Shown here: positions 1 through 64,000 of the stretch, piece after piece
How positions within the stretch are numbered: position 1 is the first letter of the stretch
How the letters are laid out: each line of letters begins with the position of its first letter
Source: Escherichia coli
GTDB lineage: Bacteria > Pseudomonadota > Gammaproteobacteria > Enterobacterales > Enterobacteriaceae
Length of the DNA: 64,000 nt
Assembly: GCF_022846255.1 (NCBI RefSeq)
Contig: NZ_AP025682.1
Reading direction: 5' to 3' (one strand)
Translations under genes and position numbers: made by a program
The notes under the pieces: generated by a model
What the model saw: only the letters and a program-made list of their open reading frames with translations
What the model was told of the DNA's origin: nothing
Database searches by the model: none

Positions 1-11
1 TGCTGTTGCAT
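1..11 (-). CDS. emrB: Multidrug efflux MFS transporter EmrB, first 11 nt only (gene runs off the window start)
   Basis: Minus strand reads ATG CAA CAG CA (M Q Q), matching the EmrB N-terminus, 17 nt downstream of the emrA stop; operon order emrR-emrA-emrB. Confidence 0.6.
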
Positions 12-27
12 CACACGCACCTCTGGA

Positions 28-1200
28 TTAGCCAGCGTTAGCTTTTACGATATCGTCGATCAGTTTATTGACAGGTGCCAGGCTGATTTCACGCGCGGTA
101 CTTACCGCGACCGGTGTGGAACGTACTTTGTTTGCCAGTACCTGACCGTCACGGTTAGTGGTATTGACACTCACCAGCGTGGATAAACCGATACGCAGCG
201 GGTATTGCTCCAGCTGTTTCTGGTCCAGTTCAATACGCACAGGCAGACGCTGAACGACTTTGATCCAGTTACCGGTGGCGTTTTGCGCCGGAAGCAGTGA
301 GAACGCGCTACCTGTGCCCATATCCAGACCAACCACTTTACCGGTGTATTTCACATCATCGCCGTAAATATCGGTGGTGATGGTGACCGGTTGACCGATA
401 CGCATATTGGCAATCTGCGTCTCTTTAAAGTTGGCATCCACCCACATATTGGTGGCTGGAACGACCGCCATCAGCGGCGTCGTTGGGCTAATTTGCGCCC
501 CAGGCTGTACCGCGCGGCGGGAGACATAACCGGTCATCGGACTGACAATACGGGTACGCTCCAGCGCCAGCCAGGCGTTACGTACTTCGGTGGCAGCCTG
601 TTGTACGGCAGGCTGATCTTCCAGTTTCGTCCCCAGAATCATCGCCTGATTGGCATTGTATTGTTGAATAGCGACGTCCAGTTGCGCCTGGGCACTGGTG
701 ACGGCGTCGCGGGCGTGTTGCAGCTCTTCGCGACCAATCAGGTTGGCATTGCCCAGCGGCACACGGCGGTTGTAGTCGCTTTGTGCTTTCGCGAGGGCGA
801 TTTTTTGCACCTCAATATTCGCCTGCAACTGTTTGCTGTTAATCATCAGCTGGTGGGTTTGGCGAACGCTGGAAGCCAGTGCAGTTTTTGCTTTTTCAAA
901 CGCCTGGCGAGCATCTGTCGGGTCGAGAGTGACCAGCACGTCGCCTTCTTTTACAAAATCGGTGTTATCGGCCCAGACTTTCGTCACGCTGCCAGACACC
1001 TGAGACATAATTTGAATCTGATTCCCTGCCACGTATGCGTCATCGGTTTCTTCGAAATGACGCAGTACCAAAAACCAATAAATCCCTATCGCTACGGCAA
1101 TAATTATAAAGAGCAAGGTGAGAAGGAGGAGCAGACGCTTACGTTTGCCGCTCTTCTTTACCGGTTGCTGCGGGGTTTGAGTCTCCGCATTTGCGCTCAT
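28..1200 (-). CDS. emrA: Multidrug efflux membrane fusion protein EmrA (390 aa)
   Basis: ORF-track translation matches EmrA; start set at ATG 1198-1200 (MSANAE...) with GGAG 6 nt upstream rather than the GTG 12 nt further upstream. Confidence 0.95.
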   Translation of the reverse strand: MSANAETQTPQQPVKKSGKRKRLLLLLTLLFIIIAVAIGIYWFLVLRHFEETDDAYVAGNQIQIMSQVSGSVTKVWADNTDFVKEGDVLVTLDPTDARQAFEKAKTALASSVRQTHQLMINSKQLQANIEVQKIALAKAQSDYNRRVPLGNANLIGREELQHARDAVTSAQAQLDVAIQQYNANQAMILGTKLEDQPAVQQAATEVRNAWLALERTRIVSPMTGYVSRRAVQPGAQISPTTPLMAVVPATNMWVDANFKETQIANMRIGQPVTITTDIYGDDVKYTGKVVGLDMGTGSAFSLLPAQNATGNWIKVVQRLPVRIELDQKQLEQYPLRIGLSTLVSVNTTNRDGQVLANKVRSTPVAVSTAREISLAPVNKLIDDIVKANAG

Positions 1201-1326
1201 ATTGTTCTCCACGATCTTCTTAACTCATCGGCTGAGCCGACCTGCTTGCCAAAAAGGCCAGCATGTTACGATGCTGGCCGGTTATTTTTTCTTTTATAAA
1301 TCTGGATTTTTGAGCGAGATGACGCG

Positions 1327-1857
1327 TTAGCTCATCGCTTCGAGAACCACACCGTCCTGTTCCATCTGGTCGAGGCGGGAGAGCAATTTGCGGGTGATTT
1401 GCTCGAGCTGGTCTTTTTCTGTTGTGCTGAGCGCGGACCAGAGTTGATGCAGGCAGTTATGCTGCGGCGGTAAAACCTCGCGCAAAAACTCGTGACCTTT
1501 TTCCGTTAATTGCAGATGCAGGCAGCGGCGATCGTTATCGCTTTCACGACGTTCGATCCAACCGCGTTTTTCCAGTTCATCGGCAATACGCGTCGCGTTG
1601 GTACGGGATGATCCAAGTGCACAACTCAATTCAGAAGGCTGAATACTGTGGTTTTCCTGAGACTCCAGCGTAATCAACGCCATAAACAACGTCTCGTTAA
1701 TCCCCTGAGCCTTCAGCATTTTATTGCGGTTTTCCAGCAGCTTGCTTTGCATATGCATGCAAAGACGGGTCAGAAGGATCTCCTGATAAGGAAAATCTTC
1801 GTGGCGGCTGGCGCGAAATTTTAGCATTTGTTCAATGGGCGTAAACGAACTATCCAT
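1327..1857 (-). CDS. emrR: MarR-family repressor EmrR/MprA (176 aa)
   Basis: Full-length translation recognised as EmrR; lies immediately upstream of emrA on the same strand. Confidence 0.95.
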
Positions 1858-1947
1858 TTGGGTATGACCTCATTAATTTCAGCCGATATAGTAACGACAG
1901 TGACAAATAAAGTAAATGTATTGTTTTAGAAAAATGATTCTTGTGGG

Positions 1948-2283
1948 TTATATAATCGCCATCACTTTCCAGGCGAGCCCATAGGCCAGCGCACTAAGCA
2001 GTGTTGGGATGATAATGCTGCGTGTTTTATAGAAACTGGCACCCAGTACCGCGAAGCCGACCAGTGTGGGCACGAAACGGCGTGTATCGTGCATCACTTC
2101 TGGTGCGGTAGAGACAACCAGCAGAGCGCATATCGAGGCGATGCCAATGGTGTCGAGCAAAATACCTACCGCGCCACGTTTGGTTGGGCGGGCATTACCC
2201 ACACGCAGGCGCAGCGGCAGATAGCGGAAGCAATAATTCGCCGCGCCAACCAGTAACCCAAGCAGCAGAACCTCATAGCTCAT
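1948..2283 (-). CDS. ygaH: L-valine exporter small subunit YgaH (AzlD-like, 111 aa)
   Basis: Translation recognised; overlaps the ygaZ stop by 11 nt, as expected for the ygaZH pair. Confidence 0.9.
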
Positions 2284-3010
2284 CGGGCGCTCCTTGCCAG
2301 AATGCCTGGATTAACGCAGTGAGGCAGCCACAGACAATGCCTGCCAGAATGGCGACGGGAATAGAAAATAGCGTTACGCCTGCAAGGGCACCAACTAACG
2401 CTGCGGTAACGCAAAGAGATTGTTTGCGCTGGAAAGAGGCGAGCAGGAAACTCATAAAGAGTGCCGGAAGCATAAAACCTAATGCTGCTTCAACGGCGGG
2501 ATAACCTTGCAGCAAGCCGCTGCCGGAGAATGCCCCTATTACCGTACCAAATACCCACGATGACCATGAACTGAAGGCAATGCCGATCATCCAGTTTTCG
2601 CTCCAGCGGCGATTATTGCGTACCAGTTTTGCGGTTGCGGCGGCAAAAACCTCATCCGTCAGGCCAAACGCCCACAGGGCGGTTTTCGATTTTTGCAGAC
2701 GCTGAATAATACGGCTACGCAGTGACGGGCCATACAAAACATGGCGAACATCCATTGCCATGACGGTCAGTGCAGCAACCCACAAACTACTCCCGGCTGC
2801 CAGCATCGCGGTAATGACGAACTGGCTCGCGCCTGCATAAATGATGCAGGAGAAAAAAACGCTTTCGAGAGGAGAGAATCCCAGACGGGTCGCATTCAGA
2901 CCGAACGCAAAGGCCACCGGAATATAACTAATAACAATCGGTAAACTGTCTTTGCATCCTTCCATGAAGGTCGCCGAACCAGGAGCAGGCTGTGGAGTAG
3001 GGCTTTCCAT
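2273..3010 (-). CDS. ygaZ: L-valine exporter large subunit YgaZ (AzlC family, 245 aa)
   Basis: Translation recognised; polytopic membrane protein upstream of ygaH. Confidence 0.9.
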
Positions 3011-3133
3011 AGAGTGTACGCTTAACGATTGTTAATATTATAAATAGACTGAATGAATATCTTAACCTTATCAGACTGATGGGCTTCTTAACACCCTTAT
3101 AAGTGTAAAGCCACGAAAACGGTTGCTGATTGC

Positions 3134-4318
3134 TTAATTTGCGGCTTCCTGACGATGAAAACCTCGCCACCAGACCAGTAAGTTAACCAGGGCAATCGTC
3201 GCGCCAGCCAGACACACGCCAGCCCAACCGCCATGTTGCCAGGCTGAGGCTGAAATTAGCGAACCAGCGGCACCGCCAATAAAGTAGCTGGTCATGTAAC
3301 CTGCGGTCAGGCGATTACGCGCATCAGGGTGTATTCGATAAATTACCGTCTGGTTAGTGATATGCACGCCCTGCACGGTGAGGTCCAGCACCAGGATGCC
3401 GATAATCAGCGCCAGTACGGAAGTGTGACCAAACCAGATTGCCAGCCATGAAAGTAACAGCAGCAGCAGACCGAAAGTTGTGGTGTGGTGCGATTTGCCC
3501 TTATCGGCAAAACCGCCCGCCGGACGAGCGCCCAACGCTCCGGCAGCTCCCGCAAGCCCAAACAGACCAATTACACCATCGCTGTAGTTAAAAGGTGGAG
3601 CGGCAAGCAAAAAGGCCATTGAGGTCCAGAGAATGCTGAAGTTGGCAAAGGTCAGGCAGCCCAGCAACGCGCGGGTGCGCAGGATTTTATCGCTGATAAA
3701 CATGCTGAAAACAGAACCTAGCAACTGTGGGTAGTTGAGGTGGGTTTCTGATTTCATTTGTGGCAGACCACGCCATAACGCCAGCGCCATCAGTGCCATT
3801 AATACCGAAGCGACCCAAAAGACAGTTCGCCAGCCACCGAGACTCGCCAGCAATCCGGCAACGGTCCGTGCCAGCAAGATCCCCAACAGCAGCCCGCTCA
3901 TAATGGTGCCGACCACTTTGCCGCGTTTGTCCGGTGAAGCCAGCGTCGCTGCCAGCGGAACCAGAATTTGTGCCACGACTGAGAATAAACCGGTTAATGC
4001 CGTACCGAGGAGCATCATCGCCAGCGACTGACTGCTGGCAGTGATTAACATGCCGCCTGCTGCCAGTAAGGTCATCGAGACAATCAGGCGGCGGCGTTCA
4101 AACATATCACCGAGGGGAACAAGAAACAGCAGACCTGCGGCATAGCCCAACTGCGCGGCGGTAACAATAAAGCCTGCCGAACTGGCGGAAAGGGAAAAGT
4201 TACGCGCGATGGTGTCGAGCAATGGCTGGGCGTAATAGTTACTGGCTACCGCCAGACCGGTGGCGATAGACATCAGCACGATCAGCGCCGGGCTAATCTC
4301 ATGATTAGGTTTAGTCAT
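3134..4318 (-). CDS. ygaY: MFS transporter YgaY, intact 394-aa reading frame
   Basis: Uninterrupted ORF of 394 aa with multiple hydrophobic segments; position between ygaZ and proX matches ygaY. Confidence 0.8.
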   Translation of the reverse strand: MTKPNHEISPALIVLMSIATGLAVASNYYAQPLLDTIARNFSLSASSAGFIVTAAQLGYAAGLLFLVPLGDMFERRRLIVSMTLLAAGGMLITASSQSLAMMLLGTALTGLFSVVAQILVPLAATLASPDKRGKVVGTIMSGLLLGILLARTVAGLLASLGGWRTVFWVASVLMALMALALWRGLPQMKSETHLNYPQLLGSVFSMFISDKILRTRALLGCLTFANFSILWTSMAFLLAAPPFNYSDGVIGLFGLAGAAGALGARPAGGFADKGKSHHTTTFGLLLLLLSWLAIWFGHTSVLALIIGILVLDLTVQGVHITNQTVIYRIHPDARNRLTAGYMTSYFIGGAAGSLISASAWQHGGWAGVCLAGATIALVNLLVWWRGFHRQEAAN

Positions 4319-4419
4319 TATTTTTGTTCATCAGGTGATGATTAAGCTGGAAATCAATAATAGCGGATGTTGATGAATATGGGATGAAAGATAGATTGTT
4401 GAAATGTGCGGTGTGGTTT

Positions 4420-4500
4420 GTAGGTATGATAAGACGCGCCAGCGTCGCATCAGGCATTGTGTACAGAGCGGCGGATGAGGCAAAAACGCCTTATCCGCCC
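4420..4500. repeat. REP/BIME palindromic elements in the ygaY-proX intergenic region
   Basis: GATAAGACGCGCCAGCGTCGCATCAGGC and GCGGATGAGGCAAAAACGCCTTATCCGCC resemble E. coli REP consensus units. Confidence 0.5.
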
Positions 4501-4509
4501 GAATAAAAA

Positions 4510-5502
4510 TTACTTCTGCGCTGCCAGCGCCTCATTCACCCAGCCATCGAACTGCTGCTGGTGGGCTTTGATCCAGCCATCAACGTGGCCCTGAATATCG
4601 CCTTCTGAGGCTTTGCCGTCATGCATAATGGCGTTCTGGGCGTTAATATCTGCCACTGGTAACTGCATAATGGCAAACAGTTTCGCTGCTGCCGGGTTTT
4701 TCTCGGCCCAGGCTTTGTTGGCAACGATATGCATGGTACTGACCGGGAAGCCGTAATTCGCGCCATTCGGCAGTTTGGTATCGGCATTTTTATCGCCCGG
4801 CAGTGCGGAGAACGGCACCTGCAACCAGACCACATCTTTCCCCGGTTTCAGTTCGTTACTCACCCAGTACGGCGTCCAGGTGTAGTAAAACACCGGCTTA
4901 CCCTCTTTGTAACGACTGATGGTGTCAGCCATCATCGCTGCGTAGTTCCCCTGATTATGCGTCACGGTATTGGTCAGTCCATACGCGGCAAGCTGGTGGT
5001 TGATCGCACCTTCGCAGCCCCAGCCTGGGTTACAGCCGGTTAAATCCGCTTTACCGTCGCCGTTGGTATCGAACAGTTTGGCGATCTTCGGATCTTTAAG
5101 TTGCGCGATGTTGGTAATTTTATACTGGTCGGCGGTTTTCTTATCGATCAGGTAACCCTGTGCCGCGCCGTTAACAAATACTCCTTCACGATAAAATTTC
5201 TTATCGCCACCGGCAGCTTCGTACATGTTGTCATGCAGTGGCGTCCAGTTCACTGCGGTGAAGGTTGCATCGCCGGAAGCAAGTGAGGTGTAGCCAACGT
5301 TGTAATCCACTTCGCTGGGTTTATTGACGGTATAACCTAATTTCTCCAGCGCACGACTGACCAGCAGTGTCTGGAAGGTTTCTTCGGTGATGGTGCTTTG
5401 AACTGGATTAACAGTAATGCCTTTGCCCGGCAGGTCGGCAGCAAAAGTTTGTGTAGAGATAAGCGTGGCAAACGCTGTCGCAAAAAGTACGCTATGTCGC
5501 AT
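4510..5502 (-). CDS. proX: Glycine betaine/proline ABC transporter periplasmic binding protein ProX (330 aa precursor)
   Basis: Translation recognised; start set at [10 protein letters not shown]... (signal peptide) rather than the longer ORF-track start. Confidence 0.95.
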
Positions 5503-5558
5503 TGTTATTCCTTTTTTTGGCAGGGTGATATGCCCGGCGTCACCGGGCAAGTGCAGAG

Positions 5559-6623
5559 TTACTTAATGAATGGGCGGGTCAGCAGACCGACAGGGCCAGT
5601 GGTGTACCAGCGACGATTGCCGCGACTGCGTGAGTCGCGCCCAACGGCCTGCGTCAGGCGGTCGAGGATAATGGCGAGGATCACAATCCCGACGCCGCCA
5701 ACGGTGGCAAGCCCCATATCCAGACGACCGATACCGCGAAGTACCATCTGACCCAGCCCGCCGACGGCAATCATCGAGGCGATGACCACCATAGAAAGGG
5801 CCAGCATCAGCGTCTGGTTAACGCCCGCCATAATGGTTGGCATCGCCAGCGGTAACTGAACTTTGAACAGCATCTGGCGCGGGCTGGCACCGAATGAGCG
5901 CGAGGCTTCAATCAGATCCGCCGGAACCTGGTTAATTCCCAGAATCGTCAGACGGATAATCGGCGGCAGCGCAAAGATGATCGTCACCACCACGCCCGGC
6001 ACGTTGCCGATACCAAACAGCATGACGATTGGCACCAGATAAACAAACGCGGGCGTGGTCTGCATGGCATCAAGCAGTGGACGAATAATTTTCGCCGCTC
6101 GCGGACTTCTCGCCAGCCAGATCCCCAACGGCAAACCTATGACGATACAGAACAGCAGGGCTGTTAACACCAGCGCCAGGGTAACCATTGCCTGTGACCA
6201 GGCACCGATTGCGCCGATGGCAATCAGCGAAACCAGCGTCGCCACGCCCATTCCGACCCCGGAAATCTGCCAGGCGATGAGAGCGAAAACGATAATCGCC
6301 ACCGGCGCGGGCATACCCAGCAGCAATTGCTGGAAACCGTTGAGGATGTAATCAACCGGAACGCGCACGCCCTGAAAGACGGGACGAAAATGGGTAACGA
6401 CCCAGTCGATCCCTTCTGTGACCCAACTGTCGAGCGGGATCAGCGTTTTATGGAACGGATCGAGAATATTAAAATGCTCGACGTTTGGCGCAGGCGTACT
6501 GGTCAGCCAGTCAGCACCACCGCCGTCAGTCGGTGCAGCAGCCGGTGTACCCCAGGCGTCTGCGGACTGTGCGGCACTGTCCGCCGCTGGCGTGGTATCC
6601 CACGGATTATTTTGATCAGCCAT
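5559..6623 (-). CDS. proW: Glycine betaine/proline ABC transporter permease ProW (354 aa)
   Basis: Translation recognised; overlaps the proV stop by 8 nt. Confidence 0.95.
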
Positions 6624-7818
6624 TATTTACCCCCTCACGATCTAAAGCGCGCAGCAGCATTCCTTTCGAAATGATGCCGACATACTGTTGGTCCTCGTCG
6701 ACCACGGGCACCGCACAGGGGGCCTGTCCGACATGAGAGAGCAACTCGCTAAGAGGCGTTTGTGCATCGACCGCTAACGGCGCATCAATCAGCGCCGCAT
6801 CAAGACCTTGCTGCTGCGTTAACGCGGTTTTAAGCGAATCGATAGACACTGCGCCGACAAACTTATTACCGCGTTCGATGACGTAGCCATATTCGCGATC
6901 TTCATCCTGCAATAATTTCAATGCCGAACGCGGGCCGAAGCCGGGGGTTTTACGGATTAAGCCGTTCGGTGTCCGGCGAGCAATATCTTTCGCACTGAAT
7001 ACCTGACTAATATCGACGCCACGGAAGAAGGTACGGACATAATCATTCGCCGGATTATTGAGAATTTCATCCGGTGTGCCGACCTGTACCACTTCACCAT
7101 TTTGCATAATGGCAATTCGGTCGCCAATACGCATAGCTTCATCGAGATCGTGGGAAATAAAGACAATTGTGCGCTGATGTTTCGCCTGTAATTTTACCAG
7201 CTCATCCTGCATCTCGGTGCGAATTAATGGATCGAGTGCTGAGAAGGCTTCGTCCATTAATAATATATCCGGATTAATCGCTAACGCGCGGGCTAATCCC
7301 ACACGTTGACGCATCCCGCCAGAGAGTTCATCCGGGTAGCTGTGGGCATAATTTTCCAGCCCGACCTGACGCAGTGCATCAAGGGCTTTTTCCCGGCGTT
7401 CTTCGGCATTAATTCCGGCCAATTCCATACCGAATGCAGTATTGTCCAGCACGGTCATATGCGGCATTAAGGCAAAGGACTGGAAGACCATCGCAATCTT
7501 TTTTCTGCGCACCTCACGGAGTTCGGCGTCGGATATTTTGGCAATATCCACACCATCAATCAGCACTTGCCCGCGGGTGGGTTCAATCAGGCGATTGAGA
7601 AGGCGTACCATTGTGGATTTACCCGAACCGGATAATCCCATGATGACAAATATCTCGCCTTCTTCAATGGCCAGACTGGCGTCTTTTACGCCAAGCGATA
7701 GCCCAGTTTTTTCCAGAATTTGTTCTTTTGAAAGTCCTTGTTCGATATATTTGAAAGCTCGCTGTGGATGCTCACCAAATATTTTATAAAGATTTTTAAT
7801 TTCTAATTTAATTGCCAT
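6616..7818 (-). CDS. proV: Glycine betaine/proline ABC transporter ATPase ProV (400 aa)
   Basis: Walker A motif [12 protein letters not shown] signature LSGGMRQR and C-terminal CBS domains; translation recognised. Confidence 0.95.
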
Positions 7819-7886
7819 GCAATAGAAAGATTCCTGTTATTTGTTTATGTCGATACATTACCCAATGGAAATAGTCACTTTTTTCT

Positions 7887-7914
7887 ACCCTAACATACTG
7901 AGAATCTGAGGCAA
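7887..7914 (-). promoter_or_regulatory. proU (proVWX) sigma70 promoter: -35 TTGCCT, 16-bp spacer, -10 TAGGGT
   Basis: Minus strand reads TTGCCTCAGATTCTCAGTATGTTAGGGT about 70 bp upstream of the proV ATG; matches my recollection of the osmoregulated proU promoter. Confidence 0.6.
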
Positions 7915-8174
7915 CCCCTGATGGCAAATGTGGCATGAATATTGATGTGAGCAAATCGCCGGAATTTCCCATGATATAAGGGCTGAGAGCAAATCGAGAA
8001 AAGTTGATATTTTTTGTCAAAGATAGCGAAAAAACGCCTGAATATTGTGGTTTCAGGCGAATAATGCAACAGAGTGTCAGTGTAGATCACCACAAAATAT
8101 TTGCGTGATAAAAAGCTATTTGGTGGGAATTATTTCCCTGCTGCGGGTAGTGATATTTTTGAAAAATAACACCC

Positions 8175-9143
<969 letters not shown>

Positions 9144-11288
9144 TTAAAGTGCACAGGAGACGCAGCCTTCAATTTCAGTGCCTTCCAGCGCCATCTGACG
9201 CAGGCGAATGTAATAGAGCGTTTTGATACCCTTGCGCCAGGCGTAAATCTGCGCTTTGTTGATATCGCGAGTGGTGGCGGTATCGGGGAAAAACAGCGTC
9301 AGCGACAGCCCCTGATCGACATGGCGAGTCGCTTCCGCGTAGGTGTCGATGATCTTTTCTGCGCCGATTTCGTAAGCGTCCTGATACAGCGCCAGATTTT
9401 CGTTAGTCATAAACGGGGCAGGGTAGTAAACGCGTCCTGTTTTGCCCTCTTTGCGTATCTCTACTTTCGCCACAATCGGATGAATACTCGACGTGGCATG
9501 GTTGATATAAGAGATAGAACCGGTTGGCGGCACCGCCTGGAGATTCTGGTTGTATATGCCATAGCGCATCACGTCGTCGCGCAGCTGCGCCCACATCTCA
9601 TGGGTAGGTAACGTAATACCACTACGGGCAAACAGTTCGCCAACTTTCGCCGTTTTCGGCTGCCAGTTCCCTTGCAGATATTGGCTAAAATATTCACCAC
9701 TGGCATAGCGTGACTGTTTGAACCCGGCGAAGGTTTCACCGCGTTCGCGCGCCAGCAACATCGAGGTACGCAGTGCGTGCCAGGTGATGGTATAGAAATA
9801 GAGATTGGTGAAATCGAGTGCTTCCGGCGATCCATAAGCGATGCCTTCTCGCGCCAGATAACCGTGTAAATTCATCTGCCCCAGTCCGATGGCGTGCGAG
9901 GCGGCATTTCCGGCTTCGATGGACGGCACGCTGCGGATATGACTCATATCTGATACTGCCGTTAAACCGCGCACGGCAGTCTCTACCGTGCGGGCAAAGT
10001 CGGGGGAATCCATGGTGTGGGCAATATTCAACGAACCTAAATTGCAGGAAATATCATGGCCTGTACGGGCATAGTCGAGATTCTCGTCATACTCTGAGGC
10101 GCTGTTAACCTGCAAAATTTCTGAGCAGAGATTGCTCATATTTATGCGCCCGGCGATAGGGTTAGCACGGTTAACCGTGTCTTCATACATGATGTACGGA
10201 TAGCCAGACTCAAACTGGATTTCTGCCAGTCGCTGGAAGAAATCACGGGCGTTGAGGTATTTTTTGCGGATGCGTTCATCGGCAACCAGTTCGTCATAGT
10301 GTTCACTGATGGCGACATCGGCAAACGGCTTGCCATAAACTCGCTCTACGTCATAGGGCGAAAACAGCGCCATCTGCGCATTCTCTTTTGCCAGATGGAA
10401 AGTGATATCCGGGATCACCACGCCCAGCGACAGTGTTTTAATGCGGATTTTTTCGTCGGCATTTTCCCGTTTTGTATCGAGAAAACGCAGAATATCGGGA
10501 TGATGAGCATGTAAATAGACTGCCCCAGCCCCCTGACGCGCGCCGAGTTGGTTGGCATAGGAAAATGCGTCTTCCAGCATTTTCATCACCGGAATCACGC
10601 CAGAAGATTGATTTTCAATACGTTTAATTGGCGCGCCCGCTTCCCGCAGATTCGACAGCAAAAATGCTACGCCGCCGCCGCGTTTCGACAGTTGTAGTGC
10701 GGAATTCACTGCCCGGCCAATCGACTCCATATTGTCTTCAATACGCAGCAGAAAACAGGAAACCAGTTCGCCGCGCTGCTGCTTACCGCAGTTGAGGAAT
10801 GTTGGCGTGGCTGGCTGAAAGCGTCCTGACAGCATCTCATCAGTGAGCTGCGTCGCCAGTGTTTCATCGCCTTGTGCCAGCGTCAGCGCCACCATCGTGA
10901 CGCGATCGGCAAAATCTTCCAGATAACGCTTACCGTCGAATGTCTTCAACGTATAGCTGGTGTAAAACTTCCATGCTCCGAGGAATGTCTGGAAACGAAA
11001 ACCGCTGGCGTGCGCGTGGGCAAACAGCGTAATGACAAAATCGCGAGAGTAGCGATTAAGGACGCTTTCATCATAGTAACCTTCGTTAACCAGCCAGTTC
11101 AGGCGCTGCTGCTGGCTACTGAAGGCCACACTGTTCGGACGCACATGCGTCGTCATAAAGGCGTCTACTGCCTGGCGATCTTTATCGAACTGAATGCGAC
11201 CTGCGCTATCGTAAAGGTTAAGCATCGCATTCAGAGCGTGATAATCCATCGTTTCCTGCGTCAGGCGTTCTGCGGTTGTCGTTGCCAA
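9144..11288 (-). CDS. nrdE: Class Ib ribonucleotide reductase alpha subunit NrdE (714 aa)
   Basis: Translation recognised; C-terminal CxxC redox pair (..CVSCAL). Confidence 0.95.
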
Positions 11289-11671
11289 AATTCGGTTACT
11301 CCTTTACGAACGTTTTCGATATCGCTTTGCGTACCCATGAGTTCAAAGCGGTACAGCCACGGCACGCCGCATTTCCGGGCAATCACATCTCCGGCGCGGC
11401 CATATGCCTCACCAAAGTTGCGATTACCCGAAGCAATAACGCCGCGCAGCAACGCCCGGTTATGCTCGTCGTTTAAAAAGCGAATGACCTGTCGTGGCAC
11501 CGCGCCAGCCGTACCGCCGCCGCCGTAAGAGGGCACGATCAGGATGTAAGGCTCGTCTACCTGAATCCGTTCCCGCTCATTGAGCGGGATGCGCACCGCG
11601 GGCAGCCCTAAACGTTCGATAAAACGCTGCGTATTTTCGGAGCTGCTGGAAAAGTAGACGAGCTGGCTCAT
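11261..11671 (-). CDS. nrdI: Flavodoxin-like NrdI (136 aa)
   Basis: Translation recognised; overlaps the nrdE start by 28 nt and nrdH by 4 nt. Confidence 0.95.
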
Positions 11672-11913
11672 GCACTGGCCGCGTGTGGCGCTGGATGCAG
11701 ACGATTGATCATGTCCGGGCGGAAACCAGACCAGCTAAGATCGCCTGCAATCACAACCGGCAACTGACGAAAGCCCTGAGCACGCAGCGCTTCTGCCGCT
11801 TCAGGAACGCGATCGACATTAATCATTTCAAAATCAAAGCCCCGGTTTTCCATCGCCCGTTTAGTGGCGTGGCACTGAACGCAATCGTTACGAGTGTAAA
11901 TAGTAATGCGCAT
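11668..11913 (-). CDS. nrdH: Glutaredoxin-like NrdH (81 aa)
   Basis: CVQC redox motif in a thioredoxin-sized protein; first gene of nrdHIEF. Confidence 0.95.
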
Positions 11914-12017
11914 GATTCGTATTTCCGTTTAAAATGAAGATACGGCGCGATGATACGCGTCGGGTTGTCTCTCTGTTGATACAGAGATACTAGATGTAGT
12001 TGAAAAAAGATTCAACC

Positions 12018-12033
12018 ACACAATATATAGCAA
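12018..12033. promoter_or_regulatory. Putative NrdR box in the nrdHIEF promoter
   Basis: ACACAATATATAGCAA, about 105 bp upstream of the nrdH start, matches the 5' 13 positions of the NrdR-box consensus as I recall it (acaCwAtATaTwGtgt). Confidence 0.35.
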
Positions 12034-12103
12034 ATAGTGGTCGAAATTACCCTGGGTATGAGCGTGACGGGGTAGGGGGATTTTTGTGATTCACCAGGCA
12101 AAA

Positions 12104-12132
12104 AGAAACCCCGAAGCCAGGCTTCGGGGTCA
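12104..12132 (-). terminator. Intrinsic terminator downstream of ygaM
   Basis: Hairpin AACCCCGAAGC-CAG-GCTTCGGGGT followed by a U-run on the minus strand, 30 bp after the ygaM stop. Confidence 0.6.
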
Positions 12133-12160
12133 AAGACGCGTATTTATTATCATTATTGCA

Positions 12161-12490
12161 CTACGATTTGCGCATGCTTAACAGTGCGCCGATAAAAATA
12201 CCAACCGCAGCTGCTGTACCCACGCTACACCAGGGTCTTTCACGAACAAAAGAATCCGCGCAGCCAACGGCATCACGCGCGGCTTGCTGGACGCGAGTAC
12301 GACCATGCATTCGCGCCCTGGTTTCTTTCAGTAGAGCCTGCGCTTTACTACGAGCGGCTTCGGCTTCCCCTTTGGCGTCGCTGCCCCAGGACTTCAATAC
12401 AGATTCGAGACTGTCAGCTAATTGATTGACATCATTCTGGATATCCTGCACGCCATCATCAACGTCGTTGCGGTTCGGTCGGTTAAACAT
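12161..12490 (-). CDS. ygaM: ElaB-family ribosome-associated membrane protein YgaM (109 aa)
   Basis: Translation recognised; start set at MFNRPNRNDV..., 4 codons inside the ORF-track start. Confidence 0.85.
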   Translation of the reverse strand: MFNRPNRNDVDDGVQDIQNDVNQLADSLESVLKSWGSDAKGEAEAARSKAQALLKETRARMHGRTRVQQAARDAVGCADSFVRERPWCSVGTAAAVGIFIGALLSMRKS

Positions 12491-12641
12491 ATGATCCCCC
12501 ATTAGAATTCGATGTAATTTTCAGTGTAGACCATAATTTTCTTAACTGAGGTTCATCGCGGCTTTATGGACTTTTCTGAAAGCGTTGTGAATGCGCAATC
12601 AGGTAAGGTAGGCCCGCGGTTGATAATAACGAGGATCAAAT

Positions 12642-12986
12642 ATGTATTTACGACCAGACGAGGTGGCGCGCGTACTTGAAAAAGTCGGTTTTACTGTCGA
12701 TGTGGTAACCCAGAAAGCGTATGGTTACCGCCGTGGGGAAAATTATGTCTATGTTAATCGCGAAGCGCGAATGGGACGTACCGCCCTGGTGATTCATCCA
12801 ACATTAAAAGAACGTAGTTCAACACTGGCTGAACCCGCTTCCGATATTAAAACTTGCGATCATTACCAGCAATTTCCGCTCTATTTAGCGGGTGAACGTC
12901 ATGAGCATTACGGTATCCCGCATGGCTTTAGTTCGCGTGTTGCGCTTGAACGTTATTTGAATGGTTTATTTGGCGAAGCCAGTTAA
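12642..12986 (+). CDS. ygaC: Uncharacterised protein YgaC (114 aa)
   Basis: Translation recognised; divergent from ygaM. Confidence 0.85.
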
Positions 12987-13022
12987 AGACGCGACTGGCG
13001 ATGCCAGTCGCGAAAAGAAGGG

Positions 13023-13472
13023 TCAGGCTTTTACCTGCTGGTAACGGCTGACTTTAAACAGTCGGCGGCAATAATCGAGGAAGTAGCCATAAACCGCCCC
13101 CATCAACATCGAAACAACGATGTTTGAACTGACCGCCGCCATAATCTGATGCCAGTCTGCGCCCACCACTAACAAGATCGCCACATACACCGGTGACTGG
13201 AACGTCACATAAGCCAGGATATCCGCCAGATTTTTTATCCAGCCCGACGGGCTAACTTTGCGTGCCGCGCGCATAAACAGATCGCGGTACATACCGTATG
13301 GCCATGCAATTAAGATGTTCACCGGAATCGCTACCAATCTGGAATAAAAAGACTGTTCGAAGCTCATTCCGGAGAGGAAAACTTCAATACACATGTTCAC
13401 GACAGAACAGTAAACAACCATCGCGAACGTATCTGCAACTGCATGACGCAAGCGTGACTGCGGTGAGAACAT
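13023..13472 (-). CDS. alaE: L-alanine exporter AlaE (YgaW, 149 aa)
   Basis: Translation recognised; small polytopic membrane protein. Confidence 0.9.
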
Positions 13473-14139
13473 GCTAATGCTCCTTAATAAAAGCGTAATG
13501 GGATGTTAATGGAGATGAAAGCAGTGGATCTCATTGCCATCTGCATTTTCGCATAGCGTATATCGCTGGCTATGACTAATCAATTAGTGAAAAATTTTTA
13601 TTTAATCTGTTTTTGTAGATAAAATATTCCGTAACGGCGCGTTTTTTGTACATTGTGGATTTTTACATGCCGGTATGATTTATTTTTAATTAAATCAATT
13701 GGATATGTGTTTACCTTTATTTTCACTCATGAAGGTTTGGGGGGGAGGTAACGCTATAAGCGTAGAGAATTCGGTGTATGTAGTGATCGGGTCATTTTCA
13801 GCATTTTTTATGCCAGATAATGTACATTGACAGCAGAAAGCACCAGTGAGTGATGTTTTCTTTTATTCTGTTGAGTTGCATTTTTATTCACTTTGGTTTT
13901 GTCAGGCTTGCGGAATTAGCGAGCAGAGAGCGCCGCTCTGTTCACCAATAACCTAAATTACTCATCAAAATGGCTAATATATAATCTTGAAATTATTCTG
14001 AGAGTTTCAGAAAATAACAGCTGAAATAATCTCGTGCAGGACTGTAAATAGATTAAATTTTGTGGAAATATAATAAGTGATCGCTTACACTACGCGACGA
14101 AATACTTTTTTGTTTTGGCGTTAAAAGGTTTTCTTTATT

Positions 14140-14544
14140 ATGTCCGTAATGTTACAAAGTTTAAATAACATTCGCACCCTCCGTGCGATGGCTCGCGAAT
14201 TCTCCATTGACGTTCTTGAAGAAATGCTCGAAAAATTCAGGGTTGTCACTAAAGAAAGACGTGAAGAAGAAGAACAACAGCAGCGTGAACTGGCAGAGCG
14301 CCAGGAAAAAATTAGCACCTGGCTGGAGCTGATGAAAGCTGACGGAATTAACCCGGAAGAGTTATTGGGTGATAGCTCTGCTGCGGCACCACGCGCTGGT
14401 AAAAAACGCCAGCCGCGTCCGGCGAAATATAAATTCATCGATGTTAACGGTGAAACTAAAACCTGGACCGGTCAGGGCCGTACACCGAAGCCAATCGCTC
14501 AGGCGCTGGCAGAAGGTAAATCTCTCGACGATTTCCTGATCTAA
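14140..14544 (+). CDS. stpA: H-NS paralogue StpA (134 aa)
   Basis: Translation recognised; preceded by a roughly 660-bp AT-rich regulatory region. Confidence 0.95.
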
Positions 14545-14590
14545 TTACTGAGGCCGGATGCCGCTGCTATGGCGCGTCCGGCGTCGCTTC

Positions 14591-15115
14591 TCAAGCTCGT
14601 TGGTTCCACGGCATCTTATCTAACAATCTTGCCATTCCACAAAAACCACTAATTCCTGCAAACAGTAACCCAGCACCAACAAAGCCGCTTAATAAGAAGA
14701 AAACGCTATTTACGGTATAACCCAGTACAACGCCGATTAATATTAAACCACCCGCGGCGATCTGCACCTGGCGCATTAACGGCAAGGGTTGGGATTTATT
14801 TACCGCTACTGGCAATCCTGCTTTTTTCCAGCCATCAATCCCATCTTCGAGTAAAAAGATTTCTGCGGGGGCGGCAATCGCTGCTAATTTATCGGCGTTA
14901 TTACTGGTGCGTTTACCTGCCTGGCAGTGGAATATAATTTGCTCGCGACGTAATTTAGGCGGAAGACCTGACTGTTCCAGTACGGATAATGGAGCCAGAT
15001 CTGCTTCAGGAATATGTTCACGAAGATATTCATCAGCATCACGAATATCGATTAACTTTGCGCCGCGTGCGATTAATTCTTGTGCATCATGCGGCGAAAT
15101 GGTTGTCAAAGCCAT
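14591..15115 (-). CDS. ygaP: Rhodanese-domain thiosulfate sulfurtransferase YgaP (174 aa)
   Basis: N-terminal rhodanese domain with catalytic Cys (..FHCQAGKR..) and C-terminal membrane anchor. Confidence 0.9.
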
Positions 15116-15124
15116 AGTGACTCC

Positions 15125-15424
15125 TTACGGACAATAGACATTTTTCAGGGTGGCGATAATGGCATTTACCGCCTCATTTTTAATGGAATATAGAATGCGT
15201 TGGGCATCCCGTTGGCTGTCGATAAGCCCTTCGCCCCGCATACGAGCGAGATGCTGTGATGTCGCAGAGGCACTCAGTCCGGTAATGCGCGTCAGCTCTC
15301 CCGCGCTGGTGCCGGGGGAACCGCTAAGCATACACAGAATCAGCAATCGTTTAGGGTGGCTCATTGATTTCAATAAGGCCGCTGCCTGTTCGGCACTGGC
15401 CTGTAATTGTGCGAGTTCAGTCAT
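15125..15424 (-). CDS. ygaV: ArsR/SmtB-family transcriptional regulator YgaV (99 aa)
   Basis: Translation recognised; upstream of ygaP on the same strand. Confidence 0.9.
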   Translation of the reverse strand: MTELAQLQASAEQAAALLKSMSHPKRLLILCMLSGSPGTSAGELTRITGLSASATSQHLARMRGEGLIDSQRDAQRILYSIKNEAVNAIIATLKNVYCP

Positions 15425-15606
15425 AGTTATTTAAGTAATTTCTAAATTAAGTAAACTCTAAACTAAGAGTGCAACATATACCAGCATCAGCAGCGTAAAT
15501 GAGAGTAAAAGCGTAAGCTGAAACTGGCAGGCTCCGATAAAATTACTACGCTTAAGAGATAAAATCTCTTTTTAAACAATGAGTAATTTTCTTATAGGGA
15601 GTACAT

Positions 15607-15765
15607 ATGGGTTTCTGGAGAATCGTCATCACCATCATTCTGCCGCCGCTCGGCGTGCTGCTCGGTAAAGGGTTCGGTTGGGCGTTCATTATTAATATTC
15701 TGCTGACACTGCTTGGCTATATCCCCGGTTTGATTCACGCGTTCTGGGTGCAAACCCGCGATTAA
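15607..15765 (+). CDS. yqaE: Small membrane protein YqaE (Pmp3/UPF0057 family, 52 aa)
   Basis: ATG at 15607 to TAA at 15763-15765 encodes MGFWRIVITIILPPLGVLLGKGFGWAFIINILLTLLGYIPGLIHAFWVQTRD; absent from the ORF track (below 60 aa); a GC hairpin follows. Confidence 0.8.
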   Translation: MGFWRIVITIILPPLGVLLGKGFGWAFIINILLTLLGYIPGLIHAFWVQTRD

Positions 15766-15848
15766 ACCTGTGCTCACCCCCGCGGCGTTAACGCGCCGCG
15801 TTCCTCTGCTACACTTTCTGAGTGTTTCCGTTAACGAATGAGGTAGCT

Positions 15849-16298
15849 ATGGGTCTGTTCAATTTTGTGAAAGATGCCGGAGAAAAACTCTGGGACGCGG
15901 TTACAGGTCAGCACGATAAAGACGATCAGGCGAAGAAGGTGCAGGAGCATCTGAACAAAACCGGTATACCTGATGCCGATAAAGTGAACATTCAAATTGC
16001 CGACGGCAAAGCGACGGTCACTGGTGACGGCTTAAGTCAGGAGGCGAAGGAGAAAATCCTTGTTGCGGTGGGGAATATTTCCGGTATTGCCAGTGTCGAT
16101 GATCAGGTGAAAACGGCGACACCAGCCACTGCCAGCCAGTTTTATGCCGTTAAGTCTGGCGACACTCTGAGTGCCATTTCCAAACAGGTCTACGGTAACG
16201 CTAATCTGTACAATAAAATCTTCGAAGCGAATAAACCGATGCTAAAAAGCCCGGATAAAATTTACCCGGGGCAAGTGTTGCGTATTCCTGAAGAGTAG
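15849..16298 (+). CDS. kbp: Potassium-binding BON/LysM protein Kbp (YgaU, 149 aa)
   Basis: Translation recognised; start set at [11 protein letters not shown]..., 9 codons inside the ORF-track start. Confidence 0.9.
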
Positions 16299-16961
16299 TT
16301 AATTGCCAGCCATCGCCTGCTGGATAATGGGAATCGGCGTCAGCAAATGCTGGCGCATTAACTCACTGGCGCGCGCGGCATCCCGCGCCAGCACAGCTTC
16401 GGTTAAAATTTGATGTTGGTTGTGTTTATCTTCCAGCATTTCCACGGAAAGTACCGTTCGCCGCAGCCAGATGAAGCGATAGCGCGCCGCCAGATCAAAC
16501 AACCGTTCACGCATTTGCAGCAAATAGTGAGAACCACAGCCTGTCACAATTGCAGTATGAAACGCCTGATGACGCAGATCCCACTCATCAAGCATTTTCT
16601 CACTGGCGTCACAGGCCTCAAGCTTACTGAGCAGATGCGCCTTCGCAAGAACGTCTGCCTCCCACTCATCACTACCGCGGGCAATCGCCAGGCTTACCAG
16701 CATCGCTTCCATATTGGCACGGGCATCGAAAATATCGAGCAGCTCCTGCTCTGACATAGACGCCACCCGATACCCTTTTTGATTCACCACCGTGACCAGT
16801 CGTTCTGCCACCAGTTGCGAAAGCGCTTCCCGCAACGGCCCAACGCCAAGTGCATAACGCGATGTCAGCAAACTCATCCGTAATTTTTCATCCGGCTGAA
16901 AATTGCCGCGAATAATATCGTTCTTCAGCCAGCGATAGCCATCCAGAGAGGTAATGGTCAT
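16299..16961 (-). CDS. csiR: GntR-family repressor CsiR (220 aa)
   Basis: Translation recognised; start set at MTITSLDGY...; downstream of gabP. Confidence 0.85.
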   Translation of the reverse strand: MTITSLDGYRWLKNDIIRGNFQPDEKLRMSLLTSRYALGVGPLREALSQLVAERLVTVVNQKGYRVASMSEQELLDIFDARANMEAMLVSLAIARGSDEWEADVLAKAHLLSKLEACDASEKMLDEWDLRHQAFHTAIVTGCGSHYLLQMRERLFDLAARYRFIWLRRTVLSVEMLEDKHNQHQILTEAVLARDAARASELMRQHLLTPIPIIQQAMAGN

Positions 16962-16981
16962 GGTGTGACTCCTGATCATTA

Positions 16982-18382
16982 TCAGCGCGTATTATGAATG
17001 GGTGTTTTTTGCCACATTATCAGCTTTTTCCAGCGAGCCATAATTGGCACGGTACAGATAATCCCAATCGCTAATAAGCCGGTGGAGAGCACTTCTAACT
17101 GTTGCGCCGGGCGGAATAGCATCACTACCAACACAAAGGTAATAAAACCGATTACCAGCCAGGTGAGCCACGGATAAAGCCACATCCGCAGGCGAATTTC
17201 GCTTCCTTCTGCTCGCAGAATTTTGCGCATCCGCAATTGTGAAACGGCGATGACTAAATAAACCAGCAGGGCGATAGCGCCGGAGCTGTCGATCAGAAAT
17301 TTAAACACCTTCGCAGGCGCGTAATAGTTCACCACCACCGTTAAGAATGCCGCGCCGGTGGAGAGTAACACCGCCACGTACGGGGTTTTACTGCGGTTGA
17401 TTTTACCCATTACCGCGGGAGCATCACCGCGACGGCTTAAGGAGTAGAGCATCCTGGAAGCGGTATACAGCGCCGAGTTCAGGCAACTGGTTACGGAAAG
17501 TAATATCACGCAGTCCATGATTAATTTCGCATGAGGAATATTGAGCAATTCCAGAACCGAGCGATAAGAACCAACGGCTTTCAGCCCCGGCATATTCCAC
17601 GGGATTAATGCCACAACGACAAAAATAGAACACAAATAGAAAATAGAGATACGCCAGATAACCGAGTTGGTGGCGCGGACAATATGTTTTTCCGGCGTGT
17701 CGGATTCCGCGGCGGCAATGGTGACAATTTCTGCGCCCATAAACGAGAACATGGTGATCAACATCGCGCTTAATACCGCACCGAAGCCGTTGGGCATAAA
17801 GCCGCCGCTATCCCACAATCTTGAAATACCGCTCACGTCGGCATACGGGTAAAAACCGCTAATTGCGACTGCACCAAGGAAAATAAAGGCCAGGATAGCG
17901 ATGACTTTACACAGCGCCAGCCAGAACTCAAATTCGCCGTAGTTTTTAACGCTTAATAAATTACTGCCGGTTAAGGCGAGGGTAATGACGAGGGAAAATA
18001 ACCAGATGGGAATGCCTGGAACCCACGAGTGCAGGATCATGGCGGCGATGTTGGCTTCAAGTGGGATAACCAGTACCCAAAACCACCAGTACAACCAGCC
18101 GATGGTATAGCCCGCCCAGCGGCCAATGGCTTTATCGGCATAGGTGGAAAACGAACCGGTATCAGGCGTGGCAACTGCCATTTCCGCCAACATCCGCATA
18201 ATCATAACCACCAGTAATCCGGCGAACAGATAGGCCAGTAATACCGCCGGGCCCGCTTCGGCGATGGCGACGCTGGAACCGACAAACAGACTTGCGCCGA
18301 TAACACCGGCAATAGACAACATGGTGACGTGGCGTGACTTCAGCCCGCCGCCTAACTCATGTGGTTGCGATGATTGCCCCAT
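16982..18382 (-). CDS. gabP: GABA permease GabP (APC family, 466 aa)
   Basis: Translation recognised; start set at MGQSSQPHEL..., 21 codons inside the ORF-track start. Confidence 0.9.
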   Translation of the reverse strand: MGQSSQPHELGGGLKSRHVTMLSIAGVIGASLFVGSSVAIAEAGPAVLLAYLFAGLLVVMIMRMLAEMAVATPDTGSFSTYADKAIGRWAGYTIGWLYWWFWVLVIPLEANIAAMILHSWVPGIPIWLFSLVITLALTGSNLLSVKNYGEFEFWLALCKVIAILAFIFLGAVAISGFYPYADVSGISRLWDSGGFMPNGFGAVLSAMLITMFSFMGAEIVTIAAAESDTPEKHIVRATNSVIWRISIFYLCSIFVVVALIPWNMPGLKAVGSYRSVLELLNIPHAKLIMDCVILLSVTSCLNSALYTASRMLYSLSRRGDAPAVMGKINRSKTPYVAVLLSTGAAFLTVVVNYYAPAKVFKFLIDSSGAIALLVYLVIAVSQLRMRKILRAEGSEIRLRMWLYPWLTWLVIGFITFVLVVMLFRPAQQLEVLSTGLLAIGIICTVPIMARWKKLIMWQKTPIHNTR

Positions 18383-18482
18383 CCTGAATCCTCTCGAAAG
18401 TGTGTCACTTGGGAGAGCGCCCCGACATTTCCCGCGTCGGGTCACGCGTGTAATTGTTATTGATTCTTTTTACCGGAGAGCG

Positions 18483-18612
18483 GCTCCGCCTTATCCGGCC
18501 GACATAGATTTATTCCTGTTCACATACAGATTGTCGGATGCAGCGTAAACGCTTTATCCGACCTGGATTCGCGTAGGCCGGACAAGACGCGCAGCGTCGC
18601 CTCCGGCATGGG
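18483..18612. repeat. REP/BIME cluster between gabT and gabP
   Basis: Three REP-like palindromic units (for example GCCTTATCCGGCCGACA and GTAGGCCGGACAAGACGCGCAGCGTCGCCTCCGGCATGG). Confidence 0.55.
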
Positions 18613-18619
18613 TACGGAT

Positions 18620-19900
18620 CTACTGCTTCGCCTCAGCAAAACACTGGCTGATGATCTCCAGACCCTGACGGATCTGAGCGTCTTCAATGGTGAGCGGTAC
18701 AAGGATGCGCAGCACGTTGTTATACGGGCCGCAGGAGAGAAGAATCAGGCCTTTATCGCGGGCACGCGCCACGATCTCGGCGGTGAGTTTGGCGTCCGGT
18801 TTGCTGTGATCGCCATCTTCAAACAGCTCGATGGCAATCATCGCTCCCAGCCCGCGTATATCGCCGATCTCCGGGTGTTTTTCGGCTATCGCCAGCAATC
18901 CGTCTTTCAGCTTATGCCCCAGGTCGTTGGCTTTTTGCAGCAGATTTTCCTGCTCGAATACCTTTAACACTTCCAGCGCTGCCACGCAGGCAATCGGGTT
19001 ACCGGCATAGGTGCCGCCCAGACCGCCTGGAGCGACGGCATCCATCACTTCCGCGCGCCCGGTGACGCCCGCCAGCGGGAAGCCGCCCGCGATCGATTTC
19101 GCAAAGGTGGTAAGATCCGGCGCAACGCCCATTTGCTCCATCGCAAACAGCGTGCCGGTACGCCCTGCGCCGCTCTGCACTTCATCGGCAATCAGCATGA
19201 TCCCGTGCTCGTCACACAGCGCGCGTAAACGCTGCATAAAGGCTGGCGTCGCGGCGTAGAAACCGCCTTCGCCCTGAACCGGCTCAATCACGATGGCGGC
19301 GATATCTTCCGGCGCAGCATCATTTTTAAAAATTCGGTGAATGCTGGCGATAGCGTCATCTTCACTGATGCCGTGCAGCGGGCAAGGATAAAGCGCGCGA
19401 TAAACGTGCCCAGGCATCAGCCCCATGCCCGCAGAGTACGGATTCACCTTGCCGGTCAGCGCCAGCGTGTAATGCGTGCGCCCGTGGTACGCGCCGCTAA
19501 AGGCGATGGTCCCGCTGCGTTTGGTGGCGGCGCGGGCGATTTTCACTGCGTTTTCCACCGCTTCAGAACCCGTGGTGACCAGCAGCGTTTTCTTGGCAAA
19601 ATCGCCCGGCACCTTCTGATTCATAATCTCGCACAGCTCCAGATACGGCTCGTAAGCCAGCACCTGGAAGCAGGTGTGCGACAGTTTTTTCAACTGCGCT
19701 TCCACTGCCGCCACCACTTTCGGATGCAGGTGCCCGGTATTGAGCACCGCAATCCCGCCCGCGAAATCAAGATACTCACGGCCTTCAACGTCCCACACCC
19801 GGCAGTTTTCCGCGCGGTCAGCGAAAATCGGGTGAATTTGCCCAACGCCACGGGGAATCGCCTGACTGCGGCGCTGCATTAACTCTTTATTGCTGCTCAT
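18620..19900 (-). CDS. gabT: 4-aminobutyrate aminotransferase GabT (426 aa)
   Basis: Translation recognised; of the two in-frame ATGs only the second (19898-19900, MSSNKELMQ) has a GGAGA ribosome-binding site at 6-nt spacing. Confidence 0.9.
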   Translation of the reverse strand: MSSNKELMQRRSQAIPRGVGQIHPIFADRAENCRVWDVEGREYLDFAGGIAVLNTGHLHPKVVAAVEAQLKKLSHTCFQVLAYEPYLELCEIMNQKVPGDFAKKTLLVTTGSEAVENAVKIARAATKRSGTIAFSGAYHGRTHYTLALTGKVNPYSAGMGLMPGHVYRALYPCPLHGISEDDAIASIHRIFKNDAAPEDIAAIVIEPVQGEGGFYAATPAFMQRLRALCDEHGIMLIADEVQSGAGRTGTLFAMEQMGVAPDLTTFAKSIAGGFPLAGVTGRAEVMDAVAPGGLGGTYAGNPIACVAALEVLKVFEQENLLQKANDLGHKLKDGLLAIAEKHPEIGDIRGLGAMIAIELFEDGDHSKPDAKLTAEIVARARDKGLILLSCGPYNNVLRILVPLTIEDAQIRQGLEIISQCFAEAKQ

Positions 19901-19913
19901 TCGCATTCTCCAG

Positions 19914-21362
19914 TTAAAGACCGATGCACATATATTTGATTTCTAAGTAATCTTCGATGCCATACTTCGAACCTTCACGACCCAGACCCGAGGCTTTAAT
20001 GCCGCCAAACGGGGCCACTTCATTGGAAATAATGCCGGTGTTGATGCCGATGATGCCGTACTCCAGTGCTTCGCCCACGCGGAAGACGCGGCTTAAATCA
20101 CGGGCGTAGAAATAGGCTGCAAGGCCAAATTCGGTGTCATTGGCTTGCGCAATCACATCGGCTTCATCTTTAAAACGGAACAGCGGGGCGAGGGGGCCAA
20201 ACGTCTCTTCTTTCGACACTTTGGCGTTAGCCGGAACGTCCACCAGAATGGTCGGCTGGAAGAAGTTACCGCCGCGTTCATGTGCTTTACCGCCGCAAAC
20301 CACGCGCGCGCCTTTCTCCAGCGCATCGGCAATATGCTCTTCCACTTTTGCTACCGCTTTTTCATCGATCAGCGGCCCGATGGTGACGCCTTTCTCCAGC
20401 CCGTTGCCGATGTGCAGTTTGCTCACCGCCTGCTGCAATTTTTCGGCAAAGCGGTCATACACGCCGTTCTGCACATACAGGCGGTTGGCGCAGACGCAGG
20501 TTTGCCCGGCGTTACGGAATTTCGAGGCCAGCGCGCCTTCCACGGCTTTATCGAGATCGGCATCGTCAAAGACAATAAACGGTGCGTTGCCGCCCAGCTC
20601 CAGCGACACTTTTTTGATGTCTTTCGCGCACTGTTCCATTAACTGACGGCCAATTTCGGTCGAGCCGGTAAACGACAGCTTGCGCACCAGCGGGTTGCTG
20701 GTCAGTTCGTTACCGACCGCGCCCGCCGAACCGGTGACTACGTTAAACACGCCAGCCGGAACGCCCGCGCGAATCGCCAGTTCTGCCAGCGCCAGCGCAG
20801 AGAACGGCGTCTGACTGGCGGGCTTCAGCACCATCGTGCAGCCTGCCGCCAGCGCCGGACCGGCTTTACGGGTAATCATCGCCGCCGGGAAGTTCCACGG
20901 CGTGATAGCCGCGGTGACGCCAATCGGCTGCTTGATAACAATCAGGCGTTTATCGGCCTGATGACCGGGAATGGTGTCGCCATAAATACGTTTGCCTTCT
21001 TCAGCAAACCACTCAATAAAGGAAGCGGCGTAGCTGATTTCGCCTTTCGCTTCAGTCAATGGTTTGCCCTGTTCGAGGGTCATCAGGCGCGCTAAATCGT
21101 CCTGATGCTCCATCATTAAATTGAACCAGTTGCGCAGAATGTTGGCGCGTTCTTTGGCAGTGAGCGCACGCCAGGCGGGCAGGGCGCGGTTGGCGGCGTC
21201 GATAGCGGCGCGGGTTTCATCAGCGCCCATTTTCGGCACGCTACCCAGCTTGTCGCCGTTCGCCGGATTGGTGACGTCGATGACCTCGCCATTGTTGGCG
21301 TCCAGCCATTCCCCGTTAATCAACGCCTGCTGGCGGAATAAGTTACTGTCGTTAAGTTTCAT
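19914..21362 (-). CDS. gabD: Succinate-semialdehyde dehydrogenase GabD (482 aa)
   Basis: Aldehyde dehydrogenase family translation recognised. Confidence 0.95.
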   Translation of the reverse strand: MKLNDSNLFRQQALINGEWLDANNGEVIDVTNPANGDKLGSVPKMGADETRAAIDAANRALPAWRALTAKERANILRNWFNLMMEHQDDLARLMTLEQGKPLTEAKGEISYAASFIEWFAEEGKRIYGDTIPGHQADKRLIVIKQPIGVTAAITPWNFPAAMITRKAGPALAAGCTMVLKPASQTPFSALALAELAIRAGVPAGVFNVVTGSAGAVGNELTSNPLVRKLSFTGSTEIGRQLMEQCAKDIKKVSLELGGNAPFIVFDDADLDKAVEGALASKFRNAGQTCVCANRLYVQNGVYDRFAEKLQQAVSKLHIGNGLEKGVTIGPLIDEKAVAKVEEHIADALEKGARVVCGGKAHERGGNFFQPTILVDVPANAKVSKEETFGPLAPLFRFKDEADVIAQANDTEFGLAAYFYARDLSRVFRVGEALEYGIIGINTGIISNEVAPFGGIKASGLGREGSKYGIEDYLEIKYMCIGL

Positions 21363-21384
21363 CGCTACATCCTGTTTTCAAAGG

Positions 21385-22653
21385 TTATTGATTAAATGCG
21401 GCGTGTAAGGCATCCACACTACGTGCCGCTCGCAGCGTGCGTCCGGGGTTACTCTGGCTTGCCAACAGCGTTTGTACCTTGCTGACAATATGCGCACCAA
21501 TAGGAATTGCTGATGTCGCTGCCGGGGAGGGCGCATTACAGGTGTGGATCGTGCGCGGGGTGGTGACAAACAGAAAATCGTCAATCAGCTTGCCGTCCGG
21601 CGATACTGCCTGCGCCCGCACACCGGGGGGCCTGGGCTGGAGATCGCTTAACGAAAGCCGGGGACAATACTTTTGCACCAGCCGCAGATAGCCGCTTTTG
21701 CACAGCGAGTTTTTCATCTCGCCCAGTCCTGAGCGTAGATGGTTTTGCAGCACCCGGCGAATCCCCGACGAGCCTAAAATCTCCAGCGTGTCACTAAATG
21801 AGAAGTCGCGCTTGCGATAGCCTTCGCGTTTGAAAGCCAGCACCGCGTTTGGCCCGACGGTCACGCTGCCGTCGATCATGCGGGTGAGATGCACGCCCAA
21901 AAACGGCATTGCCGGGTCGGGAATGGGGTAAATCAGGTGGTTAACAATCTGGTTATGCTCCGGCGCAAGGCGGAAATACTCGCCACGGAACGGGCAGATA
22001 ATAAAGCCCGGTTCGAGGCCGAGCATTTTCACCAGCCGGTCAGCCATCAGCCCGGAACAGCTAATCAGCGTCGATGCTTCATATTCACCGCCCTGACGGG
22101 TACGTATCACCACGCCGTTTTTATGCTCACTAAGGGCGCTGACTTCGGCGTTATAAATAATCTCGCCGCCTCTGGCCTGGAAGATTTTTGCCATCGCCGC
22201 CGTCACTTCGCGATAGCTGACAATGCCGCTGGACGGCACAAAAATGCCGCCAAGCCCGGTGATATTCGGTTCGCGCTCGCGCAGTTCCTCGGCGTTTAAC
22301 CACTCGCGCTCGATACCGTTCGCCGCCGTGCGTTCCCACAACGCGCGCATCCGTTCCATTTCGAGTTCAGAGGTGGCGACCAGCATCTTGCCGCAGTTGT
22401 CATAGCGAATGCCGTTTTGATCGCAAAAGGCTTTGGTGGCGCGGTTTCCCGCCAGGCAAAACTGCGCCTTCAGGCTGCCGGGCGTGTAATAGACCCCAGC
22501 ATGGATCACGCCGCTGTTGTGGCCCGTCTGGTGACAGGCCGGGCCGGACTCTTTTTCCAGCAACGCAATGCGGGCATCCGGATAAACATCAATCAGTTGC
22601 ATGGCGGTCGACATGCCGATGATGCCGCCGCCAATAATCACAAAATCATACAT
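21385..22653 (-). CDS. lhgO: L-2-hydroxyglutarate dehydrogenase/oxidase LhgO (YgaF, 422 aa)
   Basis: FAD-binding GxGxxG N-terminus (MYDFVIIGGGIIG); start set 22 codons inside the ORF-track start, with AAGGA 9 nt upstream. Confidence 0.9.
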   Translation of the reverse strand: MYDFVIIGGGIIGMSTAMQLIDVYPDARIALLEKESGPACHQTGHNSGVIHAGVYYTPGSLKAQFCLAGNRATKAFCDQNGIRYDNCGKMLVATSELEMERMRALWERTAANGIEREWLNAEELREREPNITGLGGIFVPSSGIVSYREVTAAMAKIFQARGGEIIYNAEVSALSEHKNGVVIRTRQGGEYEASTLISCSGLMADRLVKMLGLEPGFIICPFRGEYFRLAPEHNQIVNHLIYPIPDPAMPFLGVHLTRMIDGSVTVGPNAVLAFKREGYRKRDFSFSDTLEILGSSGIRRVLQNHLRSGLGEMKNSLCKSGYLRLVQKYCPRLSLSDLQPRPPGVRAQAVSPDGKLIDDFLFVTTPRTIHTCNAPSPAATSAIPIGAHIVSKVQTLLASQSNPGRTLRAARSVDALHAAFNQ

Positions 22654-22672
22654 CCGCTCAATTCCTTTGCGC

Positions 22673-23749
<1,077 letters not shown>

Positions 23750-23768
23750 TTACATATTGTTTTCTTAT

Positions 23769-23785
23769 TGTGATCAAAAACAACA
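23769..23785. promoter_or_regulatory. Putative cAMP-CRP site in the csiD promoter
   Basis: TGTGATCAAAAACAACA (one good TGTGA/TCACA half-site) about 120-135 bp upstream of the csiD ATG; csiD is known to be CRP- and sigmaS-dependent. Confidence 0.3.
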
Positions 23786-24178
23786 AATTAATAACAAATA
23801 ATGTGAGGGATAAGAATTGGGTTGAAAGGAAATGAATAATTAAAACAATATATTAAGTGTGCTTATACTCTTTTTCGAACTGGTGGCATTTGTTTAAATG
23901 CTATTTAAACTGCTTTTCCAGAGTTCAACTTACTGAGTTCCGTGTCGACTAATGTGAGTAAGATCAATCGCATCCAACCTATGTTACTTGATGGAATCGA
24001 TAACAATATTAATGAATATACAGATTCCGGGAAGGCTGGCTATGGGGGCAAATTATTCTCTTTCTGGCAACAGGTAAATAACAGTGACCATTTGTCGAGA
24101 AGCTGATACTAAGCTGAGGGATACTGTATATGTCTGGACTGTAATTGGATGAATTCTATTCAGGGCGGGTCAGGACCA

Positions 24179-24204
24179 ATAAAAAAGCCCGCATCAGCGG
24201 GCTT
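24179..24204 (-). terminator. ssrA intrinsic terminator
   Basis: Minus strand AAAGCCCGC-TGAT-GCGGGCTTTTTTATT, about 130 nt downstream of the tmRNA 3' CCA. Confidence 0.7.
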
Positions 24205-24332
24205 TAATGTCATAGGGAGTCGCGACTCCGTTGCGTATCCTTTTTTGTCTCCTCACCGTCTGGTCGGTGTCCTGCTGAGACTTATAACTTCCTGTTTTTG
24301 TTGGTGTAGTCCTTACACCGTCCAATCATGAT

Positions 24333-24695
24333 TGGTGGAGCTGGCGGGAGTTGAACCCGCGTCCGAAATTCCTACATCCTCGGTACTACATGCTTAGTCA
24401 GTCTTTACATTCGCTTGCCAGCTGCGGACGGACACGCCACTAACAAACTAGCCTGATTAAGTTTTAACGCTTCAACCCCAGGCAGGGCTTCCACGCGATC
24501 TCTTTTGGGTTTGACCTCTCTTGATCCCCGTCCTAAGAGCGGAGGCTAGGGAGAGAGGGCTCTAAGCAGGTTATTAAGCTGCTAAAGCGTAGTTTTCGTC
24601 GTTTGCGACTATTTTTTGCGGCTTTTTACGAGGCCAACCGCCCCTCGGCATGCACCTTGGGTTTCGCAAATCCCGTCGAATCCAGAATCAGCCCC
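24333..24695 (-). ncRNA. ssrA: tmRNA (SsrA, 363 nt)
   Basis: Minus strand runs GGGGCUGAUUCUGGAUUCGACGGG ... GGUUCAACUCCCGCCAGCUCCACCA; tag reading frame 24574-24606 encodes ANDENYALAA. Confidence 0.97.
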
Positions 24696-24908
24696 AATGT
24701 GTAACGGTAAGTATACCAGATTTATGAGCAGCATGACTAGCCCAAAACGCGTTATCATCCTGGAATTAGCGCCTGCATAGTATGATTTTTTTCGATTAAG
24801 CAATGGGATGGCTACATCTGTGTCAGATTTGACAGTCGATAAGATGTTCATTCGCGCCACCGGATAGGGAGGCGCGGTGAGGATTTGATTAGTATCGCTT
24901 ATATAGGT

Positions 24909-25391
24909 TTAACGATGGGCGTTTTTCATGATACGCGCTTTATCCACCTGCCATTCGCGTTCTTTGATATCTGAACGTTTATCGTGCTGTTTTTTACCTT
25001 TGGCGACGCCGATTTTCACTTTGCACCAGGCATTTTTCCAGTACAGGGAGAGCGCCACTACGGTATAGCCTTCTCGATTGACGCGACCGTACAATGAGTC
25101 CAGTTCGCGCTGGTTGAGAAGTAACTTGCGGGTACGGGTAGGATCGCACACCACATGCGTGGAGGCCACAGCCATTGGCGTGATGTTAGCGCCAAACAGA
25201 AATGCCTCTCCGTCACGCAGAAGGACGTAGCTGTCGCTGATATTGGCTTTTCCTGCACGCAGGGATTTAACCTCCCAGCCTTGCAGGGCAAGTCCCGCCT
25301 CGAACTCTTCTTCGATAAAGTATTCGTGCCGGGCGCGCTTGTTAAGCGCGATGGTCGCTGAACCAGGTTTATGTGCTTTTTTCTTCGTCAT
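24909..25391 (-). CDS. smpB: tmRNA-binding protein SmpB (160 aa)
   Basis: Translation recognised; immediately upstream of ssrA. Confidence 0.95.
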
Positions 25392-25522
25392 AAGCGTCGT
25401 GAATCATCGGTAATCTGAAATCGAAAACACCCCATATCAATCCTGCGGGGGACAAGGCTCTATCTTAGCATGAACCCGATGTTACCCAGCGCCGGGATAG
25501 CGTTTTTTTTACAGCAGGATAA

Positions 25523-25999
25523 ATGATATTATTTGTTGGATTTTTGTTGATGGAAATTGTTATGCCTCAGATTAGCCGGACCGCACTGGTACCCTACAGC
25601 GCGGAGCAAATGTATCAGTTAGTGAATGACGTTCAGTCTTATCCTCAGTTTTTGCCGGGATGTACCGGAAGTCGGATTCTGGAGTCCACTCCTGGGCAGA
25701 TGACTGCGGCGGTAGATGTCTCTAAGGCTGGGATCAGCAAAACGTTTACTACCCGCAACCAGTTGACGAGTAACCAAAGTATTCTTATGAATCTGGTGGA
25801 TGGGCCGTTCAAGAAATTGATCGGTGGATGGAAGTTTACGCCGCTGAGCCAGGAGGCGTGTCGTATCGAGTTTCATCTCGACTTTGAGTTTACCAATAAG
25901 TTGATTGAACTCGCCTTTGGTCGCGTGTTTAAAGAGCTGGCGGCTAATATGGTCCAGGCTTTTACGGTTCGTGCGAAAGAGGTTTACAGTGCCAGGTAA
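25523..25999 (+). CDS. ratA: Ribosome-association toxin RatA/PasT (SRPBCC fold, 158 aa)
   Basis: Translation recognised; divergent from smpB. Confidence 0.85.
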
Positions 26000-26279
26000 A
26001 ATTGCCGTTGAGGTGGCTTATGCGCTACCTGAGAAGCAGTACCTGCAGCGCGTGACGCTGCAGGAGGGTGCGACGGTTGAAGAAGCTATTCGCGCCAGTG
26101 GCTTGCTGGAATTGCGTACCGATATCGATTTAACTAAAAACAAAGTCGGCATTTATAGCCGTCCGGCAAAACTGAGCGATAGTGTGCATGATGGCGATCG
26201 GGTGGAGATTTATCGCCCTCTCATTGCCGATCCGAAAGAGCTGCGCAGGCAACGAGCAGAAAAATCAGCGAATAAATAA
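25989..26279 (+). CDS. ratB: RatB (YfjF, 96 aa)
   Basis: GTG start at 25989 ([11 protein letters not shown]...) overlaps the ratA 3' end by 11 nt; the ORF-track entry 25905-26279 is an over-extension. Confidence 0.75.
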
Positions 26280-26340
26280 CAGACAGAAAAAAGGTGCTCA
26301 TTGAGCACCTTTTTTAACGTCTTTGAGAGCAACTTTATGA

Positions 26341-26682
26341 TTAGTTACCACTCAGCGCAGGTTTATTATCAATATTGGTCAACACCCCGCTACTATTAAA
26401 GGTCAGCGTCAGCGTTTGCTGCGTTACACCTTCATGACCTGGTTGCTGGCGGAAGACATAGAACCAGGTATTCGTACCAAATGGATCGGACATCAGCGGT
26501 GTACCCAATGCGTACGCAACTTGTTGTTGCGTCATGCCAACACGTATTTTGGATACGTCGTTAGCGGTCAGATAATTCCCCTGGTTGATGTCAGGACGGT
26601 AAACCACTCGCTCCAGAGTGGAACAGCCTGCGGTCAACATCAATAGTACTGCTGCTGCAGCAGTCAGCGTTTTACAGCGCAT
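26341..26682 (-). CDS. bamE: Outer-membrane assembly lipoprotein BamE (SmpA, 113 aa)
   Basis: Lipoprotein signal peptide with lipobox LTAGC; translation recognised. Confidence 0.95.
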
Positions 26683-26830
26683 AGTGATTTGATTCCTTTT
26701 CGGGCCCGAGCAGTACGTGGCTCATCTGTAATATGCCGATGATAATAGACCTTTCATCACTTTAAAACCTTTTGCTTTCCGGTCTTACGGCGTTTTGCTG
26801 TTTACTCTGACCGTGAAGCAGGAAAAAAGT

Positions 26831-28492
26831 TTACGCCGCAAGCAGTTCTTTCGCATTCGCCAGTGTGTTACGTGTGACTTCACTGCCACCAAGCAGGCGC
26901 GCCAACTCTTGTAACCGCGCTTTTTTATCCAGGGATTGCATATGCGTTTCTGTCATCGCACCATCGGTTTCTTTGCTGACAAAATAGTGTTGATGACCAC
27001 ATCCCGCGACTTGTGGCAGGTGGGTAACACACATCACCTGAGTTGATTCGCCAAGTTGACGTAGCAGTTTGCCGACAACTGCCGCTGTTGGGCCGCTAAT
27101 CCCTACATCCACTTCATCAAAAATCAGTGCCGGGGTTTCCATTTTACGCGCGGTAATGACCTGGATTGCCAATGCGATGCGGGACAACTCACCACCGGAT
27201 GCGACTTTGGCAATAGGCTGCATTGGCTGACCTGGGTTGGTGGTTACCCGAAACTCAATACGATCAGCGCCGTCAGCGCCCAGGTGATGCTCGTCAAATT
27301 TAACATCGATCGTAAACTGCCCATGTGGCATAGAGAGTGCATGCATACTATCGGTGATCAGCTGTGCCAACTCATTTGCATAATGCTGGCGTTGCTGGTG
27401 TAACGCGCGCGCCGTTTCCAGTGCCTGCTGATGATGTTTCGTTACCGCCAGCGCGAGCGTTTCTTGTGAGTCGGCCTGATCGTCCAGTTGCTGCTGTTCT
27501 TCCAGTAGCGACTGGTAATACTGTGGCAATGCCTCAGGGCTGACGTGATGTTTACGTGCCAGCGAAATCTGTTTTGAGATGCGCTGTTCAAGTTCAAACA
27601 GTCGGTTGGGATCGAGATCCAGACGATCGCAGTAGTGGCGCAGTTCATCACTGGCTTCAGCAATCTGGATGGTAGCCTCTTCCAGCATATCAAGTACGCC
27701 GGACAGTTTGCTGTCCATGCCAATCAATTCGCTCACCAGTTGTTTAGCCGTGTAAAGTTGACTTTGCAGGTTTGCGTCTTCACCGTCAGCCATTAATGCC
27801 AATGCATTCTGGCTGGTGGTCAGCAATTGACCGCTGTTCGCCAGACGTTTGTACTCTTCGTCGATTTGCTCAAACTCTCCAGGCTGCGGATTAAATTCGT
27901 TAAGTTCTTTTAATTGGTATTGCAGCAGCTCCGCACGAGCGGCGCGTTCCTGACTTAACTGTTGATGATGCGCGAGGTCACGGCAGCTTTGATGCCACAA
28001 ATGATAACGTGCGGTCATTTCCTGGAGCTGAGAGGTTTCATTGGCATAGCCATCAAGCAGGAATTTTTGGTGCTCGGGTTTGGTGAGTAACTGATGAGCG
28101 TGCTGACCATGGATCTGAATCAGCAACTGACCCAGTTCGCGCAGTTGTGACAGAGGAACAGCTGTACCGTTGATGAAACCACGGGAGCGACCATCGCTGC
28201 TGATTACGCGACGAAGCAAACATTCATGCCCGTCTTCAAGCTGGTTTTCTTCCAGCCAACGCAGGGCCGCTGGCGTATCTTTCAGAGAAAAACGGGCGCA
28301 CAGGTCGGCACGAGCAGCGCCGGTACGCACCATGTCGGCTTCAGCGCGACCACCGAGACAAAGGCCGAGGGCATCTATTGCAATAGATTTACCCGCGCCG
28401 GTCTCGCCAGTTATTACGGTCATGCCGCTATGAAAATCAATCTCAAGCTCACGAACGATAGCAAAGTTGCTGATGGTCAGTTGTGCCAACAT
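26831..28492 (-). CDS. recN: DNA repair protein RecN (553 aa)
   Basis: SMC-like protein with N-terminal Walker A GETGAGKS; translation recognised. Confidence 0.95.
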
Positions 28493-28517
28493 AGTTGTTT
28501 TCCTGTATGAAAAACCA

Positions 28518-28559
28518 TTACTGTTATTGTGTACAGTATAAACTGGTTTTATATACAGT
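28518..28559. promoter_or_regulatory. Two LexA (SOS) boxes in the recN promoter
   Basis: TACTGTTATTGTGTACAGTA (28518-28537) and AACTGGTTTTATATACAGTA (28540-28559) fit CTGT-N8-ACAG; a weaker third candidate lies at 28502-28517. Confidence 0.8.
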
Positions 28560-28577
28560 AAAGAGGCTGGCGTAAAA

Positions 28578-29456
28578 TTAGAATAATTTTTTTGACCAGC
28601 CGAGCTTGGTGCTTAATGTATTGAAATAACTGTAATCTTTCGGATGAATCAGATTCAGATGGTAATCACAGCGACGAATCAGGACATCTTCACCTTCCTG
28701 AATCGGAAGTGCTATCTGGCTGTCGCAACTGATTTCCAGGTCGTTACGGCGATGCGAAAAACGTAGACGGATCGTGCTGCTGCTGTTTATGACCAGTGGT
28801 CGTGCTGACAACGTATGCGGGAACATGGGCACCAGGGTAATCGCATCCAGAGAGGGTGTCAGAATAGGACCGCCCGCAGAGAGGGAATATGCGGTGGAGC
28901 CTGTTGGCGTCGAAATAATCAGTCCATCGGAACGCTGCGAAAACGCAAAGATCTCGTCGATATACACTTCGAACTCAATCATATGCGCCACTTTGCCAGG
29001 ATGAAGTACCACTTCGTTAATCGCCGTGCTGATGCGTTTCTGGCAATCTTGCTGACAGACTTGCGCTTCCAGCAAAAAACGTTTCTCGCTGATGTAGTGG
29101 CCTTCCAGCACATCGGCTAATTGTTGCTGGGCGTTATCGGGATCAAGGTCAGTCAGGAAACCCAGGTTGCCACGGTTGATTCCAATAACTTTAATATCGT
29201 AGCGGGCGAGCGTGCGCGCCGCGCCCAGCATATTACCGTCGCCGCCAACGACAACCGCGAGATCAGCCTGTTGCCCAATCTCCGCGAGCGTGCCAGTTTT
29301 CACATTCTTCAGTTGCAGTTCGTGAGCGATTTGTTGCTCAACGATGACCTCGTAACCTTTTGTGCACAGCCAGCGGTAGAGCATTTCATGTGTTGTCAGT
29401 GCAGTGGGGTGCCGTGGGTGTCCCACAATGCCAATACACTTGAAATGATTATTCAT
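28578..29456 (-). CDS. nadK: NAD kinase NadK (292 aa)
   Basis: GDGN motif (..[14 protein letters not shown]..); translation recognised. Confidence 0.95.
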
Positions 29457-29502
29457 TTTTCCGAGGTCCTTGTTGCGAAGATTGATGACAATGTGAGTGC
29501 TT

Positions 29503-29533
29503 CCCTTGAAACCCTGAAACTGATCCCCATAAT
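29503..29533 (+). promoter_or_regulatory. grpE sigma32 heat-shock promoter
   Basis: CCCTTGAAA (29503-29511), 13-bp spacer, CCCCATAAT (29525-29533) matches the sigma32 consensus CTTGAAA-N13-15-CCCCATNT. Confidence 0.75.
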
Positions 29534-29545
29534 AAGCGAAGTTAG

Positions 29546-30172
<627 letters not shown>

Positions 30173-30194
30173 TTTCTGCTTTCGTAATAAATCA

Positions 30195-30224
30195 CGGCCC
30201 AGCATGCGAATGCCGGGCCGTTTT
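30195..30224 (+). terminator. Hairpin terminator between convergent grpE and yfjD
   Basis: CGGCCCAGCAT-GCGA-ATGCCGGGCCG followed by TTTT; possibly bidirectional. Confidence 0.6.
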
Positions 30225-30226
30225 CG

Positions 30227-31489
30227 TTACTCCGCCACACTCTCGCGCAGCGGTTTTACAGGAAAAACTTTTACCTGCTTAATCATATTGTCCTGTACGT
30301 CGAGAATATCGATATCGTACTCGCCTATACGCACGCGGGTGCCTGCTACCGGGATCTCCTCCAGCGCTTCCAGAATGACGCCGTTAACAGTACGAGCATC
30401 ATCTTCCGGTAGATGCCAGTTAAAGGCTTTGTTAATTTCTCGCACGTTGGCAGTGCCATCAATAATCACCGAACCGTCGTTTTGCGGCGTGACCTCTTCG
30501 GCAAGTGTTGGCGACATCGACGTGGTGAAATCGCCGACAATCTCTTCGAGAATATCTTCGACCGTCACCAGTCCCTGAATGTCTCCATACTCGTTGACGA
30601 CCAGGCCGACTTTCTTTTTGTTGCGCTGAAACTTCACCAACTGTGTGCTGAGCGGCGTACCCTCCGGGACAAAATAGATCTCGTCCGCGGCGCGTAGCAT
30701 GGTTTCTTTGGTGAACTCTTTTTTCTCCGACATGAGTCGCCAGGCTTCACGCACACGCAGCATACTGATGGCGTCGTCCAGCGAATCACGGTAGAGCACG
30801 ATGCGCCCGTGAGGTGAGTGGGAGAGTTGGCGCAGAATCGATTTCCAGTCATCGTTGATATCAATACCGATAATTTCACTGCGCGGCACCATGATGTCAT
30901 CGACGGTCATCTTTTCCAGATCGAGCACCGACAGCAGCATATCCTGATTGCGACGGGAAATTTGTGAGCGTGATTCGTGCACGATGGTACGCAACTCTTC
31001 TTTGCTTAAAGAGCCGCTAACCACGATATCGGTTTTGATGCCCATCATGCGCATTAACATGCGGGTAATAGCATTCAGCAACCAGACCAGCGGCATCATC
31101 AAAATTTGCAGCGGAGCCAGTAGAAAACTACTCGGATAAGCGACTTTTTCCGGGTACAGCGCGGCAATGGTTTTCGGCAATACCTCAGCAAAAACCAGTA
31201 CGACAAAAGTCAGCACACCAGTTGCAATTGCCACGCCCGCATCGCCGTACAAACGCATCCCAACAATAGTGCCGAGCGCGGAGGCAAGAATATTGACCAG
31301 GTTATTGCCGATTAACACCAGGCTTATCAGGCGGTCTGGCTTACGCAGCAATTTTTCGACGCGTTTGGCCGAGCGATTACCCTGTTTCGCCATATGTCGA
31401 AGACGATAGCGGTTGAGAGTCATCATTCCGGTTTCGGACCCGGAAAAATAGGCTGAAATGACCACCATGATGATCAGAATAATGATCAA
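30227..31489 (-). CDS. yfjD: CorB/HlyC-family membrane protein YfjD (DUF21 + CBS pair + CorC_HlyC); coordinates are the minimal TTG-initiated ORF
   Basis: Translation recognised; N-terminus uncertain (see findings): the only Shine-Dalgarno sequence lies upstream of an in-frame CTG at 31511-31513. Confidence 0.85.
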   Translation of the reverse strand: MIIILIIMVVISAYFSGSETGMMTLNRYRLRHMAKQGNRSAKRVEKLLRKPDRLISLVLIGNNLVNILASALGTIVGMRLYGDAGVAIATGVLTFVVLVFAEVLPKTIAALYPEKVAYPSSFLLAPLQILMMPLVWLLNAITRMLMRMMGIKTDIVVSGSLSKEELRTIVHESRSQISRRNQDMLLSVLDLEKMTVDDIMVPRSEIIGIDINDDWKSILRQLSHSPHGRIVLYRDSLDDAISMLRVREAWRLMSEKKEFTKETMLRAADEIYFVPEGTPLSTQLVKFQRNKKKVGLVVNEYGDIQGLVTVEDILEEIVGDFTTSMSPTLAEEVTPQNDGSVIIDGTANVREINKAFNWHLPEDDARTVNGVILEALEEIPVAGTRVRIGEYDIDILDVQDNMIKQVKVFPVKPLRESVAE

Positions 31490-31533
31490 CGTAGTAGTAG
31501 AAATGTGTTCCAGGGGAAACTCCTTTTCTGGGG

Positions 31534-32325
31534 TTAGCTGATTAACTGCTGGACAATTCGGCTGCCGAAGTAGGCCAGTGTCAGAATGACTGCACCCGCA
31601 ACGTTAAACCAGACGACGCGGCGTCCACGCCATCCTTCATGATAATGTCCCCACAGCAGCACAATATAGACAAACCACGCCACGATAGAGAGCACGGCCT
31701 TGTCGATATTTTCCATGCTAAATAAGTTGTGCATGTAGAACAGGCCAGTGCAAAGAGTGAGCGTTAGCAGCACCACGCCAATCTGCGTGATATGGAACAT
31801 TTTACGCTCGATACTCATCAATGGAGGCATTTCCTGGTTAAACGCCAGCTTCTTGTTCTTCAGTTGGTAATCAATCCACGCCAGTTGCAGCGCGTACAGG
31901 GCAGCGATAATTAGCGTGGCATAGGAAAAAAGCGATAAGCCAATGTGCACCAGCATCCCCGGCGTTGCTTCCAGATGGGTGATGTATTCATTGGGCATAA
32001 AGGTCGCCAGCGCCAGGTTGATAAGCGCAAAGGCATAGACAATGGGTAGCAACAACCAGCCACGATTGCGAGAAGCCACAATGGTCATTACCGTACAGAT
32101 CATCAAACTGACCAATGAACCAACGTTCAGCAGGCTGAGGTTTTGTCCGCTATCACCGTCGGGCAGGATGCGGGCTTCCAGAGCGATTGCGTGGCAGACC
32201 AGCGCGATGACCGCAGAAATAATAGCCATGCGCCGCCAGCCGCCGTTTTTTTGCAGCAGACCGGGAACAATCAGCGCAAGACTGACGGAGTAGGCGACAA
32301 GCGCGAGCAGAGCAAAAACGGGCAT
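31534..32325 (-). CDS. ypjD: Inner membrane protein YpjD (CcmC/CcsA-like family, 263 aa)
   Basis: Translation recognised; start set at MPVFALLALVAY..., 25 codons inside the ORF-track start. Confidence 0.8.
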   Translation of the reverse strand: MPVFALLALVAYSVSLALIVPGLLQKNGGWRRMAIISAVIALVCHAIALEARILPDGDSGQNLSLLNVGSLVSLMICTVMTIVASRNRGWLLLPIVYAFALINLALATFMPNEYITHLEATPGMLVHIGLSLFSYATLIIAALYALQLAWIDYQLKNKKLAFNQEMPPLMSIERKMFHITQIGVVLLTLTLCTGLFYMHNLFSMENIDKAVLSIVAWFVYIVLLWGHYHEGWRGRRVVWFNVAGAVILTLAYFGSRIVQQLIS

Positions 32326-32491
32326 AGTAATGTCGACAGTTTGAGCAATAAGAAAGAGAAGCAGTATAGCGTCAGGTGAACGCTGCTCCAACCGTTGCAT
32401 AACAACAAAGACGCCTTCATGTTATACTGCGGCAAAATACTGATGATGTGTCGCGATTGCGGCCAACCGTTTCCACCCCAGGCGAGAGACA

Positions 32492-33853
32492 ATGTTTGAT
32501 AATTTAACCGATCGTTTGTCGCGCACGCTGCGCAATATCAGTGGCCGTGGACGCCTCACTGAAGACAACGTAAAAGATACGCTGCGCGAAGTGCGCATGG
32601 CGCTGCTGGAGGCGGACGTCGCTCTGCCGGTAGTGCGTGAGTTTATCAATCGCGTAAAAGAGAAAGCGGTTGGTCATGAAGTTAATAAGAGCCTGACGCC
32701 GGGGCAGGAGTTCGTCAAAATTGTCCGTAACGAACTGGTTGCGGCGATGGGCGAAGAGAACCAGACCCTGAACCTGGCTGCGCAACCGCCTGCGGTCGTG
32801 CTGATGGCGGGCCTGCAAGGTGCCGGTAAAACAACCAGCGTTGGTAAACTCGGTAAGTTCCTGCGCGAGAAGCACAAGAAGAAAGTGCTGGTGGTTTCTG
32901 CCGACGTCTATCGCCCGGCGGCAATCAAACAGCTTGAGACGCTGGCAGAGCAGGTGAGCGTTGATTTCTTCCCTTCTGATGTTGGTCAGAAGCCGGTAGA
33001 TATCGTTAACGCGGCGCTGAAAGAAGCCAAACTGAAATTCTACGACGTGCTGCTGGTGGATACTGCCGGTCGTCTGCACGTTGACGAAGCGATGATGGAC
33101 GAGATCAAACAAGTCCATGCGTCGATTAATCCGGTTGAAACCCTGTTTGTGGTCGATGCCATGACCGGTCAGGATGCGGCCAATACGGCAAAAGCATTCA
33201 ATGAAGCGTTACCGCTTACCGGTGTAGTGTTGACCAAAGTGGACGGCGATGCCCGCGGCGGTGCGGCGCTCTCTATTCGTCACATCACTGGCAAACCGAT
33301 CAAGTTCCTCGGTGTTGGCGAGAAAACCGAGGCGCTGGAGCCATTCCATCCGGACCGTATTGCCTCCCGTATTCTCGGCATGGGCGACGTACTGTCACTG
33401 ATCGAAGATATCGAAAGCAAGGTTGACCGCGCGCAGGCAGAGAAATTAGCCAGCAAGCTGAAAAAAGGCGACGGCTTCGATCTCAACGACTTTCTTGAGC
33501 AGCTGCGCCAGATGAAAAATATGGGCGGCATGGCTAGCCTGATGGGCAAGCTGCCGGGCATGGGGCAGATCCCGGATAACGTCAAGTCACAGATGGACGA
33601 TAAAGTGCTGGTGCGTATGGAAGCCATCATCAACTCGATGACGATGAAAGAGCGCGCTAAGCCAGAAATCATCAAAGGTTCGCGTAAGCGTCGTATCGCT
33701 GCCGGTTGCGGTATGCAGGTGCAGGACGTTAACCGTCTTCTGAAACAGTTCGACGACATGCAGCGCATGATGAAGAAAATGAAGAAGGGCGGGATGGCGA
33801 AGATGATGAGAAGCATGAAAGGGATGATGCCGCCGGGATTTCCTGGTCGCTAA
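32492..33853 (+). CDS. ffh: Signal recognition particle protein Ffh (453 aa)
   Basis: GTPase G-domain (GLQGAGKTT, DTAGR, TKVDGD) and Met-rich C-terminal domain. Confidence 0.97.
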   Translation: MFDNLTDRLSRTLRNISGRGRLTEDNVKDTLREVRMALLEADVALPVVREFINRVKEKAVGHEVNKSLTPGQEFVKIVRNELVAAMGEENQTLNLAAQPPAVVLMAGLQGAGKTTSVGKLGKFLREKHKKKVLVVSADVYRPAAIKQLETLAEQVSVDFFPSDVGQKPVDIVNAALKEAKLKFYDVLLVDTAGRLHVDEAMMDEIKQVHASINPVETLFVVDAMTGQDAANTAKAFNEALPLTGVVLTKVDGDARGGAALSIRHITGKPIKFLGVGEKTEALEPFHPDRIASRILGMGDVLSLIEDIESKVDRAQAEKLASKLKKGDGFDLNDFLEQLRQMKNMGGMASLMGKLPGMGQIPDNVKSQMDDKVLVRMEAIINSMTMKERAKPEIIKGSRKRRIAAGCGMQVQDVNRLLKQFDDMQRMMKKMKKGGMAKMMRSMKGMMPPGFPGR

Positions 33854-33911
33854 ATGACCTTATGCGACAGAGTTATTAACTGCTGATTGCATTTTCTCCA
33901 GAAATCAGTAA

Positions 33912-34238
<327 letters not shown>

Positions 34239-34256
34239 TCTGTCACGGTGGTCATG

Positions 34257-34805
34257 ATGAGCAAACAACTCACCGCGCAAGCACCTGTTGATCCCATCGT
34301 TTTGGGAAAAATGGGTTCGTCTTACGGTATTCGTGGGTGGCTCAGAGTGTTTTCTTCCACCGAAGACGCCGAAAGCATTTTTGACTATCAGCCCTGGTTT
34401 ATCCAGAAGGCGGGTCAGTGGCAGCAAGTCCAACTGGAAAGCTGGAAGCACCACAATCAGGACATGATCATCAAGCTGAAAGGCGTTGACGATCGTGATG
34501 CGGCGAACCTGCTGACGAATTGTGAAATTGTCGTGGATTCATCGCAGTTGCCTCAGCTTGAAGAGGGGGACTACTACTGGAAAGACCTGATGGGCTGCCA
34601 GGTAGTAACCACTGAAGGCTACGATCTCGGTAAAGTCGTAGATATGATGGAAACCGGATCTAATGACGTTCTCGTCATTAAGGCAAACCTGAAAGATGCG
34701 TTTGGTATCAAGGAACGTCTCGTACCGTTCCTCGATGGGCAGGTTATCAAGAAAGTCGATCTCACTACTCGTTCAATCGAAGTAGATTGGGATCCTGGTT
34801 TTTAA
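34257..34805 (+). CDS. rimM: Ribosome maturation factor RimM (182 aa)
   Basis: Translation recognised; start at MSKQLTAQ. Confidence 0.95.
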
Positions 34806-34835
34806 ACCACCGGATAAACGGTAAAAGACGGCGCT

Positions 34836-35603
34836 ATGTGGATTGGCATAATTAGCCTGTTTCCTGAAATGTTCCGCGCAATTACCGATTACGGGGTAAC
34901 TGGCCGGGCAGTTAAAAATGGCCTGCTGAGCATCCAGAGCTGGAGTCCTCGTGACTTCACGCATGACCGGCACCGTACCGTGGACGATCGTCCTTACGGC
35001 GGCGGACCGGGGATGTTAATGATGGTGCAACCCTTGCGGGACGCCATTCATGCAGCAAAAGCCGCGGCGGGTGAAGGCGCAAAGGTGATTTATCTGTCAC
35101 CACAGGGACGCAAGCTTGATCAAGCGGGCGTCAGCGAACTGGCAACGAATCAAAAATTGATTCTGGTGTGTGGTCGCTACGAAGGTATAGATGAGCGCGT
35201 GATCCAAACCGAAATTGACGAAGAATGGTCAATCGGCGATTACGTTCTCAGTGGTGGTGAGTTACCAGCAATGACGCTGATTGACTCCGTTTCCCGGTTT
35301 ATTCCGGGAGTACTGGGACATGAAGCCTCGGCAACGGAAGATTCCTTTGCTGAAGGATTGCTGGATTGCCCGCACTATACGCGGCCTGAGGTGTTAGAAG
35401 GGATGGAAGTTCCGCCAGTGTTACTGTCGGGCAACCATGCCGAGATACGTCGCTGGCGTTTGAAACAGTCGCTGGGCCGTACCTGGCTTAGAAGACCTGA
35501 ACTTCTGGAAAACCTGGCTCTGACTGAAGAGCAAGCAAGGTTGCTGGCGGAGTTCAAAACGGAACACGCACAACAGCAACATAAACATGATGGGATGGCG
35601 TAA
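34836..35603 (+). CDS. trmD: tRNA (guanine37-N1)-methyltransferase TrmD (255 aa)
   Basis: Translation recognised. Confidence 0.97.
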
Positions 35604-35641
35604 GCCCCCGAGATATCAGTTTACCCAGGATAAGAGATTAA

Positions 35642-35992
<351 letters not shown>

Positions 35993-36022
35993 GATTTCGC
36001 TTAAGCGACATCCTGTTAAGAA

Positions 36023-36051
36023 GGGCTGGCCAATTGGCTGGCCCTTTTTTT
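36023..36051 (+). terminator. rplS (trmD operon) intrinsic terminator
   Basis: GGGCTGGCC-AATT-GGCTGGCCC followed by TTTTTTT. Confidence 0.8.
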
Positions 36052-36068
36052 GTCTGTTTGCTCGTGTT

Positions 36069-36551
36069 TTAAGGGGTTGTAATCACCACTGCGACGCGGC
36101 GGTTCTCGGCGCGGCCCTGGGCGGTCTTGTTACTGGCTATGGGATATTTTTTTCCTAAACCCTGAGTGGTGAGATTGCTGCGCGGAATTTGTCCACCCAT
36201 AGCCCATGCATCGGCCACGACATTCGCCCGTTTCAATGATAAGACTTCGTTGTAACTGTCTTCACCATAGTTGTCGGTGTGTCCATCCATACGGGCATGT
36301 GTTAGCCCTGTCGAGGCCAATTTGGCTGCCATGGTTTGGATTTGTTGCTGGCTTTCCGGGAGCAATTTGTAGTCATTTTTTGCAAACAGAATGGCATCTG
36401 ATAAGCCCAGCGACCAGTCGCCGGCGGATTCAGTAAATCCATAAGATTGCATAGCGGCGACTTGCTCAGGAGTAAACTTTCCCTGAGGGGACTGGCAGCC
36501 AGTAAGTATTAGCGAGGTGAAAATCAGGGGTGCTAGCAGGTGCTTTATCAT
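36069..36551 (-). CDS. yfiB: OmpA-family outer-membrane lipoprotein YfiB (160 aa)
   Basis: Lipobox LTGC and C-terminal OmpA-like peptidoglycan-binding domain. Confidence 0.9.
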   Translation of the reverse strand: MIKHLLAPLIFTSLILTGCQSPQGKFTPEQVAAMQSYGFTESAGDWSLGLSDAILFAKNDYKLLPESQQQIQTMAAKLASTGLTHARMDGHTDNYGEDSYNEVLSLKRANVVADAWAMGGQIPRSNLTTQGLGKKYPIASNKTAQGRAENRRVAVVITTP

Positions 36552-36566
36552 ATCGATATATCCTTG

Positions 36567-37793
36567 TTATCTCACCAGCTTTTCGGCACGCTGGTGTTTG
36601 GCCTGATACATATTGTGATCGGCAAGCTCTTGTAAATTTTCCGCAGAGGCGTGCTCAATAGTCATCGCGTAACCAATGCTTAATGTCATGGTAGTTTGAT
36701 GGCCATTATGAAGATCAAACGGGAGATTAAAAATTTGTGTCAGTGCTGAGCATATCTGCTGCACTTCAGATTCCGACTGTACATCATAGAGCACCATAGC
36801 GAATTCATCGCCGCCCAGGCGGTATGCTTTATGTCGCAGCCCGCCAAATTCAGCTAACCGTTTTGCTATTTCAATCAAGACTCTATCGCCCGTCGCATGA
36901 CCCCAGGTATCATTGATATATTTGAAATTATCGCCATCAAGAAATAGTAACGCCGACGTTTTTCGGGCATCGGAATTGTTCATCAACGTGTTGATGCCGC
37001 TACGAAACGCTGCGCGGTTAGCCAGCCCGGTTAATGGGTCATGTAGCGCGGTACGTAGAAGCTGCGCATTTTTGGCCTGTAAACGAAGCTGCCACTCTTC
37101 CATTTCATCCAGCAGACTGTTGAAGTCGAGAGCGAAGCGGTGAAACTCAGCGATACGTTCTTCCGAAACTCGTCGGGAAAAATTGCGGTTAGAACGCACA
37201 TCATGTACGACATCGGTGATATTTTTCAGCGCTTCCACCAGGCCATTGTGCAAATGGCGGGTGAGGGTAATTGCGATGCCTGATGCCAGCAGAATACAAC
37301 CGGTCAGGACAGCGAGCGAAAACCAGATAAAATGGCTGATTGAACTGTCGCGAGCAGTTAAGCGTACTTCGCCAATGGTTTCACCATTGTGGCGAATCGG
37401 CTGAATGATGGGGGCAGGGAAGAGCCAGTGGCTTATGAAATTGCTGAAAGTATCGCCTGGTTCCTTATGGGTGTAATGCCAGGATGCCAGAATATTTTGC
37501 TGCTTATCACGCACTTCTGCAGTTGAAAATTGGCCTTGCTGGCCCAGCGCTGCCAGTGTTTCAGTTGCTGCAGGGCCATCGGCAAAAACGACAGCTGCTT
37601 CCAGACTGTAAGTCATTGTTGCTGCTGTCAGTGCCAGGTTTTTTTGCGCGTATTGTTTCAGGGTTAGCACTGACGTCACGGAAAGCAGCAGCCAGATCAG
37701 CGTCATAGTGATAAATATGCTGGTCATGCTGATGTTGCGTAATGCTCTTTTAAACGTGGGGCGCTTATGAAGAGAATTATCGTTATCCATCAT
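36567..37793 (-). CDS. dgcN: Diguanylate cyclase DgcN/YfiN (408 aa)
   Basis: Two transmembrane segments, periplasmic domain, HAMP and C-terminal GGDEF domain (RLGGDEF). Confidence 0.9.
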
Positions 37794-38301
37794 TTTTCTT
37801 CCGTGCGAGCATTAAGACATCCGGGTTGACCTTTACACCGCTACGCGATAAGGCATCCAGGTTTACGGCAAATCTGACGTCATTATTGTGGATGATCAGA
37901 CAAAAGGCGCTACCAATAATGCACTCGGTATTTTGTTCGGCAATTAATAATAACGCCTTTGACGGATATTGTTCGGTTAATTCCATCTGGAATGTCGGTG
38001 ACTCGTTGCCAAAATAAAAACCATTGCAGCCTGAAATTATCGCCTCTTGTTGAGTATGAATGATGACAGGCAGATAAGGTAAAGATGTAGCAGCATTTTC
38101 TTGTAAGGCGGTACTAAAACGTGAAGATGAAAAGATACATAACTTTGGTGGCCCTGATAGCCCAGGCCAGCGGGTGTAACTGACAATACCGGAAACCATC
38201 ATACGCACGTTTTTCGCAACGTCAGAAGGTTCCTGAGCGAGTATTGGTGCTCCCGTCAGCAGGAGAATCAGCAGTAAGAACAGTCGGTGAGAAAAACGCA
38301 T
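37783..38301 (-). CDS. yfiR: Periplasmic repressor of DgcN, YfiR (172 aa)
   Basis: Signal peptide; overlaps the dgcN start by 11 nt; first gene of yfiRNB. Confidence 0.9.
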
Positions 38302-38449
38302 TCAGGGATCCTCACCATCTTCGCTCGAAATGCATCGATATTTTTTCAGAATGCTCATTAAAATATCATCCTTTCATGCGGTCGTCATCAATGTGAGAAA
38401 TAAAACATAATGAGTAAAATCTCATGCTTAATTGATTTTGGGGGGGTAA

Positions 38450-38815
38450 TTAATTTAATCGTATTGTGCTGGCATTTTCATCAGCCCCTTTTCGCCATAC
38501 TTCATGCAGTTGGCTGGCATTTTCAACATTATTGCAGCTGGCAGGAAAGCTTTTACCAGAAAGTCCCCGGGCATAAGTAAAATCGGTCTGGCAAGTTTTC
38601 TTTTGCCCTTCGGCATATCCTTTAAGGTATAGACCGCGATCCGCCTGTGAATCGCTAAATGCATCGTCATCTTTAATGGCGCTGCCCGATATCGCATCTT
38701 CCATACCAACATCATACCAGTCGGTGCTGGTCAAGGTTGGCGCGTGAGTATAAGGATCAATCTGACATCCGCTAACCAGTAAAGCCAACAAGGGGGCGAT
38801 AAATTTTTTCATCAT
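38450..38815 (-). CDS. yfiL: Lipoprotein YfiL (121 aa)
   Basis: Signal peptide with lipobox LVSGC; start set at MMKKFIAP... Confidence 0.75.
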   Translation of the reverse strand: MMKKFIAPLLALLVSGCQIDPYTHAPTLTSTDWYDVGMEDAISGSAIKDDDAFSDSQADRGLYLKGYAEGQKKTCQTDFTYARGLSGKSFPASCNNVENASQLHEVWRKGADENASTIRLN

Positions 38816-38860
38816 TTCTTTCTCCTTTTTCAAAGCATAGCGGATTGTTTTTAAAGCTGG

Positions 38861-38930
38861 TGTAAATTTATTTATACAGAAATAAGGGGAAAAAGCGCGA
38901 ATAAATTGCTTATGTAAAGAAATATGTACG
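38861..38930. promoter_or_regulatory. TyrR boxes in the aroF-tyrA promoter
   Basis: TGTAAATTTATTTATACA (38861-38878) and TGTAAAGAAATATGTACG (38913-38930) fit TGTAAA-N6-TTTACA; a weaker third box may lie at 38941-38960. Confidence 0.65.
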
Positions 38931-39024
38931 AAATATGGATTGAAAACTTTACTTTATGTGTTATCGTTACGTCATCCTCGCTGAGGATCAACTATCGCAA
39001 ACGAGCATAAACAGGATCGCCATC

Positions 39025-40095
39025 ATGCAGAAAGACGCGCTGAATAACGTACATATTACCGCCGAACAGGTTTTAATGACTCCGGAACAACTGAAGGCCG
39101 CTTTTCCATTAAGCCTGCAACAAGAAGCCCAGATTGCTGACTCGCGTAAAACCATTTCAGATATTATCGCCGGGCGCGATCCTCGTCTGCTGGTAGTATG
39201 TGGTCCTTGTTCCATTCATGATCCGGAAACTGCTCTGGAATATGCTCGTCGATTTAAAGCCCTTGCCGCAGAGGTCAGCGATAGCCTCTATCTGGTAATG
39301 CGCGTCTATTTTGAAAAACCCCGTACCACTGTCGGCTGGAAAGGGTTAATTAACGATCCCCATATGGATGGCTCTTTTGATGTAGAAGCCGGGCTGCAGA
39401 TCGCGCGTAAATTGCTGCTTGAGCTGGTGAATATGGGACTGCCACTGGCGACGGAAGCGTTAGATCCGAATAGCCCGCAATACCTGGGCGATCTGTTTAG
39501 CTGGTCAGCAATTGGTGCTCGTACAACGGAATCGCAAACTCACCGTGAAATGGCCTCCGGGCTTTCCATGCCGGTTGGTTTTAAAAACGGCACCGACGGC
39601 AGTCTGGCAACGGCAATTAACGCTATGCGTGCCGCCGCCCAGCCGCACCGTTTTGTTGGCATTAACCAGGCAGGGCAGGTTGCGTTGCTACAAACTCAGG
39701 GGAATCCGGACGGGCATGTGATCCTGCGCGGTGGTAAAGCGCCAAACTATAGCCCTGCGGATGTTGCGCAATGTGAAAAAGAGATGGAACAGGCGGGACT
39801 GCGCCCGTCTCTGATGGTAGATTGCAGCCACGGTAATTCCAATAAAGATTATCGCCGTCAGCCTGCGGTGGCAGAATCCGTGGTTGCTCAAATCAAAGAT
39901 GGCAATCGCTCAATTATTGGTCTGATGATCGAAAGTAATATCCACGAGGGCAATCAGTCTTCCGAGCAACCGCGCAGTGAAATGAAATACGGTGTATCCG
40001 TAACCGATGCCTGCATTAGCTGGGAAATGACCGATGCCTTGCTGCGTGAAATTCATCAGGATCTGAACGGGCAGCTGACGGCTCGCGTGGCTTAA
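39025..40095 (+). CDS. aroF: Tyr-sensitive DAHP synthase AroF (356 aa)
   Basis: Translation recognised; start at [11 protein letters not shown]..., 23 codons inside the ORF-track start. Confidence 0.95.
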
Positions 40096-40105
40096 GAGGT
40101 TTATT

Positions 40106-41227
40106 ATGGTTGCTGAATTGACCGCATTACGCGATCAAATTGATGAAGTCGATAAAGCGCTGCTGAATTTATTAGCGAAGCGTCTGGAACTGGTTGCTGA
40201 AGTGGGCGAGGTGAAAAGCCGCTTTGGACTGCCTATTTATGTTCCGGAGCGCGAGGCATCTATGTTGGCCTCGCGTCGTGCAGAGGCGGAAGCTCTGGGT
40301 GTACCGCCAGATCTGATTGAGGATGTTTTGCGTCGGGTGATGCGTGAATCTTACTCCAGTGAAAACGACAAAGGATTTAAAACGCTTTGTCCGTCACTGC
40401 GCCCGGTGGTTATCGTCGGTGGTGGCGGTCAGATGGGACGTCTGTTCGAGAAGATGCTGACACTCTCGGGTTATCAGGTGCGGATTCTGGAGCAACATGA
40501 CTGGGATCGAGCGGCTGATATTGTTTCCGATGCCGGAATGGTGATTGTTAGTGTGCCCATCCACGTTACTGAGCAAGTTATCGGCAAATTACCGCCTTTA
40601 CCGAAAGATTGTATTCTGGTTGATCTGGCATCGGTGAAAAATGGACCATTACAGGCCATGCTGGCGGCGCACGATGGCCCGGTGCTGGGGTTACACCCGA
40701 TGTTCGGCCCGGACAGCGGTAGCCTGGCAAAGCAAGTTGTGGTCTGGTGTGATGGACGTAAGCCGGAAGCATACCAATGGTTTCTGGAGCAAATTCAGGT
40801 CTGGGGCGCTCGGTTGCATCGTATTAGCGCTGTCGAGCACGATCAGAATATGGCGTTTATTCAGGCTCTGCGCCACTTTGCTACTTTTGCTTATGGGCTG
40901 CACCTGGCAGAAGAAAATGTTCAGCTTGAGCAACTACTGGCGCTCTCTTCGCCGATTTACCGCCTTGAGCTGGCGATGGTCGGGCGACTGTTTGCTCAGG
41001 ATCCGCAGCTTTATGCCGACATTATTATGTCGTCAGAGCGTAATCTGGCGTTAATCAAACGTTACTATAAGCGTTTCGGCGAGGCGATTGAGCTGCTGGA
41101 GCAGGGCGATAAGCAGGCGTTTATTGACAGTTTCCGCAAGGTGGAGCACTGGTTCGGCGATTACGCACAGCGTTTTCAGAGTGAAAGCCGCGTGTTATTG
41201 CGTCAGGCGAATGACAATCGCCAGTAA
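40106..41227 (+). CDS. tyrA: Bifunctional chorismate mutase / prephenate dehydrogenase TyrA (373 aa)
   Basis: Translation recognised; 10 bp downstream of aroF. Confidence 0.95.
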
Positions 41228-41269
41228 TAATCCAGTGCCGGATGATTCACATCATCCGGCACTTTTTCA

Positions 41270-42430
41270 TCAGGTTGGATCAACAGGCACTACGTTCTCA
41301 CTTGGGTAACAGCCCAATACCTTCATCGAACGGGTGATTTCCCCTAACTCTTTCAATGCTTTTTGCATTTCCGCTGATTCAAGATTGGCCTGAATATCCA
41401 GATAAAACATCTCTTCCCACGGATTACCGTGAATCGGACGTGATTCCAGACGGGTCATAATCAGACTGTGATTGCGCAGTACCAGCAACGCTTCAACCAG
41501 TGCACCAGCTTGTTGTCCGGTCGCCATTAACAACGTCGTTTTCGCCGGAACCTGGTCAGAAACGTTAATGGCTTTACGTGCCAACACCACAAATCGGGTG
41601 AAGTTTTGTCGCTGATTCGCTTCAATACGCTCCAGTACCTGCAAACCGTACAAAGTGCCGCCAGCTTCGCTTCCCAACGCAGCAACATGCGGTGATTTTG
41701 CCTGTGCAACCTTTTCCATTGCCGCAGACGTACTTTCGGTATATTCAATCTTCCAGTGCGGATAACGATTAAGGAATTTGCTGCATTGCTGGAATGGCTG
41801 CGGATGGCTGTAGACCGTATTGATGGCGGATAAATCAGTAGTGCCGGAGACCAACAAACAATGATCGATAGTTAACGTCATCTCGCCAACAATCGACAAA
41901 CTGGTATGTTGCAGCAGATCGTAAACGTCGTTTATGGCACCGGAGCTGGTATTTTCAATCGGTACGACGGCATAGTCGGCCTGGCCGGTTTCCACCTGAT
42001 TAAAAATATCGGCAAATTTGGCGCAGCCACTTTCAATGAATTGCTCAAAGTGACGAGCAGCATACTGGCGCGCCGCAAGATGGGAATAAGAACCTTTGGG
42101 GCCGAGAAAAGCGATGCGTGCTGAGTGCGGATTAATTTTATTGAGATGTTGTTGGAGCAAAGCCTGCTGAGTTAATACGGAATCTTCAATGATGAGCTGG
42201 AACAGGCGAGTAATGTAATGGGCGTCCAGATGGTGCGCTTTACCGAGCGTAATTAATCTTTCCAGCAAATCGCGTTCACGATCAATATCACGTACCGGGC
42301 GATGCGAGAGCAGTTTGGCTTTTCCCACCTCGACGGCCAGTTCGCGTCGCTCTGCCAGTAATGCTAATAATTTTTCATCCAGCGCGCTGATTTTCTCTCG
42401 CAGCGCCAGTAACGGGTTTTCCGATGTCAT
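41270..42430 (-). CDS. pheA: Bifunctional chorismate mutase / prephenate dehydratase PheA (386 aa)
   Basis: Translation recognised; convergent with tyrA. Confidence 0.95.
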
Positions 42431-42454
42431 AGTGTTGCCTTTTTGTTATCAATA

Positions 42455-42482
42455 AAAAAGGCCCCCCGATTTGGGAGGCCTT
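42455..42482 (-). terminator. pheA attenuator (leader terminator)
   Basis: Minus strand AAGGCCTCCC-AAATC-GGGGGGCCTT followed by TTTTTTATT, between pheL and pheA. Confidence 0.8.
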
Positions 42483-42528
42483 ATTGTTCGTCTTCGCATT
42501 CTGTTTCACACGACGAAACGCCTCCCAT

Positions 42529-42576
42529 TCAGGGGAAGGTAAAAAAGAATGCGAAGAAAAACGGTGTGTGTTTCAT
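42529..42576 (-). CDS. pheL: pheA leader peptide PheL (15 aa, 7 Phe codons)
   Basis: Minus strand ATG AAA CAC ACA CCG TTT TTC TTC GCA TTC TTT TTT ACC TTC CCC TGA = [15 protein letters not shown]. Confidence 0.85.
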   Translation of the reverse strand: [15 protein letters not shown]

Positions 42577-42679
42577 GTTTGTTTCCTTAAGTGACTTTAG
42601 TACAGTACCCGTACTGTTTTCACGCTGTCAACAAAAAACGCGCCCGAAGGCGCGTTGGCGATACACTCAATATAAAGGA

Positions 42680-43075
<396 letters not shown>

Positions 43076-43254
43076 TCAAAATGTGTGATGGAAATCTCAT
43101 AATTTTGTCACTTTTTGTCAACGAATCTTTTTTGTGAGAAATCGCAGGAAGAGGTGTTTTTTTACTTGAGGAATATCTCAAAGCGAGCCATATTTGATGA
43201 GATCGATAGTGACTAAATCGCTTCAGTTTCACAACTAACAGAATAAAAAAACGG

Positions 43255-43267
43255 CAGCTCAAGGCTG
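43255..43267. repeat. 13-bp target-site duplication, left copy (CAGCTCAAGGCTG)
   Basis: Identical 13-mer abuts both ends of the IS4 element. Confidence 0.85.
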
Positions 43268-44693
43268 TAATGCCAGTCAGTTAAGCAACTGACTGGCTCT
43301 TTTTCGGGGCTGTGGGGTATTTCCAGGGCCTCTCCTTTACCACTCTCGGGAAGGCCCTTTCCCTTCTTGTCGGTAATTTCACAAGTTGTCCCATACTTGC
43401 AAGATCGCGCATCAGCTCCGGTATACGTCCCGGTGAAGCGCCCTGCAATGTCATCAGCATTCTCATCACCATTCCACATGATTCTGAGAAACTCAGTTGA
43501 TTCGGCCAGTAACCTTTCAGATGTTCCGCCATTTTAATCATCTGATATCTCACCAGATTATAAGCCAGTAAGACACCCCACAGCTCTTGCTCCACAAGCT
43601 CCGGTTTTTTACTTCTCAGCGTCAGCCTGCTCAGTTGCATCGTCTGTTTTATCTCCCTGTATCCCAGTTCGATTTCCCAGCGATGACTGTACAGATCCGC
43701 CATTTCTCCTCCGGGGAAGCGCATGGCGTCCGTCATCGACGTCAGCAGATGGCAGACTTTTCCTTTGCGCGTCACGGTCAGCAGGCGGGCTGTCACTTCA
43801 TTTCCCAGTCCCGGCCACTTTTTTCGTGCCTGCGGGCTGGTTTTCAGCTTCACCAGATGATCGCCTTTACCCAGTTTTCTGATCTCTTCATATTGCGCTC
43901 CCTTTCTGAGAGGTATCATCCAGTGGCGGTGTTCTCCCGCCAGGCTCCAGGCATTTAACAGTCCCAGTGAGTAATAACCTTTATCCATTAACGTCAGAGT
44001 GTTATCGCCGGTTTGTTCTATAAGTTGCTCAGCAAGCTCATTTTCGCTGTTCTTCATCGTGCCGAAGGCTGCAGCCGTCAGCAGATGGCTGGTCAGTTCC
44101 ATCTGGCAGACCATTTTGACCTGCGGGTAGAGCGCCGGGTTCCCGGCATGTGTCTGGCGGGGGAAGGCTGCATCGTTCTCTGGTGTATCCGGTGTGCGCC
44201 AGAACACACCATCGATGGCCAGCAGGGTCAGGCCGCACCAGTGCGGATGCGGCGTGGCGTTATGCCAGAGCTGCGCTGTTTTCGTGAACACGCGGCGGAC
44301 AGCCTCACTTCCCAGGCGCTGGCGGGCCTGAATAACGGCACTGGGGGCAACGAAGGGGCGATTGCCCGGCAGCATGATGTCCAGGCGATTCACAATCTGG
44401 TGAAGAGGTTCTTTACGCTCAAGCGCCATGCCAACAATACACCAGACCATCATTTCGAGGGGAAGACGGCGCTTGCGTAGCGTTACAGTACCTGATTCGG
44501 CAAGGCAACGAGAGATGAGTTCGGGGTCGAGGTAATCCCCCAGAGAAGTCAGTGGGTTACGCAGAGAATCGTAACGGGATACCAGATCAAGAGCCTGTCC
44601 AATGTGCATAAAAAAATCCGGAAACAAGTGAGCGTTTCCGGATTCTTACACAGCCACTGGATCGGTCAACTGATCCTTAACTGATCGGCATTA
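43268..44693 (-). mobile_element. Insertion sequence IS4, complete (1426 bp)
   Basis: 18-bp terminal inverted repeats TAATGCCAGTCAGTTAAG / TAATGCCGATCAGTTAAG (16/18), one transposase ORF, 13-bp flanking direct repeats; length and ends match IS4 as I recall it. Confidence 0.9.
43281..44609 (-). CDS. insG: IS4 transposase InsG (442 aa)
   Basis: Translation [19 protein letters not shown]... recognised as IS4 transposase; DDE motif with the Y-x2-R-x3-E-x6-K signature ([13 protein letters not shown]). Confidence 0.9.
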
Positions 44694-44706
44694 CAGCTCA
44701 AGGCTG
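44694..44706. repeat. 13-bp target-site duplication, right copy (CAGCTCAAGGCTG)
   Basis: Identical to 43255-43267. Confidence 0.85.
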
Positions 44707-44729
44707 CCGTTTTGTGTTTCAGGTTTCTG

Positions 44730-45467
44730 TTATGTATTGCTGCTGTTTGCGGCGATGATTTTCGCTACTTTTTCAGCTTGCGCATTCATCTGCATCTGAC
44801 GGTATGCATTTTCCATCAGCGGCAGCGCATCACGCGTAGCCTGGGTATCCGGATAGTCGCGCAACATGCCTTCTACGCGGTTAACGACAGCAACCCATGC
44901 ACCACGTTCTGTATAATACTCGGCAACGGAGTATTCATATTTCGCCAGACGATCTTTCAGGAATACCAGACGTTTGGTGGCATCGGTGGTGTACTGACTG
45001 TTCGGATAGCCGCGCACCAGTTTGGAAAAGTCACTAAACGCAGCTCGTGCATGTTGAGGATCGCGATCGCTACGGTCAACGCCAAAGAACCCTTGCAGCG
45101 CACTGTCATCCAGCGCCATATTGGTCAGGCCACGCATGTACATGACATAATCGATATTCGGATGGGTCGGGTTAAGGCGAATAAAACGATCGATGGCAGC
45201 CTGTGCTAACGGCAAATCGGCGTTTTTATAGTAGGCGTAGATGAGATCCAGCTGCACCTGCTGCGAATACGGACCAAACGGATAGCGATTATCTAACGCT
45301 TCCAGTTGCGTTATTGCCTGTCTCCAGTTACCGTCCTGCAGCTTTTGTTGTGCAGTCGCGTAAATTTCATTTGGCGGATTATCAGGTACTTCTTCCTTTG
45401 ACCCCGAGCAACCCGCCAAAAACAGGCTTAGTGTGGCGGCTGCCACCAGATATTTCATGCGCGTCAT
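44730..45467 (-). CDS. bamD: Outer-membrane assembly lipoprotein BamD (YfiO, 245 aa)
   Basis: Lipobox LAGCSG and TPR-like repeats; translation recognised. Confidence 0.95.
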
Positions 45468-45601
45468 GACGTTTTGACTTTCCTCAAAATGTAATACGGG
45501 AGATTCTCTGTTCCTGCTCCCGGTTAAGACCAGCTACAATAGCACACTATATTAAACGGCAAAGCCGTAAAACCCCAACGATAAACGAAGAAGCAGTATA
45601 T

Positions 45602-46582
45602 ATGGCACAACGAGTACAGCTCACTGCAACGGTGTCCGAAAACCAACTCGGTCAACGCTTAGATCAGGCTTTGGCCGAAATGTTCCCGGATTATTCACGT
45701 TCGCGAATAAAAGAATGGATCCTCGACCAGCGCGTGCTGGTTAACGGCAAAGTTTGTGATAAGCCGAAAGAAAAAGTATTGGGTGGCGAGCAGGTGGCCA
45801 TCAACGCTGAGATTGAAGAAGAAGCGCGTTTTGAACCGCAGGATATCCCGCTGGATATCGTCTATGAAGATGAAGATATCATCGTCATTAATAAACCGCG
45901 CGACCTGGTGGTACATCCTGGCGCGGGTAACCCGGATGGTACGGTACTGAATGCGTTGCTTCATTACTATCCGCCCATTGCCGATGTACCGCGTGCGGGC
46001 ATCGTCCATCGTCTGGATAAAGACACCACCGGCCTGATGGTTGTGGCAAAAACCGTTCCGGCTCAGACGCGTTTAGTCGAATCTTTGCAACGGCGTGAAA
46101 TTACTCGTGAGTATGAAGCGGTGGCAATTGGTCATATGACCGCTGGCGGTACAGTAGATGAACCAATCAGCCGCCACCCGACCAAACGTACTCACATGGC
46201 GGTGCATCCGATGGGTAAACCGGCGGTCACTCACTATCGCATCATGGAACACTTCCGTGTGCACACGCGTCTGCGGTTGCGTCTGGAAACTGGACGTACG
46301 CACCAGATCCGCGTGCATATGGCCCATATCACTCATCCGCTGGTGGGCGATCCGGTTTATGGTGGCCGTCCGCGTCCGCCAAAAGGTGCTTCGGAAGCGT
46401 TTATCTCCACGCTGCGTAAGTTTGACCGCCAGGCGCTTCATGCAACCATGCTGCGTCTTTATCACCCGATCTCCGGTATCGAAATGGAATGGCATGCGCC
46501 TATTCCACAAGATATGGTGGAGCTGATTGAGGTGATGCGCGCCGATTTCGAAGAGCATAAGGATGAAGTGGACTGGTTATGA
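45602..46582 (+). CDS. rluD: 23S rRNA pseudouridine synthase RluD (326 aa)
   Basis: S4 domain plus RluA-family catalytic motif (HRLDKDTTGLMVVAK); translation recognised. Confidence 0.95.
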   Translation: MAQRVQLTATVSENQLGQRLDQALAEMFPDYSRSRIKEWILDQRVLVNGKVCDKPKEKVLGGEQVAINAEIEEEARFEPQDIPLDIVYEDEDIIVINKPRDLVVHPGAGNPDGTVLNALLHYYPPIADVPRAGIVHRLDKDTTGLMVVAKTVPAQTRLVESLQRREITREYEAVAIGHMTAGGTVDEPISRHPTKRTHMAVHPMGKPAVTHYRIMEHFRVHTRLRLRLETGRTHQIRVHMAHITHPLVGDPVYGGRPRPPKGASEAFISTLRKFDRQALHATMLRLYHPISGIEMEWHAPIPQDMVELIEVMRADFEEHKDEVDWL

Positions 46583-47310
46583 GTAAGCTGATTGTCCCGC
46601 AGTGGCCGCTGCCAAAAGGTGTTGCGGCCTGTAGCTCTACCCGTATCGGCGGCGTGAGCTTGCCGCCTTACGACTCTCTCAACCTTGGCGCTCATTGTGG
46701 TGATAACCCGGATCACGTTGAGGAGAATCGCAAGCGACTTTTTGCTGCGGGCAATTTGCCTTCTAAACCGGTCTGGCTTGAGCAGGTACACGGCAAAGAT
46801 GTGCTTAAGCTTACTGGTGAACCTTATGCCTCAAAACGAGCAGATGCCTCTTATAGCAATACGCCCGGCACGGTTTGCGCAGTGATGACTGCCGATTGCC
46901 TCCCTGTGCTGTTTTGCAATCGAGCGGGAACGGAAGTCGCCGCCGCTCATGCTGGCTGGCGTGGACTGTGCGCAGGCGTGCTGGAAGAGACGGTTTCCTG
47001 TTTTGCTGATAATCCGGAAAATATTCTCGCCTGGTTAGGGCCGGCAATTGGTCCACGCGCGTTTGAAGTGGGGGCGGAGGTTCGCGAGGCGTTTATGGCA
47101 GTAGACGCCAAAGCGAGTACAGCTTTCATTCAGCATGGTGATAAGTATCTGGCGGATATTTATCAGCTTGCCCGGCAGCGTCTGGCGAGCGTTGGTGTTG
47201 AACAAATTTTCGGCGGCGACCGTTGTACATATACGGAAAATGAGACTTTCTTCTCTTATCGTCGCGACAAGACCACCGGTCGTATGGCAAGTTTCATTTG
47301 GCTGATATAA
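46579..47310 (+). CDS. pgeF: Purine nucleoside phosphorylase / peptidoglycan editing factor PgeF (YfiH, 243 aa)
   Basis: Translation recognised; overlaps the rluD stop by 4 nt. Confidence 0.9.
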   Translation: MSKLIVPQWPLPKGVAACSSTRIGGVSLPPYDSLNLGAHCGDNPDHVEENRKRLFAAGNLPSKPVWLEQVHGKDVLKLTGEPYASKRADASYSNTPGTVCAVMTADCLPVLFCNRAGTEVAAAHAGWRGLCAGVLEETVSCFADNPENILAWLGPAIGPRAFEVGAEVREAFMAVDAKASTAFIQHGDKYLADIYQLARQRLASVGVEQIFGGDRCTYTENETFFSYRRDKTTGRMASFIWLI

Positions 47311-47373
47311 CCTAAAGAATCAAGACGATCCGGTACGCGTGATTTTCTTTTCACATTAATCTGGTCAATAACC

Positions 47374-47401
47374 TTGAATAATTGAGGGATGACCTCATTT
47401 A
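47374..47401 (+). promoter_or_regulatory. clpB sigma32 heat-shock promoter
   Basis: CTTGAA (47374-47379), 13-bp spacer, CCTCATTTA (47393-47401), about 40 bp upstream of the clpB ATG. Confidence 0.65.
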
Positions 47402-47439
47402 ATCTCCAGTAGCAACTTTGATCCGTTATGGGAGGAGTT

Positions 47440-50013
47440 ATGCGTCTGGATCGTCTTACTAATAAATTCCAGCTTGCTCTTGCCGATGCCCAATCACTTG
47501 CACTCGGGCACGACAACCAATTCATCGAACCACTTCATTTAATGAGCGCCCTGCTGAATCAGGAAGGGGGTTCGGTTAGTCCTTTATTAACATCCGCTGG
47601 CATAAATGCTGGCCAGTTGCGCACAGATATCAATCAGGCATTAAATCGTTTACCGCAGGTTGAAGGTACTGGTGGTGATGTCCAGCCATCACAGGATCTG
47701 GTGCGCGTTCTTAATCTTTGCGACAAGCTGGCGCAAAAACGTGGTGATAACTTTATCTCGTCAGAACTGTTCGTTCTGGCGGCACTTGAGTCTCGCGGCA
47801 CGCTGGCCGACATCCTGAAAGCAGCAGGGGCGACCACCGCCAACATTACTCAAGCGATTGAACAAATGCGTGGAGGTGAAAGCGTGAACGATCAAGGTGC
47901 TGAAGACCAACGTCAGGCTTTGAAAAAATATACCATCGACCTTACCGAACGAGCCGAACAAGGCAAACTCGATCCGGTGATTGGTCGTGATGAAGAAATT
48001 CGCCGTACCATTCAGGTGCTGCAACGTCGTACTAAAAATAACCCGGTATTGATTGGTGAACCCGGCGTCGGTAAAACTGCCATCGTTGAAGGTCTGGCGC
48101 AGCGTATTATCAACGGCGAAGTGCCCGAAGGGTTGAAAGGCCGCCGCGTACTGGCGCTGGATATGGGCGCGCTGGTGGCTGGGGCGAAATATCGCGGTGA
48201 GTTTGAAGAACGTTTAAAAGGCGTACTTAACGATCTTGCTAAACAGGAAGGCAACGTCATCCTGTTTATCGACGAATTACATACCATGGTCGGCGCGGGT
48301 AAAGCCGATGGCGCAATGGACGCCGGAAACATGCTGAAACCTGCTCTGGCGCGTGGTGAATTGCACTGCGTAGGTGCCACGACGCTTGACGAATATCGCC
48401 AGTACATCGAAAAAGATGCTGCGCTGGAACGTCGTTTCCAGAAAGTGTTTGTTGCCGAGCCTTCTGTTGAAGATACCATTGCTATTCTGCGTGGCCTGAA
48501 AGAACGTTATGAGCTGCACCACCATGTGCAAATTACTGACCCGGCAATTGTTGCAGCGGCGACGTTGTCTCATCGCTACATTGCTGACCGTCAGCTGCCG
48601 GATAAAGCCATCGACCTGATCGATGAAGCAGCATCCAGCATTCGTATGCAGATTGACTCAAAACCAGAAGAACTCGACCGACTCGATCGTCGTATCATCC
48701 AGCTCAAACTGGAACAACAGGCGTTAATGAAAGAGTCTGATGAAGCCAGTAAAAAACGCCTGGATATGCTCAACGAAGAACTGAGCGACAAAGAACGTCA
48801 GTACTCCGAGTTAGAAGAAGAGTGGAAAGCAGAGAAAGCCTCGCTTTCTGGTACGCAGACCATTAAAGCGGAACTGGAACAGGCGAAAATCGCTATTGAA
48901 CAGGCTCGCCGTGTGGGTGACCTGGCGAGGATGTCTGAACTGCAATACGGCAAAATCCCGGAACTGGAAAAGCAACTGGAAGCCGCAACGCAGCTCGAAG
49001 GCAAAACTATGCGTCTGTTGCGTAATAAAGTGACCGATGCCGAAATTGCTGAAGTGCTGGCGCGTTGGACGGGAATTCCGGTTTCTCGCATGATGGAAAG
49101 CGAGCGCGAAAAACTGCTGCGTATGGAGCAAGAACTGCACCATCGCGTTATTGGTCAGAACGAAGCGGTTGATGCGGTATCTAACGCTATTCGTCGTAGC
49201 CGTGCGGGGCTGGCGGATCCAAATCGCCCGATTGGTTCATTCCTGTTTCTCGGCCCAACGGGTGTGGGGAAAACAGAGCTTTGTAAGGCGCTGGCGAACT
49301 TTATGTTTGATAGCGACGAGGCGATGGTCCGTATCGATATGTCCGAGTTTATGGAGAAACACTCGGTGTCTCGTCTGGTTGGTGCGCCTCCGGGATATGT
49401 TGGTTATGAAGAAGGTGGCTATCTGACCGAAGCGGTGCGTCGTCGTCCGTATTCCGTCATCCTGCTGGATGAAGTGGAAAAAGCGCATCCGGATGTCTTC
49501 AACATTCTGTTGCAGGTACTGGATGATGGGCGTCTGACTGACGGGCAGGGGAGAACGGTCGACTTCCGTAATACGGTCGTCATTATGACCTCTAACCTCG
49601 GTTCCGATCTGATTCAGGAACGTTTTGGTGAACTGGATTATGCGCACATGAAAGAGCTGGTGCTCGGTGTGGTAAGCCATAACTTCCGTCCGGAATTCAT
49701 TAACCGTATCGATGAAGTCGTCGTCTTCCATCCGCTGGGTGAACAACACATTGCGTCGATTGCGCAGATTCAGTTGAAACGTCTGTACAAACGTCTGGAA
49801 GAACGTGGTTATGAAATCCACATTTCTGACGAGGCGCTGAAACTGCTGAGCGAGAACGGTTACGATCCGGTCTATGGTGCACGTCCTCTGAAACGTGCTA
49901 TCCAGCAGCAGATCGAAAACCCGCTGGCACAGCAAATACTGTCTGGTGAATTGGTTCCGGGTAAAGTTATTCGCCTGGAAGTTAATGAAGACCGGATCGT
50001 CGCCGTCCAGTAA
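47440..50013 (+). CDS. clpB: Disaggregase chaperone ClpB (857 aa)
   Basis: Two AAA+ modules (GEPGVGKT and GPTGVGKT Walker A motifs); start at [10 protein letters not shown] with GGAGG 4 nt upstream. Confidence 0.97.
47884..50013 (+). other. clpB: Internal GTG start (Val149) for the N-terminally truncated ClpB isoform
   Basis: GGAGGTGA at 47872-47879 lies 4 nt before GTG 47884-47886 within clpB; a short ClpB-80 isoform starting here is established for E. coli. Confidence 0.5.
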
Positions 50014-50020
50014 TGATAAA

Positions 50021-50043
50021 ACGAGCCTTCGGGGCTCGTTTTT
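50021..50043 (+). terminator. clpB intrinsic terminator
   Basis: ACGAGCC-TTCG-GGGCTCGT followed by TTTTT, 8 bp after the clpB stop. Confidence 0.8.
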
Positions 50044-50126
50044 GTCTATAAGTTAGACGGAAAAGACTATATTAAAGATGTTTTGCCTGAAAAATGAGCG
50101 AACAATAAAGTTTTTATATTTTTTGC

Positions 50127-50154
50127 TTGTCAGGCCGGAATAACTCCCTATAAT
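50127..50154 (+). promoter_or_regulatory. rrn P1 promoter (-35 TTGTCA, 16-bp spacer, -10 TATAAT, GC-rich discriminator) with upstream AT-rich UP element
   Basis: TTGTCAGGCCGGAATAACTCCCTATAATGCGCCACC, preceded by A/T tracts at about 50085-50125. Confidence 0.85.
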
Positions 50155-50244
50155 GCGCCACCACTGACACGGAACAACGGCAAACACGCCGCCGGGTCAG
50201 CGGGGTTCTCCTGAGAACTTCGGCAGAGAAAGCAAAAATAAATG

Positions 50245-50273
50245 CTTGACTCTGTAGCGGGAAAGCGTATCAT
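50245..50273 (+). promoter_or_regulatory. rrn P2 promoter (-35 TTGACT, -10 TATCAT), followed by the boxA antitermination region
   Basis: TTGACTCTGTAGCGGGAAAGCGTATCAT, then leader with boxA-like TGCTCTTTAACAA at about 50312-50324. Confidence 0.75.
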
Positions 50274-50452
50274 GCACACCCCGCGCCGCTGAGAAAAAGC
50301 GAAGCGGCACTGCTCTTTAACAATTTATCAGACAATCTGTGTGGGCACTCGAAGATACGGATTCTTGACGTCGCAAGACGAAAAATGAATACCAAGTCTC
50401 TGAGTGAACACGTAATTCATTACGAAGTTTAATTCACGAGCATCAAACTTTT

Positions 50453-51994
<1,542 letters not shown>

Positions 51995-52079
51995 CCTTAA
52001 AGAAGCGTACTTTGCAGTGCTCACACAGATTGTCTGATAGAAAGTGAAAAGCAAGGCGTCTTGCGAAGCAGACTGATAC

Positions 52080-52155
52080 GTCCCCTTCGTCTAGAGGCCC
52101 AGGACACCGCCCTTTCACGGCGGTAACAGGGGTTCGAATCCCCTAGGGGACGCCA
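52080..52155 (+). tRNA. gltW: tRNA-Glu (anticodon UUC) in the 16S-23S spacer
   Basis: GTCCCCTTCGTCTAGAGGCCCAGGACACCGCCCTTTCACGGCGGTAACAGGGGTTCGAATCCCCTAGGGGACGCCA, 76 nt cloverleaf. Confidence 0.97.
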
Positions 52156-52387
52156 AGCGTTAACTGATGAGGTCAAACCTCCCAGGGGACGCCACTTGCT
52201 GGTTTGTGAGTGAAAGTCACCTGCCTTAATATCTCAAAACTCATCTTCGGGTGATGTTTGAGATATTTGCTCTTTAAAAATCTGGATCAAGCTGAAAATT
52301 GAAACACTGAACAACGAGAGTTGTTCGTGAGTCTCTCAAATTTTCGCAACACGATGATGAATCGCAAGAAACATCTTCGGGTTGTGA

Positions 52388-55291
<2,904 letters not shown>

Positions 55292-55389
55292 ACAACGCCG
55301 AAGATGTTTTGGCGGATAGAGAGAAGATTTTCAGCCTGATACAGATTAAATCGACAGGTCATAACGAGACGTGTTGATAAAACAGAATT

Positions 55390-55509
55390 TGCCTGGCGGC
55401 CGTAGCGCGGTGGTCCCACCTGACCCCATGCCGAACTCAGAAGTGAAACGCCGTAGCGCCGATGGTAGTGTGGGGTCTCCCCATGCGAGAGTAGGGAACT
55501 GCCAGGCAT
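55390..55509 (+). rRNA. rrfG: 5S ribosomal RNA (120 nt)
   Basis: TGCCTGGCGGCCGTAGCGCGGTGGTCCCACCTGACC ... GGGAACTGCCAGGCAT. Confidence 0.98.
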
Positions 55510-55522
55510 CAAATTAAGCAGA

Positions 55523-55548
55523 AGGCCATCCGTCAGGATGGCCTTTTT
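55523..55548 (+). terminator. rrn operon intrinsic terminator
   Basis: AGGCCATCC-GTCA-GGATGGCCT followed by TTTTT, 14 bp after the 5S rRNA. Confidence 0.85.
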
Positions 55549-55831
55549 GCGCTGGTGCAGAAAAAAATGCCTAATGCGATGCTGCGCGTCTTATACTCCC
55601 ACATATGCCAGATTCAGCAACGGATACGGTTTCCCCAACTTGCCTACTTCCATACGTGTCCTCCTTACCAGAAATTTATCCTTAAGCTCCTCAATAACCA
55701 TTTTCCTGCTAACTAAATTCATGGTTAAGGTTGCATAACGATACGCAACAAATGTATAGCATTTTCTTTACCAAAAAAATAAACAACAGCGACCGACAAA
55801 AGCATCGGATTACGGCAGGAGACATAATGGC

Positions 55832-57130
55832 ATGGCTGAAAGTACTGTAACGGCAGACAGCAAACTGACAAGTAGTGATACTCGTCGCCGCATTTGGGCA
55901 ATTGTGGGGGCCTCTTCAGGTAATTTGGTCGAGTGGTTCGATTTCTATGTCTACTCGTTCTGTTCACTCTACTTCGCCCACATCTTCTTCCCTTCCGGGA
56001 ACACGACGACTCAACTACTGCAAACAGCAGGTGTTTTTGCTGCGGGATTTCTGATGCGCCCAATAGGCGGTTGGCTATTTGGTCGCATAGCCGATAAACA
56101 TGGTCGCAAAAAATCGATGCTATTATCGGTGTGTATGATGTGTTTCGGCTCACTGGTTATCGCCTGTTTGCCAGGCTACGAAACAATCGGTACCTGGGCT
56201 CCGGCATTATTGCTTCTCGCTCGTTTATTCCAGGGATTATCCGTTGGCGGAGAATATGGCACCAGCGCCACCTATATGAGTGAAGTTGCCGTTGAAGGGC
56301 GCAAAGGTTTTTACGCATCATTTCAGTATGTGACGTTGATCGGCGGGCAACTGCTAGCCCTACTGGTTGTCGTGGTTTTACAACATACCATGGAAGACGC
56401 AGCACTCAGAGAGTGGGGATGGCGTATTCCTTTCGCGTTAGGAGCTGTGTTAGCTGTTGTGGCGTTGTGGTTACGTCGTCAGTTAGATGAAACTTCGCAA
56501 CAAGAAACGCGCGCTTTAAAAGAAGCTGGATCTCTGAAAGGATTATGGCGCAATCGCCGTGCATTCATCATGGTTCTCGGTTTTACCGCTGCGGGCTCCC
56601 TTTGTTTCTATACCTTCACCACTTATATGCAGAAGTATCTGGTAAATACTGCGGGAATGCATGCCAACGTGGCGAGTGGCATTATGACTGCCGCATTGTT
56701 TGTATTCATGCTTATTCAACCACTTATTGGCGCGCTGTCGGATAAGATTGGTCGCCGTACCTCAATGTTATGTTTCGGTTCTCTGGCAACCATTTTTACC
56801 GTTCCTATTCTCTCAGCATTGCAGAACGTTTCCTCGCCTTATGCCGCTTTTGGTCTGGTGATGTGCGCCCTGCTGATAGTGAGTTTTTATACTTCAATCA
56901 GTGGAATACTGAAGGCTGAGATGTTCCCGGCACAGGTTCGCGCATTAGGCGTTGGTCTGTCATATGCGGTCGCCAATGCTATATTTGGTGGGTCGGCGGA
57001 GTACGTAGCGTTGTCGCTGAAATCAATAGGAATGGAAACAGCCTTCTTCTGGTATGTGACCTTGATGGCCGTGGTGGCGTTTCTGGTTTCACTAACATTG
57101 CACCGTAAAGGAAAAGGGATGCGGCTTTAG
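55832..57130 (+). CDS. kgtP: Alpha-ketoglutarate:H+ symporter KgtP (MFS, 432 aa)
   Basis: Translation recognised; immediately downstream of the rRNA operon. Confidence 0.95.
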
Positions 57131-57450
57131 TGACGGGTCAGTTGCCAGACGGTATAGCCGGTGCTTGCACCGGCGATATCCCAGGCAAAATCCTTCCAGC
57201 TCCAGCCGCTCCCCTCAGGGCGGCTATCCCAAAGCTCTTTTGACGCCCCCAGACTGACAGAGAACATCAATCCAAACATGGCACTGCGATCCCGGCTCAT
57301 CCCCTGATGCTGTGAATATTCATTTCCGGCGGCGGAAAGCATCGCCGAGGCGATAAAGTGTTGAGCTTTATCCTGCCCGCTCCAGCTATCGTTAGCCATA
57401 TGGCTGCATCCAGAAAGTAACAATAGCGAACAGACAAAAAGAATACGCAA
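57127..57450 (-). CDS. yfiM: Lipoprotein YfiM (107 aa)
   Basis: TTG start at 57448-57450 with GGAGG 7 nt upstream; lipobox LLSGC; the ORF-track start 7 codons upstream lacks a ribosome-binding site. Confidence 0.75.
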
Positions 57451-57470
57451 AACGTGGCCTCCAAAAAACA

Positions 57471-57491
57471 AACCCCGTACAGGACGGGGTT
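57471..57491 (-). terminator. pssA intrinsic terminator
   Basis: Hairpin AACCCCGT-ACAGG-ACGGGGTT with a U-run on the minus strand, directly after the pssA stop and just upstream of the yfiM ribosome-binding site. Confidence 0.65.
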
Positions 57492-57495
57492 GTGA

Positions 57496-58851
57496 TTACA
57501 GGATGCGGCTAATTAATCGGTCGATGCGGATACGGCGCAAACGGCGGATGAGTTTACGAACCTTCACCGGATAATCGGCAATACTTTGCAGATCGCGGTA
57601 GTGCTTAACGATGGTGGTATGCTCGCGGATCAGATCCAGTTCTTTCTCTCGCTGTGGCGCAAGCTCCAGTTGCGGATCGTGGATCAAAATGGCGTTTTCC
57701 AGATCCAGACGCCAGGCGCGCGGGTTCAGGTTATTACCGGTGATCAACATCCACTTATCATCAACCCACATCCCTTTCAGGTGATAGGTGTTGTCGTCAT
57801 CTTTCCATAACCGAACCACTAACTGGTCAGTATTGACGTAATACTGCAAACGGCTCAGGAAACGACGCAGATTGATCTCATAGAGATAAGGCAATGCGCC
57901 AATTATCTTGAAAGGTTCATCTTCCGGAATGTAGAAGTCATTCGCGGTTTTATCACCAACAATAATTTCGACCTTTTTCCCTTCGCGCAGCAACTGGATA
58001 ATATTGCGCACAAGGATTGCTGGCAGGTTGAAGTATGGCGTACAGATGGTTAGTTTCTGCTCGGCACAAGGCATAAGATGGAAAATGGTCTTGTTCAACA
58101 GACTCGATTTCCCCAGCCCCACTAGCGGCGTTACGGAAAGCTGATCGTTGTCGGCATCGCCCTGGAAATGATAAGCGGCATCACGCAGCTCCTGGCGGAA
58201 CAGGCGAATGTCGTTCTTGATTTCCGGGCTTTTTGGCCGATTAACATCATCCAGACGATTAACGCCGCGGCCATTCATAATATTCTGTGTAACCCATTCA
58301 AACATAATGTCTGACATCTTACGGTTACGGATCAGATGATAACGGTCGTAGCGATATTTATCGTGCTGATGCAGGTAAACATCGTTCAGGCTGGCACCGC
58401 TATAAAGTACGCTATCGTCGATGATAAAGCCTTTAAAGTGCAGAACACCAAGGGCTTCACGGGTATTGATTGGAACGCCATAAACTGGAACATCTACGCC
58501 CGGATTTTCCTGCGCCATGCGGCAGTACCAGTCAGCGTTAGTGTTAGATGCCGCAGCGCCAATGCGTCCACGTTGTGCACGATGCCAGTCGACCAGCACC
58601 CGTACATCCAGTTCCGGACGCTGCCTTTTAGCCTCATACAACGCGTTCAGAATGCCTTTGCCACCGTCATCCTGTTCGAGATACAGGGCGACAATGCAAA
58701 TGCGCTGCTTCGCGCTGGCTATTTTTTCCAGCAGCGTCTCCCGGAAGTCGGCGGGAGCGTAAAAGAAATCGACATCATCAACTGATTGAGAAATCTTGGG
58801 TAGTTGGGCAAGGTGTTGTTGATGTTTATTACGCTTAAATTTTGACAACAT
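57496..58851 (-). CDS. pssA: Phosphatidylserine synthase PssA (451 aa)
   Basis: Translation recognised; two PLD-type HxK motifs. Confidence 0.95.
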   Translation of the reverse strand: MLSKFKRNKHQQHLAQLPKISQSVDDVDFFYAPADFRETLLEKIASAKQRICIVALYLEQDDGGKGILNALYEAKRQRPELDVRVLVDWHRAQRGRIGAAASNTNADWYCRMAQENPGVDVPVYGVPINTREALGVLHFKGFIIDDSVLYSGASLNDVYLHQHDKYRYDRYHLIRNRKMSDIMFEWVTQNIMNGRGVNRLDDVNRPKSPEIKNDIRLFRQELRDAAYHFQGDADNDQLSVTPLVGLGKSSLLNKTIFHLMPCAEQKLTICTPYFNLPAILVRNIIQLLREGKKVEIIVGDKTANDFYIPEDEPFKIIGALPYLYEINLRRFLSRLQYYVNTDQLVVRLWKDDDNTYHLKGMWVDDKWMLITGNNLNPRAWRLDLENAILIHDPQLELAPQREKELDLIREHTTIVKHYRDLQSIADYPVKVRKLIRRLRRIRIDRLISRIL

Positions 58852-58964
58852 CACAGTGCATTTCTTCTCTGTTCATTGAAGGGTCCTCTGTGCAATGCAG
58901 ACGACATAAGCGGGCAATAATAACACCAGTCCCGATTAAGTGGTCAACATTTCCAGTACCTTAC

Positions 58965-61625
58965 TCATGATTCCTCGCGCTGGGCAAGATTTAGCGTAAG
59001 CCCAACGATCCCCTCTTCGAGCTGGATATCAACGTTAAACCCGAGCTTGCGGGCCAGCGCCACCATGCCACGATTGTTTGGCATCGTAATACCATTCAGA
59101 CGTTGCAGTCCGTGATCTCGCGTATAGGTAATCAACTTTTCCATTAAGCGTCGACCTAAGCCTAACCCTTTGAGATCCGAGCGAACAAGCACGGCAAATT
59201 CGGCATCGATGTTATCAGGGTCGGAGATCGCACGCGTGACGCCAAGGATCTCTTCTGTTTGATCAATACGTCGTACCGCCACAAAAGCCATTTCCCGATC
59301 GTAGTCGATCTGCGTCATGTTGGCTAAATCTTCATGGGTAAATTCGTTGATCTCGCTAAAGTAGCGGTAATAAAGATCTTCTTTGGTGACTCGCGAAATG
59401 AACTGCTGAAGTTGTGGCTCATCTTCTGGCAAAATCGGGCGGAACAAGCAGCGTTCACCGTTTTTCAATTCTACCCACTCTTCCAGCTGATGTGGATAAG
59501 GGCGCACTGCCAGCCGGCTCTCGTTATCGCCTTCAAACGGCGCGATATCCAGCGTGACATCCAGCGCGGTAAATTCACTGCCAGAAGCCAGCAAAGGATG
59601 AATGTCCAGACGTTGAATTTCCGGGCAATCGACAATCAAGTTGGAAACCTGCACCAGAAGCTGGCTCAAGCCTGCAACATCCAATGGGCGTAGCGCACTG
59701 CGCGCACGAATCTTTTTACTTTTGATCCCCTGAATAACCAGATAGCGGGCCAAGTTCATGTTCAGCGGCGGCAGTGCGACGACGGCTTGATCTTCAGGAC
59801 GCCACTCCACACCGCCTTCACCCAGCATGATCAACGGCCCGAAAACCGGATCGTGCTCAACCACAACCCGCAACTCCTGAGCGCCAGCACGGTTAGCCAT
59901 ACTTTGCACCAACAGGCCGTGGACCCGCGCCTGCGGCCAGGCCATTTTTACGCGATCGAAAATAGCGTTTGCCGCTTGCTGGACTTCATTGGCTGTACGT
60001 AGGTAGAGCATGACGCCCTGAACTTCCGATTTATGTGGAATATCCGGCGAGCGCAATTTCAGTGCCACCGGATAGCCAATCTGTTCGGCAATATGTACCG
60101 CTTCGGTGCTATCACTGGCAATCCAGGTAGGGAGAGTATTCATACCATACGCTTGCAGGATGGGCTGAACTTCATGGGTATCGAGCGACGTAGCCCCTTC
60201 GGCAATCGCCTGTTGCAACAGAAGATGCGCTTCTGCGGTATTGGAAGTCAGATTGCTGGGCAACGCCGGCGTTTCGCGTAGTTGCTTCTGATTACGCCGG
60301 TACTCGACCATATGCATAAAAGCAGTGATGGTTCCTTCCGGAGTACGGTAGGTCGGCAGCCCGGCTTCGCTGAATAAACGTCGTGCCTCTTGCGAAGAGT
60401 GTTCGCCGCACCAGTTCGTCAGCAGAGAGACATACTTGCTGCGAGGGTGATGCTTTACCGCTTCAATTAATGCCAGTGCGCTTTCTGTGGCGGGAGCAGC
60501 AGCACTGGGCGAATGAATAACCATCAGCGCATCAAAATCCTGGCTGTGGAGCAGAATGTCCAGCGTTTTGACATAATGCTCGCTGCTGGCGTCATCGCGC
60601 AGATCGAGCGGGTTAGAGATTGCCACATGCCCTGGCAGTGCATCGCGCAGTTTCTGGCAGGTTTCTTCGCTTAGCGTTGCCAGCTTGCCATTACGTGACC
60701 ATAAGGCATCCAGCGCCAGCGCGGCAGGCGCAGCACCGTTGCTGATAATCATCAATCGGTCGCCACGTAGCGGCCGCATATGGCTAAGGGTTTCTACCGC
60801 TGAAAACAGTTCGTGGGTGTCCTGTACCCGCAACAAACCGGCACGCTGAATAGCTGCATCCCACGCCGGATCCATTCCTGCCGTGGTGTTCAACAGACGT
60901 TGAGCCGCCGGGCTACGTCCGCTTTTAATAACCAGAATCGGTTTATTGCGCGAGGCACTACGGGCCGCCGAAACAAAGCGTCGCGCGTCGCTTAACTGTT
61001 CGAGATAGAGCAGGATGGCGCTGGTTTTACTGTCGCGCGCCAGATAGTCGAGCAATTCATCAACGTCGATATCCAGGCTGTCGCCGAGCGCAATAAAGTA
61101 GGAAAAGCCCATCTCACGCTGTTGCGCCCAGTCGAGGATGGTGTTGGAGACAGCAGCCGATTGCGAAATAAACGCCAGCTTGCCGCGTTTGATTGGCACA
61201 GGCGAAAAGCTGGCATTCAGACCTTGCCAGGGAGCCAGTAAGCCCAGACTGTTTGGTCCTAGCAGGCGCATGTTATGGCGCAGGGCACAGGCGCGGAGAT
61301 CTTCATGTTGCGATGCCGGGGCGGAAAGAATAATGCAGGTTTTACAGCCTTTCTCGCCGAGCTCTTCCAGAAGAGCAAGATTACGGCTGGCATTGGTACA
61401 TAAAACCGCAAGGTCGGGTGTAAAGGGCAAGCTGGCAATATCCGGCCAGGCCAACACACCCAACACCGCTTTCCAGGCTGGCGTCACCGGGAGTACCGGT
61501 CCGTTAAAGCCTCCCGCCAGCAGGTTACGCATCATCAGGTAACCTGCGCGATTGGGTTTCATCGATGCGCCAATTACCGCAATCGATTTTGGTCGCAGTA
61601 GTGCTTCCAGTCCTCGCTGACTCAT
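58965..61625 (-). CDS. patZ: Protein lysine acetyltransferase PatZ/Pka (YfiQ, 886 aa)
   Basis: N-terminal CoA-binding/acyl-CoA synthetase (NDP-forming)-like region and C-terminal GNAT domain; translation recognised. Confidence 0.95.
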   Translation of the reverse strand: MSQRGLEALLRPKSIAVIGASMKPNRAGYLMMRNLLAGGFNGPVLPVTPAWKAVLGVLAWPDIASLPFTPDLAVLCTNASRNLALLEELGEKGCKTCIILSAPASQHEDLRACALRHNMRLLGPNSLGLLAPWQGLNASFSPVPIKRGKLAFISQSAAVSNTILDWAQQREMGFSYFIALGDSLDIDVDELLDYLARDSKTSAILLYLEQLSDARRFVSAARSASRNKPILVIKSGRSPAAQRLLNTTAGMDPAWDAAIQRAGLLRVQDTHELFSAVETLSHMRPLRGDRLMIISNGAAPAALALDALWSRNGKLATLSEETCQKLRDALPGHVAISNPLDLRDDASSEHYVKTLDILLHSQDFDALMVIHSPSAAAPATESALALIEAVKHHPRSKYVSLLTNWCGEHSSQEARRLFSEAGLPTYRTPEGTITAFMHMVEYRRNQKQLRETPALPSNLTSNTAEAHLLLQQAIAEGATSLDTHEVQPILQAYGMNTLPTWIASDSTEAVHIAEQIGYPVALKLRSPDIPHKSEVQGVMLYLRTANEVQQAANAIFDRVKMAWPQARVHGLLVQSMANRAGAQELRVVVEHDPVFGPLIMLGEGGVEWRPEDQAVVALPPLNMNLARYLVIQGIKSKKIRARSALRPLDVAGLSQLLVQVSNLIVDCPEIQRLDIHPLLASGSEFTALDVTLDIAPFEGDNESRLAVRPYPHQLEEWVELKNGERCLFRPILPEDEPQLQQFISRVTKEDLYYRYFSEINEFTHEDLANMTQIDYDREMAFVAVRRIDQTEEILGVTRAISDPDNIDAEFAVLVRSDLKGLGLGRRLMEKLITYTRDHGLQRLNGITMPNNRGMVALARKLGFNVDIQLEEGIVGLTLNLAQREES

Positions 61626-61656
61626 ACCGGTCTCCCGCAGAAGTGACCGAATGATT

Positions 61657-62355
61657 TTAAACGCTTTCTAACTGTTCTGCTGTGATACTGCCCAGATGTT
61701 GCGTTTTTCCTGCCAGATAGCGTGTTTTAAAGCGGGTAAAATGCTCGCCTAACCCTGCCGCCGCCCCGGTATCGCCGGCCATATCTAACAGTGCGATGGC
61801 TACCTCGGCAGTACAATATTGGCCTTCAGCCTGGGCTTCACGCAGGCGATAGGCAGAAAGCCGGGAAAGATCGACGGAAATGACGGGAAGATTATCCAGA
61901 TACGGACTTTTACGAAACATCTTGCGAGCTTCAGGCCAGGTACCATCGAGCATGATAAATAGCGGAGGCTTACCGGCAGGTGGTGTGAAGATCACTTCCC
62001 GTTGCTCATCAGCATACGAGGCGGGAAAGACCACCATTGGCTGATAGTCCGGGTTTTGTACCAGATCCAGCAAATCTAGCGAGGGTTCGGTACGCGACCA
62101 TTGAAACGCAACGGTATCAGGCAAAATATCAGCAATCAGACGCCCGGTATTACTGGGCTTCATTGGCTCGGTGTCGAACATCAGCAAACAGAAGCGACTT
62201 TTTGCTTGTGCTGGGGTAATTGTCGAACAGAGACATAATGTCTCTGGCAAAAGACAGCGTTGGCAGCGACGAACGCGATTACCGCGGGCAAGAAAAGGAC
62301 GTGTTGCGCGCGCAATACGCTCGGCGCGTAACTGGAGAACAGCGTTTTCGGTCAT
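61657..62355 (-). CDS. tapT: DTW-domain tRNA aminocarboxypropyltransferase TapT (YfiP, 232 aa)
   Basis: DTW motif (..LDGTWPEARK..); start set at MTENAVLQL..., 17 codons inside the ORF-track start. Confidence 0.85.
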   Translation of the reverse strand: MTENAVLQLRAERIARATRPFLARGNRVRRCQRCLLPETLCLCSTITPAQAKSRFCLLMFDTEPMKPSNTGRLIADILPDTVAFQWSRTEPSLDLLDLVQNPDYQPMVVFPASYADEQREVIFTPPAGKPPLFIMLDGTWPEARKMFRKSPYLDNLPVISVDLSRLSAYRLREAQAEGQYCTAEVAIALLDMAGDTGAAAGLGEHFTRFKTRYLAGKTQHLGSITAEQLESV

Positions 62356-62423
62356 AAGAGAGCGTCGAAAAAACGCCATTGTCGCAGAGGAGAAAACGGG
62401 GCACAAGATGCGCCCCGGTAAGA

Positions 62424-62843
62424 TTAAAGAGATTCGTTCAGCCAGCTATCAAACGGCGCTTTCGGTACTGCGCCATTAAGCATGTCGACAACCTGACCGT
62501 TTTTGAAAATCATGATCGTCGGTATACTACGAATTCCAAAGCGACTGCTCAATTCACGTTCAGCTTCGGTATTCACTTTCACAAAGCGCACTTTACCGCT
62601 ACGCTCTTGCGCGACATCTTCAAAAATTGGTGCGAAATTACGGCAGGGGCCGCACCACGGTGCCCAGAAGTCGATCACCACAGGTAGATCATCTTTCAGC
62701 AATTTGTCGAGCGTTTCACCGGTCGCATTAATCACCTCTCCGTCAAACAAGTCGTGACCGCAGCGTCCGCATTTTGCCGCATCTTCGATCCGATCGTCGG
62801 GAATGCGATTGATGGCCTGACAATGGGTACAAACGGTATTCAT
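62424..62843 (-). CDS. trxC: Thioredoxin 2, TrxC (139 aa)
   Basis: N-terminal zinc-finger CxxC pairs plus WCGPC active site. Confidence 0.95.
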
Positions 62844-63049
62844 AACTAACCTCGGGATGAGTAAGGAGACTTATCGGCAACGACGCCGGTATGTTTCTAA
62901 TATGTTACATATTATCGGGGACATTGTTCCAGACAACAATCTGTTTTATTCAATAGGTATGATAGACACAGGCTTTGGAACGAAATCATGGCGAACCGCG
63001 CGGACTTCGGGTAATCTGCGCGCTTCGCGCAGCGCTGGTGGAGAAAAGC

Positions 63050-64000
63050 ATGAACGATGAAATGAAAGGTAAAAGCGGCAAGGTCAAAGTGATGTATGTC
63101 CGCAGTGATGATGATTCTGATAAACGTACCCACAACCCGCGTACCGGGAAAGGGGGCGGGCGTCCAGGAAAATCTCGTGCTGACGGTGGCCGTCGCCCCG
63201 CCCGCGATGACAAACAGAGTCAGCCCCGTGACCGCAAGTGGGAAGAGTCGCCGTGGCGCACAGTTTCCCGCGCGCCGGGTGATGAGACGCCGGAAAAGGC
63301 CGATCACGGTGGCATCAGTGGTAAAAGTTTTATTGATCCGGAAGTGTTGCGTCGTCAGCGTGCGGAAGAAACCCGCGTCTACGGCGAAAATGCCTGTCAG
63401 GCACTGTTCCAGAGCCGTCCGGAAGCGATTGTTCGCGCCTGGTTTATCCAGAGTGTAACGCCGCGTTTTAAAGAAGCCTTGCGCTGGATGGCAGCAAACC
63501 GCAAAGCGTACCATGTGGTAGATGAAGCGGAACTGACAAAAGCGTCAGGCACGGAACATCACGGCGGCGTTTGCTTCCTGATCAAAAAGCGTAACGGTAC
63601 AACCGTGCAGCAGTGGGTAAGCCAGGCAGGCGCGCAGGATTGTGTACTGGCGCTGGAAAACGAATCTAACCCGCATAACCTGGGTGGCATGATGCGCAGC
63701 TGCGCGCACTTCGGCGTGAAAGGCGTTGTGGTGCAGGATGCGGCACTGCTGGAGTCGGGGGCGGCTATCCGTACCGCAGAAGGCGGCGCAGAGCACGTTC
63801 AGCCGATTACTGGCGACAACATTGTTAACGTGCTGGATGATTTCCGTCAGGCAGGTTACACCGTAGTGACCACTTCCAGCGAGCAGGGGAAACCGCTGTT
63901 CAAAACCAGTCTGCCAGCGAAAATGGTACTGGTGCTGGGTCAGGAATATGAAGGGTTACCGGATGCCGCACGCGATCCGAACGATTTGCGCGTGAAGATT
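63050..64000 (+). CDS. yfiF: SpoU/TrmH-family RNA methyltransferase YfiF, 5' partial (317 of about 345 codons; continues past window end)
   Basis: ATG at 63050 opens a frame with no stop to the window edge ([17 protein letters not shown]...), with a basic N-terminal region followed by a SpoU methylase domain; absent from the ORF track because it is open-ended. Confidence 0.85.

Follow-up and report, generated by a model that had tools for sequence, protein, structure and literature searches.

Here we describe a complete copy of the insertion sequence IS4 that lies between raiA and bamD in a 64-kb stretch of Escherichia coli DNA (the whole stretch is referred to hereafter as the window, and positions are counted from its first letter). 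The explanation that we favour, and to which we assign a high probability as a whole, is that a known element has entered a preferred terminator target, that this target is a recurrent hotspot, that the element supplies a substitute for the terminator that it breaks, and that the insertion is probably near-neutral. In mechanistic terms, an intact IS4 would have transposed into a palindromic target in which a GC-rich hairpin stands between an A-run and a T-run; here, this target is the predicted bamD intrinsic terminator. Each strand transfer would fall 3 bp to the inner side of one of these runs. Transfers at these positions would duplicate the upper part of the stem together with the loop (13 bp in this case) and would separate the lower stem and the runs. 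The identity and anatomy of the element, the consensus of its targets, the hotspot and the separate insertion events are documented directly by the sequences and the genome counts presented below.

Identity and anatomy of the element

IS4 occupies positions 43268–44693 on the minus strand (1,426 bp) and is 100% identical over its entire length to copies in many E. coli genomes that are annotated as 'IS4-like element IS4 family transposase'. The element is bounded by 18-bp terminal inverted repeats, termed IRL at the transposase-distal end (43268–43285, plus strand; TAATGCCAGTCAGTTAAG) and IRR at the transposase-proximal end (44676–44693, minus strand; reverse complement TAATGCCGATCAGTTAAG). 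IRL and the reverse complement of IRR are identical at 16 of 18 positions, and no further copy of either end was found in the window when up to three mismatches were allowed. The element is flanked by a 13-bp target-site duplication, CAGCTCAAGGCTG, of which the raiA-side copy (43255–43267) and the bamD-side copy (44694–44706) match perfectly; no third copy of this 13-mer exists in the 64-kb window. An earlier note, made from the sequence of the window, had delimited the element, its inverted repeats and its direct repeat in the same way, and its coordinates and sequences were confirmed. The ends of the element (TAATG......TTA) match the end signature of the IS4 subgroup, -AATR--------WTW---- (PMC2266710, Table 1), and the 13-bp duplication falls within the 10–13 bp given for that subgroup (PMC2266710). 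The window element is IS4 itself, in the form of an intact and ordinary copy. A search of 5,426 complete E. coli genomes detected IS4 in 2,686 of them, with as many as 32 places in a single genome.

The sole long open reading frame of the element encodes the transposase on the minus strand (43281–44609), the direction shared with bamD and raiA. Translated from the ATG at 44609, the protein comprises 442 residues; for the same IS4 copy in other genomes, RefSeq places the start at the TTG at 44627, which gives 448 residues. The transposase scores 304 bits against the NCBIfam model NF033592 (IS4 family transposase; cut-off 115) and matches the Pfam domains Nterm_IS4 (PF13006; 7.6e-33) and DDE_Tnp_1 (PF01609; 1.1e-31), and the Y-x2-R-x3-E-x6-K motif is located at residues 307–321. 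A single 442-residue DDE transposase bearing this motif had been proposed in the earlier note, and the reading frame, the domains and the motif starting at residue 307 all bear this out; the family-level matches, together with the 100% identity to annotated copies, likewise uphold its naming of the element as IS4. A protein identical to the window transposase occurs at many different genomic sites, which, along with the presence of as many as 32 copies in a genome, may point indirectly to cut-and-paste transposition activity; the transposase of strain CE10 is the same protein.

The IS4 copy of K-12, insG, is the type element of the IS4 family. It resembles the window copy in its length of 1,426 bp, in its 18-bp ends and in its single 442-residue transposase, and the MG1655 sequence differs from that of the window by 5 nt and 2 residues (A304G and L326R relative to InsG). 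It is the only IS4 in K-12 MG1655 and is found at a different site, at 4.50 Mb (4502090–4503515), where it is flanked by a 12-bp duplication, ATCTTGGTTCTG, and is among the weakest matches to the arm consensus described below. The raiA–bamD site of MG1655 is empty. The statement in the earlier note that MG1655 carries one IS4, at another locus, was thus accurate.

The bamD terminator and the target preference of IS4

The bamD gene (44730–45467, minus strand) ends in a TAA stop codon at 44730–44732, and 36 nt separate this stop codon from the end of IS4. The raiA gene (42680–43021, minus strand) begins with an ATG located 246 nt from the IS4 end, in agreement with the approximately 250 bp of upstream sequence estimated previously. 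Removal of the element and of one repeat reconstructs the empty site as AAAAAAACGGCAGCTCAAGGCTGCCGTTTTG. On the minus strand, this sequence forms an 11-bp stem with a 5-nt loop and a U7 tail (core −17 kcal/mol), and the 61-nt context of the empty site folds with −22.1 kcal/mol (z = −5.2; 0 of 200 shuffles fold as well). The empty site thus folds as a canonical terminator, and the insertion splits what looks like a canonical bamD intrinsic terminator. This split had been predicted in the earlier note and is borne out by the reconstruction and folding. The hairpin and U-run that it described were also recovered in the rebuilt fold (with U7), but its starting point, given as 12 bp after the bamD stop, was not: the 30-mer starts 15 nt, and the terminator stem 16 nt, after the stop codon. 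Of the lower stem, the 5′ half is retained at 44707–44713 (minus strand; AAAACGG), and the displaced 3′ half of the terminator (43245–43254, minus strand; lower stem CCG and U7) is now found downstream of IS4.

Since IS elements are a common source of misassembly, an IS4 copy misplaced between raiA and bamD during assembly has to be weighed, and the best complete RefSeq match to window positions 38000–50000, FDAARGOS_1260 (99.7% over 12 kb), may be counted on the same side. However, the 13-bp duplication is perfect, DSM 30083 and other strains have an empty site that matches the rebuilt one at 100% over 352 bp, and the same 48-nt junction is present in 39 independently assembled complete genomes. 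An assembly artefact has next to no probability in our estimation and was rejected on account of the perfect duplication and the 39 assemblies that share the junction.

The placement of this genuine insertion was compared with that of other IS4 copies. We assembled a set of 19 distinct IS4 sites associated with the same or a near-identical transposase and parsed their flanks. The sites share one architecture, which consists of an A-run (5–6), 3 nt, the 11–14 bp that become duplicated, 3 nt and a T-run (5–6). The 3-nt spacers are mostly G/C, with positions −3 to −1 almost never being A; of the 38 arms, 35 have an A at position −5, 32 at position −6 and 32 at position −4. Thirteen of the 19 sites fold at −10 kcal/mol or below. 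The remaining 6 fold weakly, which suggests that the A/T-run arms, rather than the hairpin itself, may be recognised. About 12 of the 19 sites are located 26–80 nt past a stop codon (adhE, aroA, eno, lipA/tatE, accA, malP, glmS and mukB, among others).

A log-odds matrix was derived from 18 of these sites, raiA–bamD being left out, and was used to scan the window from which IS4 had been removed (62.5 kb). Position 43255, combined with a duplication length of 13, ranked first in the 62.5 kb with 21.7 bits; the element is thus placed as predicted by the target preference of IS4. The runner-up, cagaaaaaaggtGCTCATTGAGCaccttttttaac at 26284–26318 (26296; 20.9 bits), is a terminator-like palindrome that is unoccupied.

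Elsewhere in the window, about 680 nt separate ssrA (tmRNA; 24333–24695, minus strand) from the gene series that comes after it, glaH-lhgO-gabDTP-csiR (window positions 23650–24695). In K-12, the CP4-57 prophage is integrated next to ssrA. A prophage in the corresponding place in the window was considered and rejected, as glaH follows directly.

Two of the genomes that carry IS4 elsewhere display features of their own. In GCA_000714895.1, IS4 is found 36 nt after the glmS stop codon, in a terminator-like palindrome (in order, AAAAAAGGGC, CACCGGTCGGCAG and CCCTTTTTT), and thereby shares its neighbourhood with the Tn7 attachment site. In GCA_052122925.1, neither of two IS4 copies has a duplication and their flanks are exchanged (aroA–mukB and ldtD–ycaL), an arrangement that reads as the signature of a chromosomal inversion, with IS4 × IS4 recombination apparently having taken place at the aroA–ycaL and mukB–ldtD terminators.

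That IS4 has a symmetric target with A/T arms is old knowledge. The classical target studies are those of Mayaux and colleagues in 1984 and of Klaer, Habermann and Starlinger, and the former reportedly derived the consensus AAA-N20-TTT from IS4 inserted in the attenuator of pheST. The placement in the window agrees with this consensus. Hallet and colleagues are said to have described, in 1994, a target for IS231A that consists of GGG-N5-CCC flanked by A/T tracts, in the terminal region of Tn4430. IS231A, from Bacillus thuringiensis, is also a member of the IS4 family and is similar to IS4 in having a symmetric target with a GC core and A- and T-rich arms. By contrast, it belongs to a different subgroup and to a different host, and the link to chromosomal intrinsic terminators and the variable 11–14-bp duplication are noted here for IS4. 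The duplication made by IS231A corresponds to about one helical turn, 10–12 bp (PMC2266710, Table 1).

Residence in 'safe harbours', that is, in extragenic palindromes just past genes where no gene is disrupted, is a trait that IS4 has in common with IS1397/ISKpn1 and with Tn7. Tn7 inserts downstream of glmS. IS1397/ISKpn1 target REP/BIME palindromes (PMC1525189). These elements differ from IS4 in that they use other transposase families and other recognition mechanisms; what is read by IS4 is the A/T-run arms, as opposed to REP sequences or an attachment site that is protein-coding.

Recurrent occupancy of the raiA–bamD site

Occupancy of the site was surveyed in the 5,426 complete E. coli genomes, a set to which the window's own genome is external. 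IS4 is inserted in the raiA–bamD hairpin in the orientation of the window in 336 of these genomes (both junctions) and in the opposite orientation in 70, including CE10 and IAI39. The hairpin is thus occupied in one orientation or the other in 406 of 5,426 genomes (7.5%). The site is intact and empty in 5,009 genomes and split in 416, and roughly 10 of the split sites match neither orientation query. Public annotation already records both the element and its raiA–bamD insertion site, in hundreds of genomes. The exact junction of the window (48 nt) is found in 39 complete genomes. The view taken in the earlier note, that the insertion is strain-specific, thus stands relative to K-12, where the site is empty, but fails for the species overall, given the 39 genomes with the exact junction and the 406 with an occupied hairpin.

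The loop of the hairpin is polymorphic among the nine loci that were inspected, with a window type (...AAGGCTG) and a K-12 type (...AAGGGCTG), and at every inspected locus the local loop allele is present in both copies of the duplication. On the GG allele, a 13-bp duplication is associated with IS4 both in the window orientation (window and AR_0077) and in the opposite orientation (CE10). On the GGG allele, a 14-bp duplication is likewise seen in the window orientation (O121 and GPEC1031) and in the opposite one (N3 and S1-ZIM-01-A), and a third arrangement, in VR50, combines the window orientation with a 12-bp duplication. The 14-bp duplication is found where the loop has one extra G, and it exceeds the 10–13 bp given for the IS4 subgroup (PMC2266710). 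Genomes were assigned to classes by means of junction-specific queries of 46–48 nt, for which the other classes offer no 28-nt seed; the VR50-type junction (GGG, 12 bp) is found in 15–17 genomes and the opposite orientation on the GG allele in 38.

Read together, these junction sequences indicate at least five independent IS4 insertions into the bamD terminator hairpin, which is hence a hotspot, because recombination can neither change both short repeats in step nor flip the element. This number is a minimum obtained from the nine inspected loci and the class-specific junction searches, as distinct from a phylogenetic count.

The distribution might instead stem from one ancient insertion passed on by vertical descent or disseminated through homologous recombination, in which case the site would be no hotspot. 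Most of the 336 genomes with the window orientation could indeed share ancestry, and decayed copies among the 39 genomes with the exact junction suggest that the event was old in that lineage. In RMDEC465, an internally deleted IS4 remnant of 809 bp has the same 13-bp duplication as the window, and several exact-junction genomes carry deleted or frameshifted remnants that are annotated only as 'IS4 family transposase'. These decayed copies imply that the insertion event in the lineage of the window is not recent. However, a single origin is contradicted by the occurrence of both orientations and by duplications of 12, 13 and 14 bp in which the local GG or GGG allele is always present in both copies, as recombination has no means of altering the two 13-bp copies together; in addition, no other IS4 target in the window scores as high as raiA–bamD. 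A single ancestral insertion is thus highly improbable and was rejected in view of the orientation, duplication and allele classes. Repeated insertion into a preferred target is the reading that we retain.

Some IS4 copies at this site were also compared with one another. The window copy is identical to that of CE10, which occupies this site in reverse orientation, and differs by 3 nt from that of AR_0077, which has exactly the same junction. In GPEC1031, IRL is altered to TAATGCCGATCAGTTAAG, which results in perfect inverted repeats (18/18); this copy is 1,427 bp in length and its transposase is frameshifted.

Predicted effects on transcription and wider meaning

Folding predicts that IS4 has terminator-like hairpins facing inwards at both of its ends. 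The hairpin at the left end (IRL; 43272–43304, plus strand) has an 11-bp stem followed by TCTTTTT (−18.7 kcal/mol); it is the best terminator-like match in the terminator scan and faces transcription arriving from the raiA side. The second hairpin (44610–44649, minus strand; AAUCCGGAAAC...GUUUCCGGAUU followed by U7; −20.6 kcal/mol) adjoins the transposase ATG and faces transcripts arriving from bamD, with hairpin and U7 together lying about 50–85 nt inside the bamD-proximal end of the element. This minus-strand hairpin was predicted by RNAfold and was not listed by the terminator scan. A promoter-like site that may drive the transposase gene is located at 44642–44669 on the minus strand (TTGACC, a 16-nt spacer and TG-AAGAAT). 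It is the only sigma-70-like match in a promoter scan of positions 42550–45000, and the scan of this region revealed no outward promoter leading from IS4 towards raiA.

The −10 hexamer of this promoter-like site, AAGAAT, overlaps the 5′ arm of the hairpin at 44610–44649. With the −10 inside this arm, the element's own transcripts would be made without the hairpin. It would fold in transcripts that read through from outside, and would then stop outside transcription from driving the transposase. Davis, Simons and Kleckner in 1985 and Krebs and Reznikoff in 1986 are said to have described a fold-back inhibition that protects IS10 and IS50 from outside read-through. The likeness extends to a hairpin that appears only in transcripts started outside, to its position over the transposase start and to an element promoter that starts inside the hairpin. 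IS4 differs from IS10 and IS50 in that its hairpin, as judged by sequence and folding, also has a U7 and so resembles a full intrinsic terminator.

In the window, bamD transcripts would end about 85–120 nt after the stop codon, at the IS4 hairpin and U7 upstream of the transposase ATG; where the element has the opposite orientation, the IRL hairpin would play the same role. The IS4 hairpins probably replace the broken bamD terminator. Between the transposase gene and raiA, the IRL hairpin is followed, 26 nt on, by a remnant hairpin with a 4-bp stem and U7, and weak read-through towards raiA is possible.

Upstream of raiA, a CRP-like site identified by sequence match (TGTGATGGAAATCTCA; 43084–43099) is intact despite the insertion. 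More than 165 bp separate IS4 from this site and from the adjoining TTGACA, the −35-like hexamer of raiA. CRP–cAMP control of raiA is described in literature cited by PMC8476650, and we infer that TGTGATGGAAATCTCA is the site through which this control is exerted. Downstream of raiA, the small RNA RaiZ is annotated in K-12 over the raiA 3′ end and terminator (about 42630–42800 in the window), and a Phe leader is present at 42452–42577 (Rfam match); both are untouched by IS4. Given that the raiA promoter region is intact, that the element has predicted inward terminators and that hundreds of isolates carry it at the site, in one orientation or the other, the insertion is probably near-neutral. 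The effects on raiA expression and on bamD 3′ end formation that the earlier note suggested are probably small or buffered.

A different account would have the insertion retained as an adaptation, through altered expression of raiA (ribosome hibernation) or of bamD, for example by read-through into raiA from the transposase gene or an altered 3′ UTR of bamD. At least five independent gains and occupancy in 406 of 5,426 genomes (7.5%) would be in keeping with this, as would a transposase gene that points at raiA with only the weak remnant hairpin (4-bp stem and U7) downstream. On the other hand, the insertion is found in both orientations, the scan gave no outward promoter-like site, and the CRP-like site and −35-like hexamer of raiA are both more than 165 bp from IS4. 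Moreover, other sites made of an A-run, a hairpin and a T-run (opgH–yceK, adhE–tdk, aroA–ycaL and eno) are also occupied repeatedly and in both orientations, which indicates that target preference is sufficient and that an adaptive reading is unnecessary. We regard adaptation as improbable and keep to a near-neutral insertion at a preferred target.

A stronger statement about IS4 itself, which we offer tentatively and consider somewhat unlikely, is that it is a dedicated hunter of terminator hairpins, with cuts set 3 bp inside the runs and no fixed stagger, and with its own inward terminators replacing that of the target. If this were true, the geometry of the target would dictate the length of the duplication (11–14 bp), such that an extra loop base turns 13 bp into 14 bp, and the repeated occupancy, in either orientation, of the terminator of the essential gene bamD would be explained.

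In the literature searched, we found no report of IS4 at raiA–bamD and no statement of recurrent IS4 occupancy of the bamD terminator. Nor did that literature yield a statement that cuts are made 3 bp inside the runs with the duplication length following the target spacing (14 bp included), or that terminators at the IS4 ends replace a destroyed one. The arm-measuring rule, the replacement of the terminator and the population-level hotspots may thus be stated in such form here for the first time. The three additions are modest and testable, and they do not constitute a new kind of system.

For the window itself the finding means little, as the insertion sequence is known and the site polymorphic. 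For E. coli, it means that a simple arm motif predicts the placement of IS4 very well, and this is of help in typing and comparative genomics when IS4 polymorphisms have to be interpreted. Shared IS4 sites are homoplastic, and they are of little use as clonal markers if orientation and duplication have not been verified. For the transposases, terminator variants would provide a cheap experimental system in which to follow stagger variation of a DDE enzyme.

Follow-up and report, generated by a model that had tools for sequence, protein, structure and literature searches.

In Escherichia coli, the lipoprotein gene yfiM is probably expressed by read-through of a leaky intrinsic terminator that lies inside an operon, between yfiM and the upstream gene pssA. 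We strongly infer co-transcription of the two genes, and likewise infer the level of read-through. Read-through of this kind would account for the expression of a widely conserved, uncharacterised lipoprotein gene that lacks its own promoter, at a low level that is tied to pssA, and such a link agrees with a recent proposal that the product of PssA is what YfiM acts on. The junction is a cleanly conserved case of a well-known arrangement; it involves no new mechanism and leaves the general view of gene regulation unchanged.

Anatomy of the pssA-yfiM junction

The genes pssA and yfiM and the hairpin between them all lie on the minus strand of the window, i.e., the whole stretch of 64,000 nucleotides of E. 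coli DNA that was analysed (Table 1). The intergenic gap amounts to 45 nt in the RefSeq annotation of both Nissle 1917 and K-12 MG1655, and is taken up by the hairpin (21 nt), the U-tract (8 nt), the Shine-Dalgarno (SD) sequence (5 nt) and, for the remainder, short spacers. Read on the minus strand, the tail at 57470..57463 is TGTTTTTT, with the hairpin on its 5' side and GGAGG on its 3' side; a spacer of 7 nt (CCACGTT) then separates GGAGG from the TTG of yfiM, and the distance from the U-run to the yfiM start codon is 12 nt, most of it SD sequence. An earlier note on this DNA, drawn from the sequence alone, had described a pssA terminator hairpin whose U-run stands just before the SD and TTG of yfiM on the same strand, and both the sequence and the RefSeq start agree with that description. 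The same note had put GGAGG within about 10 nt of the U-run: the closeness is right, but the distance is not, the actual gap being 0 nt.

Table 1. Features at and around the pssA-yfiM junction, in window positions
Feature	Position	Strand	Description and basis
pssA CDS	57496..58851	-	phosphatidylserine synthase, 451 aa; ORF list, RefSeq annotation of the identical Nissle 1917 sequence, Pfam PLDc_2 and PLDc
pssA stop codon TAA	57498..57496	-	minus-strand sequence
Spacer TCAC, pssA stop to hairpin, 4 nt	57492..57495	-	minus-strand sequence
Terminator hairpin AACCCCGT-CCTGT-ACGGGGTT	57471..57491	-	8 bp, 5-nt loop; terminator scan, folds, covariation
U-tract UGUUUUUU, 8 nt	57463..57470	-	sequence and terminator scan
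SD GGAGG of yfiM, touching the U-tract	57458..57462	-	sequence; SD-like motif in relatives
In-frame upstream TTG	57469..57471	-	ORF-list start of yfiM, not the real start; ORF list against RefSeq
yfiM start codon TTG, annotated	57450..57448	-	RefSeq CDS coordinates; equivalent start in homologues
yfiM CDS	57127..57450	-	107-aa 'YfiM family lipoprotein', lipobox LSGC, Pfam DUF2279
kgtP, convergent	55832..57130	+	stop overlaps yfiM stop by 4 nt (57127-57130); ORF list and RefSeq

The hairpin has the sequence expected of an intrinsic terminator, which calls for a G+C-rich stem-loop (here five of the eight pairs are G-C, with an energy of -11.4 kcal/mol) and, directly on its 3' side, a U-tract of about 7-9 nt (here 8 nt); when the nascent RNA is folded up to the U-run, the minimum free energy (MFE) structure and the centroid structure both contain the hairpin. 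Its position is also that of a terminator, 4 nt past the pssA stop codon, and relatives share this placement together with compensatory changes in the stem. A scan for terminator motifs does not on its own rise above chance in this region (a single site over 2.4 kb, with a shuffle expectation of 2.0), and the hairpin is taken as real because of its position and conservation, not because of the motif scan. The possibility that it belongs to a repeated element was discarded, as its sequence occurs as a single copy in the window. The junction is equal base for base in K-12, and the 600 bases around it are 100% identical to Nissle 1917 and are found in 5425 of 5426 complete E. coli genomes.

The start of yfiM requires a correction with respect to the ORF list, which opens the gene at 57471 because of its rule of taking the first start after a stop. 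The TTG at 57471..57469 begins at the last paired base of the stem, in the 3' arm, lacks an SD and does not recur in other genera, in agreement with the remark in the earlier note that the ORF-track start sits in the terminator stem. Judged by comparison with other genera, where the start deduced from homology is equivalent to 57450, the ORF-list start is an artefact, and one practical result is that the ORF-based yfiM start is corrected. An older annotation of yfiM (b2586) had a gene of 273 nt, with the start further downstream (orthologue table, Kim 2012). The N-terminus of YfiM is a lipoprotein signal with a lipobox.

Conservation of the junction and ownership of the hairpin

With PssA as the query, 80 loci of Enterobacteriaceae were retrieved, and yfiM follows pssA directly in 75 of them. 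Two of the other five lie on contigs that end too soon downstream of pssA to tell if yfiM follows (L023 and L068), and in three (L066, L075 and L079) the hairpin leads straight into kgtP. The parts come in one order in all of the 75 yfiM-bearing loci: the pssA stop codon and a short spacer are followed by a G+C-rich hairpin, a tail rich in T, a purine run that resembles an SD, and the start codon. The dimensions are narrowly kept as well. The gap between the genes measures 39-56 nt (median 44); the stop codon is separated by 2-6 nt from the first paired base in 70 of 75 loci (median 5) and by 5-9 nt from the G-C core in 71; at least 6 T occur among the first 8 nt past the G-C core in 73; and the T-rich tail before the SD is 7-13 nt long, 8 nt being the commonest length. 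The SD-like purine motif reads GGAG in 48 of the 75 loci and ends 5-7 nt from the start codon in 68. As for the start codon itself, ATG is found in 48 loci, GTG in 22 and TTG in 5; TTG is confined to Escherichia, GTG is used in Citrobacter and Salmonella, and ATG in the remaining genera. Within Escherichia, two further loci (L002 and L005) carry a TCTG spacer for the TCAC of the window, which lengthens the stem, and have 5 nt instead of 7 between SD and TTG, with 6-8 T in the T-run.

The stem sequence changes from genus to genus while pairing is preserved. Its arm is AACCCCGT in Escherichia, GGCCCTGTC in Enterobacter and GCCCCGC in Klebsiella and Raoultella. In a MAFFT alignment of 76 junctions, with slid partner columns and 500 column shuffles as controls, 91.3% of stem cells are paired across the 76 sequences (against 40-51% in the slid controls), five of the eight pairs show changes on both sides, and none of the 500 shuffles reaches the observed covariation score. 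The same layout, with pssA and yfiM adjacent, occurs in Salmonella enterica and Shimwellia blattae. Among more distant YfiM homologues, one of 60% identity keeps the succession of pssA, hairpin, T-run, SD and yfiM, in a gap of 77 nt with a longer, compound hairpin, and another of 47% identity is preceded by an unrelated gene at a gap of 2 nt. The gene order is conserved among relatives, as in operons with an internal partial terminator, pssA and yfiM being adjacent in 75 of the 80 loci, in Salmonella, in Shimwellia and next to the 60%-identity homologue. In two cases the terminator has eroded next to a retained yfiM: Pluralibacter gergoviae (L084) has a gap of 30 nt, a hairpin reduced to a 5-bp stem and the tail TTATT, and L083 has the short tail CTTTC. 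Going by these two loci, the terminator is dispensable.

To which of the two genes does the hairpin belong? The three loci without yfiM, which include Yokenella regensburgei ATCC 49455 (L075) and a Pluralibacter metagenome-assembled genome, or MAG (L079), still have a hairpin and a T-run a few bases past the pssA stop codon, with the 3' end of the convergent kgtP immediately after the hairpin; a hairpin and T-run are also present in L023, the longer of the two short contigs. Because loci without yfiM keep both elements, the hairpin belongs to pssA and yfiM sits behind it. The stem of L075 is flanked by A6 and T6, and from their sequences the hairpins between pssA and kgtP in L066, L075 and L079 look like shared bidirectional terminators. 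They resemble the known bidirectional terminators of convergent genes, in that L075 and L066 have, between the stop codons of pssA and kgtP, a single hairpin with flanking runs of A and T; the window differs from these, since yfiM separates the hairpin from kgtP there and no U-run is present on the hairpin's kgtP-sense side. Presence of yfiM varies within one species label, as another genome labelled Yokenella regensburgei has yfiM after pssA. In E. coli SCU-306 (NZ_CP053231.1), 70% of the 601-base junction query is found in one piece, the record has matches at two places, and what it annotates in place of yfiM is a 'hypothetical protein'; the yfiM region seems disrupted.

RNA ends, promoters and alternative readings

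Published RNA 3'-end data from K-12 bear directly on the junction. Adams et al. 2021 (PMC7815308) list position 2724116(+) as a Rho termination region classed 'primary, pssA', with a score of 3.05 and p = 3e-5, and this position corresponds to window position 57462, the first G past the last U of the U-tract. Counts in that study are 3'-end reads in 800-nt windows, and solely the most significant position per 800 nt is reported. Around 2724116(+), the untreated sample gave 179 reads upstream and 30 downstream, and the sample treated with bicyclomycin 90 upstream and 46 downstream (PMC7815308). Without treatment the downstream window, which spans yfiM and some 430 nt antisense to kgtP, therefore holds about 17% of the upstream reads. 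That the step falls just where the U-run ends agrees with an accumulation of 3' ends at the terminator, and the counts for this Rho-listed region indicate that some sense RNA extends beyond the terminator, at a lower level, but the step may be due in part to Rho acting downstream and not to the hairpin. The rise under bicyclomycin suggests that Rho normally stops read-through RNA in the stretch antisense to kgtP, which is not translated. Speaking against the read-through model, the study's curated Term-seq list shows no pssA 3' end under any of its three conditions. Taken together, the compensatory stem changes, the persistence of the hairpin in genomes without yfiM and the K-12 step at the end of the U-run support the view of the earlier note that the hairpin is the terminator of pssA.

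Nothing in the gap resembles a suitable promoter. In E. coli no TANNNT hexamer is positioned to give a transcription start site (TSS) in the stretch between the hairpin's 5' arm and the SD, and the nearest -10 candidate, TGTAAT, spans the pssA stop codon and lacks an A at position 2; for want of a suitable -10 hexamer, a TSS inside the gap was rejected for E. coli. As in operons with an internal partial terminator, the two genes are co-oriented and the gap between them is free of promoter-like sequence, and the contention of the earlier note that there is no room for one holds, the 45 nt being filled. That note had further proposed that yfiM is expressed either by read-through or from a promoter in the pssA 3' coding region. 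Read-through is supported, but the two do not form alternatives: a promoter within pssA also needs read-through of the hairpin, because the hairpin lies downstream of the pssA stop codon.

A promoter of this kind, in the 3' coding region of pssA, might nevertheless supply most of the yfiM mRNA, in transcripts that still pass the hairpin, and we consider this unlikely. Promoters inside genes are common in E. coli, and the 2.4 kb scanned, which include all of pssA, contain a single promoter-like site on the minus strand, CTGCCA-17-TATTAT at 58026..57998, inside pssA and 500 nt upstream of its stop codon. This site is weak, with 9 of 12 matches, and promoter-like sites are no more numerous in the region than in shuffles (3 found, 3.1 expected). 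Third-position entropy in pssA, calculated over 75 species, is flat across codons 300-451 at about the gene mean of 1.06 bits, with no sign of synonymous-site constraint, and over codons 270-451 it lies at or above the gene mean, with nothing conserved beyond the protein. A conserved promoter or RNA element in the 3' half of pssA was rejected on account of this flat entropy and of the weakness and distance of the only site; and even a functional promoter there would leave read-through needed.

Another reading is that the terminator is efficient, that yfiM is silent or nearly so in E. coli, and that the hairpin serves only the formation and stability of the pssA mRNA 3' end. It can appeal to the weakness of TTG as a start codon and to convergent kgtP transcripts, which run antisense across yfiM, the pair being listed as an excludon (PMC12288877). 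We regard it as quite improbable, for several reasons. YfiM is intact, with an amino-acid identity of 72-95% across genera, its SD and start codon are kept at a fixed spacing in about 75 species, and of 5426 complete E. coli genomes 5423 carry the gene. Some sense 3'-end reads do fall downstream (30, with 179 upstream; PMC7815308), and a yfiM knockout produces small lambda plaques (PMC2900299). The papers mentioning yfiM that were consulted do not treat its transcription.

One could also imagine that a promoter sits across the pssA stop codon and the hairpin and starts the yfiM mRNA in or after the 5' arm, so that no terminator is formed and the leader is very short. A TANNNT hexamer (TAATAT or TAATCT, for example) does arise from the stop codon and the bases following it in 18 of 75 other species, with a nominal TSS 3-7 nt into the stem. 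No such hexamer stands there in E. coli or K-12, where TGTAAT lacks the essential A at position 2; the -35 regions are poor, the hexamer is missing from most genera and the architecture is conserved regardless of it, which makes this reading very improbable. Finally, it is scarcely credible that the SD is paired with bases before the hairpin and that yfiM is translated only when a ribosome finishing pssA opens this helix: the E. coli MFE fold does pair GCC..UCC of the last pssA codons with GGAGGC, and single-sequence folds of several genera pair the pyrimidine-rich 5' flank with the SD, but the stop and start codons are 45 nt apart, and the flank-SD duplex has a mean energy of -3.54 kcal/mol over 75 loci, while shuffled 5' flanks (-3.89) and flanks permuted between species (-3.59) pair with the SD at least as well, so that an SD-masking helix with translational coupling was rejected by these shuffle and permutation tests.

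Regulation of the terminator by a dedicated RNA element was likewise rejected. A search of Rfam gave no family match, besides one weak chance match to a microRNA family, below threshold and elsewhere in pssA; in the nascent-RNA folds no structure competes with the hairpin, and no upstream CGGGG is able to compete with the stem. Together with the flat synonymous sites at the pssA 3' end, these results speak against a regulated attenuator, a riboswitch or an antiterminator.

Probable read-through, related systems and the kgtP side

According to the favoured reading, a leaky terminator between co-transcribed genes, most polymerases arriving from the pssA promoter, or from further up the row trxC-tapT-patZ-pssA, would stop at the U-run and leave a pssA mRNA with a protective 3' hairpin. 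A minority would read through and carry yfiM, whose SD begins with the first base after the U-run. Translation of yfiM would then be independent, from a strong SD and a weak start (TTG in Escherichia), and the leaky terminator and the weak start together would hold YfiM far below PssA. A ribosome finishing pssA close behind the polymerase would probably cover the 5' arm of the hairpin and should favour read-through, because the pssA stop codon lies only 4 nt before the stem. There is no terminator for yfiM itself, because the kgtP stop overlaps the yfiM stop, and read-through RNA, having no terminator after yfiM, would run antisense into kgtP, where Rho probably ends it.

Partial intrinsic terminators inside operons are well known in E. 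coli: T1, between rpsU and dnaG, is one, and the rplL-rpoB attenuator another. These share with pssA-yfiM an intrinsic terminator between co-oriented genes, a gap without a promoter and weak downstream translation signals, here the TTG of yfiM; a dependence on read-through, with a low, fixed ratio of downstream to upstream product, would also be common to both. They differ in that at pssA-yfiM no spacer separates SD and U-run, the gap is 45 nt in all, and no processing sites or extra promoters are known.

A second group for comparison is that of terminators repressed by ribosomes. In the work of Li et al. 2016 (PMC4824070), a stop codon was brought closer to the tR2 terminator, from 28 bp to 5 bp ahead of it; termination dropped from about 90% to less than 10%, and came back when translation was uncoupled. 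As in these systems (and in the pyrBI attenuator cited in PMC4824070), the pssA stop codon at 4 nt before the stem lies inside the roughly 10-15 nt over which a terminating ribosome extends; in E. coli this is well within the spacing of about 10 nt between stop codon and stem that characterises terminators occluded in this way. The systems differ in that lambda tR2 was placed on a plasmid behind a strongly translated reporter, and in that the short spacing of pssA also occurs in loci without yfiM. Because of its occurrence in those loci, the short spacing between stop codon and hairpin is not evidence of selected read-through. Moreover, coupling of transcription and translation requires high translation activity, and about half of the transcriptome seems to be partly uncoupled (PMC13322969); at a modestly expressed gene, ribosome occlusion may be weak.

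A stricter version of the same idea, in which the lead pssA ribosome blocks the hairpin and yfiM is transcribed only by polymerases closely followed by a ribosome, would turn the junction into a translation-gated valve, a proposal that we put forward tentatively and hold to be rather doubtful. If true, the amount of YfiM would be tied to the actual rate of PssA synthesis, and the U-run would double as an A/U-rich landing site ahead of the SD. The context of the proposal is that YfiM is a lipoprotein of the Lipocone family, whose predicted target is the serine head group formed by PssA. A conserved five-gene operon of thioredoxin, DTW, acyl-CoA ligase/GNAT, PssA and YfiM-1 is described in the Lipocone paper (10.1101/2025.01.14.632903), which is also the source of the proposal on the serine head group; the row trxC-tapT-patZ-pssA-yfiM of the window is this five-gene operon.

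The read-through reading also has a practical side: indels at the 3' end of pssA, or at the much-used insertion site between yfiM and kgtP, can alter the expression of both yfiM and kgtP. In the ExcludonFinder list (PMC12288877), yfiM-kgtP appears as an excludon overlap, with stops overlapping by 4 nt and kgtP 3' ends antisense in yfiM; this concerns the 3' end of yfiM rather than the pssA-yfiM junction, and any mutual repression of yfiM and kgtP is hypothetical. In other genera, yfiM and kgtP abut or stand 4-40 nt apart.

On its own strand, kgtP has no terminator outside yfiM (+ strand, window 57127-57215). Its K-12 3' ends in Term-seq, at 2724397 and 2724366 on the minus strand of that genome (PMC7815308), correspond to window positions 57181 and 57212, antisense in yfiM. 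The end at 57181 lies 7 nt past a 7-bp G-C hairpin, GCCGGTG-CTTG-CACCGGC, at 57157-57174 on the + strand; this hairpin is the antisense of the YfiM codons A-G-A-S-T-G, and its GCCGG..CCGGC palindrome is present in many, not all, genera. A strong Rho-dependent region has been reported at K-12 2723742(-), with a score of 19.0 and p = 9e-91 (PMC7815308), which falls at about window position 57836 on the + strand, antisense in pssA. It thus seems that kgtP read-through RNA crosses yfiM and the hairpin and is ended by Rho antisense inside pssA.

At the other end of pssA, codons 1-30 (58762-58851, minus strand) have a third-position entropy of only 0.26-0.38 bits over 75 species, against the gene mean of 1.06, a strong added constraint that fits either the reported overlapping small ORF pssL (bioRxiv 10.1101/511675) or structure in the start region.
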